Of a stretch of DNA of 47,078 nt, positions 1 to 47,078 are shown piece after piece. The position numbers and the translations under genes were made by a program. Below the pieces are notes generated by a model that was not told the DNA's origin, made no database searches, and was given only the letters and a program-made list of their open reading frames with translations. Location of the stretch: positions 1-47,078 of the forward strand of contig LCEZ01000003.1 of assembly GCA_000995845.1 (NCBI GenBank), in the 5' to 3' direction. This DNA is from Parcubacteria group bacterium GW2011_GWD2_43_10. Lineage in GTDB: Bacteria; Patescibacteriota; Patescibacteriia; Veblenbacterales; UBA10138. Every line of letters begins with the position of its first letter. Positions within the stretch are counted from its first letter, which is position 1.

Positions 1-2
1 AA

Positions 3-188
3 ATTGTTGAAGGAACTGAGTTGAAGGCCTCAAAGGAAACACTTGGCTTTATACTTAAATCTATATCAGATCTATATTCTTCACCAATGGTAAACATAAA
101 GAATAATAGGGACGGAGAAAAGGAAAGTAGCATAGCTATAGCATCTCAGGTCCAAAATATTATTAAGGATGGAATGAATAAATCTTGA
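3..188 (+). CDS. 3' end of a gene running off the window edge (62 codons, unknown function)
   Basis: Frame is open from the window edge to TGA at 186-188 (...IASQVQNIIKDGMNKS*). No recognisable motif. Confidence 0.3.
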   Translation: MVEGTELKASKETLGFILKSISDLYSSPMVNIKNNRDGEKESSIAIASQVQNIIKDGMNKS

Positions 189-250
189 GAAAAATTTCAG
201 AAATTTCGAGAAATGGAATAGTAGAGTTACCCAACTAGAGTATTAATGGT

Positions 251-270
251 TACGTAACAGGCTACGTAAC
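251..270. repeat. TACGTAAC octamer pair, 12-bp phasing
   Basis: TACGTAAC at 251-258 and 263-270, embedded in GGTTACGTAACAGGCTACGTAACC. Confidence 0.8.
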
Positions 271-325
271 CTCGGCGTCTGGGTTTCCACATTAATCTTG
301 CTCTAATGAGGACTAATAATAAATT

Positions 326-826
326 ATGACATGGTTATACGTATTAGTAATAGTAATCGGAGTGCTGGTGGTGGCTGTTAAGATTTTTGATTTGCCGATT
401 GGGCAGGATAAGAAGAAATCAACTTACCGCTATCAGCGGAAGGAGTTTTTTATGAGTCGGCCTGAACATCTATTTTTTGATGTTTTGGTATCAATAGTAG
501 GGGATAGGTATTATGTTTTTTCGCAAGTGCATTTATCAACGATTTTAGATAATAAAGTCAAAGGCCAGAATTGGCGTGGCGCGTTTCGGCATATTGACGA
601 AAAGTCGGTTGATTTTGTGATATGCGATAAGGCTTATATCAAGCCTTTGCTCGCCATTGAGCTTGACGATAGCAGTCATGAACGAGCTGGCAGGCAAGAT
701 AGAGATGCTGAGGTTGAGCGGATTTTTAAAGAAGTCGGCTTGCCGCTGCTGCGCCTTGCCAACCAAAATCAATACAATAAGGACGAAATTAGGAATCAGA
801 TTTTTCAAGCCTTAAATATTACGTAA
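326..826 (+). CDS. DUF2726-family protein (PD-(D/E)xK nuclease-like fold) with N-terminal TM helix
   Basis: N-terminal hydrophobic helix. Motif HIDEKSVDFVICDK...LLAIELDDSSH...RDAEVERIFKEVGLPLLRL matches my memory of the DUF2726 core. Confidence 0.7.
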   Translation: MTWLYVLVIVIGVLVVAVKIFDLPIGQDKKKSTYRYQRKEFFMSRPEHLFFDVLVSIVGDRYYVFSQVHLSTILDNKVKGQNWRGAFRHIDEKSVDFVICDKAYIKPLLAIELDDSSHERAGRQDRDAEVERIFKEVGLPLLRLANQNQYNKDEIRNQIFQALNIT

Positions 827-863
827 CTTATTACGTAACAGCTTACGTACCTGGCTCCAATTC
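820..863. repeat. TACGTAAC octamer triplet (12-bp phasing) fused to a CTGGCTCCAATTC core
   Basis: TACGTAAC at 820 and 832, TACGTACC at 844, then CTGGCTCCAATTC at 851-863. The first octamer contains the stop codon of the DUF2726 gene. Confidence 0.8.
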
Positions 864-927
864 ACCCGAATTCATCCCTTTTCACCACTTTCCTATTTGC
901 CTAAATAGGAAAATACTCTACTTTCAC

Positions 928-957
928 CTGGCTCTAATTCGCGCGAATAGGCGAATA
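928..957. repeat. Palindrome-core repeat, short form, copy 1
   Basis: CTGGCTCTAATTCGCGCGAATAGGCGAATA. Contains the perfect 12-bp palindrome ATTCGCGCGAAT. Confidence 0.9.
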
Positions 958-982
958 TAACAAATGTGATTATAAATATCTT

Positions 983-1363
983 ATGACAAACATAGCAATT
1001 CCATCGATAAAAATAATATTATATTTTCAAGGAGAAGTATTATTGTTAAGCGCTGAGGGCAGCTGGGATTTGCCAGGTGGAAGAATGGAATATGGAGAAC
1101 ATATTTTTGATTGCTTACATCGAGAACTAAAGGAGGAGCTTGGTGTTGATGTTCAATTCAAGACAGAGCCTAAAGTAGTCCGAGTATACGACTATACACC
1201 GAGGGCTGATGGCGTTCATCGTTTATACGTTGTTTATGCTTATAATTTGGATGAGAAGATTCAGGTTAAATCTGAACAGGTACAATGGTTGAATGCCGAT
1301 ATGGTGCGGGAACTAAAGCATGATGAAAATTGGAAACAGATGATTTTAAATTTTATTAGTTAG
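983..1363 (+). CDS. NUDIX hydrolase
   Basis: Nudix box GGRMEYGEHIFDCLHRELKEELGV (GX5EX7REUXEEXGU). Confidence 0.85.
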   Translation: MTNIAIPSIKIILYFQGEVLLLSAEGSWDLPGGRMEYGEHIFDCLHRELKEELGVDVQFKTEPKVVRVYDYTPRADGVHRLYVVYAYNLDEKIQVKSEQVQWLNADMVRELKHDENWKQMILNFIS

Positions 1364-1364
1364 G

Positions 1365-1396
1365 TACGTAACTAATTATGTACCTGGCTTTAATTC
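1365..1396. repeat. TACGTAAC octamer pair (12-bp phasing) fused to a CTGGCTTTAATTC core
   Basis: TACGTAAC at 1365, TATGTACC at 1377, CTGGCTTTAATTC at 1384-1396. Same order as the 820-863 module. Confidence 0.8.
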
Positions 1397-1417
1397 ACCC
1401 ATCTGCACTAATTTCAA

Positions 1418-1447
1418 CTGGCTCTAATTCGCGCGAATAGGCGAATA
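1418..1447. repeat. Palindrome-core repeat, short form, copy 2
   Basis: 30/30 identical to copy 1. The upstream TTTCA is also shared. Confidence 0.9.
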
Positions 1448-1463
1448 GTGCTAAGCTAGCTTT

Positions 1464-1724
1464 ATGAAGGATATTGAGAAAATATTAAAGGCCTTAGCCA
1501 ACCGCCGCCGTTTGGCCATAATAAAATACCTCAATTCCCGCCATGAAGCGGCGGTGGGTGATATTGCCACCGCCATCAAACTGTCGTTGAAGGCAACATC
1601 TAAACATTTAGTAATCTTGCATAATGTGGATATATTAGAACGGGAGCAGCGCAGTCTTCTGATGTATTATCGGTTAGCTGATTCTCTGCCTAAGCTTGCC
1701 CGTTCAATTATTCACTATCTCTAA
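1464..1724 (+). CDS. ArsR/SmtB-family winged-helix transcriptional regulator
   Basis: LKALANRRRLAIIKYL...VGDIATAIKLSLKATSKHLVILHNVDILEREQR is typical ArsR HTH. The stop codon lies inside repeat copy 3. Confidence 0.8.
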   Translation: MKDIEKILKALANRRRLAIIKYLNSRHEAAVGDIATAIKLSLKATSKHLVILHNVDILEREQRSLLMYYRLADSLPKLARSIIHYL

Positions 1725-1744
1725 TTCGCGCGAATAGGCGAATA
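1715..1744. repeat. Palindrome-core repeat, short form, copy 3
   Basis: CTATCTCTAATTCGCGCGAATAGGCGAATA (28/30). Supplies the TAA stop of the ArsR gene. Confidence 0.9.
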
Positions 1745-1763
1745 GTAATAATCGAGTCATTAT

Positions 1764-2249
1764 ATGTCTTATACTAAAAAGTTAATGCCCATACTGGCCA
1801 TTGCAGTGGCAGCCGGCTTCCTGACCGATTATATCGGCCTGTTTAATTTTGGCTGGATGTTCATAGCAGCCCCGGCGGCGGCGGGCGTGCTTTTGGCGAT
1901 AGTTCAGAATGAGACTTCAAGTTATAGATTTTTGGATAAATTAGTCATTGGTTCGTTTGTATATAGTTTTATCTTCGCCGGTTTGGCTGTGGTCCATATG
2001 TACTTTTCGTCGGTTGATTGGTACCTGGCACACCCAAAATTATCCTTTGGCATGAGCTTTAATTTTTTGGATCATCTCTGGTTAGCACTAGCCTTATCTT
2101 TCATCGCTTTTATGGGCGGCCTAGTGGGCATAGTAGGCAAGGGTTTTTATATTTTGCATTCTGCCAAGTCCGCCTCTGCATCTAATTCCTCCCTGCGGGA
2201 GGTAAACGCGCACCTGTCTCTCGTAGGGAGAAATAGGCGAATGGTATGA
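1764..2249 (+). CDS. Multi-pass membrane protein, unknown function. The last ~24 codons are encoded by repeat copy 4.
   Basis: Four or more hydrophobic segments. The C-terminal tail SNSSLREVNAHLSLVGRNRRMV is read through the repeat. Confidence 0.55.
   Translation: MSYTKKLMPILAIAVAAGFLTDYIGLFNFGWMFIAAPAAAGVLLAIVQNETSSYRFLDKLVIGSFVYSFIFAGLAVVHMYFSSVDWYLAHPKLSFGMSFNFLDHLWLALALSFIAFMGGLVGIVGKGFYILHSAKSASASNSSLREVNAHLSLVGRNRRMV
2176..2242. repeat. Palindrome-core repeat, long form, copy 4
   Basis: CTGCATCTAATTC-[ctccctgcgggaggtaaac]-GCGC-[acctgtctctcgtagggag]-AAATAGGCGAAT. Confidence 0.85.
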
Positions 2250-2268
2250 TGTTTGCTAAGGTTAAACT

Positions 2269-2529
2269 ATGGTAGATTGGAAAGCTTGGTTTAAAAAAGT
2301 ATTTTATAAGGATTCTCCAGCTATTAAGGTAGCGGGGGTGTTGCTAATTATAATTGGCTTTGCCGCGCTTATTACCCCTTTTAGCCCAGGTTCGTGGCTG
2401 ATATTCATTGGCTTAGGATTTTGGGGCGTGCGTTTGGCATTTTGGGAACGCCTTAAAGTAATGTTGAAAGATAAATACAATTCTTGGAAGAATAGAAAAT
2501 CATCTGGCTCTAATTCCTCCCTACGGTAG
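2269..2529 (+). CDS. Small two-TM membrane protein. C-terminus and stop are encoded by repeat copy 5.
   Basis: Hydrophobic core VAGVLLIIIGFAALITPFSPGSWLIFIGLGFWGV. The tail SGSNSSLR* lies inside the repeat. Confidence 0.5.
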   Translation: MVDWKAWFKKVFYKDSPAIKVAGVLLIIIGFAALITPFSPGSWLIFIGLGFWGVRLAFWERLKVMLKDKYNSWKNRKSSGSNSSLR

Positions 2530-2571
2530 GTAAACGCGCGGTTGTCTCTCGTAGGGAGGAATAGGCGAATA
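2504..2571. repeat. Palindrome-core repeat, long form, copy 5
   Basis: CTGGCTCTAATTC-[ctccctacggtaggtaaac]-GCGCG-[gttgtctctcgtagggagg]-AATAGGCGAATA. Confidence 0.9.
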
Positions 2572-2579
2572 ATATAAAT

Positions 2580-3071
2580 ATGGTAATTAAAGCCAAGATA
2601 ATATGGGGCGGGAAAGAACATAGTATTGAGTACCATGACGCCGATTCATTTTTAGAATTACCCGCAGATAAGATCACACAGGCCTATGGGGTTTGTTTTG
2701 TTGATGACAAAATTGTAATTGGTTTACGCGGAGCTAAACAAACCTGGGGTATTATTGGCGGTACGGTAGAGCCAGGCGAAACACCTGAACAAACATTGAT
2801 TCGCGAGGTACAAGAGGAATCAAATATGCGTGTACTTAAATATCTACCTTTGGGATATCAAATAGTTACCAGGCCTGATGGCTCTATAAACTACCAACTG
2901 CGTTATTGCTGTATGGTTCAACCAATTGGAAATTTTGTTAGTGATCCGGCTGGTAGTATTGTGGAAATTAAGTTAGTAAATCCAGCTGACTACAAAGAAT
3001 ATTTTGATTGGGGTGAAGTTGGTGATCGTATAATAGCGCGAGCCTTGGAACTCAAACTAAAGATTATCTAG
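2580..3071 (+). CDS. NUDIX hydrolase (second, divergent paralog)
   Basis: Nudix box GGTVEPGETPEQTLIREVQEESNM. Confidence 0.85.
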   Translation: MVIKAKIIWGGKEHSIEYHDADSFLELPADKITQAYGVCFVDDKIVIGLRGAKQTWGIIGGTVEPGETPEQTLIREVQEESNMRVLKYLPLGYQIVTRPDGSINYQLRYCCMVQPIGNFVSDPAGSIVEIKLVNPADYKEYFDWGEVGDRIIARALELKLKII

Positions 3072-3080
3072 TTCTAAATT

Positions 3081-3314
3081 ATGCCAATCAATAAAGCTTG
3101 GCACTTGGAGCACAAGATGCCAAAAAATCCGACTGAAGCTGAGTGCCTACGCTGGCACCTGAGCCACGTTAAGCACTGCACCTGTTGGCCATTGCCGAAA
3201 TCTTTAACTAGCAAAATTAAAAAATGCAGTCGTGGGCATTATTATCTTAGTTCTGGTCCGTGCCCCAAGTGCTGGCCTGGTTACAAAAAGCACAAAACTC
3301 CCAAAAAGAGGTAG
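3081..3314 (+). CDS. Small Cys/His-rich basic protein (putative zinc-binding)
   Basis: HLSHVKHCTCWP and CSRGHYY...CPKCWPG motifs, lysine-rich tail. Confidence 0.5.
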   Translation: MPINKAWHLEHKMPKNPTEAECLRWHLSHVKHCTCWPLPKSLTSKIKKCSRGHYYLSSGPCPKCWPGYKKHKTPKKR

Positions 3315-3323
3315 AATGTAGCT

Positions 3324-4229
3324 ATGTCTAATATTACTCGTATAAGTATTTATCAGTTTACTTATTTAGCCGGTCTGACTTTATTGCTGGTGGTTTTTGT
3401 GTTAATTTCCAACCTTTCTATTGTTGGCTCGCAGAATTGCTCATTCAAGTGGCAAAAAAGTAGAGTAGCAGCTGACCCGTTGGATGCTACTTATTATTTT
3501 GAAGGTAATCCAGTAACGCTAATTAATGGTCTGGCGCAAGAGTCAGTAGCTGGGGCGAGTGTTTTAATAACTCGCGTCTGGAGTGAACCAGCCATGGGGG
3601 ATTTAAACGCTGACAGCCGCAATGATTATGCATTTATTATTACTCAAGAGGCCGGCGGCAGCGGCAGTTTCTTTTATATAGCGGCGGCCCTTGGCTATGG
3701 CAATGGTTATATTGGCACTAATGCGGTTTTGCTTGGTGACCGCATTACCCCGCAAAATATTTCTGTTTCCCAGAGGCAGATTTTAGTTAACTACGCCGAG
3801 CGTTTGCCCGATGAACCTATGACGGCGAAGCCATCAGTGGGCCGTTCCGCTTATTTGAGCGTATCTGGTTCGCGGCTGTTACTCACTGGACCAAAATTAA
3901 ACGATAAGATTCAAGTAACTGAGCCGTTGCCAAATGCACTTGTATCCAGTCCTTTGATGGTGAGTGGGCAAGCTCGGGGCACTTGGTATTTTGAAGCCAG
4001 TTTTCCAGTCAGCCTCCTAGAGGCTAATGGTAATAATATAGCAACTGATCCGCCCTACATTATGACTGATAAGGAATGGATGACCACTGACTTTGTGCCG
4101 TTTGAGGCGATACTGACATTTACTCCGCCTGCCACCAAGACCGGGTGGCTGATCTTGAAAAAGGATAACCCCTCAGGTTTGCCCGCAAATGATGATTCAA
4201 TTTCTATACCAATACGCTTTGCTGAATAG
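3324..4229 (+). CDS. Membrane-anchored protein with C-terminal Gmad2 immunoglobulin-like domain
   Basis: N-terminal TM helix. The C-terminal segment IQVTEPLPNALVSSPLMVSGQARGTWYFEASFPVSL...FVPFEAILTF resembles Gmad2 Ig-like domains. Confidence 0.65.
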   Translation: MSNITRISIYQFTYLAGLTLLLVVFVLISNLSIVGSQNCSFKWQKSRVAADPLDATYYFEGNPVTLINGLAQESVAGASVLITRVWSEPAMGDLNADSRNDYAFIITQEAGGSGSFFYIAAALGYGNGYIGTNAVLLGDRITPQNISVSQRQILVNYAERLPDEPMTAKPSVGRSAYLSVSGSRLLLTGPKLNDKIQVTEPLPNALVSSPLMVSGQARGTWYFEASFPVSLLEANGNNIATDPPYIMTDKEWMTTDFVPFEAILTFTPPATKTGWLILKKDNPSGLPANDDSISIPIRFAE

Positions 4230-4240
4230 CAGATATTTAT

Positions 4241-4552
4241 ATGCAGAAACTTACACTGGCAAACTACCTTGAATATTTAAAAGATAACCCAAATAAGTAT
4301 TGGTTCAGGCGTAAACTTTACGGCTGGGGCTGGACACCAGCCACTTGGCAGGGCTGGCTGACCTTGTTAATTTTTATTTTGATTATTCCGCTTAATTTTT
4401 ACCGGATTGATTCGGTGTCGCACTCAGCTAGTGATACTTTGATTAATTTCATTCCCCAGACTCTCTTGCTGACAATATTGCTTTTAATAGTTTGTTTTAT
4501 TAAGGGTGAACCGCCGCGCTGGCAATGGGGAATACCTGACAAAAAAGATTAA
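4241..4552 (+). CDS. Small membrane protein, unknown function
   Basis: Two hydrophobic helices. Tight spacing within the same-strand gene run. Confidence 0.5.
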   Translation: MQKLTLANYLEYLKDNPNKYWFRRKLYGWGWTPATWQGWLTLLIFILIIPLNFYRIDSVSHSASDTLINFIPQTLLLTILLLIVCFIKGEPPRWQWGIPDKKD

Positions 4553-4579
4553 TCTAACTAATAATTAATTAAAACACTT

Positions 4580-5335
4580 ATGCCTTATTTCATAATTACA
4601 ATATTGTTCTTGTTGATGATTGCTTCCATAAAGCAGATTAATCAGTATGAGCGAGGTGTAAAATTTATGCTCGGTAAGTACCGCGGCATTATGAATCCAG
4701 GCTGGCGGATAGTGGTGCCAATATTCCAAAGTTACCAAAAAGTGGATATGAGGGTGAAAGCGGTGGACGTGCCGGATCAGGAAGCGATCACCAAAGATAA
4801 TATTTCAGTAAAAGTAAATGCGGTTATTTACTACAGAGCTCAGGAGGTTGATAGGGTAGTGCTGGAGGTAGAACATTTTATGTATGCCATTTCCCAGCTA
4901 GCCCAAACCACCATGCGCAATGTGGTTGGCGAAGTGGAATTGGATGAGTTGCTTTCCAATCGGGATAAAATCTCGGAGCGCATTCGCTCCATTGTTGATA
5001 ATCTAACCGACCCCTGGGGTGTGAAGGTTAATTCCGTGGATCTTAAAGATATTACCTTGCCTGAGGAAATGAAACGCGTTATTGGCAAGCAAGCGGAAGC
5101 GGAGCGGGAAAAGCGGTCGGTTATCATTAAAGCTGAGGGTGAAGTGATTGCGGCCGACAATATGGCCAAAGCCGCCGCTATTCTAGCCAGTTCCAATGGC
5201 GCCCTGCATTTACGGACACTGCAGTCTATTAATGATGTCAGTTCAGATCAATCTAACACTATTATTTTTGCCATACCATTGGAGGTTTTAAGGGCTTTTG
5301 AGAGGATTGGTATAAAAAAAGAAGGTAAGGTTTAG
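4580..5335 (+). CDS. SPFH/band-7 (stomatin/slipin-like) membrane protein
   Basis: N-terminal TM helix followed by ERGVKFMLGKY...QEAITKDNISVKVNAVIYYR...AEAEREKRSVIIKAEGE, typical of SPFH. Confidence 0.9.
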   Translation: MPYFIITILFLLMIASIKQINQYERGVKFMLGKYRGIMNPGWRIVVPIFQSYQKVDMRVKAVDVPDQEAITKDNISVKVNAVIYYRAQEVDRVVLEVEHFMYAISQLAQTTMRNVVGEVELDELLSNRDKISERIRSIVDNLTDPWGVKVNSVDLKDITLPEEMKRVIGKQAEAEREKRSVIIKAEGEVIAADNMAKAAAILASSNGALHLRTLQSINDVSSDQSNTIIFAIPLEVLRAFERIGIKKEGKV

Positions 5336-5351
5336 AATTAGGTTGAATTTT

Positions 5352-5387
5352 AAAGCGGCCTGATTTCTCAGGCCGCTTTTGTTGTTT
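5352..5387 (+). terminator. Rho-independent terminator
   Basis: AGCGGCCTGA-tttc-TCAGGCCGCT stem (10 bp) followed by TTTTGTTGTTT. Confidence 0.8.
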
Positions 5388-5469
5388 GACAAAGCCAGGT
5401 GGGGGGTGTAAGGTTTTTTCAAATAATCAAATAAAATAAATTAAAAATAAACAAAGTACGGAGGAAAAA

Positions 5470-6216
5470 ATGAATAAGTTCGCAATTCTGCTAACAGCAT
5501 TGCTATTAATAGCAGCTAGCGCTTGGGCGCAAACGAGCCTAATATTAGGCACACCTGACACCAGGATTGATCAGAAAAAGTATTTATCTGCTGTTAAAAC
5601 TTTCATGCAGTCTGATTCTAGTTTTGCTGTGGTTGACAGCATTATATGTGTCATGTCAGGATACGGCCCAGGCAATCCGCTGACTCAAATTAGGGGTTTG
5701 CAAAGTTCATTGCAAAAAAATAGTTACACAATTTATATGAATAGCACGCCAGCAGACATGATCCAAGATTGGCGCTGGGCTAATAGTAATATTGATCCCC
5801 GCATTCAGCCGCATCGTGGCTTAACCAAAGTGTCAAGGTATTGCCTGGTTATTAAGCAAGATAGCCTGCAATCAATTCTATGGTTGCAAGACTATTTAGC
5901 AGTGAATCCTTGGCGTTGGTCTCACTTGATCAACGGTGATTCAATCACAATCATTCAGTCACTATTAACTGAACTTAAGCGTAAAGATATTGCTCAAGTT
6001 AATATGGCTGATATTAAACCAGAGACATATGATTACATGATCAGCTTGGTAGGTGAGCCGATTGACTCTGCCAGCCAAGCACTTTTACGCGCACTAGCGA
6101 CAGATGGCTGGACTATGAAAATCAGTTACGGTAATTATGGCGGCATGGCAATAGAAAATATCTATTATCTCAAGCCGGATAAGCTTGCCAGCTTAATCCA
6201 AACTTTTTTGAAATAA
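5470..6216 (+). CDS. Secreted protein of unknown function
   Basis: Signal peptide MNKFAILLTALLLIAASAWAQT. AGGA motif upstream (ggaggaaaaaATG). Confidence 0.6.
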   Translation: MNKFAILLTALLLIAASAWAQTSLILGTPDTRIDQKKYLSAVKTFMQSDSSFAVVDSIICVMSGYGPGNPLTQIRGLQSSLQKNSYTIYMNSTPADMIQDWRWANSNIDPRIQPHRGLTKVSRYCLVIKQDSLQSILWLQDYLAVNPWRWSHLINGDSITIIQSLLTELKRKDIAQVNMADIKPETYDYMISLVGEPIDSASQALLRALATDGWTMKISYGNYGGMAIENIYYLKPDKLASLIQTFLK

Positions 6217-6229
6217 CATTGAATTATCA

Positions 6230-7159
6230 GTGGATTCACTGGAAAATATATTGCGACAATATGCTGAATTTGATACTTTTGACACCTTTGGTAATAATGT
6301 TTGTCGGGATATGGTGGCAGATGCTTTAACATCTAGCACGCGTATTACTTATTTTCCAGCCCTTGCCCTGATGGATTCAGTTGTGGCTATAGAATATAGT
6401 TTTGACCTGAAGTATTTAGGTTATAGTGGTGTATTAAATAAAATATTTTCATCTCCAAGTGTGTCAAGAATTAAAATTGATGATCCTTGGCCTTACATGG
6501 TTTATGGTGTAAAAAAAATATTGCCGAAATTAGAATCGTATCAAGTCAAAGATTTTTTGTTGGGCATTGCCGATATTGAATCACTTTTTGCCTATGACCT
6601 GAGTGAAGTTATAAAACGTATTTATATAACGACGGATCATATTCAAAATGCTGGTTATAATTCATCCGATACCGCCAGTGTATATGTTCATGAACTTACA
6701 TTAAGTAAAATTGATACTGTCGGTTTTCTGCCGGTAGACGCTCGGATAGTAGGCCGCCACGAAGCGATTCATGCTATAGCCGACAAACTTGGCCTTAATG
6801 ATAACGAGTTGTTGGGGCAATTGTTCTGGGAGTTACATTCCGAATTCAGAGCCAATATTATGGGTGGATCGGGTTATTTTTATGCTCAATTAGATGAGGA
6901 AAAGTTTGATCCTGATAGTGCTATTTTTGGCGGGCATAGCTTTGAGTCACCTAAAGAATTTTTAGCCAGCTATCTTAATTCCGTAGTCCATGAAAATTGG
7001 GAAGAAATCATGGCAAAAAAAAGCGAAGGCTTTAGTCAAACTTATACCCATGTTACTCAAGTTATGAGAAATATTTTTATTGGTCGGCCAGAATTAAAAA
7101 ATACAGCCATGGCAAGTCTACTAGAAGTTAGATTAGTTTGGTTCAAAGAAAATAAATAA
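6230..7159 (+). CDS. Unknown protein with a single HExxH motif (possible metallopeptidase-like)
   Basis: Long ORF with a GTG start 13 nt after the preceding stop. Contains GRHEAIHAI (HExxH). No other family signature recognised. Confidence 0.5.
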   Translation: MDSLENILRQYAEFDTFDTFGNNVCRDMVADALTSSTRITYFPALALMDSVVAIEYSFDLKYLGYSGVLNKIFSSPSVSRIKIDDPWPYMVYGVKKILPKLESYQVKDFLLGIADIESLFAYDLSEVIKRIYITTDHIQNAGYNSSDTASVYVHELTLSKIDTVGFLPVDARIVGRHEAIHAIADKLGLNDNELLGQLFWELHSEFRANIMGGSGYFYAQLDEEKFDPDSAIFGGHSFESPKEFLASYLNSVVHENWEEIMAKKSEGFSQTYTHVTQVMRNIFIGRPELKNTAMASLLEVRLVWFKENK

Positions 7160-7166
7160 AATTTAA

Positions 7167-7198
7167 GAGCGGTTTGAGGAACTCATGCCGCTTTTTTA
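7167..7198 (+). terminator. Rho-independent terminator
   Basis: AGCGG..TGAG-gaa-CTCA..CCGCT hairpin followed by a T6 run. Confidence 0.65.
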
Positions 7199-7466
7199 TT
7201 GTTCGCTAAAAAAGTTATGCACAGGCTAAAACAGATTTTCGGACGGCAAAATGATTTTTCAAGCGACGAATTGTTTTTTACAAGATGAAAAATTTTTCAG
7301 TGAATAAGAAATTTTTAGCTTATCTTAGCAGTTATTTGCACCTTTTGGTCAAAAAATTTTTTCCTTGACCATTTTCCTCAAAGCATTTGCTAATGTTAAA
7401 TGTTGTTATAGAATTAAGTTGAGGCAAATTTCTGGCCTCTTAGTTAATAATTGTAAATAATGGTTT

Positions 7467-7865
7467 ATGAAAAAGAATAAGTACAAGATGCTGACGAAAA
7501 GTTATGGCAAGGAACTAGTGTTGGATTTGTATAATTGCAATTCCAAAAAGTTCAACCGAAAAGAGATAGCGCGTTATTTTCGGGAGCTTTGTGATCTCAT
7601 AGAAATGCAGCGTGACGATATGCATTTTTGGGACGATGTCGGCGTACCCAAAAAAGATCGGGTAACCTTGCCGCATTTGGTGGGGACTTCGGCTATTCAA
7701 TTCATTATGACCAGCAACGTGACTATCCACACCCTGGATATACTTAAAAGGGTGTATCTTAATATTTTTTCTTGCAAAGACTTTGATGCCAAAATCGCAG
7801 CTGAATTCTCCCGCAAGTTCTTTGGCGGCAAGATAGTTACTAGCAAGGTAGTTATAAGAAAATGA
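7467..7865 (+). CDS. S-adenosylmethionine decarboxylase-like pyruvoyl-enzyme family protein (SpeH/SpeD class 1b-like). Substrate unknown.
   Basis: YGKELVLDLYNC... and IMTSNVTIHTLD...YLNIFSC parallel the G.H...D...C / SESH.TIHTWPE...D.F.C pattern of prokaryotic AdoMetDC proenzymes. Has TS where the ES self-cleavage site is usual. Confidence 0.65.
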   Translation: MKKNKYKMLTKSYGKELVLDLYNCNSKKFNRKEIARYFRELCDLIEMQRDDMHFWDDVGVPKKDRVTLPHLVGTSAIQFIMTSNVTIHTLDILKRVYLNIFSCKDFDAKIAAEFSRKFFGGKIVTSKVVIRK

Positions 7866-9169
7866 GAATATATACTCAAGAAGTTTTCATTCCTAAGAAT
7901 GAATTGAAGCTGGGGGGATTGGAGGAGTTGCAAAAATACTACGAAAGCAAGATGCAAGCTGAGCTACCTCAGCCGCATCGCGTTTTAAGATTTGTCGTGA
8001 CCAAGACGGATGATACAGGTTATTACTGTGAATTAGATTTGATAATGCAAGATACGGGCGAACCAACTTCACCTTATTTGCAGGCTGATAATATTTTTAC
8101 TCATAATTTGCGTACCGCCGAGAACACTGGCAAGTTCACGGCTGTTTTAATAATTCCAACCGGCATTGGTTGTGAAATTGGCGGACATTGCGGTGATGGC
8201 AATGTGGTGGCGAGGTTAATGGCGGCAACATGTGATCGGCTAATCACCCATCCTAATGTGGTGAATGCTTCGGATGTTAATGAGATGACGGAAAACGCTC
8301 TTTATGTTGAGGGTAGTATTTTAACCCGCTTTATGATGGGCAAAATTGGCTTGCAGCCAGTCAGGCAGAACCGGATGCTGATGCTGATGGATAAAAATGA
8401 TGATAAATTCTTTAATGATGAGGTGATTAATGCGGTGTCAACAGCTCGGGTGACCCTAGGGATTGATTGTGAGGTGTATGAAATGGAAAACATTACTGAT
8501 ACTGAGTCTAAATACTCAAAATCAGGTCGGGCAGTAGGGGAAGTAAAGCAGGCACAAAAATTATTTGATGTGGCGGCTGGGTTCCGCGACCGCTATGATG
8601 TTTTTGCCATGTCTACAATTATCAATATGCCGCATGAGCTGCATGAAAAGTATTATCAGGAAGAAAATATTGTGAATCCTTTTGGTGGGATTGAAGCCAT
8701 GTTAACCCACAGCCTGGCGGAAATTTTCCGGATGCCGGCAGCACATTCGCCGATGATGCCAAATAGAGACGAAGATAATATTGAAACTGGTATCATTGAT
8801 CCCAGGAAAGCCCCAGAGTCTGCTTCAGTTACATATTTGCATTGCATCTTAAAAGGCTTGCATCGCGCCCCGCGCATAGTGCCGCCTAATAAAGGCATAA
8901 CTTTAGATGATGTTTCATGTTTGGTTATTCCTGATGGTTGTGTGGGTCTGCCGACCTTATCGGCCCTAGCCAATGATATTACAGTGATTGCGGTCAGAGA
9001 GAACAAGAACAACATGAAAAACAGTTTGGCTGATCTGCCCTTTAAGCCCGGCAAATTATTTATCGTAGATAATTATTTGGAAGCGGCTGGTTTGATGAGA
9101 GCCATGCAAGCCGGCGTTCACCCTTCGTCAGTCCGGCGACCGATTGATTTTACTAAAGTGGTGAAATAA
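7862..9169 (+). CDS. Conserved uncharacterised protein, DUF3326-like
   Basis: Motif IIPTGIGCEIGGHCGDGNVVARL recalls the PTGIGA.IGG.AGDA core of DUF3326 (from memory). The start overlaps the upstream stop (ATGA). Confidence 0.55.
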   Translation: MRIYTQEVFIPKNELKLGGLEELQKYYESKMQAELPQPHRVLRFVVTKTDDTGYYCELDLIMQDTGEPTSPYLQADNIFTHNLRTAENTGKFTAVLIIPTGIGCEIGGHCGDGNVVARLMAATCDRLITHPNVVNASDVNEMTENALYVEGSILTRFMMGKIGLQPVRQNRMLMLMDKNDDKFFNDEVINAVSTARVTLGIDCEVYEMENITDTESKYSKSGRAVGEVKQAQKLFDVAAGFRDRYDVFAMSTIINMPHELHEKYYQEENIVNPFGGIEAMLTHSLAEIFRMPAAHSPMMPNRDEDNIETGIIDPRKAPESASVTYLHCILKGLHRAPRIVPPNKGITLDDVSCLVIPDGCVGLPTLSALANDITVIAVRENKNNMKNSLADLPFKPGKLFIVDNYLEAAGLMRAMQAGVHPSSVRRPIDFTKVVK

Positions 9170-9192
9170 TAGTTTTAGCTATAAGACGAATT

Positions 9193-9224
9193 AGCCTCTG
9201 AAATTGACTTCAGAGGCTTTTTTG
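9193..9224 (+). terminator. Rho-independent terminator
   Basis: AGCCTCTGAA-attgac-TTCAGAGGCT (10 bp stem) followed by TTTTTT. Confidence 0.85.
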
Positions 9225-9241
9225 GTTAAAGTTGAGGCGTT

Positions 9242-10249
9242 ATGTTTATTAAGAAAATTGGAATAGATTTAGGCACAACCTACACACTCGTCCATGTTCC
9301 CGGGCGAGGCATTGTTATAAATGAGCCCTCGGTGGTGGCGGTATCTACGGTTGACAAAAGCGTTTTAGCAGTGGGGGAGGAGGCCAAGGAAATGCTGGGG
9401 CGTACACCTGATACTATAGTAGCCTTACGGCCCTTAAAAGACGGGGTGATTGCTGATTATCGCACGACCGAGGCCATGCTCAGGTATTTTATTAATAAGG
9501 CTTTGGGTGGCATCAGGTTTTTTAAGCCTGAAGTCATGATTGCGGTGCCGGCTGGCATTACCTCAACCGAGCGTCGGGCAGTGATTGATGCTACCAACGC
9601 CGCTGGCGCTAAAGAGGCCTACATAATTAAAGAGCCGATCGCCGCGGCCATTGGCGCTAATATCCCAATTGGCTCGGCTTCGGGGCATATGATTGTTGAT
9701 ATGGGCGGCGGTACCAGCGAGGTTGCAGTTATATCTTTAGGCGGCATTGTAGCTAACACCAGCGTGCGGATTGGCGGCAATAAGCTTGATACTGCCATTA
9801 CAGATTTTATTCGCAAAAAATACGGTTTGGCTATTGGCGAACAAACAGCTGAGGCGATAAAGATAAAGATTGGCAGCGCTATGTATATGGAAGATAAATT
9901 AGCCATGGATGTGCGGGGGCGCGATATGGTATCAGGTCTGCCTCGCACCATTACAGTAACTTCTGATGATGTTACGGAAGCGATTCATAATGAGCTGGAA
10001 GGAATTATCCAGGCGGCCAAAACAGTATTGCAAGGCACGCCGCCAGAACTTTCGGCCGATGTTATTGATAAAGGCATGGTTTTGTCCGGCGGTACGGCCT
10101 TGTTGCGGAATATTGATAAGTTATTTACCCAAGCGACTGGCGTGACGGCTTTTGTAGCGGATGATGCCTTGCTGTGTGTAGCTAAAGGCACGGGGGTAGC
10201 TTTGGACAATTTGGAATCTTATAAGCGCAGTATTTTATCAGCCAAATAA
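9242..10249 (+). CDS. mreB: Rod-shape determining actin homolog MreB
   Basis: IGIDLGTTYTLV, DGVIADY, DMGGGTSEVAVISLGG, VLSGGTALLRNIDK. Confidence 0.95.
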   Translation: MFIKKIGIDLGTTYTLVHVPGRGIVINEPSVVAVSTVDKSVLAVGEEAKEMLGRTPDTIVALRPLKDGVIADYRTTEAMLRYFINKALGGIRFFKPEVMIAVPAGITSTERRAVIDATNAAGAKEAYIIKEPIAAAIGANIPIGSASGHMIVDMGGGTSEVAVISLGGIVANTSVRIGGNKLDTAITDFIRKKYGLAIGEQTAEAIKIKIGSAMYMEDKLAMDVRGRDMVSGLPRTITVTSDDVTEAIHNELEGIIQAAKTVLQGTPPELSADVIDKGMVLSGGTALLRNIDKLFTQATGVTAFVADDALLCVAKGTGVALDNLESYKRSILSAK

Positions 10250-10272
10250 ATTTTTAAACTAGCCGGCATTTT

Positions 10273-11568
10273 ATGTGGTTAGTGCTGTCACCTTTTAGTC
10301 TGTTACTGCCACTGGCTGTTTTAGCCTGGTATTCGCGTCGCTGGGCTTTGTTGGTGTTACTTGCCGGTTTATCAGCTTATATTATCAGAACTGATTTAAT
10401 TAGCTTGCCGACTACTTGGTTAGAGCTTGGTATCGGAATTACCTTAGCAGTTTGGTTAATAAAAGGGGATTGGCGGATTTTTCAAAAAATAAATTTAAGA
10501 TTATTTTGGCCCTGGCTAATACCATTATTGTTATGGTTAGTAGCTGGAATTTTGGGCATTTTAGTGGCGGAGGACACCAGGTTAGCTTTAGGTGTGTGGA
10601 AGGGATTTATTATTGATCCATTACTTTTGTGTATTATGGTAGCTTCAGTTGCTGTATCAGAAAAAGAAAAAAATTGGTGGCGGGATTGGATAGCAGCCCT
10701 GCTCGTTGGGGCAGTTGCTACTACCACTGTTGCCATGCTGCAAACTTTTACTATGCACGGCGGGCGTTTGCAAAGCGGTTATGATTCACCCAATGTTTTA
10801 GCCATGTATCTGGGACCAATATTGATAATTGGTTTACTTTGGTTATTTGAAAATCGGCGTGACTTAAAATTATATCAGCAGCTCCTTTGGCTCGGAGCTT
10901 GCTTAGTTGTTGGCTGGGGCGTGATTTTAACCAATAGCTACACTGCTATTGCCGCTATTATGGGCGCGATTGTGATTTATTTCATTATTAAATCTTGGCC
11001 TAAACTGGCTGGAGTTATCGGCTTAGTGTTGATTTTATTTAGTTTATTAGGTCCATGGGCGGCAGTGTCATTGAATAAAGGTTTATTAACTGGTCACACT
11101 AACCCTACCTATGGCATAACTTCAGGCGAGGTCAGGATGATTTTATGGCGCCAGGCAGTTGAATTTATCAAAGCTAGTCCAATCTTAGGTTTGGGTTTGG
11201 GGCAATGGCAAGCAAGTTTTAATACTATAGCCGAAGAGCGCGGCTGGTTAAGTATTAAAAATCCAGGGCTCGCTATTGAGCTGCATTATTCCAGTCTTTA
11301 CCCGCATAATTTATGGCTGACAACCTGGTTATCAGTTGGCATCCTGGGTTTGGTAGCATTAATTTGGCTGGTTATAAAAGTTTTTAAATCGGCCGTCGGC
11401 GCGGCCGCTATACCAGCAGCGGTTTTGGCGGTACAGATTATACACGGCACACTAGATACGCCCATGTGGAAAAATGATTTAGCGATTTTGTGGTGGCTAG
11501 CTATTATGTTCGCTATAATTTATCAGCTTAAGTTACAGCCCCCCAAGATAGAACACCGTTATGAGTAA
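10273..11568 (+). CDS. O-antigen ligase/polymerase-like (Wzy_C domain) polytopic membrane protein
   Basis: About 10 TM helices plus a loop RMILWRQAVEFIKASPILGLGLGQW typical of the O-antigen ligase family. Confidence 0.75.
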   Translation: MWLVLSPFSLLLPLAVLAWYSRRWALLVLLAGLSAYIIRTDLISLPTTWLELGIGITLAVWLIKGDWRIFQKINLRLFWPWLIPLLLWLVAGILGILVAEDTRLALGVWKGFIIDPLLLCIMVASVAVSEKEKNWWRDWIAALLVGAVATTTVAMLQTFTMHGGRLQSGYDSPNVLAMYLGPILIIGLLWLFENRRDLKLYQQLLWLGACLVVGWGVILTNSYTAIAAIMGAIVIYFIIKSWPKLAGVIGLVLILFSLLGPWAAVSLNKGLLTGHTNPTYGITSGEVRMILWRQAVEFIKASPILGLGLGQWQASFNTIAEERGWLSIKNPGLAIELHYSSLYPHNLWLTTWLSVGILGLVALIWLVIKVFKSAVGAAAIPAAVLAVQIIHGTLDTPMWKNDLAILWWLAIMFAIIYQLKLQPPKIEHRYE

Positions 11569-12565
11569 AATCAAAGTAATAGGCCACGAGGCGATTAGAA
11601 ATTTTTTACTTAATTCCTGGCAGCGCCAGGCCTTGAGCCATGCCTATCTGCTACTCGGGCCAGAAGGCATTGGTAAATTTACTTTAGTTAAGGATTTTGC
11701 CGCGCATTTATTTTGCGAACAGCAGTCGGCTTGCGGCCAATGCTCGGCTTGTCAGCAGGTGTTGCGGGATAATCACCCTGATATTTGGCTGGTTGAGAGG
11801 CAGTCCGATAAACAGGACATTACCATTGAGCAAATCAGGCAGCTGCATGATTTTATTTCTTTAAAGTCTTTGAGCGGCGACTGGCGGCTGGTGGTGATTA
11901 ATGGCGCTCATTTTTTAAATACGGAATCAGGTAATGCCTTGCTTAAATCATTAGAAGAGCCGGCTGATAAAGTTATTTTCTTTTTACTTTCCGCCGAGCC
12001 TAAAAAAATACTGGCGACCATTAGTTCACGCTGCCAGGTTTTAAAATTAAGTTTTGTGCCCACCAGCGAGATCGCCAAGTTTTTACAAGGTCACGGGGCT
12101 CATGCTGAGCAGGCTGGAGAATTAGCCCAATTATCCGGCGGTCGCCCGGGAACCGCTTTGAATTTACTAGTCCAACCCGAAGAGTTTACACATCAACTAG
12201 ACCAAGCCAGATTGTTTTTAAATTTATTTAATAGTAACGGTTTTATTCAGGCGACGCGTTATTTTGAAACAGAATTCAAAGAAGCTGGTACTGAACTTAT
12301 GACCAGCCGAGAACAAGCTTTGAGGCTAGTAAATATCTGGCGGACTGTGGCGCGTGATTTATGGTGTTATAAATTAAATTTAAAAAAATACCTGCGCTAC
12401 CAAGCGTTTGAGGCCGAGCTAGAAAAAACATCTCAGTTAAGCCTTAAGCAATTGTGGCGCATTAGCCACCTCTTACAAGAGGCGTCCCGGCGTTTAGCTG
12501 CTAATGCTCATATTCGGCTGACATTAGAATGGCTAGCCTATTCTTTAGGACAATTTAAAGTTTAG
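11561..12565 (+). CDS. holB: DNA polymerase III delta-prime subunit
   Basis: HAYLLLGPEGIGK P-loop-like motif, CGQCSACQQV zinc module, SRCQVL sensor motif. Confidence 0.85.
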   Translation: MSKIKVIGHEAIRNFLLNSWQRQALSHAYLLLGPEGIGKFTLVKDFAAHLFCEQQSACGQCSACQQVLRDNHPDIWLVERQSDKQDITIEQIRQLHDFISLKSLSGDWRLVVINGAHFLNTESGNALLKSLEEPADKVIFFLLSAEPKKILATISSRCQVLKLSFVPTSEIAKFLQGHGAHAEQAGELAQLSGGRPGTALNLLVQPEEFTHQLDQARLFLNLFNSNGFIQATRYFETEFKEAGTELMTSREQALRLVNIWRTVARDLWCYKLNLKKYLRYQAFEAELEKTSQLSLKQLWRISHLLQEASRRLAANAHIRLTLEWLAYSLGQFKV

Positions 12566-12639
12566 TTTGAATACCTCTTTTCAATTAGGCAATTTTCGGC
12601 TAAGATTAACTACGCTATTTAAACTATCTTAATGCCACT

Positions 12640-13194
12640 ATGAAGCAATTTATTGAACAAGCTAAACCAAAATTAGATAAAGCGATTGAGCATTTAAAAG
12701 TGCAATTATCGGGTATTCGCTCAGGACGAGCAATACCGGCTTTAGTTGAACATGTCAAAGTGGAAGCTTATGGCACGATGACGCCCTTGATTGAACTGGC
12801 GGGCATTACTGCGCCTGAGCCTAGGTTATTAGTAGTAAGTCCGTGGGATAAATCTATTATTAAAGAGGTGGAAAAAGCCTTGCAGGCCGCTAATTTAGGT
12901 GTGCAGCCAACAGTTGATGGTGACGTGGTGAGGTTAAATTTTCCATCACTTACAGAGGAAAGAAGGCGAGAGCTGGTAAAAATGGTTAATAATAAACTGG
13001 AAGAAACTAAAGTTGCTATACGAAATGTACGCGAGGAAATTATGAAAGAATTAAAAGAGCAAAAGGGCACGGGGGAGATAAGCGAGGATGATTTTTTTGC
13101 CACTCAGAAAGATCTGCAAAAGATTATTGATGAACAAAATGAATCTATCAAGCAGTTGGGTGAGGAAAAAGAAAAGGAAATAATGACCATCTAA
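12640..13194 (+). CDS. frr: Ribosome recycling factor
   Basis: Full-length RRF pattern: LSGIRSGRA, VEAYG...PL, LTEERRRELVK, ISEDD. Confidence 0.95.
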   Translation: MKQFIEQAKPKLDKAIEHLKVQLSGIRSGRAIPALVEHVKVEAYGTMTPLIELAGITAPEPRLLVVSPWDKSIIKEVEKALQAANLGVQPTVDGDVVRLNFPSLTEERRRELVKMVNNKLEETKVAIRNVREEIMKELKEQKGTGEISEDDFFATQKDLQKIIDEQNESIKQLGEEKEKEIMTI

Positions 13195-14298
13195 ATGATA
13201 ACGACGATTTTAATATTTTTTGCGATTTTACTGGTCTTGGTGCTGGCCCATGAGTGGGGTCATTTTTTTGCTGCCCGACGATTAAAAATCGGGGTGGAGG
13301 AATTTGGCTTTGGCTTTCCGCCCCGTTTAGCTAGTGTAATGCACCAAGGTACCAAATTTTCTTTCAATTGGCTGCCACTGGGGGGCTTTGTCAAACTTAA
13401 AGGTGAGTCGGGTGATAATCGTATTGAGCCTGATAGTTTTGCTGTGCAAAAACCATGGCGCCGGGCAGTGGTGCTGGTGGCGGGAGTAGGCATGAATTTG
13501 GTTTTAGCTTTTGTGTTATTAAGCACCGGTTTTATGATTGGTGTGCCGGTGGCCTTGGACGAATCGGAAATTGCCAAAGCTCAGGATGTAAAAATCGTCG
13601 TGGAAATGGTAGCGGTAAATTCTCCAGCGGCTCAGGCGGGCATTAAAATTGGCGATGCCATAATCAGTCTTGATAATCAGGAGTTAGCTACAATAAGTGA
13701 AGTGCAAAATTATATAGCTGGTCATACTGATTCACCAATAGAATTAAAATTAGATAGATTAGGTGAAAGTATAAATATTCAAGCTCAGCCAACATTATTG
13801 CCAGAAGTGCCGGACCGGGCTGTACTGGGAGTAAGTTTATTGCAAACCGGCGTTATATCTTATCCTTGGTATCAAGCCATTTGGCACGGGGCGCGGGCTA
13901 CGGTTATCTTAACCAAAGAGATTGTCTTGGCTTTTGGCAGCTTATTCCGCGGTTTGTTTATTGAGCGACAGGTGCCAGCTGATTTAGCTGGGCCAGTAGG
14001 CATTGCGGTTTTAACCGGGCAAGTGGTGGACTTGGGTTTTGCTTATGTTTTGCAATTTGCTTCTTTGCTTTCAATTAATTTGGCGCTCATTAATATTTTG
14101 CCATTTCCAGCGTTAGATGGCGGTAGGTTATTATTTGTCATAATAGAAAAAATTAGGCGCAAGGCCACTGACGCTAAAACCGAAGCCATTGTCCATAATA
14201 TTGGTTTTGCCTTTTTAATGATTTTGGTTGTACTGATAACTTATCGCGATGTCATGCGCTTAAGCAGCGGCTTTTTTCAAAACATTTTCGGTGCTTAG
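13195..14298 (+). CDS. rseP: Site-2 (M50) RIP metalloprotease RseP with a single PDZ domain
   Basis: HEWGHFFAARR (HExxH in TM1), PDZ segment SPAAQAGIKIGDAIISL, NILPFPALDGGRL. Confidence 0.9.
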   Translation: MITTILIFFAILLVLVLAHEWGHFFAARRLKIGVEEFGFGFPPRLASVMHQGTKFSFNWLPLGGFVKLKGESGDNRIEPDSFAVQKPWRRAVVLVAGVGMNLVLAFVLLSTGFMIGVPVALDESEIAKAQDVKIVVEMVAVNSPAAQAGIKIGDAIISLDNQELATISEVQNYIAGHTDSPIELKLDRLGESINIQAQPTLLPEVPDRAVLGVSLLQTGVISYPWYQAIWHGARATVILTKEIVLAFGSLFRGLFIERQVPADLAGPVGIAVLTGQVVDLGFAYVLQFASLLSINLALINILPFPALDGGRLLFVIIEKIRRKATDAKTEAIVHNIGFAFLMILVVLITYRDVMRLSSGFFQNIFGA

Positions 14299-14450
14299 AT
14301 AAACTATAATTTTGGTATGTAGCCTCTATAGAAAGAGCGGTCTTATAGCAAAAACAAATTCTACATCACCCAATCCCGCCCAATTACTACTCTATAAATA
14401 ATAGTTAAACCTATAGTAACAAAAGTAGCTCCAGGTCGTTATATATTGTA

Positions 14451-15512
14451 ATGACGTATTTAAGTAAATCTCCGAGCTTACGGCTTAGTTTAATAGGTGT
14501 AGCCTTGGTTTTAATGGGGCAGGCTTGCGGAGTTAAATCTGGTCCGGTTGGCTCTGCCGGAATTTTTTATTCCCCCAATCAAGGTGAAACCTGGACCCCT
14601 AAAGTTAAGGCCGGACAAGACGAGGAGGGCGAGGCTATTACCATTGAGCAAGTTAGTATCAGCCAAGTGATGATTTCACCTCTGACCAGTAATGTTTTAT
14701 ACGCCGTGGCTGGGCCAGCCGGACTTTACCGAAGTGAAGACAAAGCTGAATCTTGGCAGAAAATTATAGCACAACCAGTCTCCAATTTATTGCTTGATGC
14801 TAAAGATACCCAGGTGGCTTATGTAGTATCAGGTCAAACGTTGTGGCGAACAAAGGATTACGGGAAAAATTGGTCAGTCATCTATATTGAAGCTACACCC
14901 CGGGCGGAAATAAATGATATAACTCAAAACCCAGTTGAACCCAATAAACTGTATTTAGCCACCGGCAAAGGTTTGGTTATGCTTTTAAGCCAAAATCAAG
15001 GAGAAGCCTGGCAAAGGGTGAAAATATTTGATAAGCCAATTATAAAACTTATGTTTTATCCGCGCGATCCTAAAATAATTTATGCCATAGAGAATGGCGG
15101 TGTCATTTGGCGTAGTCAAGACTCAGGTAATTCCTGGTCAGCAATAACTAAGAATTTGCAAACCCAGCTCAAGGTTAAATTAGGAACTTTTCGCGACTTA
15201 GTTATACTGCCAGGTGCCGGTGAAGGCTTGTTGTACGCTAATAGTTTAGGTATTTATCGTAGTCTAGATGCTGGCCAAAATTGGTCGGCCCTAACTTTAT
15301 TAACCCGGCCCGGCAGTGTCAATATTACTGCGTTAGGAATAAATCCTAAAAACGCTAATAATATTATATATTGTGCCCAAGGGGTGCTGTTCAAATCTAG
15401 TGATGGTGGTATAAATTGGACCACACGACGCCTACCTTCGCCGTTGGCAGTAACGTCTTTGGTTGTAAGCCCAGATGATCCTAATTCAATTTATATAAGT
15501 TTGGGCCAATAA
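14451..15512 (+). CDS. BNR/Asp-box repeat beta-propeller lipoprotein (Ycf48/sialidase-like fold)
   Basis: Seven SxDxGxxW-type Asp boxes (SPNQGETW, SEDKAESW, TKDYGKNW, SQNQGEAW, SQDSGNSW, SLDAGQNW, SSDGGINW). Signal peptide ends in LMGQAC (lipobox-like). Confidence 0.75.
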   Translation: MTYLSKSPSLRLSLIGVALVLMGQACGVKSGPVGSAGIFYSPNQGETWTPKVKAGQDEEGEAITIEQVSISQVMISPLTSNVLYAVAGPAGLYRSEDKAESWQKIIAQPVSNLLLDAKDTQVAYVVSGQTLWRTKDYGKNWSVIYIEATPRAEINDITQNPVEPNKLYLATGKGLVMLLSQNQGEAWQRVKIFDKPIIKLMFYPRDPKIIYAIENGGVIWRSQDSGNSWSAITKNLQTQLKVKLGTFRDLVILPGAGEGLLYANSLGIYRSLDAGQNWSALTLLTRPGSVNITALGINPKNANNIIYCAQGVLFKSSDGGINWTTRRLPSPLAVTSLVVSPDDPNSIYISLGQ

Positions 15513-15563
15513 CAAACACAGCCAAGATTGAAAGCATTACCAGGCAAGGCTTGGGCTAATATT

Positions 15564-15595
15564 AAAACTCCTACTCCAAAGGTAGGAGTTTTGTT
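15564..15595 (+). terminator. Rho-independent terminator
   Basis: AAAACTCCTAC-tccaaag-GTAGGAGTTTT followed by a T run. Confidence 0.8.
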
Positions 15596-15606
15596 ATACT
15601 GAATAT

Positions 15607-16017
15607 ATGCTTAATCTTTCCGCCAATGGTGACTATGGCTTACTATTGCTTAAGGAATTATCTTTAGCGCAGCCTGGGCAATATCTTAGCCTAGCAACCC
15701 TAGCGCGCACTAAGCATTTACCCCGAAAGTACCTGGACCATGTCGCCCGGCAATTGGTGACGGCCGGGGTTATAAGCGCGCGTGAAGGCCGGGGTGGCGG
15801 CTATATTTTAAGTAAACCCGTTAACCAGATTAAATTTGTAGAAGTGTTAAAAGCTTTAGAGGGTGAGCTTGAGCCAGTGCACTGCACTCATGATGGCAAG
15901 TGTTGCGACAGAAAATTCGCCTGCGAACGTAAAACTGGTTGGCAAGAGGTGCATGCTCAATTGTATAAATTACTGCAAAATAAAACCTTAGCCGACGTTA
16001 TAAAAACGGCTGCTTAA
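15607..16017 (+). CDS. Rrf2-family transcriptional regulator (IscR/SufR-like, Cys-rich)
   Basis: [10 protein letters not shown]...[24 protein letters not shown]...[11 protein letters not shown]. Candidate cluster ligands in [14 protein letters not shown]. Confidence 0.85.
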
Positions 16018-16034
16018 TTATTAATTTATTTATT

Positions 16035-16634
16035 ATGTTTGAATTACCAAAATTACCATATTCATTTGATGCCCTAGAGCCTTATATAGATGCTAAAACC
16101 ATGGAAATCCATCAGGGCAAGCATCATGCCGCTTATGTGGCTAAGCTTAATGAGGCTTTAGATAAATCAGCGGAGTGGGAAGCAAAAAAGATAGAAGAGA
16201 TTGTAGCTAATTACGATAAAGCACCTGAGGAAATTAAAACAGCCTTGAGAAATCACGGTGGCGGTCATTTTAATCACACCTTGTTTTGGGAATCGCTTCG
16301 GCCAGCTGGTGGTGTGAGGCCTAGTGGTAAATTGCAATTGGCTATAGTGGAGGCCTTTGGTGACTTTGATAAATTTAAAGAGACTTTCACTAAATCAGCA
16401 GTCGGGGTTTTTGGCAGTGGTTGGGCCTGGCTCACTGTAGAAGCTTCAGGCAAATTGGCTATAATTACAACACCCAATCAAGATAATCCGTTAACGCGAG
16501 GCTTTAAGCCGTTGCTGGGTTTAGATGTTTGGGAGCACGCTTATTATTTGAAGTATCAAAACCGGCGGCCGGAATATATTGACGCTTGGTGGAATGTAGT
16601 TAATTGGGAAACAGTGTCTGAGCGATTTAACTAG
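16035..16634 (+). CDS. Fe/Mn superoxide dismutase
   Basis: [45 protein letters not shown]. Confidence 0.95.
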
Positions 16635-16637
16635 CAA

Positions 16638-17399
16638 ATGCCAAACTTACTTGAAATAATTAATCTTCACACCCAAGTTGAGGGCAAAGAGATATTGAAG
16701 GGTGTTAATTTGGCTATCAATCAAGGCGAGATTCATGCTTTGATGGGCCCGAACGGTTCAGGTAAAAGCACTTTGGCCAGCGTGTTAATGGGCCATCCCA
16801 GTTTTGTCGTAACTAGCGGTAAAATAAATTGGCAAGGCCAGGATTTGTTATCATTAAAACCAGAAGAACGTTCACATTTAGGTTTATTTTTAGCATTTCA
16901 GTACCCGGTATCGGTTACTGGTTTAACCGTAGAACATTTTTTGCGCAGTGCCTTGAGTGCGCATCGTCAATCGGCAGGTCAAAAAATATTATCGCCCCTG
17001 GAATTCCGGTCTTTAATTGAGGCTGAGCTTAAGCTTTTAAAATTTAAATCAGAATTTTTAGAGCGATCATTAAATGATGGTTTTTCCGGCGGTGAGAAAA
17101 AACGTCTGGAGATTTTACAACTTGCCGTACTTAAACCCAAACTAGCTATTTTAGACGAAACCGATTCTGGTTTGGATGTGGATGCGATGAAGCTGGTGGC
17201 TGAGGGTGTAAATAGATTAGCCAAGTCTGAGATGGCAGTGCTGGTTATTACTCATTATCAGCGCCTGCTTCATTATTTAAGTCCAACCAATGTTCATGTT
17301 ATGATGGCTGGAAAAATAATTAAATCTGCTGGGTCGGATTTGGTGCAGGCAGTTGAGCAAACTGGTTACCAGCAATTTGAGCATTTAAATGTTGCCTAA
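16638..17399 (+). CDS. sufC: Fe-S cluster assembly ATPase SufC
   Basis: GPNGSGKSTL, FSGGEKKRLEILQ, AILDETDSGLD, ITHYQRLL. Confidence 0.95.
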   Translation: MPNLLEIINLHTQVEGKEILKGVNLAINQGEIHALMGPNGSGKSTLASVLMGHPSFVVTSGKINWQGQDLLSLKPEERSHLGLFLAFQYPVSVTGLTVEHFLRSALSAHRQSAGQKILSPLEFRSLIEAELKLLKFKSEFLERSLNDGFSGGEKKRLEILQLAVLKPKLAILDETDSGLDVDAMKLVAEGVNRLAKSEMAVLVITHYQRLLHYLSPTNVHVMMAGKIIKSAGSDLVQAVEQTGYQQFEHLNVA

Positions 17400-18795
17400 T
17401 ACTCAAACTGATAAAATTCCAGGTTCATATCAGTATGGTTTTCATGATGATGTGAAACCTGTTTATTCTATTCCGCCCGGGTTGTCGGCGCGAGTAGTGC
17501 AGGAAATATCACATATTAAAAATGAGCCCAGCTGGATGTTAGACCGGCGTTTAAAAGCACTGGAGGCTTTTGGTGAGCGTCCAGTGCCTGTTTGGGGAGC
17601 CAATCTTTTAGACATTGATTTTCAATCAATTTGTTATTATTTAAAACCATCAGAACGGCAAGTAGCTTCATGGGATAAGGTGCCGATTAAGATAAAACAG
17701 ACTTTTGATAAATTAGGCATTCCTCAGGCTGAACAAAAATTTTTGTCGGGCGTGGGGGCACAATACGACAGCGAGGCGATTTATCATAATTTGAAAGAAG
17801 AATGGAAAAAACAAGGCGTGATCTTTATGGACATGGATTCTGGTTTACGAGAACATCCTGAGATCGTGAAACAGTATTTTGGTACAGTGGTGCCTTTGAA
17901 TGATAATAAATTTGCCGCGCTCAATACGGCTACCTGGAGCGGCGGCAGTTTTGTTTATGTGCCGAAAGGTGTTCAGGTTACAGTGCCGTTGCAAGCTTAT
18001 TTCCGGCTGAATGCGCAAAATATGGGGCAATTTGAACGTACATTAATAATCGCTGAAGCTGGTAGCCTCGTAACTTATGTTGAAGGCTGTACCGCCCCAG
18101 TATATGCCGTAGATTCACTGCATTGTGCGGTGGTGGAAATAATCGCTAAGCCGTACTCACGTGTGCGTTACACTACTATGCAAAATTGGAGCAATGATGT
18201 GTATAATCTGGTAACCAAGCGCGCCATTGCTGAGGAGGGGGCTTGTGTAGAATGGGTTGACGGTAATTTCGGCAGCAAAGTTACTATGAAATACCCTAGC
18301 GTTTATATGAAAGGCCGAGGCTCAAGAGCTGATGTGCTATCTTTAGCTTATGCTGGACCAGGTCAGCATCAGGATGCCGGGGCTAAGGCTATGCATTTAG
18401 CTAGCGATACCTCATCAAATATAATTTCCAAGTCAATTTCCCGCGGTGGCGGGCGGACTAGTTACCGCGGGTTGTTGCATGTGGCAGCGCATGCTATAAA
18501 TTGCAAAGCCAAGGTCAAGTGCGACGCCTTGTTATTGGATGCTGAATCGCGTTCTGATACTTACCCGACTAATGATGTTAGGAATTCATCCGTTCAAGTG
18601 GAGCATGAGGCCACGGTTTCTAAAGTTGGCGAGGAGCAACTTTTTTATATGCGCTCGCGCGGACTAACAGAAAATGAAGCCACCAGTTTAATTGTGGCTG
18701 GTTTTATTGAACCCATTGCCCGCGAATTACCCATGGAGTATGCGGTGGAACTTAATCGTTTGATTGAATTAGAAATGGATGGCTCAGTCGGCTAG
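17389..18795 (+). CDS. sufB: Fe-S cluster assembly scaffold SufB
   Basis: Full-length SufB pattern including FERTLIIAEAGS, YTTMQNWS, SRGGGRTSYRG, EEQLFYMRSRGL. Confidence 0.95.
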   Translation: MLPNTQTDKIPGSYQYGFHDDVKPVYSIPPGLSARVVQEISHIKNEPSWMLDRRLKALEAFGERPVPVWGANLLDIDFQSICYYLKPSERQVASWDKVPIKIKQTFDKLGIPQAEQKFLSGVGAQYDSEAIYHNLKEEWKKQGVIFMDMDSGLREHPEIVKQYFGTVVPLNDNKFAALNTATWSGGSFVYVPKGVQVTVPLQAYFRLNAQNMGQFERTLIIAEAGSLVTYVEGCTAPVYAVDSLHCAVVEIIAKPYSRVRYTTMQNWSNDVYNLVTKRAIAEEGACVEWVDGNFGSKVTMKYPSVYMKGRGSRADVLSLAYAGPGQHQDAGAKAMHLASDTSSNIISKSISRGGGRTSYRGLLHVAAHAINCKAKVKCDALLLDAESRSDTYPTNDVRNSSVQVEHEATVSKVGEEQLFYMRSRGLTENEATSLIVAGFIEPIARELPMEYAVELNRLIELEMDGSVG

Positions 18796-19543
18796 CAAAT
18801 TTATGAGTGACGAGCAGATAAATTTAACTGCCGATACCACGTTGAGCATTGCGTCCAGGCAAGTAACCAGGTTGATTGTTGTATCTGCTAAGACTGAGGC
18901 CAAATTAACTCTGATAATAAATGAAGGAGCTGGCGTCCATTTAATTGTGCCACTAAGTGCCAATAAAGCGTCTTTTCAAATAAATGTAAAAACCCGAGCT
19001 CAATTCACTATGACACTATTAGGTTTAATTGATTTTGATAGTATGGGTGATATAAAGATTTCACTAACAGGTGAACAAGCTAAAGCTATAGTTGAGCTGG
19101 CGGTTGTTAGCCAGCAAACTAGTCAAACTAACTTTAATATTCGCTTAGAGCACTTATCAAACCGAACCACTGGCCGCATTAATTCACGCCGAGTTCAGCA
19201 AGATAAGTCAGCTAGTGTTCTAACTGGTTTATTGTATGTTGGTGAGAGAGGAAACGGTACAAACACTTATTTATCGGATAAAGTTTTACTCTTGGGAGAA
19301 TTAAGTCAGGTTAAATCAGACCCACAGTTAGAAATATTAGCCTGTGATGTTAAAGCTTCACACGGGGCGACTATTGGACAAATATCTGAAGAAGAACTTT
19401 TTTATTTACGCAGCCGAGGCTTGCCAAAATCAGTCGCCCAAAGTATACTAGTGCAGTCTTTTTTAATGCCAGCTTTAATTGGTGTACCATTAGAGATAAG
19501 GGATAAACTATTACATGAAGTATCAATTAGGCAAAACCCTTAA
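18779..19543 (+). CDS. sufD: SufD-like protein, short form (254 aa)
   Basis: C-terminal beta-helix and helical motif ASHGATIGQISEEELFYLRSRGL. Located between sufB and sufS. Lacks the long N-terminal domain of ~420 aa SufD. Confidence 0.8.
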   Translation: MAQSASKFMSDEQINLTADTTLSIASRQVTRLIVVSAKTEAKLTLIINEGAGVHLIVPLSANKASFQINVKTRAQFTMTLLGLIDFDSMGDIKISLTGEQAKAIVELAVVSQQTSQTNFNIRLEHLSNRTTGRINSRRVQQDKSASVLTGLLYVGERGNGTNTYLSDKVLLLGELSQVKSDPQLEILACDVKASHGATIGQISEEELFYLRSRGLPKSVAQSILVQSFLMPALIGVPLEIRDKLLHEVSIRQNP

Positions 19544-20711
19544 GGAGGAGTTTCCTATTTTCATCCACCACCGTGACCTGGTTTTTTTAGATAACGCGGC
19601 TTCTTGCCAAAAACCGAAAGTAGTCCTGGAAGCGATGGATAAACTTTACCGCACCTCATATGCCAATGTGCATCGGGGTGTTTATAGTATTTCCGAGGCC
19701 GCTACCAATATGTATGAAGAGTCTAGGGTAATGGTTGCCAAATTTATTAATGCTAAAACTGAGGCAGAAGTTATTTTTACTAGAAATGCCACTGAGGCTT
19801 TGAATGTAGCTGCTTTTTCCGTGGCCGAGCTCTTGCAGCCCGGCGATGAGGTGTTGCTGACGCAATTAGAACATCATGCCAGTCTAGTGCCTTGGCAAAT
19901 GGCAGCTAAAAAACATCAGCTTAAATTAAATTTTATACCGGTAAATAGCGAGGGTAGACTGGAATTAGAAAACATAGATAAAATAATAACCCCCCGCACC
20001 AAAGTTTTGGCCATTACTGCAATGTCCAATGTTACTGGCACAGTTACAGAATTGGACGTGCTGATACCAAAAGCTAAGGCGGCCGGGGCCATTGTTATTA
20101 TTGATGCCGCCCAAGCAGTTCAGCATTTGCCTTTGGATGTGCAAGCTTTAGGCTGTGATCTACTGGCTTTTTCGGGGCATAAGATTTTTGGCCCATCGGG
20201 CGTTGGTGTGCTCTGGGGTAAACTAGATTTATTGCAGAAATTGGAGCCATTTGAATACGGCGGCAATATGATAAGCGAGGTAAGTTACGCCACGGCAAGT
20301 TTTGCCGAGCCGCCGGCTAAATTTGAAGCTGGTACGCCACCCATTGCGGAAGTTATCGGCCTAGGAGCGGCTATAAAGTTTGTTCAAGAGATTGGCAGTG
20401 AGGCGATTTTAGAGTATGAAAACGACTTAACTGCTTATGGTTTAGAACAATTAAAAAAGGTACCTGGTTTGCGCTTGATTGGCCCAGCCGATCAACATTT
20501 AAGGGGCCCAGTGTTTGCTTTTGTTATGGAGGGTGTGCACCCGCATGATATTGCCAGTATTTTGGATGGAGGTCACTGTGCTATGCCTTTACATAAGCGC
20601 TTTGGTATACCGGCCACCACTCGGGCCTCTTTTACTATTTATAATTCCGAAGAAGACGTTGGGGCGCTAGTAGCAGGATTAAACAAAGCCAGGCAACTTT
20701 TGGTAATGTAA
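19515..20711 (+). CDS. sufS: Cysteine desulfurase SufS (group II)
   Basis: FLDNAAS, HRGVY, SGHKIFGPSGVGVLWG (PLP lysine), GGHCAMPL (catalytic Cys). Confidence 0.9.
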   Translation: MKYQLGKTLKEEFPIFIHHRDLVFLDNAASCQKPKVVLEAMDKLYRTSYANVHRGVYSISEAATNMYEESRVMVAKFINAKTEAEVIFTRNATEALNVAAFSVAELLQPGDEVLLTQLEHHASLVPWQMAAKKHQLKLNFIPVNSEGRLELENIDKIITPRTKVLAITAMSNVTGTVTELDVLIPKAKAAGAIVIIDAAQAVQHLPLDVQALGCDLLAFSGHKIFGPSGVGVLWGKLDLLQKLEPFEYGGNMISEVSYATASFAEPPAKFEAGTPPIAEVIGLGAAIKFVQEIGSEAILEYENDLTAYGLEQLKKVPGLRLIGPADQHLRGPVFAFVMEGVHPHDIASILDGGHCAMPLHKRFGIPATTRASFTIYNSEEDVGALVAGLNKARQLLVM

Positions 20712-20714
20712 AAT

Positions 20715-21077
20715 ATGGACTTATACCAGCAGAATATTTTAGATTATTATCGGCATCCAAGATGCAACCAAAAAATAACTGAGGCTAACTACAGCGCGGA
20801 AGTCTCTAACCCATTATGCGGTGACAGGATTGAGATTTATTTGCAAACCTCAGGCGATAAAATTAAGCAAGCCGTCTGGCAAGGTGAAGGCTGTGTACTT
20901 TCATTAGCCGCGGCTGATATGCTAGCTGAATATTTGCAAAATAAATCGTTGACGGCTATTGATACGATTGATAAGGATTGGATTATAAAAACCTTAGGAG
21001 TTAATCCTAGCCCTAGTCGTTTAAAATGTGCACTTTTACCGCTAGAGGCTCTAAAGAAATCTTTAGCTAACAATTAA
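20715..21077 (+). CDS. sufU: SufU/IscU-type sulfur acceptor/scaffold
   Basis: NPLCGD, GEGCVLSLAAADM, LKCALLPLEAL give the three conserved Cys. Confidence 0.8.
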   Translation: MDLYQQNILDYYRHPRCNQKITEANYSAEVSNPLCGDRIEIYLQTSGDKIKQAVWQGEGCVLSLAAADMLAEYLQNKSLTAIDTIDKDWIIKTLGVNPSPSRLKCALLPLEALKKSLANN

Positions 21078-21089
21078 TCAATTAAATAT

Positions 21090-21482
21090 ATGCCAGGCTA
21101 TGTTACTGATTTAGAAAAAATGACTTTAGTTAATAATAATTTTAGGCAAGTGTTGTATACAGCCCGGCACAGCCAGTTAGTGTTAATGAGTTTAAAAGTA
21201 GGAGAAGATATTGGTGAGGAAATTCATGAGCTGGATCAATTTCTGCGAGTTGAAGCCGGTCAAGGCCAGGCGGTTTTGAATGGCGTGGAATATGAATTAA
21301 GTGATGGTAGCGCGGTAGTAGTGCCGGCGGGCGTTAAACATAATATTATAAATATCGGTGAAACACCCTTAAAGCTTTATACGGTTTATAGCCCGCCGGA
21401 ACATAAGGCGGGGGTGGTGCGGGCAACTAAAAAAGAAGCGCTCGAGCAAGAGGAGCACTTTGATGGCCAAACTACTGAATAG
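21090..21482 (+). CDS. Cupin-domain protein
   Basis: GEEIHELDQFLRVEAGQG...VVVPAGVKHNIINIG matches the two cupin motifs. Confidence 0.7.
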   Translation: MPGYVTDLEKMTLVNNNFRQVLYTARHSQLVLMSLKVGEDIGEEIHELDQFLRVEAGQGQAVLNGVEYELSDGSAVVVPAGVKHNIINIGETPLKLYTVYSPPEHKAGVVRATKKEALEQEEHFDGQTTE

Positions 21483-21831
21483 TTTGGCGCTTACGGAAGT
21501 AATCAGCTGCTAAGGCGGAAGTTAAGCCGACCGCGCCGTGAAAGAAGTGTTCCGGAACTTCCAGATGAACAATATCACCTAAATTAGGCCAAAAAATCCC
21601 GATCATCATTAATAATAAATTTGTTATAGCTAGACCTTGGAGGTAAGTAAGCTGGCTTTTTGTAGTTGACTGACCAAAACCTAATTTAAGACCAATTGCC
21701 CCCAAGACTACATAAATAAAGCTTTGAAATAGGTCAAATTGAATCAAATATAAAACATTAGGCATAAAAAAGCCTAATAGGCCAATAACAAACATTAAAC
21801 TGCCAAAGAAAGCTGTAATTTTATTGATCAT
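21472..21831 (-). CDS. Small four-TM membrane protein (DUF4383-like)
   Basis: The track ORF runs to 21891. I prefer the internal Met (MINKITAFFGSLMFVIGLLGFF) at 21831, because the longer form overlaps the divergent pfkB start at 21883. Confidence 0.5.
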   Translation of the reverse strand: MINKITAFFGSLMFVIGLLGFFMPNVLYLIQFDLFQSFIYVVLGAIGLKLGFGQSTTKSQLTYLQGLAITNLLLMMIGIFWPNLGDIVHLEVPEHFFHGAVGLTSALAADYFRKRQTIQ

Positions 21832-21882
21832 ATTATACAGATAGTATACTAAGGTAATTAATTTTATGCTACAATTAAACTT

Positions 21883-22872
21883 ATGGAACACAGAGTTTGT
21901 GTTATTGGTGGCTCTACTTGGGACGCGCTTTTTACAACTGCCCAGGCAGATTTAATGCATGTTGGCGGTCGGCGAACTGAGCCGGTTTTAGCTTTTCCTT
22001 ATGGCGGCAAAGTGGATGCAGTGGAGGTGATGTATGGTTTTGGCGGCGGAGCCGCCAATGTAGCGGTGAGTTTGGCACATTTGGGAATTAGGACTGATGT
22101 TATTACTCGGGTGGGGTCAGATTGGCGGGGCCAGGAAATTATAAAGAATTTTCACAAACTTGGTGTTAGCACTAAATTGGTACAACATGACAGAAAAGAA
22201 AAAACCGCTTTGGCTTTTATTGTGACAGCGGGGCGAGGGCATGATCACGTGGCGTTTGTTTCTCGGGGGGCAACGCGTAATTTAACTATACCTACACGTT
22301 TACCAGAAAAATACCAGTGGTGTTATGTTACAGCCCTAGCGGTATCAGATTGGTATGACCGCTTAGAAAAATTATTCCGCAGTTTTCATGCGCAAGGTGG
22401 TAAAATTTTTTGGAATCCAGGCGCGATCCAATTGGCTGAATCTAAAAAAGTGGCCAGCTTATTGAAATATGTTAGTGTGATTGATTTGAATAATGATGAA
22501 GTTGCTATCTTGCTTAAGAAATTGAAAGGCAGTCGTTTAAGTTCCATGGCGGCGTTAGTTAAAGGTTTAAAGAACTTTGGGCCCGAGTTTGCATTGGTAA
22601 CTTGTGGTCAAAAAGGTGCTTATCTTTATGATGGCTCCAAAATGATTTATCATCCGATTTACAAAGTTAAACCAGCTAATACTACTGGAGCAGGAGATGC
22701 TTTTGGTGCTGGCTGGCTAGCGGGTTACTTGGCCTCAGGCTGGAATCTTAATGTTGCGATGCAATGGGGCATGCTAAACTCCAATTCAGTCATAATGCAT
22801 GTTGGCGCTCAGAAGGGGATTTTAAGCCTTAGTACCTTGCCTAAATTCCGAGCCATATATGACCCATCGTAG
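21883..22872 (+). CDS. PfkB-family carbohydrate/nucleoside kinase
   Basis: GGGAANVAV and NTTGAGDAFGAGWLAG (PfkB signature 2). Confidence 0.85.
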   Translation: MEHRVCVIGGSTWDALFTTAQADLMHVGGRRTEPVLAFPYGGKVDAVEVMYGFGGGAANVAVSLAHLGIRTDVITRVGSDWRGQEIIKNFHKLGVSTKLVQHDRKEKTALAFIVTAGRGHDHVAFVSRGATRNLTIPTRLPEKYQWCYVTALAVSDWYDRLEKLFRSFHAQGGKIFWNPGAIQLAESKKVASLLKYVSVIDLNNDEVAILLKKLKGSRLSSMAALVKGLKNFGPEFALVTCGQKGAYLYDGSKMIYHPIYKVKPANTTGAGDAFGAGWLAGYLASGWNLNVAMQWGMLNSNSVIMHVGAQKGILSLSTLPKFRAIYDPS

Positions 22873-23440
22873 CGTACCAATTGAAGTTTCAGCGCGGCAC
22901 ATCCACCTTTCGCCAGAGCATTTGGCTGCTTTGTTTGGCAATAATGCAGCCTTAACTGTTTTTAAAAAAATATCACAACCAGGTCAATTTGCGGCCAATG
23001 AAGCTGTTACCATATTAGGATCAAAAGGGCGACTAAATTTACGGGTGGTCGGCCCAGCTAGGCCGGAAACCCAAGTAGAACTATCTTCTACTGATGCTAT
23101 TTTTTTGGGGTTAAAGCCAGCCTTAAGAGTATCAGGTGATTTAAATAATACTTCTGGCTGCCGCTTGCAAGGCCCGGCTGGTAAACTTGAACTTAATCAT
23201 GGTGTAGTGGTAGCTCAGCGGCATTTGCATATTTCACCGCAAGAGGCTCACGAATTTGGACTTAAGCACGGTGATATTATTTCAATAAAAACTGAAAGTA
23301 CCAGGCCCGTAACCTTTCATAATGTTTACGTACGCAGTCGCGATGGTATAGATGAGCTTTCTTTTATGATAGATACTGATGAAGCTAACGCGGCTGGGCT
23401 TAAGGGCGGAGAGAAAGCAGTTATTATGGATAATTTATGA
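22859..23440 (+). CDS. pduL: PduL-type phosphate acyltransferase (phosphotransacetylase function)
   Basis: Duplicated motif IEVSARHIHLSPEHL..LFG and VVAQRHLHISPQEA is the PduL hallmark. Confidence 0.85.
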   Translation: MTHRSVPIEVSARHIHLSPEHLAALFGNNAALTVFKKISQPGQFAANEAVTILGSKGRLNLRVVGPARPETQVELSSTDAIFLGLKPALRVSGDLNNTSGCRLQGPAGKLELNHGVVVAQRHLHISPQEAHEFGLKHGDIISIKTESTRPVTFHNVYVRSRDGIDELSFMIDTDEANAAGLKGGEKAVIMDNL

Positions 23441-24600
23441 AATTGAAAGATAAAAGTTCTTATATATTAGTGTTTAACGCAGGTAGTGCCACTCTAAAGT
23501 GGGCTTTATATGAGGAAGACGGTTTGGTTGAAGCGGGACGCGGTACCGTAGAGCGGATTGGTGAGCGCGGCAGTTTTGCCGAGTGGCGCTTATTTGGCAA
23601 GCTAAGTGTTAAACAATTAAAATTTTCTGATCATAAACAAGCCGTGGGTTATATAGTTAAGATGCTAGCCTGGCATAAATTATTAGGCAGCATTAGTTTA
23701 GTAGGACATCGTATTGTATATGGCGGTCAATTATTTATCGCGCCAGTTAAATTAACCAAGGAAGTAATTAATCGTTTAGAAAAATTACCATCTCTAGCGC
23801 CCCTGCATAATCCTGTGGAATTAGCAGTTGCTAAGGCGGCCAGTAAATTGTTACCCAAGGTTAAACAAATAGCGGAGTTTGATACTGCCTGGTTCGCTCA
23901 TTTACCGCTTGAAAGCCAGACTTATGCCTTACCGCGGCTATTAAATAAAAAATATGGCTTGAAGAAGTACGGCTTTCATGGTTTATCCCATAATTATGTT
24001 ACAAATGAGGCTGCCAGAATTTTAGGTAAAAAAACAGAACAAGTTAATTTAGTAACTTGTCATTTAGGTAGTGGCAGCAGTGTAGCTGCAGTCCGTGCCG
24101 GTAAACCAATTGATACTTCAATGGGCTTTACCCCCTTAGCTGGTTTAGTGATGTGCACTCGGGCGGGTGATGTTGATCCTGGATTATTACTGTATTTAGC
24201 AAAGCAACCAGGTTTTTCTATAAAAAAGCTAGATCAATTATTAAACCATGAGTCTGGTCTTAAGGGTATGACGGGGGTAGCTGATATGCGTGAGGTTTTA
24301 ACCATGGCAGGTTATGAAGTACTTGGTTTTAGGGTAAAAAAATTAGTTTCAGCCTCAGACCGACAGCAAGCCAAGTTAGCCTTAAAAGTTTATTTATATA
24401 ATTTGCAAAAATACATAGGGGCTTATGCCGCTATTTTAGGTCGAGTAGATGCCATAGTTTTCACTGGCGGCATTGGTGAGCGCAATGAAGTCGTGCGTAA
24501 TTTGACCATGCAGGGCCTGCCTACGCTTAAAAATGTATCTGTTTTAGCTATACCAACTAATGAGGAATTAGCCATTGCTAGGCAGATTATTAATAATTAG
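23437..24600 (+). CDS. ackA: Acetate kinase
   Basis: VFNAGSATLKW, GHRIVYGG, YGFHGLSH, CHLGSGSSV, FTGGIGERN. Confidence 0.95.
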   Translation: MKLKDKSSYILVFNAGSATLKWALYEEDGLVEAGRGTVERIGERGSFAEWRLFGKLSVKQLKFSDHKQAVGYIVKMLAWHKLLGSISLVGHRIVYGGQLFIAPVKLTKEVINRLEKLPSLAPLHNPVELAVAKAASKLLPKVKQIAEFDTAWFAHLPLESQTYALPRLLNKKYGLKKYGFHGLSHNYVTNEAARILGKKTEQVNLVTCHLGSGSSVAAVRAGKPIDTSMGFTPLAGLVMCTRAGDVDPGLLLYLAKQPGFSIKKLDQLLNHESGLKGMTGVADMREVLTMAGYEVLGFRVKKLVSASDRQQAKLALKVYLYNLQKYIGAYAAILGRVDAIVFTGGIGERNEVVRNLTMQGLPTLKNVSVLAIPTNEELAIARQIINN

Positions 24601-24612
24601 CAAAACATTTTT

Positions 24613-24876
24613 ATGAGCCAAAAATCATTACGCTTAGAAATTTTAGAAAATGTCTCTAAGTTAGCCACAGCTGGTTTAGGCTTGGTCGCGGCTTTGGCCT
24701 GGAATGATGCTATTCAAACCTTATTTAAGATGATATTTGGCGAACAATCAGCTGTTTGGGCCAAATTTGTTTATGCTTTATTAGTGACAGCGCTAGTCGT
24801 CGTTATAACAATGAGGCTGAGTAATCTTATTGATAAAATAAAGCAAAATAAAGAAGATGACAGTGAAGGTCAATAA
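24613..24876 (+). CDS. Small membrane protein (DUF5654-like)
   Basis: 87 aa with two hydrophobic helices. GLGLVAALAWNDAIQTLF resembles DUF5654 (from memory). Confidence 0.5.
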   Translation: MSQKSLRLEILENVSKLATAGLGLVAALAWNDAIQTLFKMIFGEQSAVWAKFVYALLVTALVVVITMRLSNLIDKIKQNKEDDSEGQ

Positions 24877-26590
24877 TCTTAATTGGAAGATAGGAGGGGA
24901 AGCAGGCTACGGCATACTGTCGGCTGGCGAGATTTTTGCTTATGCCTGTGCTCATGGCGGCTTGGAAACCTTTGCTTATCTGGAGTACCCGTCATTAATC
25001 AGAGGTGGACATAATACTTATCAAGTTTTAGTGAGGGAAGATAATGTTCAATCACACAGCTCGCAGGTTGATTTACTAGTGGCTTTAAATAAAGAAACAA
25101 TTGATCGTCATTTGACTGAAGTGGTTAAGGATGGGGCTTTGGTTTATGACAGTAATGAGAAAGACTTGCGAGATTATGTTTGCAGTCGGGCTGATGCTGG
25201 CTGTTTGGGCGTTCCTTTAGAAGATTTAACTAAGCAAGCCGGAGGAGAAAAAGTAATGAGGAATATGGTAGCGGTCGGAGTAAGTTTTGGTCTGGTTAAG
25301 TATCCTTATGATTTTATAGTGGAACTGATTGACCAGGTTTTTAGTAAAAAAGGCGCTAAGATGGTGCAGCTTAATCAAGCCGCCGCTAAGGCTGGCTATG
25401 ATTATGCCCAAACTAATTTTGCTGAAAAATTTGATTATCAATTAAAAGTTAAACTTAACAAAGATCAGAGGATGCTGATTAATGGCAATGAAGCTATTGC
25501 TCTAGGTGCGATCAAAGCTGGTTTGAAATTTTATGCAGCCTACCCTATGACACCAGCGACATCAATTTTACATTATTTAGTTGCTCAAGAAAGAGATTAT
25601 AAGCTGGTAGTAAAACAAACTGAGGATGAAATTGCGGCTATGAACATGGTGGTTGGTGCTTCGTTTGCGGGCGTGAGGAGTATGACAGCAACCTCAGGCG
25701 GCGGTTTTGCCTTAATGTCAGAAGCTTTAGGCTTAGCCGGCATGACAGAATGTGGCACTGTGGTAGTAATAGCTCAGCGCCCAGGGCCGGCAACAGGGTT
25801 GCCAACTTGGACTGAACAAGGTGATTTAAGATTTGCTTTACATGCCGGTCAAGGAGATTTTCCACGGGTCGTATTAGCTCCGGGTGACCCAGAAGAATGT
25901 TTTTATATGACGTTTCAAGCTCATAATTTGGCAGACAAATATCAACTGCCTGTTATTGTGTTGACTGACAAGTATATGGCAGAAGCTAGACAAACTGTAC
26001 CATTTTTTAATACAGAAAGTTTAAAATTAGATAGAGGTGAGTTGGCCGACACTTCAAAATTATCGGCTGATGCCAGATTTGCTCGCTATGCCATGACGCC
26101 TAGCGGTGTAAGTCAAAGGTCTATTCCCAGCCAACCTGGAGGTGTGTTCGCAGTTAACAGCGATGAGCATGATGATACTGGCATGGCTAACGAAGAGGCT
26201 GATACTCGGCAAGCGCAAATGGATAAGCGAATGAAAAAATTGCAAGCTCTACGCAGTGAAATTCAAGAGCCAGTAAAACTTTATGGTCCAAAAGAAGCCG
26301 AGGTGACGCTGGTAGGCTGGGGCAGTACCAAAGGGCCAATACTAGAAGCAATGAAAAAAAGTAAGAATATTAACTTTTTGCAAATTCGTTGTTTAGAGCC
26401 ATTTCCGGTAAAGGAAGTTGATACCGTGTTGCGGCAAGCTAAAAGGCGAGTGCTAATTGAAAATAATTATTCTGGACAATTAGGTGGCCTTATACGCGAG
26501 CGCACCGGTATTGATATTACGGACAAATTCTTGAAGTATGATGGTCGTCCAATTCATCCTGAGGAAATAATTACTTATGTCAACAGTTAA
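24857..26590 (+). CDS. 2-oxoacid:ferredoxin oxidoreductase, alpha subunit (gamma-alpha fused form)
   Basis: N-terminal gamma-like IGGEAGYGILSAGE, then the alpha domain NGNEAIALGAIKAG..FYAAYPMTPAT...TSGGGFALMSE. Confidence 0.9.
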   Translation: MTVKVNNLNWKIGGEAGYGILSAGEIFAYACAHGGLETFAYLEYPSLIRGGHNTYQVLVREDNVQSHSSQVDLLVALNKETIDRHLTEVVKDGALVYDSNEKDLRDYVCSRADAGCLGVPLEDLTKQAGGEKVMRNMVAVGVSFGLVKYPYDFIVELIDQVFSKKGAKMVQLNQAAAKAGYDYAQTNFAEKFDYQLKVKLNKDQRMLINGNEAIALGAIKAGLKFYAAYPMTPATSILHYLVAQERDYKLVVKQTEDEIAAMNMVVGASFAGVRSMTATSGGGFALMSEALGLAGMTECGTVVVIAQRPGPATGLPTWTEQGDLRFALHAGQGDFPRVVLAPGDPEECFYMTFQAHNLADKYQLPVIVLTDKYMAEARQTVPFFNTESLKLDRGELADTSKLSADARFARYAMTPSGVSQRSIPSQPGGVFAVNSDEHDDTGMANEEADTRQAQMDKRMKKLQALRSEIQEPVKLYGPKEAEVTLVGWGSTKGPILEAMKKSKNINFLQIRCLEPFPVKEVDTVLRQAKRRVLIENNYSGQLGGLIRERTGIDITDKFLKYDGRPIHPEEIITYVNS

Positions 26591-27464
26591 AGATTTTGAA
26601 ACCAGCCAATTTCCCACTTGGTGCCCAGGGTGCGGTGACTTTGGTATTTGGACTGCACTAAAGAATGCTTTTGTGGAGCAGGGTTTGTTACCGCATCAAA
26701 CTTGCGTGGTTTTTGGCATTGGTTGTTCCGGTAATATGGCGAGCTTCCTAAATGTTTATGGGTTTCATGGATTGCATGGACGTTCCATACCAGTAGCCAC
26801 CGGCATAAAACTTGCTAATCATAAATTACCAGTGGTTGCTATAGGTGGAGACGGTGATGGCTATGGCATTGGCTTGGGGCATTTAATTCATGCCATGCGC
26901 CGAAATGTTGATATAACATATGTAGTTCATAATAATCAGATTTACGGGCTTACCAAGGGGCAAACTTCACCAACCAGTGAACACGGGTTGGTTACAAAAT
27001 CCACACCTTTTGGGGCTATTGAAATGCCAATTGACCCGATTGCCTTAGCCATAGATGTCGGCGCCACTTATGTGGCCCGCGGATTCTCTGGCAATGCCAA
27101 GCAATTAACCGAGCTTATTATTGGCGGTATGAAACACAAAGGCTTTGCTTTAATTGATGTCATGCAGCCCTGTGTTACTTATAACCACCTTAATACTTTT
27201 CATTGGTTTTACCAGCGCCTTTATGAACTAGATAAAGAAGGCCATGATCCAGCTGATAAAGCCAAAGCTTGGGCTCGGGCCATGGAGTGGCCAACACAGC
27301 TAAAAGTGGATGAAAACCGGGTAGATAGGATACCGACCGGCTTGTTTTATCAGGAGAGCAGAGCAACTTATACAGATGAGTTGCCCCAATTATCCGACCA
27401 AGCCCTGGTGGAGCAGACCTTGGGAAATATCCAAATTGAGCCGTTAATGAAAAAGATATCTTAA
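26577..27464 (+). CDS. 2-oxoacid:ferredoxin oxidoreductase, beta (TPP-binding) subunit
   Basis: WCPGCGDFGI, GIGCSG, GGDGDGYGIG, NNQIYGLTKGQ. Confidence 0.9.
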   Translation: MSTVKDFETSQFPTWCPGCGDFGIWTALKNAFVEQGLLPHQTCVVFGIGCSGNMASFLNVYGFHGLHGRSIPVATGIKLANHKLPVVAIGGDGDGYGIGLGHLIHAMRRNVDITYVVHNNQIYGLTKGQTSPTSEHGLVTKSTPFGAIEMPIDPIALAIDVGATYVARGFSGNAKQLTELIIGGMKHKGFALIDVMQPCVTYNHLNTFHWFYQRLYELDKEGHDPADKAKAWARAMEWPTQLKVDENRVDRIPTGLFYQESRATYTDELPQLSDQALVEQTLGNIQIEPLMKKIS

Positions 27465-27502
27465 GGTTTGTCATTAATTATTACTGCAGGTAGAATAGGG
27501 TC

Positions 27503-29224
27503 GTGAAAGATAAACTTTGGCAACTAGCCGAACCAATTAGTGCAGATATTTTAGGTCAGTTTCCGGAACTGGACCCAGTTTTGTTGCAGTTACTATGGAA
27601 CCGCGGTTTAAAAGATCAGGCCGCGATTGATGAGTTTTTAAATCCTGATTGGCTTGCCGATGTTCACGATCCTTTTCTTTTTAAAGATATGAAGCGGGCA
27701 GTCGAGCGCATTTATGAAGCAATCGGCGGTAATCAAACCATTGGTGTATTTGGCGATTATGATGCTGATGGCGTGACCGCAGCGGTTATTATCACCTCTA
27801 CGCTTAAAAAATTAGGCGCTAAGGTGGAAGTTTATTTACCGCACCGCGAGCGTGAAGGCTATGGCTTAAATGAGGAGGCTATTCGTTATCTAAAAGAAAG
27901 GAGCGTAAGTTTACTGATTACTTGCGATTGCGGTGTAGCCAATCCTAGCCAGGTTTCTTTAGCTAATAGTTTAGGTTTAACAGTGATTGTGACTGATCAT
28001 CACCAAGCGCAGGCAGAATTACCCGCAGCTTTCGCTATACTTCATCCAGGCTTAGCTGGGGAGTCCTATCCTTTTAAATTTCTTTCCGGCGGGGGTGTGG
28101 CATTTAAATTAGTTCAAGGGTTATTGCGCTATGAAGGTTGTCATTTATCTCAAACTGAACGCGAAATCCAGGAAAAATGGCTACTGGATTTAGTAGCCAT
28201 TTCAACCGTGGCAGATATGGTTAAACTTACGGGCGAAAACAGAACACTAGTCAAGTATGGCCTGACTGTTTTGCGCAAAACAAGGCGGCTGGGTTTAAAA
28301 AAATTAATTGAAGTTGCGGGATTAAATTTTGATGATTTAGACACTTATGCTATTGGTTTTCAGATTGCGCCGCGCATCAATGCGGCTGGACGAATGGATC
28401 ACGCTAATGCGGCTTACGCTTTATTAATGTCAGAAAATAGCACAGAGGCTGAGGAGTTGGCGCGGTCTATTAATTTAACTAATAGCCAGCGCCAGGCCAT
28501 AACTGATGTCATGTTCAAAGAAGCTTGTGAGCAAATTGGTAAAATTAATATCAAAACCTTTTTTATCCAAGCTTATAAACCGGAATGGTCACTCGGGTTA
28601 GTTGGTTTGGTCGCGGGTAAATTAGTTCAGCAATATAACCGGCCGGCTTTAGTTATGTGTCAAGTGGGTGATAAAATCGCTGGTTCTGGTCGGGCTGGGG
28701 TAGGGGGTTTTGATTTAGCTAACGCCTTAACTGCCTGCAGTGAATACCTCGTAAGCTTTGGCGGGCATAAAGAAGCCGCTGGTTTTTCCCTAAGTATCAA
28801 TCAGTTAGAAAATTTTTTATCTAAATTTGCTAAATTAGCTAAAGCTCACTTAAGCGGGCAGGATTTAACAGCCAAATTAGCAGTAGATGCTGTGTTTACT
28901 CTGGATAAGATTGATTGGCATATAGCAGAACAAGTTGAACTATTAGAACCTTTTGGGCAGGGTAATCCTGGAGCTCGTTTTGCCTCCTACGGAGTATTAA
29001 TAGCTAATACACAACCAGTTGGCAGTGCTGGCCAGCATTTACGGTTAGAATTATCTTTTGAATCTAGCCACCAGCGCTTTATTTGGTTTAATTCAGCTGA
29101 AAGCTCTAAACAATTTTCCATTGGCGATAAAGTGGATGTGGTTTATGAGGTTGGGGTTAATGAATGGAATAATACTAGGCAGCTTGAGCTTAAGGTGGTT
29201 GATATTAAAAAAAGTGACAGCTAA
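27503..29224 (+). CDS. recJ: Single-stranded-DNA-specific exonuclease RecJ (GTG start)
   Basis: DHH motifs GDYDADGVTA, ITCDCG, VTDHH. DHHA1 motif GGHKEAAGF. Confidence 0.9.
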   Translation: MKDKLWQLAEPISADILGQFPELDPVLLQLLWNRGLKDQAAIDEFLNPDWLADVHDPFLFKDMKRAVERIYEAIGGNQTIGVFGDYDADGVTAAVIITSTLKKLGAKVEVYLPHREREGYGLNEEAIRYLKERSVSLLITCDCGVANPSQVSLANSLGLTVIVTDHHQAQAELPAAFAILHPGLAGESYPFKFLSGGGVAFKLVQGLLRYEGCHLSQTEREIQEKWLLDLVAISTVADMVKLTGENRTLVKYGLTVLRKTRRLGLKKLIEVAGLNFDDLDTYAIGFQIAPRINAAGRMDHANAAYALLMSENSTEAEELARSINLTNSQRQAITDVMFKEACEQIGKINIKTFFIQAYKPEWSLGLVGLVAGKLVQQYNRPALVMCQVGDKIAGSGRAGVGGFDLANALTACSEYLVSFGGHKEAAGFSLSINQLENFLSKFAKLAKAHLSGQDLTAKLAVDAVFTLDKIDWHIAEQVELLEPFGQGNPGARFASYGVLIANTQPVGSAGQHLRLELSFESSHQRFIWFNSAESSKQFSIGDKVDVVYEVGVNEWNNTRQLELKVVDIKKSDS

Positions 29225-29235
29225 GCTTATAAGGT

Positions 29236-29646
29236 ATGGTAAAGACATTAATCTTAAGAACAGATGGCGGCGCTAGGGGTAATCCTGGGTCAGCGGCCAT
29301 TGGCGTGGTTATTGAGGATAAGACCGGCCAGGAAATAAAAACTATTAGCCACTATATTGGTGAGGCTACTAATAATCAGGCAGAATATAAGGCGATTTAT
29401 GCCGGACTGAAAGCGGCTAAGGAAATTGGCGTCCAGGAGATTATTTGCTATTTAGACAGTGAGCTGGTAGTGAAGCAGCTTAAACTTGAATATAAAGTTA
29501 AAGATAAGGAGCTGGCACCACTTTTTATAAAAACATGGAATCTGGCCCAGGAGTTTAAAGAAATCAAATTCATTCATGTACCGCGGGAGCGGAATAAACG
29601 AGCGGACTGGCTGGTAAATCAGGCATTAGATAAATATGAAAAATAG
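29236..29646 (+). CDS. rnhA: Ribonuclease HI
   Basis: TDGGARGNPG, NNQAEYKA, YLDSELVVKQ, NKRADWL supply the DEDD catalytic residues. Confidence 0.85.
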   Translation: MVKTLILRTDGGARGNPGSAAIGVVIEDKTGQEIKTISHYIGEATNNQAEYKAIYAGLKAAKEIGVQEIICYLDSELVVKQLKLEYKVKDKELAPLFIKTWNLAQEFKEIKFIHVPRERNKRADWLVNQALDKYEK

Positions 29647-29672
29647 CCCTGCGATTCGCAAGGCTATTTTTA
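29641..29672. terminator. Bidirectional hairpin terminator between convergent genes
   Basis: ATAGCC-cTGCG-att-CGCAa-GGCTAT with T runs on both strands. Confidence 0.6.
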
Positions 29673-29674
29673 AG

Positions 29675-30862
29675 TTATTTAAGAAGCGACATTTTTTTGG
29701 TTTCTAGATAATCGCCAGCTTGCAGCTGGTAAAAATAAGTTCCGCCAGTTAAATTACTAGCATCAAAAGTGATGGTGTGATTACCGGCTGATATTTCTTG
29801 GTCTAACAATATTTTTACTGTCTGACCAAGCAGATCATAAACTGTTAATTTAACAATTGTCCGTTCTGGCAAGTAATACCCGATGGTTGTAGCCGGGTTG
29901 AATGGATTGGGGTAATTTTGCAGTAAGACCAGCTCACTAGGTATTAAACTAACCTCTACAGTAATCGGCTCCAAATAATTACTTGAGCCATTTAGATCAA
30001 GTTGATTCAGCCTATATTCATATAGACCAGCAGGGACATTATTGTCAGTGTAACTATAGTAATGAAGTATAGTGGTGGTACCTTGACCAGGAATTAAACC
30101 AGAAATCACTTTATAATTGCCGTGTTGGGCACGTCTTTCCAGATAAAATCCGGCATTATTAAGTTCAGACACAGTAGTCCAACTGAGTCGGACATCATTT
30201 TGCTGAACTTGAGCAGTAAAACTAACTGATTCTACCGGAACTGGATTATCTACACTGAAATTAAGAGTTACGGTATGACCGGTAAATTGATTAGCCATAA
30301 TGATTGATTTGACTGTGTATAGACCAGGCACTGGATTGGTTATCAGTATATTTTCTTGTGTATAGACATAGACAAGAAAGCCAATATTAAATTCCCAATT
30401 TTCACCAATAAGTTGATAGTGAAGCATACGATTATAGACAGTGTCCCCATTTATATTTGTTATGATTAAATTGAAAACCAATTCTTCTGGTGGCGGCACT
30501 ACGAATTTTAATGTACCAGTTAGATTCAAGGGGAAGGCATTCCAATTCTGCAAGAGTGACCGGAAATCTATTATCAGTGAATCTTGCCAAGCATAAACCT
30601 CATACTCGGAACATAACTCATGTCGGCGCCAGACATCTGGCCAATCTTCTGCGCAGTTGTTATAACTTAACTCAGAATTCATTTGCCTGTATAGCGTTAG
30701 AATCTCTTTTACCTCAGTACCGGATTTCGCTTGTTTGAGCTGATTTATTATCTCAGTTGGCAAGGCGACCATGATTATATCTTGCCCGATATTGGTTGAT
30801 TGGGCTTTGGCTGGAAGTAACCAAACCAAGAAAATGGCTAAGCAAATTGTTAAAGTACGCAT
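29675..30862 (-). CDS. Secreted protein with T9SS-type (Por/FlgD-Ig-like) C-terminal sorting domain
   Basis: Start moved to Met40 of the track ORF (MRTLTICLAIFLVWLLPAKAQS signal peptide) with AAGGAG 8 nt upstream. C-terminus: LLQNYPNPFNPATTIGYYLPERTIVKLTVYDLLGQTVKILLDQEISAGNHTITFDASNLTGGTYFYQLQAGDYLETKKMSLLK. Confidence 0.75.
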   Translation of the reverse strand: MRTLTICLAIFLVWLLPAKAQSTNIGQDIIMVALPTEIINQLKQAKSGTEVKEILTLYRQMNSELSYNNCAEDWPDVWRRHELCSEYEVYAWQDSLIIDFRSLLQNWNAFPLNLTGTLKFVVPPPEELVFNLIITNINGDTVYNRMLHYQLIGENWEFNIGFLVYVYTQENILITNPVPGLYTVKSIIMANQFTGHTVTLNFSVDNPVPVESVSFTAQVQQNDVRLSWTTVSELNNAGFYLERRAQHGNYKVISGLIPGQGTTTILHYYSYTDNNVPAGLYEYRLNQLDLNGSSNYLEPITVEVSLIPSELVLLQNYPNPFNPATTIGYYLPERTIVKLTVYDLLGQTVKILLDQEISAGNHTITFDASNLTGGTYFYQLQAGDYLETKKMSLLK

Positions 30863-30967
30863 TTTAGTACTCCTTATTTTATTGATTGATTGTTTTTGTT
30901 TTCTTGCCCTTGTCTTAACGCTAAAAAAGCTAATTGTCAAATTATTAGACCACATTTGCCTAAGGTT

Positions 30968-31006
30968 AAACAAAAACAAAACTTCTGGTTTTAGACCAGA
31001 AGTTTT
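30968..31006 (-). terminator. Rho-independent terminator of rnpB
   Basis: 12-bp perfect stem AAAACTTCTGGT/ACCAGAAGTTTT (30978-31006), followed on the minus strand by GTTTTTGTTT. Confidence 0.8.
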
Positions 31007-31014
31007 GATAGTTA

Positions 31015-31405
31015 TTTGCTCACCTCAACCTTATAAGCCGAATTCTGTACCCTGCGCGAGGCAGGGCGGTGATTATCTATCTAGATCCTGATTCGCACCA
31101 GGATTCAAGCTACCAACCCGTCCGCCAAGATGCGGACCTACTTGGTATTGCACCGGGTAGAGTTTACCTAGCCATCAATGTTGCCATAGATACTGGTGAG
31201 CTCTTACCTCACCGTTTCACCCCTATCTTCAATGATTTTATTAAAGTGGGTTTGTTTTCTGTTGTACTTGTCCTGCGATCCGATTACTCGGATCAACGGC
31301 TCCAATTAGGAGTTACCCTTCCCTTAAATTAGCGGGAACACTGTGGTGTTCGGACTTTCCTCTCCGTAAAATACGGAGCAATCACCTGGGTTGACGTAAG
31401 CGGCT
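31015..31405 (-). ncRNA. rnpB: RNase P RNA, bacterial type A
   Basis: The minus strand carries GAGAGGAAAGUCCG (plus 31351-31364) and ACAGAAUUCGGCUUAU (plus 31033-31048), the two P4 strands. Also GGUGAGGUAAGAGCUCACC. P1 GCUUAC/GUGAGC and P2 UCAACC/GGUUGA close the molecule. Confidence 0.85.
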
Positions 31406-31467
31406 AAAAATGTACCATAGTATTCGCCCCATGTCAATACTAGCGCTATAATAATAAGGCTTAAATT

Positions 31468-32841
31468 ATGAAAAGAAGCCAACTGATTTTTTCCACTATT
31501 GCCCTGCCAATTGACTATTTAATGTTGCTGCTAGCAGGCTGGCTGGCTTATCAACTCAGATTTGAATCATTCATTAGATCAACTTTGCCGGTTCGGTTTG
31601 ATTTGGCCTTGGCTGATTTTTTTTCAACTCTACTAGTGGTGGCTTTGGGGTGGCTCGTGCTTTTTTCTTTATCGGGCTTATATAATCTTAATAATAAACT
31701 TAAGTTTTCCCAGGAATTAGGCAGAATTTTTTTGGGCTGTACAGCTGGCTTATCGCTGATTATCTTATTATTTTTCTTTAATCCCAATCTGTTCAATTCG
31801 CGTTTTATTGTTTTAGTTGGCTGGGCTCTGGCCTTATTTTTAGTGAGCGCAGGACGTTTGGGCTTACGATTTATCCGAACAGCTTTATATCGGAAGAGTA
31901 TTGGCGTAACCAGGTTACTTTTAATTGGGGCGGATGATGCGACCCTGGCTTTAGAGCAATTATTTGCTAAGCAGCCTAAATTAGGCTTTATGGTGACAAA
32001 AAGAATTAAACCCACTGAGTTTGATTCATTGCCAAGCATTAACGGCTTTGATGAGGTATTGATCGGCGATACAACACTATCACGCGACTTTAATTTAAAC
32101 ATTTTAGAATATTGCTTAGCTAATCATCTTGGTTTTAAATATGTCGCTGATATGTTTGAGGCCCAAAGTCATAACGTTATCAGCCACACCTTGGCAGGTT
32201 TGCCAATAATAGAAATAAAACGGACTGCCCTGGATGGTTGGGGCAGGGTCTTAAAAAGAATTTTTGATTTAGTAGTAGCTACTACCCTGATTATCATACT
32301 GTCGCTTTTTTTATTATTGTTAGCTGTACTGGTTTTTATAGAGTCAGGCTGGCCGGTTATAATTGCTTTGAAACGGGTGGGGGAGAATGGAAGGATTTTT
32401 AATATTTATAAATTCCGTTCCATGGTAAAAGATGCCGCTATTTTAAAAGACAAGTTATTGGCTTATAATGAACGCTCTGATGGCCCGCTTTTTAAAATGA
32501 CTAATGATCCTAGGGTGACAAAGTTTGGTCAATTTTTACGTCGGACATCATTTGATGAGTTGCCCCAACTATGGAATGTTTTACAAGGCCGGATGTCATT
32601 GGTTGGCCCTAGACCACACGAACCTGAAGAAGTAGCTAAATACCAACTACACCAGAGAAAGCTATTAAATATAAAACCAGGTATTACCGGGCTAGCTCAA
32701 GTTTCAGGTCGCTCTAGTTTAAGTTTTGAAGATGAAGCTAAATTGGACACTTTTTATGTGGAAAATTGGTCATTGGGGCAAGATTTTATAATTCTTATAA
32801 AAACACTGGTAGTGGTTTGGCAACGACAAGCTGCCGTTTAG
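31468..32841 (+). CDS. Polyprenyl-phosphate glycosyl-1-phosphate transferase (WbaP/exopolysaccharide priming sugar transferase)
   Basis: N-terminal TM domain plus C-terminal KRIFDLVVA..., FKFRSM, DELPQLWNVLQG.MSLVGPRP, PGITGLAQV. Confidence 0.9.
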   Translation: MKRSQLIFSTIALPIDYLMLLLAGWLAYQLRFESFIRSTLPVRFDLALADFFSTLLVVALGWLVLFSLSGLYNLNNKLKFSQELGRIFLGCTAGLSLIILLFFFNPNLFNSRFIVLVGWALALFLVSAGRLGLRFIRTALYRKSIGVTRLLLIGADDATLALEQLFAKQPKLGFMVTKRIKPTEFDSLPSINGFDEVLIGDTTLSRDFNLNILEYCLANHLGFKYVADMFEAQSHNVISHTLAGLPIIEIKRTALDGWGRVLKRIFDLVVATTLIIILSLFLLLLAVLVFIESGWPVIIALKRVGENGRIFNIYKFRSMVKDAAILKDKLLAYNERSDGPLFKMTNDPRVTKFGQFLRRTSFDELPQLWNVLQGRMSLVGPRPHEPEEVAKYQLHQRKLLNIKPGITGLAQVSGRSSLSFEDEAKLDTFYVENWSLGQDFIILIKTLVVVWQRQAAV

Positions 32842-32844
32842 TAT

Positions 32845-33930
32845 ATGAAAGTCGCATTAGCACATGATCATTTAAATCAAATTGGCGGCGCCGAAAGGGT
32901 ATTGCGCCAATTTCACCAGCTTTACCCAGACGCCCCGGTTTTTACTTTGCTATATGACGAGGCGACAGTAGGGGATTATTTTAAAAATTGGGATATTCGG
33001 ACATCTTTTCTAGAACGCCTGCCCGGGGGTGCCCGGTGGTTTAAATGGTATGTTTGGTTAATGCCGACGGCCGTTGAGCAAATTGACTTAAGTGGTTTTG
33101 ATTTAGTCATAAGTTCGGCTTCTGCTTTGATCAAAGGATTATTAGTTAAACCGGAAACCATAAATATTTGTTACTGCCATACTCCAACGCGGTATCTATG
33201 GAGCGACACCCATCAATATACTTCTGATTTGCCCCAACCAAAATTAGTTAAAAAAATATTGCCTTTAGTGCTGAACTATTTACGGCAATGGGATTATATA
33301 GCCTCACAACGAGTAGATTATTTTGTGGCCAATTCGCAATTCGTGGCTAAAAGGATCAAAAAGTATTATGGCCGTGATTCGGTGGTAATTTATCCGCCAG
33401 TGGATACGGCGGCAACTGACTTAGTTGAACCGCAAGATTATTTCTTGTTGATTTCACGACTCCGGCCGTATAAACGTGTTGATTTGGCCATTAAAGCTTT
33501 TAATAAGCTCGGCATACCTTTAAAAATAATTGGTGCCGGTGAACAAGAAGTTGAGTTGCGTAACTTAGCCAAGTCAAATATTGAATTCTTAGGCCAGGTA
33601 ACTGACCAGGAAAAACGTTATTATTTAGGCCATTGCCGTGCTTTAATTCATCCCCAAGAAGAGGATTTTGGCATTACGGCAGTAGAAGCTATGGCTGCCG
33701 GACGGCCAGTGATTGCTTATGGCGCCGGTGGAGCTTTAGAAACAATTGAACCAGGGGTAAGTGGTGTATTTTTCCAAGAACAAAGCTGGGAAGAATTAGC
33801 TGATGCTGTTATTCGTTTTCGTTATGAGAGTTTTGAGCCTGAGGTTATTCGCCAGCGCGCGCAAAAATTTTCCCGCGCCAACTTCATAGATAATTGGCAA
33901 AAATACGTTAGTAAAGTAATTACTAAATAA
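32845..33930 (+). CDS. Glycosyltransferase family 4 (GT-B)
   Basis: EEDFGITAVEAMAAGRPVIAYGAGGALE (EX7E region). Confidence 0.85.
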   Translation: MKVALAHDHLNQIGGAERVLRQFHQLYPDAPVFTLLYDEATVGDYFKNWDIRTSFLERLPGGARWFKWYVWLMPTAVEQIDLSGFDLVISSASALIKGLLVKPETINICYCHTPTRYLWSDTHQYTSDLPQPKLVKKILPLVLNYLRQWDYIASQRVDYFVANSQFVAKRIKKYYGRDSVVIYPPVDTAATDLVEPQDYFLLISRLRPYKRVDLAIKAFNKLGIPLKIIGAGEQEVELRNLAKSNIEFLGQVTDQEKRYYLGHCRALIHPQEEDFGITAVEAMAAGRPVIAYGAGGALETIEPGVSGVFFQEQSWEELADAVIRFRYESFEPEVIRQRAQKFSRANFIDNWQKYVSKVITK

Positions 33931-33938
33931 TTGCCAAT

Positions 33939-35102
33939 ATGCGACTGGCAGTTGATCTTCGTTGTTTACAAGACAAAACACGCACCGGCGTGGGTGAGTA
34001 CGCTTGGCAAGTTCTTAAATATTTATCATTAGATCCAAGCATTTCTCTGAGCGGCTTTGCTAACGCTACTGGGCGGATAGATTGGCCTCCTGAACTTGCA
34101 CGAATAGCTGCCATTAAAAGAGGCCGGATACCCAATAAACTGATGAATCTTTTGTTTTGGCTTAAACTAGGCTCGAGCATTGATAAAATTTTAAAATCAG
34201 ATACTTCTAAGATTGATGCATTGTGGTTGCCTAATCCCAGTTTTATTAATGTCAGCGAAAATGTGCCTGTGCTATTAACTGTTCATGATCTATCATTTAT
34301 TCATTATCCTGGTTTTTTTCCTGGAAAGGGGAAATTATGGTATTTTCCAGCTGTTCACCATTTACTAAATAAAGGTTTGCCAGCCAGGTCGTTGGTGGCA
34401 GCGGTTTCACAACACACCGCTGACGATTTAATTCAAGAGTTTCCTCATCTTAAAAATAAAGTTCGAGTTGTACCACCAGGGCTAGATGATAAATATTTTC
34501 ATGAGCCAACCGCTAACAACCTAGAGGATGCGAAGCAGAAATATGGCTTGCCAGAGAATTTTCTACTATCCTTGGGCACGATTGAACCAAGAAAAAATTA
34601 TCATTTGCTTTTGCTGATGTATGAAAAATTACTTGAGCTACACCCTGACTTTCCTTATGATTTAGTGATCGCCGGCGGCTGGGGCTGGCGCTATCAGTCT
34701 ATCAAACGTACTTGGGCCAGACTTAAATCACGTCAACATATAAAATTCATTGGCTATGTGGCTGATGAAGATAAGCCAGCCTTATATCGTTTAGCTGAAA
34801 TTTTCTTGTTCCCATCACTTTACGAAGGCATTGGTTTGCCGCCTTTAGAAGCTATGGCCGCCGGTACGCCGGTGATAGCTAGCCACAGTTCGTCCTTGCC
34901 TGAAGTTATTGGCCAGGCGGGGGTCTTATTGTCGCCTTATTTAGTTGATTCCTGGGTATATACAACTAATTGGCTGGTAAATGATATTAGCGCACGCCAA
35001 GAACTAAAGCAAAAAGGTCTTATTCAGGCTAAACAATTCTCCTGGCAAAAAACTGCGTCGGTTTATAAAGGTTTATTTTCTGAATTAGCGGCTAAATCAT
35101 GA
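33939..35102 (+). CDS. Glycosyltransferase family 4 (GT-B)
   Basis: GTIEPRKN, PSLYEGIGLPPLEAMAAGTPVIASHSSSLPEV. Confidence 0.85.
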   Translation: MRLAVDLRCLQDKTRTGVGEYAWQVLKYLSLDPSISLSGFANATGRIDWPPELARIAAIKRGRIPNKLMNLLFWLKLGSSIDKILKSDTSKIDALWLPNPSFINVSENVPVLLTVHDLSFIHYPGFFPGKGKLWYFPAVHHLLNKGLPARSLVAAVSQHTADDLIQEFPHLKNKVRVVPPGLDDKYFHEPTANNLEDAKQKYGLPENFLLSLGTIEPRKNYHLLLLMYEKLLELHPDFPYDLVIAGGWGWRYQSIKRTWARLKSRQHIKFIGYVADEDKPALYRLAEIFLFPSLYEGIGLPPLEAMAAGTPVIASHSSSLPEVIGQAGVLLSPYLVDSWVYTTNWLVNDISARQELKQKGLIQAKQFSWQKTASVYKGLFSELAAKS

Positions 35103-36199
35103 AAATTCTAATTGATGCCAGATTGTACGGACTTCATCATCGCGGGCTTGGCCGATATTTGGTAGAGTTGATTAAAGGTATAATTTCAGCTGATAAAATA
35201 AACCAATACATTCTTTTGATTGATCCGGCTACCCGCCGGCAATTTCCCGTCTTGCCGCCTAATATTGTCTTACAGGAAGCGCCTTATCGGGTATATGGTC
35301 TATCAGAACAAATATTAATACCTCGGTTAATAAAAAAACTCAAGCCTGATTTGGTTCACTGGCCTCATTTTAATGCGCCTTATTTTTGTCCTTGTCCTTT
35401 TGTAATAACAATTCATGACCTAATATTACACCACGCTCCAACTGAGCGCGCTTCTCGCTTGCCAGGATTATTTTATTGGTTTAAGGTCACGGTTTATCGC
35501 TGTCTGATTAAGCGATTGGTAAAAAAAGCCAATCGTATTATAACTGTCAGCCAAACAGTGGCGGCTGACTTAAAGTATTTTTACCCGTTTGCCAGTAAAA
35601 AAATAGTTACTATATACTTAGCCCCAGCGGAATTGCCCCGAGCTTCAGCAGTTATGCCAAATAATCCATATTTATTGGCAGTAGGTGCAGCTTATCCTCA
35701 TAAAAATCTGGATCGGGTAATTACCGCCGTATCTTTAGTCAGAAAAAAGATCCCTAACCTTGAACTATATTTAGTAGGCCGGATTGATTTTTTTGCCGAT
35801 CGGCTTAAGCAATCTATTAAGTCTCAGGGGTATTCCGATTGGGTAAAATTCTTAGGGCAGGTAAGCGATAAAGATTTATCAAATTTATATCAGGGTTGCC
35901 AAGCTTATTTATTATTATCATTACAAGAGGGTTTTGGTTTAGGACCGCTGGAGGCTATATCACAAGGGGCCTTGGTAATTGCCTCTGATATTCCAGTATT
36001 GCGCGAAGTCTTAAATAACGGTGCTTTATTAGCTGATCCTAGTAGCCTAGCGTCCATGGTTGAAACAATAGTTAACAGTTTTAAACCAGAAGTTAGAGAA
36101 CAAACCCTGACCGCGGCTAAACATATACTTAAAAAGTATTCTTGGTCAGAAACAGTTAATAAAACCCTCAAAATCTATCAGGAAGCAATTGTGAAATAA
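35099..36199 (+). CDS. Glycosyltransferase family 4 (GT-B)
   Basis: YPHKNLDR, LSLQEGFGLGPLEAISQGALVIASDIPVLREV. Confidence 0.85.
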   Translation: MKILIDARLYGLHHRGLGRYLVELIKGIISADKINQYILLIDPATRRQFPVLPPNIVLQEAPYRVYGLSEQILIPRLIKKLKPDLVHWPHFNAPYFCPCPFVITIHDLILHHAPTERASRLPGLFYWFKVTVYRCLIKRLVKKANRIITVSQTVAADLKYFYPFASKKIVTIYLAPAELPRASAVMPNNPYLLAVGAAYPHKNLDRVITAVSLVRKKIPNLELYLVGRIDFFADRLKQSIKSQGYSDWVKFLGQVSDKDLSNLYQGCQAYLLLSLQEGFGLGPLEAISQGALVIASDIPVLREVLNNGALLADPSSLASMVETIVNSFKPEVREQTLTAAKHILKKYSWSETVNKTLKIYQEAIVK

Positions 36200-36226
36200 G
36201 GCTTTATTGCTTATACTAAATAAAGT

Positions 36227-44676: not shown

Positions 44677-45366
44677 ATGCCATTAATAGAGTTCCGTAAC
44701 ATTTCCAAAAATTATCCCGGTCAAACCGTGGCCTTGCATAATGTCACCCTCAATATTGATAAGGGCGAGTTTGTTTCCATTGTTGGCCAGTCTGGCACTG
44801 GTAAAACCACCTTGGTTAAATTATTAATTGCCGAAGAAAAACCAACCGAAGGGCGGATATTATTAGGCGGCTGGGATATAACCACTGCTAAAGCCAGGGA
44901 AGTGCCGGTGATTAGGCGGCAAATTGGCGTGGTTTTTCAGGATTTCAAGCTGCTGCCGCGGCGAACAGTTTTTGAAAACGTGGCCTTTGCCCTGGAGGTG
45001 GCCGGGGTAACAGCTGAACGCATTAAGGAAATAGTGCCACAGCTTTTAAAAATAGTGGGGCTGGAACATAAGAACGATCGTTTTCCCAAGCAGCTTTCCG
45101 GCGGCGAACAGCAGCGGGTGGTGATTGCTCGGGCGCTAGCACACCGCCCGGAAATTTTGGTCGCCGATGAGCCCACTGGGAATCTTGATTCTATTAATAC
45201 TAAAGAAATTATTGAACTTTTGAAAAAGATCAACGAGTTTGGCACCACGGTTATTTTAGTTACCCATAACCGCGAAGTGGTGAATGAATTGAAACGGCGA
45301 GTGGTGGTGCTAGATGGCGGGCGGGTAGTTTCTGATCAAGCTCGCGGGCGTTATGTTTTAAGTTAA
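44677..45366 (+). CDS. ftsE: Cell-division ABC ATPase FtsE
   Basis: [40 protein letters not shown]. Confidence 0.95.
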
Positions 45367-45371
45367 TCTAT

Positions 45372-46289
45372 ATGTTCTTTGTAACTTTAAGCCGCGTTAT
45401 TAAATTCTCACTCCAAAATTTTTGGCGTAATTTTTGGCTGTCAGTGGTAACGGTCACTATTATTACCCTTAGTTTAGTTTCGGTTTCAATTTTGGGCGCC
45501 TTGAATATCATTTCGAGCGAGGCCCTAAGCCGCCTGGAAGAAAGAATAGATATTTCCGTGTACTTGAAGCCGGAATTAACCCTAGCCGAAGTTCAGGCCG
45601 TAAAAACCCAAGTGGAATCTTTAGCCGGGGTAAAGGCCGTAGAATTAGTTAATGCTGAAGATGCTTTGAACCGATTCCGCGAGCGCCATTCGTCTAACCC
45701 GTTAATTGCTGAGGCTTTGCTAGAAATTGGCGAGAACCCCTTAGGGGCGAGCCTGGTAGTAAAAGCTATTTCGGATCAGGGCTATCAGGAAATTTTGGAC
45801 GAAGTTACCAGTGAAAATTTTTCAGCTTATGTGCAAAACGCCAGGTATGATGATTATCGCCGGGTAATACAAGCGATTACTGATCTCTCAACAAAACTAA
45901 CTAACGTCGGTGAGATTATCAGCCTTATTTTCCTGATAATTTCGTTGCTGGTGGTATTTAACACTATCCGAATGAATATTTACACTCATCGGGAAGAAAT
46001 CAGCATTATGCGTTTAGTGGGGGCTTCTAACAGCTTTATCAGGATGCCGTTTGTACTGGAAGGCATCCTCTATGCCTTGTTGGCTACTTTAATAACCGCG
46101 GCCATCTTCTTCCCCGGATTATCAGCGGTTCAGCCTTATGTTAATGGCTTTTTCAATGGCTACCAGTTTGATTTAGTGCAGTACTTTACTGAACATTCTC
46201 TAAGTTTTTTTGGCTGGCAGTTTATTGGCGCCTGCGTTTTAAGCATGATCGCCTCGTATGTGGCAATGCGACGCTATCTTAGGGTTTAG
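45372..46289 (+). CDS. ftsX: Cell-division permease-like protein FtsX
   Basis: TM1, a periplasmic loop domain and three C-terminal TMs (RLVGASNSFIRMPFVLEG). Adjacent to ftsE. Confidence 0.9.
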   Translation: MFFVTLSRVIKFSLQNFWRNFWLSVVTVTIITLSLVSVSILGALNIISSEALSRLEERIDISVYLKPELTLAEVQAVKTQVESLAGVKAVELVNAEDALNRFRERHSSNPLIAEALLEIGENPLGASLVVKAISDQGYQEILDEVTSENFSAYVQNARYDDYRRVIQAITDLSTKLTNVGEIISLIFLIISLLVVFNTIRMNIYTHREEISIMRLVGASNSFIRMPFVLEGILYALLATLITAAIFFPGLSAVQPYVNGFFNGYQFDLVQYFTEHSLSFFGWQFIGACVLSMIASYVAMRRYLRV

Positions 46290-46294
46290 ATCCA

Positions 46295-46648
46295 ATGGAT
46301 TTTGCCAGTAAAAAATGCGTACCCTGCGAAGGCGGCATGGCGCCACACACTAAAGAAAAGGTGTTGGAGTATTTATCAGCTGTGCCTGGCTGGCAAGCCG
46401 ATAGTGAATTTAAAAAACTAAGCCGTGAATTTACCCTTAAAGATTTTAAAGCGGCTTTAAAGTTTATTAACCAAATAGGGGAGATAGCCGAGGCTGAAGG
46501 CCACCACCCCAATATTGAATTGTTTTCCTGGAATCATGTCAGGATTGTTTTGTATACCCATGCTATTAGTGGGCTTTCTGATAATGATTTCATCTTAGCC
46601 GCTAAGATTAATCAATTGTGGGGCAACCAAGTTTCAGCTAAGGCTTGA
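46295..46648 (+). CDS. Pterin-4-alpha-carbinolamine dehydratase (PCD/DCoH)
   Basis: CVPCEGG..., FKAALKFINQIGEIAEAEGHHPNI, LYTHAISGLSDNDFILAAKI. Confidence 0.9.
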   Translation: MDFASKKCVPCEGGMAPHTKEKVLEYLSAVPGWQADSEFKKLSREFTLKDFKAALKFINQIGEIAEAEGHHPNIELFSWNHVRIVLYTHAISGLSDNDFILAAKINQLWGNQVSAKA

Positions 46649-46673
46649 CTATAGCAATAAATATCAGTAGCAT
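46645..46673 (+). promoter_or_regulatory. Candidate promoter of the tRNA-Gln locus
   Basis: TTGACT (46645-46650), 17 nt spacer, TAGCAT (46668-46673). The first tRNA-like nucleotide is at 46686. Confidence 0.4.
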
Positions 46674-46685
46674 TGATAACCGCAG

Positions 46686-46754
46686 TGGGGGATCGTCCCG
46701 CCTCAGCGGGATAGGTCTAATGGTAAGCTGAAGCTTTCAGCCGGCGTTCGCTCA
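46686..46754 (+). other. 5' part of a Gln-like tRNA shell with a hairpin insertion in the D loop and a hairpin in place of the anticodon arm
   Basis: TGGGGGATCGTC (12/12 identical to tRNA-Gln nt 1-12), a 20-nt insert containing CCCGC-ctca-GCGGG, TAATGGTA, then GCTGAA-gct-TTCAGC. Confidence 0.6.
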
Positions 46755-46793
46755 ATAGTTTGAAAATGACATATTTAAATTCGTATTCACTGC

Positions 46794-46864
46794 TGGGGGA
46801 TCGTCTAATGGTAGGACACCACCCTTTGGAGGTGGCTATGATGGTTCGAATCCATCTCCCCCAG
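46794..46864 (+). tRNA. tRNA-Gln (anticodon TTG), CCA not encoded
   Basis: TGGGGGA-TC-GTCT-AATGGTA-GGAC-A-CCACC-CTTTGGA-GGTGG-CTAT-GATGG-TTCGAAT-CCATC-TCCCCCA-G. U1-A72 and G73 as in bacterial tRNA-Gln. Confidence 0.9.
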
Positions 46865-46895
46865 CAGTGCATAGGAAAATCATTTTTAAACTTTA

Positions 46896-46961
46896 TTCGC
46901 TCACTTGTCAGTATGATGGTTCGCCTGCCTCCCGTAGGGAGGAATCCATCTCCCCCAGCCA
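46896..46961 (+). other. 3' part of a Gln-like tRNA shell: T arm with a 19-nt hairpin insertion, acceptor 3' strand, G73 and encoded CCA
   Basis: TATGATGGTTCG (12/12 identical to the inner tRNA), CCTGCCTCCCGTAGGGAGG insert, then AATCCATCTCCCCCAG (16/16 identical) followed by CCA. Confidence 0.6.
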
Positions 46962-47005
46962 ATCAACTATAAAATTAGATAATTATTAATCTTTATATAT
47001 ACATT

Positions 47006-47078
47006 ATGGCAAAAAGAGACACCGGTGTTGGCAAGGGTAATAAAACACGCAACCACAAGACTAAGAAGCGGCTGGAGA
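47006..47078 (+). CDS. 5' end of a gene encoding a very basic N-terminus (runs off the window)
   Basis: ATG at 47006. MAKRDTGVGKGNKTRNHKTKKRLE... Family not recognised. Confidence 0.35.
   Translation, partial: MAKRDTGVGKGNKTRNHKTKKRLE

What the first reader, a model, noticed from the sequence alone, without database searches (positions are those of the whole stretch)
820..2571. Cassette-like array: successive small same-strand ORFs are each separated by a copy of one imperfect-palindrome repeat
Seen directly:
- Five copies of CTGGCTCTAATTC...AATAGGCGAATA lie at 928, 1418, 1715, 2176 and 2504. Two related CTGGCTYYAATTC cores lie at 851 and 1384.
- All fall within 1.7 kb. Each full copy sits between two short unrelated ORFs (DUF2726 | NUDIX | ArsR | membrane | membrane | NUDIX).
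- Each copy ends 8-26 nt before the next start codon.
- Copies 1 and 2 are 30/30 identical although the flanking genes are unrelated.
- The ends of the element form an imperfect inverted repeat (CTCTAATTC / GAATAGGCG) with unpaired bases. The centre is variable in length (30 vs 67-68 bp).

Small promoter-poor ORFs of miscellaneous function, each followed by a variable-length imperfect palindrome, is the architecture of integron cassette arrays and CALINs. I do not see canonical attC R-boxes (RYYYAAC/GTTRRRY), and no integrase lies in the window. It could therefore be a different recombination-site family, a REP/MITE-like terminator family, or operators for the embedded ArsR regulator. Copy 2 lies 16 nt upstream of the arsR start.
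Basis: partly seen in the sequence, partly recalled or inferred. Interest (0 to 1): 0.75.

Follow-up and report, generated by a model that had tools for sequence, protein, structure and literature searches.

The report
ArsR-type operator array in CPR bacterium
The repeats are real, but they are most likely not integron-type recombination sites: they look like the DNA-binding sites of the small ArsR-type regulator encoded among them, and this regulator-plus-palindrome pair is conserved almost letter for letter across the Patescibacteria (CPR) radiation and appears to be undescribed.

Summary
**Observation: confirmed.** Five intact copies of one quasi-palindrome lie between same-strand small genes at 928-2571. 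Three are short (30 nt) and two are long (68 nt). Three decayed copies are also present.

**Interpretation: the integron/CALIN reading fails.**
- There are no R-boxes.
- No integrase lies within 10 kb upstream (in sister strains), and none was seen among the genes annotated downstream.
- The short copies are too short for attC.
- In related genomes, "empty" sites carry no copy of the repeat.

**What it is.**
- The core ATTCGCGCGAAT, inside TCTAATTCGCGCGAATAGGCGAAT, occurs in at least 119 loci across many Patescibacteria lineages.
- Its one constant partner is an 86-aa ArsR/SmtB-type winged-helix gene.
- In 77 loci chosen by protein similarity alone, 72 arsR genes have the core within 100 nt upstream and 63 have it at or after the stop codon.
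- The core sits at helically phased distances (about 11 bp) from a -10 box that lies 12 nt before the ATG, which implies leaderless mRNAs.
- Residues of the recognition helix co-vary with the central bases of the palindrome.

**Best explanation (about 0.68).** The window holds five operator/promoter units of an autoregulated CPR-wide ArsR-type regulator.

**Unexplained.**
- Hairpin-expanded long forms of the repeat.
- The second operator at the arsR stop codon.
- Module turnover between related genomes.
- The signal the regulator senses.

The parts
928..957 (+). Operator copy 1 (short form; core palindrome ATTCGCGCGAAT at 937-948), upstream of NUDIX126
   Evidence: Exact 26-mer. Shares 38/40 nt with copy 2. 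The core starts 46 nt before the ATG at 983.
971..976 (+). Candidate -10 box TATAAA, 12 nt before the NUDIX126 ATG (leaderless geometry)
   Evidence: Read. Same -12 geometry as in 27/57 arsR orthologues. Inferred, and not found by the consensus scan.
983..1363 (+). NUDIX hydrolase gene (126 aa), flanked by copies 1 and 2; absent in strain L138
   Evidence: Pfam PF00293, E=1.3e-14. L138 lacks it.
1418..1447 (+). Operator copy 2 (short form; core 1427-1438), 37 nt before the arsR ATG
   Evidence: The upstream operator is seen in 72/77 protein-ascertained arsR orthologues.
1449..1457 (+). Candidate extended -10 TGcTAAGCT (hexamer 1452-1457, i.e. -12 to -7 from the arsR ATG)
   Evidence: Read. A -10 at -12 is found in 27/57 orthologous promoters, 15 of them with TGn.
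1464..1724 (+). arsR-like gene: 86-aa ArsR/SmtB-family winged-helix regulator without Cys or a canonical metal site; its stop codon is the TAA of copy 3
   Evidence: NCBIfam NF033788, 61.4 bits (cut-off 55). Pfam HTH_5. PDB relatives Lmo1102/CadC-like, HlyU, NolR, SmtB, CzrA. 555 homologues, and the named ones shown are CPR or unclassified-bacterium MAGs.
1715..1744 (+). Operator copy 3 (short form; core 1724-1735), overlapping the arsR stop and 40 nt before the next ATG
   Evidence: An operator at or after the stop is seen in 63/77 orthologues, often in the same register.
1764..2249 (+). Membrane-protein ORF (161 aa) whose last ~24 codons are encoded by long copy 4
   Evidence: No significant family match.
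2176..2243 (+). Operator copy 4 (long form): TCTAATTC + hairpin H1 + CGCGC + hairpin H2 + AATAGGCGAAT
   Evidence: D2, I1. DNA fold -12.8 kcal/mol, z=-2.15. Same architecture as the long forms in other lineages.
2242..2250 (+). Candidate extended -10 TGGTATGAT abutting copy 4, before the PGPGW gene
   Evidence: Read. Resembles the 'core+14' class GAATGGTAGAAT seen at 13 arsR and 14 non-arsR promoters.
2269..2529 (+). PGPGW small membrane protein (86 aa); its tail is encoded by long copy 5
   Evidence: Pfam PF09656, E=6.5e-8.
2504..2571 (+). Operator copy 5 (long form)
   Evidence: I3: 25-nt arms, 80% complementary. DNA fold -15.2 kcal/mol, z=-4.77.
2580..3071 (+). Second NUDIX hydrolase gene (163 aa), 8 nt after copy 5; AATAAT at -12
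   Evidence: Pfam PF00293, E=3.3e-11.
851..909 (+). Two decayed operator copies (CTGGCTCCAATTCACCCGAATTCATCC at 851-877; CCTATTTGCCTAAATAGG at 892-909)
   Evidence: Read. Tandem intact and decayed copies also occur in L084.
1384..1400 (+). Decayed operator copy (CTGGCTTTAATTCACCC)
   Evidence: (D6).
818..851 (+). TACGTAAC-N4 repeats (x3) directly after the DUF2726 stop; also at 249-270 and 1364-1383. A second, species-specific repeat family of unknown role that accompanies some unit boundaries
   Evidence: D4, I4, I6. Also seen in L138 and L135.

Best explanation
**What it is.** The repeat is the cognate DNA-binding site (operator) of the 86-aa ArsR/SmtB-type winged-helix protein encoded at 1464-1724.

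**Anatomy.**
- The site is a ~24-32-bp quasi-palindrome.
- It is built of CTAWTC/GAWTAG hexamers at 8-bp period around a central GCGC.
- The core is ATTCGCGCGAAT.

**Proposed mechanism.**
- A dimer, or a pair of dimers, binds the site.
- The site overlaps or abuts a -10-only or extended -10 promoter. That promoter starts transcription at or a few nucleotides before the ATG, giving leaderless mRNA.
- Binding therefore controls initiation, most simply as a repressor.
- The regulator gene itself carries one operator in its promoter (autoregulation).
- It carries a second operator at its stop codon, which serves the next gene's promoter and/or cooperates with the first.

**The window.** It holds five such operator/promoter units in a row: NUDIX, arsR, two small membrane proteins, NUDIX. 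This is a local cluster of the regulon, not a promoterless cassette array.

**Cassette-like turnover.** The identical 24-40-nt sites are also substrates for ordinary recombination or deletion. This gives the region a cassette-like turnover between strains.

**Shown.**
- The tight, phylum-wide linkage between the regulator gene and the site.
- The promoter-proximal, helically phased position of the site.
- Co-variation of the recognition helix with the centre of the site.

**Inferred.**
- Actual binding.
- The sign of regulation.
- The promoters in the window.
- The regulon's function.
For: Hits come from Saccharibacteria, Paceibacterota, and Nomura-, Kaiser-, Doudna-, Uhr-, Kerfeld-, Lipton-, Harrison- and Giovannonibacteria MAGs, several loci per genome.

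**2. ArsR is the only recurrent neighbour.**
- HTH_5 matches 23/93 upstream and 14/76 downstream genes.
- tblastn with the window ArsR hits 40/119 loci, while the other window genes hit 0-2 loci.
- Of 42 arsR genes in these loci, 39 have the core upstream, 37 at the stop and 34 both.

**3. Test without motif ascertainment.** 80 metagenome loci were fetched by ArsR protein similarity only. Of the 77 with enough flank:
- 72 have the core (up to 2 mismatches) within 100 nt upstream.
- 63 have it at or after the stop.
- 60 have both and 2 have neither.
- By my own calculation, chance is about 0.4% per 100 nt.

**4. Promoter geometry.**
- TAnnnT starts exactly 12 nt before the arsR ATG in 27/57 unique upstream regions, 15 of them with TGn.
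- The distance from core to ATG or to the -10 clusters at about 11-bp steps. Vector strength is 0.48-0.57 at 11 bp, and 0 of 5000 random sets reach it.
- The same 'core+14' operator/-10 fusion and the same phasing occur at non-arsR genes (14/72; p=0.0002).
- Extended -10 boxes are enriched on the + strand downstream of the motif: 33/130 against 2/130 on the - strand.

**5. Co-variation of protein and site.**
- Helix xTSKHL goes with centre GCGC/GAGC in 54/67 cases. Helix xTSRHL does so in 0/10 (Fisher 1e-6).
- STS goes with GTAC in 6/16 cases. ATS does so in 0/61 (Fisher 3e-5).
- The two copies flanking one arsR share the central tetranucleotide in 47/67 cases.

**6. The protein is a bona fide ArsR/SmtB member.**
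- It passes the curated NCBIfam cut-off and has PDB relatives in the family.
- Its recognition helix and wing are nearly invariant across 33 orthologues. This fits a nearly invariant site.
Against: - **No binding or transcription data exist.**
- **Long forms.** Two of the five copies in the window carry 19-60-nt hairpins between the half-sites. These should break a simple dimer operator on B-DNA.
- **Orientation.** The motif is tied more tightly to the end of the co-oriented upstream gene (114/131; stop codons inside the motif) than to a downstream start. About 30/131 cases look convergent. Some of those are ORF-calling artefacts or have tRNA genes downstream, but some are followed by a terminator and a convergent gene.
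- **Promoter scan.** The consensus -35/-10 scan of the window region is at chance. The promoters rest on cross-locus statistics only.
- **Spacing.** The distance from motif to -10 is variable, though phased.
- **Statistics.** The co-variation and phasing tests are not corrected for phylogenetic relatedness.
- **Sensing.** The protein has no Cys and no canonical metal site, so no sensing mechanism can be proposed.
Confidence: 0.68

Rival explanations
1. The repeat is a dedicated site-specific recombination site, attC-like or of a new family. It folds as a hairpin or cruciform, and gene units are inserted and excised at it by a recombinase encoded elsewhere. The ArsR-like protein would be either the commonest cassette or an accessory site-binding factor.
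For: - The ends are conserved, and the centre is variable in length and always self-complementary, up to 86 nt.
- Copies sit in direct orientation at the 3' ends of genes, with stop codons inside them.
- Units bounded by copies are present or absent among ~99%-identical strains: L010/L135/L139 carry extra HNH, ORF81 and GIY-YIG units, and L138 lacks NUDIX126.
- A 33-40-nt direct repeat flanks arsR2 in L159 and NUDIX126 in the window.
- arsR has no conserved synteny.
Against: - No R-boxes are present.
- No integrase lies within 10 kb upstream or among the genes annotated in the ~10 kb downstream of this array in any strain.
- No recombinase family is recurrent near 63 multi-copy loci. Only 2/125 proteins carry a serine-recombinase Zn ribbon.
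- The inner array order is identical in all ~20 strains.
- In the L178/L159 comparison, whole [site]-arsR-[site] modules differ, yet the empty positions carry no site at all. That is not what site x site recombination leaves behind.
- The helical phasing with the -10 box and the co-variation with the HTH helix are unexplained by this model.
- No hits were found in 2.9 million viral contigs.
Confidence: 0.08
2. The element acts as a folded single strand: the RNA 3' UTR of the upstream gene, or ssDNA. It would be a REP/BIME-like stabiliser, a processing site or a factor-dependent terminator. Its link to arsR would then be indirect.
For: - It is strongly co-oriented with, and lies 0-30 nt behind, the upstream gene.
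- The long forms carry stable hairpins, including a cUUCGg-type loop (L126) and G-U-compatible pairs, with a few compensatory changes.
- The long copies fold much better than shuffles, z=-4.8.
Against: - The short form (about 90% of copies) can form only a 4-bp stem. Its fold is -4.9 to -6.2 kcal/mol with z of -1.5 to -2.6.
- No U-tract follows the repeats, and no terminator-like site lies at any copy.
- Conservation is of sequence, not of pairing. The arms are invariant and only the centre varies.
- The upstream arsR copy is kept even where the preceding gene is on the other strand. It is phased with the -10 box, which is a DNA-level property.
- There are only a few copies per genome, unlike REP elements.
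- No Rfam family matches.
Confidence: 0.07
3. The ArsR-like protein does bind the palindrome, but the purpose is not promoter control. The sites would serve as insulator or roadblock elements between transcription units, or as nucleoid-organising or segregation sites comparable to parS or NBS.
For: - A second site at the 3' end of arsR is present in 63/77 loci.
- Sites lie between convergent genes and before terminators.
- Clusters of up to 10 copies occur within 4 kb.
- Orientation follows gene direction, and therefore replication direction.
- The protein has no ligand-sensing residues.
Against: - The -12/-10 geometry and the 11-bp phasing with promoters point to interplay with RNA polymerase.
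- No ParA/ParB-type partner genes were seen among the neighbours.
Confidence: 0.1

Closest known systems
ArsR/SmtB-family autorepressors with inverted-repeat operators (SmtB 12-2-12 sites; CzrA; non-metal members NolR, HlyU, PagR, SdpR)
   Same: - Same protein fold and family.
- Small dimeric winged-helix protein.
- Palindromic site overlapping its own promoter.
- Site length of about 24-32 bp, compatible with one or two dimers.
   Different: - No CXC or alpha-5 metal site.
- Not linked to metal-resistance genes.
- A new site sequence (ATTCGCGCGAAT).
- The site is duplicated at the 3' end of the gene, with the stop codon embedded in it.
- Hairpin-expanded variants of the site exist.
- Both protein and site are conserved across a whole radiation.
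HrcA-CIRCE
   Same: - An almost invariant inverted-repeat operator kept across very distant lineages.
- Placed at promoters of a dispersed stress regulon.
- The element also lies between genes of operons.
   Different: - A different regulator family.
- CIRCE is 9-N9-9 and controls chaperone genes.
- Here the regulon looks like nucleotide/DNA-damage 'sanitation' genes plus small membrane proteins, and the regulator gene is sandwiched by its own sites.
Integron attC arrays / CALINs
   Same: - Small same-strand genes, each followed by an imperfect palindrome with conserved ends and a centre of variable length.
- The next gene starts a few nucleotides downstream.
- Some presence/absence of units between strains.
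   Different: - No R''/R' boxes.
- The short form is only 24-30 nt.
- The sequence is conserved, not only the structure.
- No integrase is present.
- The element is dispersed in several loci per genome.
- Empty sites lack a copy.
- The units appear to have their own promoters.
Dual-operator repression loops (lac O1/O2, gal OE/OI, deo)
   Same: Two copies of the operator bracket or enter the regulated gene, a few hundred bp apart (297 bp in the window).
   Different: The spacing between the two copies is not conserved (about 290-340 bp). No evidence exists for tetramerisation of this protein.
REP/BIME and MITE-like intergenic palindromes
   Same: - Intergenic imperfect palindromes behind genes.
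- They cause assembly breaks, seen as N gaps at copies in older MAGs.
- Local tandem and decayed copies.
   Different: - Only a few copies per genome.
- No RAYT or transposase partner was seen.
- No terminal inverted repeats or target duplications.
- Tied to one regulator gene and to promoters.

Membership tests
Integron attC site / CALIN | R'' (RYYYAAC) and R' (GTTRRRY) boxes at the two ends | tested here: not met
   No copy contains either box on either strand. There is no RYYYAAC at all in 800-2600 on the + strand, and no RYYYAAC...GTTRRRY pair on either strand.
Integron attC site / CALIN | Length of about 57-141 bp, with structure conserved rather than sequence | tested here: not met
   Three of the five copies are 24-30 nt. 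About 90% of 137 copies elsewhere are the exact 24-mer, so the sequence is conserved across lineages.
Integron attC site / CALIN | Integron integrase (tyrosine recombinase) and attI next to the array (complete integrons only) | tested here: not met
   No Phage_integrase hit within 10 kb upstream, or among the genes with precomputed Pfam hits in the ~10 kb downstream, in sister strains. Window ORFs beyond about 6 kb were not annotated. None recurs near 63 multi-copy loci. CALINs lack the integrase by definition, so this alone is not decisive.
Integron attC site / CALIN | One site per cassette, with the empty allele keeping one site | tested here: not met
   In L178 versus L159, modules carry two sites and the empty positions carry none.
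Integron attC site / CALIN | Hit to the IntegronFinder attC covariance model | not testable with these tools
   The model is not available here. Rfam gave no relevant hit.
ArsR/SmtB-family regulator with cognate operator | Protein matches the family model above the curated threshold | tested here: met
   NCBIfam NF033788, 61.4 bits against a cut-off of 55. Pfam HTH_5, 30 bits against 22. Full-length alignment to the Lmo1102, HlyU, NolR and SmtB structures.
ArsR/SmtB-family regulator with cognate operator | Inverted-repeat site in or overlapping the regulator's own promoter | tested here: met
   72/77 protein-ascertained orthologues have the palindrome within 100 nt upstream. A -10 lies at -12 from the ATG in 27/57. 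The core is phased at about 11 bp. Promoter activity itself is inferred.
ArsR/SmtB-family regulator with cognate operator | Specific protein-DNA recognition | tested here: inconclusive
   Recognition-helix residues co-vary with the central bases of the site (Fisher 1e-6 and 3e-5).
ArsR/SmtB-family regulator with cognate operator | Metal- or ligand-sensing site (alpha-3 CXC or alpha-5 His/Asp/Glu) | tested here: not met
   The window protein has no Cys, and ELCVCDL is replaced by EAAVGDI. The C-terminal residues are not conserved among 33 orthologues. The protein therefore resembles non-metal members of the family.
REP/BIME or MITE | High copy number dispersed through the genome, with an associated RAYT or transposase, TIRs and TSDs | tested here: not met
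   Five intact copies in one 1.7-kb stretch and none in the other 45 kb of the window. A few loci per genome elsewhere. No transposase family among the neighbours. Whole genomes could not be scanned.
Intrinsic terminator | GC-rich hairpin followed by a U-tract | tested here: not met
   No terminator-like site at any copy. The copies are followed by AGGCGAATAGT.
Known RNA family (Rfam 15) | Covariance-model hit | tested here: not met
   Nothing at gathering score. Only chance miRNA-hairpin hits at E up to 10.

The most novel reading that the evidence does not exclude
The palindrome is a structure-forming (hairpin or cruciform) DNA site, and the ArsR-like winged-helix protein marks it. Together they would form an integrase-independent module-exchange system of CPR bacteria. 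In this reading, operator-flanked genes, including the regulator itself, are swapped between genomes and positions, and the hairpin-expanded 'long forms' are functional intermediates or variants rather than damage. The evidence does not exclude this, for three reasons:
- Modules with both flanking sites turn over between near-identical genomes.
- Units vary between strains.
- The inserts are always self-complementary and sit at two symmetric points of the site.
Probability: 0.1. Interest if true: 0.85.

Novelty: new member of a known kind. Interest (0 to 1): 0.52.

Why it matters
Almost nothing is known about transcriptional regulation in Patescibacteria/CPR, which make up a large share of bacterial diversity and are mostly uncultured.

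If the reading is right, this finding offers several things:
- **A testable regulator-operator pair.** It is conserved across the radiation. The recognition helix is nearly invariant, and the 24-nt site is identical in distant classes.
- **A way to read a regulon from MAG sequence.** The candidate genes include NUDIX, Fpg, MPG and Ham1 enzymes, MsrA and small membrane proteins.
- **Evidence on mRNA structure.** These genes appear to be transcribed from -10-only promoters as leaderless mRNAs.

It also carries a practical warning. Arrays of small genes separated by imperfect palindromes can mimic integron cassette arrays or CALINs in genome scans. These repeats also break MAG assemblies.

Tried and rejected
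- **Rfam.** Searches at gathering score over the whole window and at E up to 10 over 700-2700 gave no relevant family.
- **attC R-box search.** Nothing found.
- **Apparent deletions at long copy 4.** The deletions in L001, L003 and L004, and the break in L008, looked like structural variants at the repeat. They are N-filled scaffold gaps, so I rejected them as artefacts.
- **Exact look-up of the DUF2726 protein.** Not on record.
- **Viral contigs.** The 19-mer gave no hits.
- **Literature.** I searched for the core sequence, for ArsR in CPR/Saccharibacteria and for integrons in CPR. Nothing relevant turned up.
- **Conserved operon partner downstream of arsR.** None exists; the neighbours are diverse.
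- **Constant spacing between the two arsR-flanking sites (loop model).** The spacing is not constant.
- **The motif as a promoter in itself.** I rejected this because the spacing to the -10 varies and the hexamers do not fit. The long forms also change the distance between the two ends by about 38 bp.
- **DNA uptake sequence.** Rejected because the copy number is far too low.
- **Consensus sigma-70 promoter/terminator scan of 200-3400.** At chance level. The window's promoters therefore remain inferred.
- **First ORF-based orientation census.** It was noisy, and several 'convergent' cases were ORF-calling artefacts or tRNA genes.

Full report
**1.

The window has three exact copies of CTCTAATTCGCGCGAATAGGCGAATA, at 932, 1422 and 1719. 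No shuffle of 100 gave any match, even at up to 3 mismatches. The 3' end AATAGGCGAAT occurs five times, all between 946 and 2570, and nowhere else exactly in 47 kb.

Two copies, at 2175-2247 and 2503-2575, are 68-73-nt long forms that are 86% identical to each other. They share only their ends with the short form.

The intervening ORFs are, in order:
- DUF2726;
- NUDIX (126 aa);
- an ArsR-type HTH (86 aa);
- a 161-aa membrane protein;
- a PGPGW membrane protein (86 aa);
- NUDIX (163 aa).

The two 'cores' at 851 and 1384 are decayed full copies, and a third decayed palindrome lies at 892-909. The arsR stop codon is the TAA of TCTAATTC. The two membrane-protein ORFs read into the long copies.

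As single-stranded DNA the short copies fold weakly (-4.9 to -6.2 kcal/mol, z -1.5 to -2.6). The long copies fold better (-12.8 and -15.2 kcal/mol, z -2.2 and -4.8).

**2. Anatomy of the element**

- The short form is TCTAATTC-GCGC-GAATAGGCGAAT, a perfect 12-bp palindrome (ATTCGCGCGAAT) with asymmetric flanks.
- Unbiased flank positions in 126 distinct copies add a weaker tCTaWTC on the left and AGtt on the right.
- The full element is therefore a ~32-nt quasi-palindrome of four CTAWTC/GAWTAG hexamers at 8-nt period around GCGC.
- Some lineages have the perfectly symmetric TCTAATTCGCGCGAATTAGA.

**3. The same locus in sister strains**

The organism is a Candidatus Veblenbacteria (Parcubacteria group) population. 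About 20 assemblies carry the locus at 98-99.9% identity.

All keep the inner order NUDIX-arsR-TM-PGPGW-NUDIX with its five copies. The left edge varies:
- L010, L135 and L139 have extra HNH, 81-aa and GIY-YIG genes, each bounded by a short, long or partial copy.
- L138 lacks NUDIX126 and has an Mrr_N gene directly before copy 2.
- Further upstream lies a strain-variable defence island (MmeI, DUF6998, DUF2726, an N6/N4 methylase).
- No integrase is annotated within 10 kb upstream.

The apparent deletions at long copy 4 in older MAGs are N-filled scaffold gaps.

**4. The element is not private to this genome**

One scan of species-representative genomes used TCTAATTC-N0-20-GCGC-N0-20-AATAGGCGAAT.
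- Hits come from Saccharibacteria, Paceibacterota, and Nomura-, Kaiser-, Doudna-, Uhr-, Kerfeld-, Lipton-, Harrison- and Giovannonibacteria, among others.
- There are often several loci per genome.
- About 90% of the 137 copies are the exact 24-mer.
- No copy was found in 2.9 million viral contigs.
- No Rfam family matches.
- The literature library holds nothing on it.

**5. Context census**

- Copies are co-oriented with the upstream gene in 114/131 cases and lie 0-30 nt behind its stop. The stop is often the TAA or TAG inside the motif. The next same-strand start follows 0-100 nt later.
- Upstream genes are ordinary (dnaJ, pheS, enolase, DHFR and so on).
- The only recurrent neighbour on either side is an ArsR-type HTH: 23/93 upstream genes and 14/76 downstream genes.
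- tblastn with the window ArsR finds orthologues (40-71% identity) in 40/119 loci. The other window genes are found in 0-2 loci.
- Of the 42 arsR genes, 39 have the core upstream, 37 at the stop and 34 both.
- L084 shows a second array like the window's: 10 copies in 4 kb, with arsR in the middle.

**6. A test free of motif ascertainment**

An alignment of 33 orthologues shows a nearly invariant recognition helix S(L/F)KATSKHL and wing EREQRSL. I used it to fetch 80 metagenome loci by protein similarity alone. Of the 77 arsR genes with enough flank:
- 72 have the core (up to 2 mismatches) within 100 nt upstream;
- 63 have it at or within 60 nt after the stop;
- 60 have both;
- 2 have neither.

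My own calculation puts chance at about 0.4% per 100 nt.

The genes downstream of arsR are unrelated from locus to locus. So [site]-arsR-[site] is a self-contained module.

**7. Promoter geometry**

- In 57 unique arsR upstream regions, a TAnnnT hexamer starts exactly 12 nt before the ATG in 27, and 15 of those have TGn. This implies -10-only or extended -10 promoters and leaderless mRNAs.
- The core starts at -26, -37, -46 to -53, about -60 and so on. The periodicity is about 11 bp, with vector strength 0.48-0.57, and 0 of 5000 random sets reach that value.
- In the -26 class the right arm GAATGGTAGAAT is itself the extended -10.
- The same 'core+14' fusion and the same phasing occur at non-arsR genes (14/72; p=0.0002).
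- Extended -10 boxes are enriched downstream on the motif strand: 33/130 against 2/130 on the other strand.

In the window (read):
- Copy 1 has TATAAA at -12 from the NUDIX126 ATG.
- Copy 2 has TGcTAAGCT ending at -7 from the arsR ATG.
- Copy 4 is abutted by TGGTATGAT.
- Copy 5 has AATAAT at -12.

These are inferences. The simple -35/-10 consensus scan of the region is at chance and finds no terminator at any copy.

**8. Co-variation of protein and site**

- The central tetranucleotide varies between lineages (GCGC, GAGC, GCAC, GTAC, GAAC, GGCC, GTGA). The two copies flanking one arsR share it in 47/67 cases.
- Helices reading xTSKHL go with GCGC/GAGC in 54/67 cases. Helices reading xTSRHL never do (0/10; Fisher 1e-6).
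- STS goes with GTAC in 6/16 cases. ATS does so in 0/61 (Fisher 3e-5).
- These tests are not corrected for phylogeny.

**9. Why not an integron or another recombination site**

- No R-boxes are present.
- The short form is too short for attC, and it is conserved in sequence rather than in structure.
- No integrase lies near this array in any strain.
- No recombinase family is recurrent near 63 multi-copy loci. Two of 125 proteins have a serine-recombinase Zn ribbon.
- The sites are dispersed over the genome.

The most telling case is L178 versus L159. Their flanking genes are 94-100% identical, but they differ in these ways:
- Their arsR alleles are only 58% identical at the protein level.
- The alleles carry different site variants (GCGC versus GTAC).
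- The modules sit at different intergenic positions.
- The corresponding empty positions carry no site.

Modules therefore move with both sites, not by crossover at a site.

**10. What stays unexplained**

*Long forms.*
- They carry GC-rich hairpins of 19-60 nt at two symmetric points, TAATT^CGCGCG^AATAGG.
- The hairpin may sit on the left, on the right or on both sides.
- The stem base is conserved (CCCGCC/GGAGGG-like) and the nested extensions are unrelated.
- A few compensatory changes are present.
- A plain dimer operator should not tolerate such inserts.
- Possible explanations are extrusion as a cruciform, palindrome growth by template switching, and inactivated operators. None was tested.

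*Other open points.*
- The role of the second site at the arsR stop is open. It could be the next gene's operator, a loop or a roadblock.
- The protein has no Cys and no canonical metal site, so the signal it senses is unknown.

**11. Regulon hint**

Among 64 non-arsR genes directly downstream of copies, those with Pfam matches include:
- MPG, Fpg x2, Ham1 x2, NUDIX x2, MsrA and an ExoX-type exonuclease;
- PD-(D/E)XK x2, SpoU x2, APH x2, TspO and small membrane proteins.

With the window's two NUDIX genes, this suggests a nucleotide- and DNA-damage 'sanitation' response. No background comparison was made.

**12. Verdict**

The repeat family is real. It is most likely the operator of a CPR-wide, autoregulated ArsR-type regulator (confidence about 0.68). 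The window shows a cluster of five operator/promoter units rather than a promoterless cassette array.

This is a new member of a known kind of system. Three features are unusual: radiation-wide letter-level conservation, sites on both sides of the regulator gene, and hairpin-expanded variants.

The rivals cannot be excluded without experiments: a recombination site (0.08), a folded-strand element (0.07) and a non-promoter DNA-binding role (0.10).

Noticed in passing
window 249-270, 818-851, 1364-1383; L138 1095-1114; L135 2035-2054 and 2452-2471: A second repeat family, TACGTAAC-N4-TACGTA(A/C)C (12-nt period, each unit a small palindrome). It lies directly after the stops of DUF2726, NUDIX126, Mrr_N and HNH, just before an operator copy. 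It appears species-specific, and its role is unknown.
   Followed up: partly
L017, L035, L099, L120 (30-70 nt upstream of operator copies); L178 ~3520-3545: Another recurrent palindromic motif, AACATTCTCAAGAATGTGAGAATGT, lies next to operator copies in several Paceibacterota and Nomurabacteria MAGs.
   Followed up: no
window 1-326 and the region upstream in L001-L010, L130-L139: The DNA left of the array is a strain-variable defence island among ~99%-identical strains. It carries MmeI-type RM, DUF6998, DUF2726, Mrr_N, an N6/N4 methylase, HNH and GIY-YIG. The window itself differs from most strains upstream of position 315.
   Followed up: partly
L001 2064-2814: Three copies of a different unit lie between 59-87-aa ORFs. 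Each has a terminator-like CCCGCGGG + T-run followed by TTGACA. This is a separate small-gene array, without the ArsR site.
   Followed up: no
L001 ~11104, L003, L004 (long copy 4); L008 700-1528: Older MAG assemblies have N-filled gaps exactly at repeat copies. The repeats break or confuse assembly and mimic structural variants.
   Followed up: yes
window 2175-2249 and 2503-2529: The C-terminal tails S(A/G)SNSSLR... of the 161-aa and 86-aa membrane proteins are encoded by the long repeat itself. In these copies the TAA of TCTAATTC is out of frame.
   Followed up: partly
arsR upstream regions in L140-L219; window 971-976, 1452-1457, 2568-2573: A -10 hexamer sits exactly 12 nt before the ATG in about half of the arsR orthologues. 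This suggests that leaderless mRNAs from -10-only promoters are common in these CPR lineages.
   Followed up: partly
L036, L039, L053, L072, L085, L088 (contigs CAYHOC01, CAYGDX01, CAZNKO01, CAYVOI01): MAGs titled 'uncultured Gammaproteobacteria' carry the motif, which is otherwise seen mainly in MAGs labelled as CPR or left unclassified. The taxonomic labels are probably wrong.
   Followed up: no
window 4241-4552; L035, L084: Homologues of the 103-aa membrane protein (YLKDNP..YWF.RK.YGWGW) sit next to operator arrays in two unrelated MAGs. It is the only other window gene that recurs near arrays.
   Followed up: no
window 31018-31397 (-), 44318-44517 (-), 46794-46865 (+): RNase P RNA (class A, 216.7 bits) and tRNA-Thr, tRNA-Gly and tRNA-Gln genes. 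Nearly all genes of the window are on the + strand, and cumulative GC skew rises monotonically.
   Followed up: no
L015 ~3150, L043, L058 ~300, L128: Some operator copies are followed by tRNA genes rather than protein genes.
   Followed up: no

What the first reader, a model, noticed from the sequence alone, without database searches (positions are those of the whole stretch)
46686..46961. Second nested tRNA locus: intact tRNA-Gln inside a Gln-like shell with hairpins inserted in the D loop, anticodon position and T loop
The shell 5' end, 46686-46697, is 12/12 identical to nt 1-12 of the inner tRNA-Gln (46794-46864).

A 20-nt insert follows (46698-46717, flanked by a GTC duplication) and carries CCCGC-ctca-GCGGG. 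Then comes TAATGGTA as in the inner D loop. In place of the anticodon arm there is the hairpin GCTGAA-gct-TTCAGC (46727-46741).

Downstream of the inner tRNA, 46912-46923 (12/12) and 46943-46958 (16/16) are identical to the inner variable/T-arm/acceptor sequence. They are split within the T loop by the 19-nt insertion CCTGCCTCCCGTAGGGAGG, whose last 15 nt form the hairpin CCTCCC-gta-GGGAGG. The shell, unlike the inner gene, encodes CCA.

An 8-nt direct repeat, TTCGCTCA (46747-46754 and 46896-46903), brackets a 141-nt segment that contains the inner tRNA. It resembles a target-site duplication. The flanks can also pair: TTTGAAAATGA at 46759-46769 with TCATTTTTAAA at 46880-46890, with one G-U.

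The same overall plan recurs on the opposite strand 2.3 kb away (locus 1). That argues against a one-off accident.
Basis: partly seen in the sequence, partly recalled or inferred. Interest (0 to 1): 0.8.

Follow-up and report, generated by a model that had tools for sequence, protein, structure and literature searches.

The report
Invaded tRNA gene with spare copy
The "tRNA inside a tRNA" is real: it looks like the wreck of the cell's own glutamine tRNA gene, split by a selfish DNA cassette that brings its own working copy of that tRNA, a kind of element that is widespread in tiny-genome (CPR) bacteria and that I could not find described.

Summary
The same arrangement occurs in about eleven independent assemblies, so it is not an artefact.

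The window is from a Patescibacteria (Veblenbacteria-like) genome. Relatives carry six other states at this same site (FtsE-FtsX-PCD-tRNA-Gln):
- a plain tRNA-Gln;
- a short 5' fragment ahead of a complete tRNA;
- the window-type cassette without the D-stem hairpin;
- two cassette forms with one type of small GIY-YIG nuclease gene, with or without a 3' shell;
- a cassette with another GIY-YIG type, bounded by inverted repeats.

In 16 other genomes the inverted-repeat cassette (repeat, nuclease ORF, complete tRNA-Gln, repeat) sits in the D loop of a resident tRNA-Gln. The two shell halves pair with each other and often differ from the inner tRNA, so the shell is the resident gene and the inner tRNA arrived with the cassette.

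The window copy has no ORF and is probably a decayed derivative. Its inner tRNA keeps cassette hallmarks: no encoded CCA and a covarying extension of the acceptor helix. Its shell keeps resident hallmarks: the conserved promoter and an encoded CCA.

The D-stem and T-loop hairpins are small insertions. They have empty sites and have relatives elsewhere.

The TTCGCTCA "target duplication" and the anticodon-position hairpin are not supported.

How the cassette moves is inferred, not shown.

The parts
46645..46673 (+). Promoter-like site TTGACT-17-TAGCAT just upstream of the shell. It is the resident tRNA-Gln promoter and probably drives the whole unit.
   Evidence: Consensus scan. The TTGAC(T)-17-TAnnAT layout is present upstream of the plain or nested tRNA-Gln in L094, L099, L100, L101, L103 and L104. 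Use as a promoter is inferred.
46686..46697 (+). Shell piece 1: nt 1-12 of the resident tRNA-Gln (acceptor 5' strand, nt 8-9, D-stem 5' strand).
   Evidence: 12/12 identical to the inner gene. It pairs with the shell 3' end in the predicted fold.
46698..46717 (+). D-stem mini-insertion: a 17-nt hairpin element (CCCGC-ctca-GCGGG plus an ATAG tail) and a 3-nt GTC duplication.
   Evidence: The site is empty (GATCGTC|TAATGG) in L099, L094, L101 and L104. A near-identical insert sits at the same position in the unrelated L027 shell. Other hairpins occupy the same 12/13 site in L100 and L097.
46718..46725 (+). Shell piece 2: D-loop nt 13-20 (TAATGGTA).
   Evidence: 8/8 identical to the inner gene. 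Also present in L099.
46726..46793 (+). Left spacer of the ORF-less cassette. It replaces shell nt 21-43 together with the inner gene and the right spacer. 46779-46793 is the 5' strand of the acceptor-helix extension.
   Evidence: The first ~46 nt are 43/46 conserved in L099, although the upstream intergenic DNA has diverged. Extension helix. No significant similarity to ORF-bearing cassettes.
46794..46864 (+). Inner, intact tRNA-Gln(UUG) with no encoded CCA. This is the working gene.
   Evidence: ARAGORN. Rfam RF00005, 64 bits. 71/71 identical to the inner tRNA that follows a GIY-YIG ORF in L100.
46865..46911 (+). Right spacer of the cassette. 46865-46878 is the 3' strand of the acceptor-helix extension.
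   Evidence: The window row pairs at 12 of 15 extension positions, 6 of them contiguous.
46912..46923 (+). Shell piece 3: nt 44-55 (variable loop, T-stem 5' strand, first part of the T loop).
   Evidence: 12/12 identical to the inner gene.
46924..46942 (+). T-loop mini-insertion: a 19-nt hairpin element, CCTG + CCTCCC-gta-GGGAGG.
   Evidence: Same family as 2215-2234 and 2543-2562 (17-18 of 19-20 nt). Those copies split an intergenic motif whose other copies are uninterrupted. It is shared by the L009-type variant of this locus.
46943..46961 (+). Shell piece 4: nt 56-71 plus an encoded CCA, the resident gene's 3' end.
   Evidence: 16/16 identical to the inner gene, followed by CCA. Synteny between strains breaks directly after it.
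44135..44437 (-). Second nest of the same kind. An intact tRNA-Thr(CGU) at 44318-44393 lies between inverted-repeat remnants (44405-44414 and 44295-44310). These lie inside a tRNA-Thr shell made of 44415-44437, 44251-44267 and 44135-44154, with a 96-nt GC-rich insert at 44155-44250.
   Evidence: The shell acceptor GCCGGTG/CACCGGC is self-complementary and differs from the inner GCCGAAG/CTTCGGC. The repeat core CTGCCC(C)GCC resembles the Gln-cassette repeat CTTGCCCCGCC (read by eye, no statistic).

Best explanation
The locus is the decayed product of an invasion of the resident tRNA-Gln gene by a selfish cassette that carries its own complete tRNA-Gln.

**Intact relatives.** The cassette consists of a small GIY-YIG nuclease gene (about 80 codons, UPF0213-like) followed directly by a tRNA-Gln whose acceptor stem is extended by about 15 base pairs. 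It always lies in the orientation of the resident gene, just downstream of that gene's promoter.
- In one type it sits in the D loop, bounded by the inverted repeats CTTGCCCCGCC...GGCGGGGTGAAG.
- In a second type it sits further into the 5' half and has no such repeats.

**Inferred mechanism.**
- The nuclease cuts an uninterrupted tRNA-Gln gene.
- Repair or transposition installs the cassette.
- The imported tRNA replaces the destroyed gene, so an essential tRNA gene can be hit without killing the host.
- The host tRNA promoter expresses both nuclease and tRNA.
- The split resident halves (the shell) are then free to decay. They collect 17-26-nt GC-rich hairpin mini-insertions and deletions.

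**The window copy.**
- The nuclease ORF is gone.
- The shell has lost nt 21-43 and carries two hairpin inserts.
- The unit is presumably transcribed from the resident promoter. The inner tRNA would then be cut out by RNase P (its RNA is encoded at 31018-31397) and 3' processing, with CCA added enzymatically.

**Shown:** the anatomy, the polymorphism at this very site, the family-wide architecture, the shell-versus-inner allele differences, and covariation of the extension helix.

**Inferred:** nuclease target and activity, the mode of movement, transcription and processing, and descent of the ORF-less window cassette from an ORF-bearing one.
For: 1. **Same site, different states.**
   - Strains with an identical PCD protein (L009/L010; also L095) carry: shell 5' | CTTGCCCCGCC | frameshifted GIY-YIG ORF | intact tRNA-Gln | GGCGGGGTGAAG | shell 3'. 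That shell 3' has the same T-loop hairpin as the window.
   - L100 (PCD 74% identical) has: 5' shell | intact 81-aa GIY-YIG | a tRNA 71/71 identical to the window's inner gene.
   - L097/L098 (61%) have shell | GIY-YIG | tRNA | shell 3'.
   - L104 (69%) has a plain tRNA-Gln with CCA.
   - L099 (78%) has the window-type cassette without the D-stem hairpin.
2. **Family-wide architecture.** 16 of 18 further or related Patescibacteria loci show the same repeat / ORF / tRNA / repeat architecture in the D loop of a tRNA-Gln.
3. **Shell and inner alleles differ.** In 7 of these loci the two shell acceptor halves complement each other but differ from the inner tRNA. L009's inner T stem differs from its shell by a compensatory pair. 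The Thr nest in the window behaves the same way.
4. **Serial invasion.** L016 is nested three deep, and its middle tRNA has its own extension helix.
5. **Extension helix.** It has 15 pairs, 14 with changes on both sides, and 90.7% of cells paired. Background tRNAs have 0-3 contiguous extension pairs; the window's inner tRNA has 6.
6. **Contrasting hallmarks.** The shell has the conserved promoter and CCA. The inner gene lacks CCA.
7. **tRNA linkage of the nuclease family.** 65 of 80 genomic loci have a tRNA gene within 500 nt of the nuclease gene. In 38 it starts within 15 nt of the ORF end on the same strand. Most protein calls read on into tRNA-Gln sequence.
8. **Not an artefact.** The arrangement occurs in about eleven assemblies from several projects.
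Against: - The window cassette has no ORF and no GC-rich terminal repeats. It retains the D-loop TGG that the repeat-type cassette replaces.
- Its spacers show no statistically significant similarity to either ORF-bearing type: nhmmer; local alignment, 37-129 of 500 shuffles for the window spacer. Descent therefore rests on position, architecture and the extension helix.
- In the window, shell and inner sequences are identical wherever they overlap, so import of the inner allele cannot be shown for this copy.
- The cassette's own tRNA keeps the presumed target sequence, so how a carrier avoids cutting itself is unexplained.
- No nuclease activity, cut site or transcript has been observed.
- The 5' shell and the first 46 nt of the spacer are conserved between the window and L099. 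This hints at some constraint that simple decay does not predict.
Confidence: 0.7

Rival explanations
1. Local tandem duplication. The site once held two or three plain tRNA-Gln copies, and the outer ones lost their inner parts by deletion, so no mobile element is involved.
For: In the window, shell and inner sequences are identical wherever they overlap. No ORF or terminal repeats are present in the window cassette.
Against: - No relative shows tandem plain copies. They show one plain gene or nuclease cassettes at this very site.
- The inner and shell copies differ systematically: CCA only in the shell, the extension helix only around the inner gene.
- In other genomes shell and inner are different alleles.
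Confidence: 0.08
2. Scars of integrase-type elements. Repeated integration and loss of islands that target tRNA-Gln left duplicated attachment-site fragments on both sides of the gene.
For: - Strain synteny breaks exactly after the shell's CCA: L001-type versus L002-type downstream genes.
- L104 has an intact tRNA followed about 170 nt later by a 3' fragment.
Against: - No integrase or recombinase family is listed among genes within 10 kb in either strain type.
- Integrase scars duplicate one end of the tRNA, usually the 3' end. They do not explain a 5' fragment plus a 3' fragment from one self-complementary gene.
- They also do not explain the GIY-YIG ORFs found in that position in relatives.
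Confidence: 0.1
3. A genuine interrupted or split tRNA. The shell is functional, and its inserts, including the inner tRNA, are removed at the RNA level, as in archaeal multi-intron or split tRNAs.
For: - Every insert is a helix that brings the shell pieces together.
- The 276-nt unit folds with the shell acceptor stem closed, at z = -5.2.
- The shell pieces are well conserved.
Against: - With all inserts removed the window shell lacks nt 21-43, including the anticodon, and ARAGORN finds no tRNA.
- The L009 shell is recognised only if TGG is restored at two sites.
- Shells in other genomes carry different and increasing numbers of inserts, while inner genes never carry any.
- The T-loop hairpin family also inserts in non-tRNA DNA.
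Confidence: 0.03
4. Assembly artefact. Strain variants of one tRNA locus were collapsed or chained by the assembler.
For: - Several relatives' contigs end inside this tRNA (L094, L099, L101, L103).
- L008 shows a collapsed Thr locus next to a run of N.
Against: The identical 276-nt arrangement occurs in about eleven assemblies from JGI, ENA and NCBI, made by different projects and assemblers.
Confidence: 0.01

Closest known systems
Free-standing GIY-YIG homing endonucleases, e.g. phage T4 SegB in the tRNA gene cluster (PMC2330249)
   Same: - A small GIY-YIG nuclease gene lies among or next to tRNA genes.
- It spreads together with flanking tRNA DNA by cutting the endonuclease-free allele (SegB abstract).
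- Presence/absence polymorphism occurs at one site.
   Different: - Here the gene sits inside the target tRNA gene and is always followed by a complete copy of that same tRNA.
- One type has conserved terminal inverted repeats and hairpin-only derivatives.
- The hosts are cellular (Patescibacteria, and related proteins in other phyla). No relative was found in viral contigs.
- The protein is UPF0213-like, about 80 aa, with no separate DNA-binding domain.
- Cleavage is untested.
Mitochondrial free-standing homing endonuclease genes that insert into a protein gene and bring a replacement for the displaced gene end (e.g. Allomyces atp6; from memory, not checked here)
   Same: - The invader carries a copy of the part of the target that it displaces.
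- The original part is left behind as a pseudogene fragment.
   Different: - Here the target is a tRNA gene.
- The whole gene is supplied, not just an end.
- Fragments are left on both sides, which gives true nesting, up to three deep.
tRNA-targeting integrative elements (phage or ICE integrases with attachment sites in tRNA genes)
   Same: - A tRNA gene is the target.
- The element restores an intact tRNA.
- A partial tRNA copy is left as a direct repeat.
   Different: - No integrase is present.
- The element is 0.15-0.4 kb rather than many kb.
- It inserts in the 5' half or D loop.
- A full tRNA is carried.
- Both 5' and 3' remnants belong to one former gene.
Archaeal multi-intron, split and permuted tRNA genes (PMC4090602; Fujishima 2010 as cited in PMC10714607)
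   Same: - Short helical inserts lie at D-loop, anticodon-loop and T-loop positions.
- The inserts look mobile between tRNAs.
   Different: - The host is bacterial.
- No bulge-helix-bulge motif is evident.
- Removing the inserts does not restore a tRNA.
- An intact copy is always present.
Very small dispersed hairpin repeats (cyanobacterial SDR elements, yeast mitochondrial GC clusters, Rickettsia palindromic elements; from memory)
   Same: The inserts are 17-26-nt GC-rich hairpins in an AT-rich genome. Their insertion is shown by empty paralogous or orthologous sites, including sites inside RNA genes and other repeats.
   Different: - Here one subfamily is exactly the two terminal repeats of a nuclease-bearing cassette.
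- That subfamily hits TGG-containing sites of tRNA-Gln shells.

Membership tests
tRNA (inner gene) | Cloverleaf and conserved positions, scored by a covariance model above the curated threshold | tested here: met
   RF00005 at 64 bits against a gathering score of 29. ARAGORN calls tRNA-Gln(ttg). All four stems covary across 20 homologues.
tRNA (shell as a functional interrupted gene) | Removal of the inserts restores a complete tRNA with an anticodon arm | tested here: not met
   The joined shell pieces give 51 nt lacking nt 21-43, and ARAGORN finds nothing.
GIY-YIG nuclease cassette (the element as a whole) | Encodes a GIY-YIG domain protein | tested here: not met
   There is no GIY-YIG ORF anywhere in the 47-kb window (tblastn). 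The feature is met only in relatives at the same site: L009 (repaired frame, E 2e-17), L097 and L100 (E 8e-15 and 9e-13). The window copy is therefore filed as a decayed derivative, not as an intact member.
GIY-YIG nuclease cassette (the element as a whole) | A complete tRNA of the target's identity directly follows the ORF, with a covarying extension of the acceptor helix and no encoded CCA | tested here: met
   The window's inner tRNA has 6 contiguous extension pairs and 12 of 15 overall, and it lacks CCA. Other tRNAs in the data set have 0-3 contiguous pairs.
GIY-YIG nuclease cassette (the element as a whole) | Terminal inverted repeats CTTGCCCCGCC / GGCGGGGTGAAG that replace the D-loop TGG | tested here: not met
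   They are absent from the window's Gln locus, and TGG is retained. They are present in L009 and 15 other loci. A similar repeat flanks the window's inner tRNA-Thr. Type-2 cassettes (L097, L100) also lack them.
Homing endonuclease element | Presence/absence polymorphism at one homologous site among relatives | tested here: met
   L104 is plain. L009, L097 and L100 are occupied. The window and L099 are ORF-less.
Homing endonuclease element | Site-specific cleavage of the element-free allele by the encoded enzyme | not testable with these tools
   This needs an enzyme assay. Several conserved positions typical of GIY-YIG nucleases are invariant or nearly so in alignment A1: Y6, Y16, G18, R27, H31, N32, E64. 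Their assignment as catalytic is from memory of I-TevI.
Homing endonuclease element | Insertion destroys the recognition site, so that the carrier is immune | tested here: inconclusive
   The shell site is destroyed, but the cassette's own tRNA keeps the same D-loop sequence. Three-deep nesting in L016 suggests that re-invasion does happen.
DNA transposon / MITE | Terminal inverted repeats plus a target-site duplication, with copies at several sites | tested here: inconclusive
   - The 8-nt repeat TTCGCTCA is near chance level (151/2000), and the segment was found at no other site.
- The 17-nt D-stem hairpin does have a 3-nt GTC duplication and an empty site.
- Repeat-only hairpins of the cassette occur at a second TGG site in shells.
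Integrase-type genomic island at a tRNA gene | A tyrosine or serine recombinase gene next to the tRNA, and a direct repeat of the tRNA 3' end at the far border | tested here: not met
   No recombinase family appears among the called genes within 10 kb. No further tRNA-Gln fragment lies in 10 kb downstream. The far border may lie beyond the data.
Archaeal-type tRNA introns | A bulge-helix-bulge motif at each exon-intron junction and a splicing endonuclease in the genome | not tested
   No formal motif search was run, and no whole genome was available. By eye the junctions do not form 3-nt bulges separated by 4 bp.

The most novel reading that the evidence does not exclude
The small UPF0213-like GIY-YIG proteins may be the mobility enzymes of a so-far undescribed class of prokaryotic mobile elements. 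These elements home or transpose specifically into tRNA genes, use the tRNA promoter, and carry a full spare copy of their target so that essential single-copy genes can be invaded.

On this reading:
- The inverted-repeat type behaves like a target-specific DNA transposon. Its 20-26-nt repeat-only hairpins would be among the smallest mobile DNAs known.
- Serial invasion would replace host tRNA alleles horizontally and build Russian-doll tRNA loci.
Probability: 0.35. Interest if true: 0.9.

Novelty: new variant of a known kind. Interest (0 to 1): 0.75.

Why it matters
- **A way round a basic constraint on selfish DNA.** An essential, often single-copy gene can be invaded if the invader brings a working copy and borrows the host promoter.
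- **A testable function for a nuclease family.** UPF0213-like GIY-YIG proteins are widespread and their role is unclear. Here 65 of 80 genomic loci have a tRNA gene within 500 nt.
- **Practical use for CPR genome work.** It would explain tRNA pseudogene fragments, hairpin-riddled tRNA-like sequences and contig breaks at tRNA genes in these metagenome-assembled genomes.
- **A route for horizontal replacement of tRNA alleles.**
- **Possible new enzymes.** If the enzymes prove sequence- or structure-specific for tRNA genes, they are compact site-specific nucleases.

Tried and rejected
1. **Descent of the window spacers from the ORF 3' end and linker of the repeat-type cassettes.** nhmmer profiles built from 17 loci did not find the window's flanks. 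Only the distal ATT..T / AG.AAA similarity and the helix remain.
2. **Descent from type-2 cassettes (L097, L100).** Local alignment scores were not significant: 37-129 of 500 shuffles for the window spacer and 43-439 for L099's. The shared left-end hexamer TAAGCT is only suggestive.
3. **TTCGCTCA as a target duplication, and the A/T-rich inverted repeat.** Both are near or at chance.
4. **The hairpin 46727-46741 as a conserved structure.** L099's two substitutions both break pairs.
5. **The 141-nt segment elsewhere.** BLAST against all fetched loci found nothing. The single metagenome scan found only the same strain.
6. **A phage vehicle.** No relative of the nuclease was found in viral contigs.
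7. **A named protein family.** There was no NCBIfam hit.
8. **Literature.** Seven full-text searches found no description of GIY-YIG plus tRNA cassettes or nested tRNA genes in bacteria. Subscription-only papers were not searchable.
9. **An integrated island bounded by tRNA-Gln fragments.** No second fragment lies within 10 kb.
10. **Enrichment of GC-rich hairpins near tRNA-like sequence.** A crude count gave 42 near versus 54 elsewhere in 130 kb. It points the expected way, but the marking of tRNA fragments was incomplete, so I do not rely on it.
Full report
**Observation**

Every sequence statement in the finding is correct at the stated coordinates.
- The inner gene, 46794-46864, is the only tRNA-Gln called. 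ARAGORN gives anticodon ttg. Rfam RF00005 scores 64 bits against a gathering score of 29.
- Around it lie four pieces identical to nt 1-12, 13-20, 44-55 and 56-71 of that gene, in order and in register. The last piece ends in CCA.
- A 20-nt insert splits the first two pieces. A 19-nt insert splits the last two.
- Nt 21-43 of the shell are missing. In their place are a 68-nt spacer, the inner gene and a 47-nt spacer.
- The identical arrangement occurs in about eleven independent assemblies from JGI, ENA and NCBI. It is therefore not an assembly artefact.

Two details do not stand up.
- An 8-nt direct repeat between the spacers is reached in 151 of 2000 shuffles.
- The A/T-rich inverted match is at chance, 545 of 2000.

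**Where the window comes from**

The window has 42% G+C. It carries a bacterial class A RNase P RNA, LepA, FtsE/FtsX and a pterin-4a-carbinolamine dehydratase (PCD) just upstream of the locus. Contigs encoding the identical PCD come from groundwater Patescibacteria (CPR) genomes. One protein fragment at the locus is named Candidatus Veblenbacteria by its source.

**The key evidence: the same site in relatives**

Downstream of FtsE-FtsX-PCD, and behind a conserved TTGAC(T)-17-TAnnAT promoter-like sequence, relatives carry very different states.
- **L104** (PCD 69% identical): a plain tRNA-Gln with CCA, and a 3' fragment about 170 nt further on.
- **L094 and L101:** an uninterrupted 5' part, after which the contig ends.
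- **L103:** a 10-nt 5' fragment, 26 nt, then the tRNA.
- **L099** (78%): the window-type arrangement, but with an empty D-stem site, GATCGTC|TAATGG.
- **L100** (74%): shell nt 1-23 with a different hairpin at the same 12/13 site, then TTAAGCT-ATG and an intact 81-aa GIY-YIG ORF. After that comes a tRNA 71/71 identical to the window's inner gene.
- **L097/L098** (61%): shell nt 1-31, a GIY-YIG ORF, the tRNA, then a hairpin-riddled shell 3' part ending in CCA.
- **L009/L010** (identical PCD) and **L095:** the following layout.
  - Shell TAGGGGATCGTCTAA.
  - CTTGCCCCGCC, a frameshifted GIY-YIG ORF, an intact tRNA-Gln, then GGCGGGGTGAAG.
  - TAGGACACCACCCTT.
  - A 26-nt hairpin made of just those two terminal sequences.
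  - AGGTGGCTATGATGGTTCG.
  - The same 19-nt T-loop hairpin as in the window.
  - AATCCATCTCCCCCAGCCA.

**A family of cassettes**

Homologues of the L009 protein are 52-66% identical. They are mostly called 110-139 aa long because the ORF reads on into a tRNA. The shared tail AAGSSNGRT..GSNPSPAA is tRNA-Gln translated. Several N- and C-terminal extensions are translations of the terminal repeats.

A scan of one genome per species found at least 284 relatives, of which 80 loci were fetched.
- 65 of the 80 have a tRNA gene within 500 nt.
- In 38 it starts within 15 nt of the ORF end on the same strand.
- The tRNA identity follows the lineage:
  - tRNA-Gln in Patescibacteria;
  - tRNA-Pro in Chitinophagaceae;
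  - tRNA-Val in Acidobacteriaceae;
  - tRNA-Ala in Chloroflexi and some Patescibacteria group bacteria;
  - tRNA-Glu in Microgenomates-type CPR.

Sixteen of 18 Gln-type loci share one architecture: shell 5' (..GATCGTCTAA) | CTTGCCCCGCCAAATTT-ATG..ORF | tRNA-Gln | ..AAATTTGGCGGGGTGAA(G) | TAGGAC.. shell 3'. In the shell the D-loop TGG/CGG is replaced.

The proteins match Pfam GIY-YIG. Their nearest solved relatives are the UPF0213 proteins 1zg2 and 1ywl, and SLX1. Y6, Y16, G18, R27, N32 and E64 are invariant and H31 nearly so in the alignment.

**Shell is resident, inner is imported**

- In 15 of the 16 canonical loci, the acceptor strand of the shell 3' end complements the shell 5' end.
- In seven loci (L011, L016, L017, L018, L021, L023, L024) that shell stem differs from the inner tRNA's stem.
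- L009's inner T stem (CATGG/CCATG) differs from its shell (GATGG/CCATC) by a compensatory pair.
- In the window's Thr nest, the shell GCCGGTG/CACCGGC encloses the inner GCCGAAG/CTTCGGC.

So the two shell halves once formed one gene, and the inner gene is a different allele that arrived with the cassette.

L016 is nested three deep, and its middle tRNA still has its own flanking helix. This is the expected outcome if a cassette's tRNA can itself be invaded later.

Several shells encode CCA, including the window's. Inner genes do not.

**A conserved extension of the acceptor helix**

In all Gln-type loci the 15 nt before the inner tRNA pair with the discriminator base and the 14 nt that follow. 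Those 15 nt include the last codons of the ORF.
- Across 20 sequences, 14 of the 15 pairs change on both sides and 90.7% of cells are paired. This is as good as the tRNA's own stems.
- Among 74 tRNAs in the data set not scored as ORF-adjacent, 71 have 0-3 contiguous extension pairs.
- The three exceptions are two tRNA-Ala genes 48-106 nt downstream of GIY-YIG ORFs, and the window's inner tRNA-Gln with 6 contiguous pairs, 12 of 15 overall.

The window's inner gene therefore carries the cassette's structural signature even though the ORF is gone. What the helix does is unknown. It might be a processing site, a barrier between translation and tRNA folding, or a DNA-level structure.

**The hairpins**

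*D-stem insert, 46698-46717.*
- It has an empty site in L099 and in the plain genes.
- It carries a 3-nt GTC duplication.
- It has a near-twin at the same position in the unrelated L027 shell.
- L100 and L097 have other hairpins at exactly the same 12/13 junction.

*T-loop insert, 46924-46942.*
- It belongs to a 19-nt family, CCTGYCTCYCGTAGGGAGR.
- That family also splits two copies (2175-2247 and 2503-2575) of an intergenic motif whose other copies (918-957, 1408-1447, 1705-1744) are uninterrupted.

These are therefore DNA-level mini-insertions, not tRNA-specific introns.

In other genomes the shells, but never the inner genes, carry up to three such hairpins. Some are repeat-only versions of the cassette ends, placed in the anticodon loop where they again replace TGG, or in the T arm.

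L099's two substitutions both break pairs.

With all inserts removed, the window shell is not a tRNA.

**How the window copy relates to the cassettes**

This is the weakest link.
- The window-type cassette, shared with L099, has no ORF and no GC-rich repeats, and it keeps the D-loop TGG.
- In layout it matches the type-2 locus L097: a 5' shell reaching into or past the D arm, and a 3' shell starting in the variable loop.
- Its left end begins TAAGCT, as in L097 and L100.
- Sequence similarity to either ORF-bearing type is not significant.
- I found the spacers nowhere else.

I therefore read it as an old, ORF-deleted derivative. It is already present in a species whose PCD is 78% identical. 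The 5' shell and the first 46 nt of the spacer are unusually conserved between the two (43/46), which simple decay does not explain.

**Mechanism (inferred)**

- The cassette always lies in the orientation of the resident gene and close behind its promoter. This would give both the nuclease and the spare tRNA a strong host promoter.
- The nuclease presumably cuts uninterrupted tRNA genes in the D-arm region. Repair from a cassette-bearing copy, or a repeat-dependent transposition, would install the cassette.
- The conserved repeats, and the repeat-only hairpins at a second TGG-containing site, favour a transposon-like step for that type. The repeat-less type 2 looks more like classical homing with duplication of the 5' exon.
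- In the window the unit would be one transcript. RNase P (its RNA is at 31018-31397) and 3' processing would then release the inner tRNA.

None of this has been observed directly. It is also unexplained how carriers tolerate a nuclease whose presumed target is preserved in the cassette's own tRNA.

**Rivals**

- Tandem duplication with decay, integrase scars, a true split or intron-containing tRNA, and assembly error are each contradicted by specific results. These are detailed in the rival explanations section.
- The integrase idea keeps some weight. Strain synteny breaks exactly after the shell's CCA, although no recombinase is listed within 10 kb.

**Comparison with known systems, and novelty**

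- The nearest known relatives in behaviour are free-standing GIY-YIG homing endonucleases such as T4 SegB, which sits among tRNA genes and drives their inheritance (PMC2330249).
- Also close are mitochondrial endonuclease genes that bring a replacement for the gene end they displace (from memory).
- The differences here:
  - the target is a cellular tRNA gene;
  - a complete spare tRNA with an extended helix is carried;
  - there are terminal repeats and hairpin-only derivatives;
  - nesting is serial.
- Seven full-text searches found no description, but subscription literature could not be searched.
- I rate it a new variant of a known kind. The window copy itself is a fossil, not an active element.

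Noticed in passing
window 44135-44437 (- strand): Second nest. An intact tRNA-Thr(CGU) at 44318-44393 is flanked by inverted-repeat remnants, CCTGCCCGCC (44405-44414) and GGCAGGCGGGGCAGTG (44295-44310). It lies inside a tRNA-Thr shell whose acceptor GCCGGTG/CACCGGC differs compensatorily from the inner GCCGAAG/CTTCGGC. There is no ORF. The locus is identical in sister strains.
   Followed up: partly
window 44155-44250 (- strand): A 96-nt, very GC-rich insert lies in the T arm of the tRNA-Thr shell. It is much larger than the other hairpin inserts and its nature is unknown.
   Followed up: no
window 44539-44573 (- strand): A 35-nt fragment resembling the 5' half of a tRNA-Gly(CCC), through the anticodon, lies 21 nt upstream of the intact tRNA-Gly (44444-44517). 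All three tRNA genes in the window are therefore preceded by a 5' fragment of their own kind.
   Followed up: partly
window 918-957, 1408-1447, 1705-1744, 2175-2247, 2503-2575: A repeated intergenic motif, GCTCTAATTCGCGCGAATAGGCGAATA, occurs five times. In two copies it is split by two ~19-nt hairpin inserts, one of the same family as the T-loop insert of the tRNA-Gln shell. The insertion point (..CG^AAT) resembles the T-loop site (TTCG^AAT).
   Followed up: partly
window 46962 onward; L001 10669 vs L002 8254: Strain synteny breaks directly after the shell's CCA(A). L001-type strains carry a different gene set there, at least 10 kb long and including an N6/N4 methyltransferase. No integrase and no second tRNA fragment were seen in that 10 kb.
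   Followed up: partly
L012 2501-2833, L014, and proteins P0001-P0035: The repeat-type GIY-YIG ORFs have no stop codon before the tRNA and stay open through it in one fixed frame (tail AAGSSNGRT..GSNPSPAA). Excision of the tRNA from the transcript would leave a stop-less mRNA, which might limit nuclease expression. Type-2 ORFs such as L100's have their own stop.
   Followed up: no
L016 1310-1995: A three-deep nest of tRNA-Gln genes. The outer shell is TGCCGG../CCCGGCAG with several hairpins. The middle TGGGGGA../TCCCCCAG has its own extension helix. The inner TGCGGGG follows an intact GIY-YIG ORF.
   Followed up: partly
L030, L040, L043, L091 and other non-CPR loci: Related GIY-YIG genes in other phyla are also tied to tRNA genes.
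- Chitinophagaceae have tRNA-Pro / ORF / tRNA-Pro arrays. In L030 the downstream tRNA-Pro has its D arm replaced by a CCCCGCC-ttg-GGGCGGGG hairpin.
- Acidobacteriaceae L043 has tandem arrays of tRNA-Val 5' fragments, each followed by a hairpin; L091 shows a similar ~75-nt-periodic series of tRNA-fragment matches.
   Followed up: partly
L094, L099, L101, L103 (contig ends); L008 7844-8382; L010 ~10390: Four relatives' contigs end inside the tRNA-Gln. L008 shows a collapsed Thr locus beside a run of N. L010 has a scaffold gap with duplicated sequence at the Gln locus. These tRNA nests seem to break short-read assemblies.
   Followed up: no
L025 1440-1500: Here a repeat-only hairpin (CTCGCCCCGCC-ata-GGCGGGGTAAA) sits in the shell's D loop, while the GIY-YIG ORF and tRNA follow after TAGGACA. 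The hairpin ends and the ORF-tRNA module can therefore occur separately.
   Followed up: no
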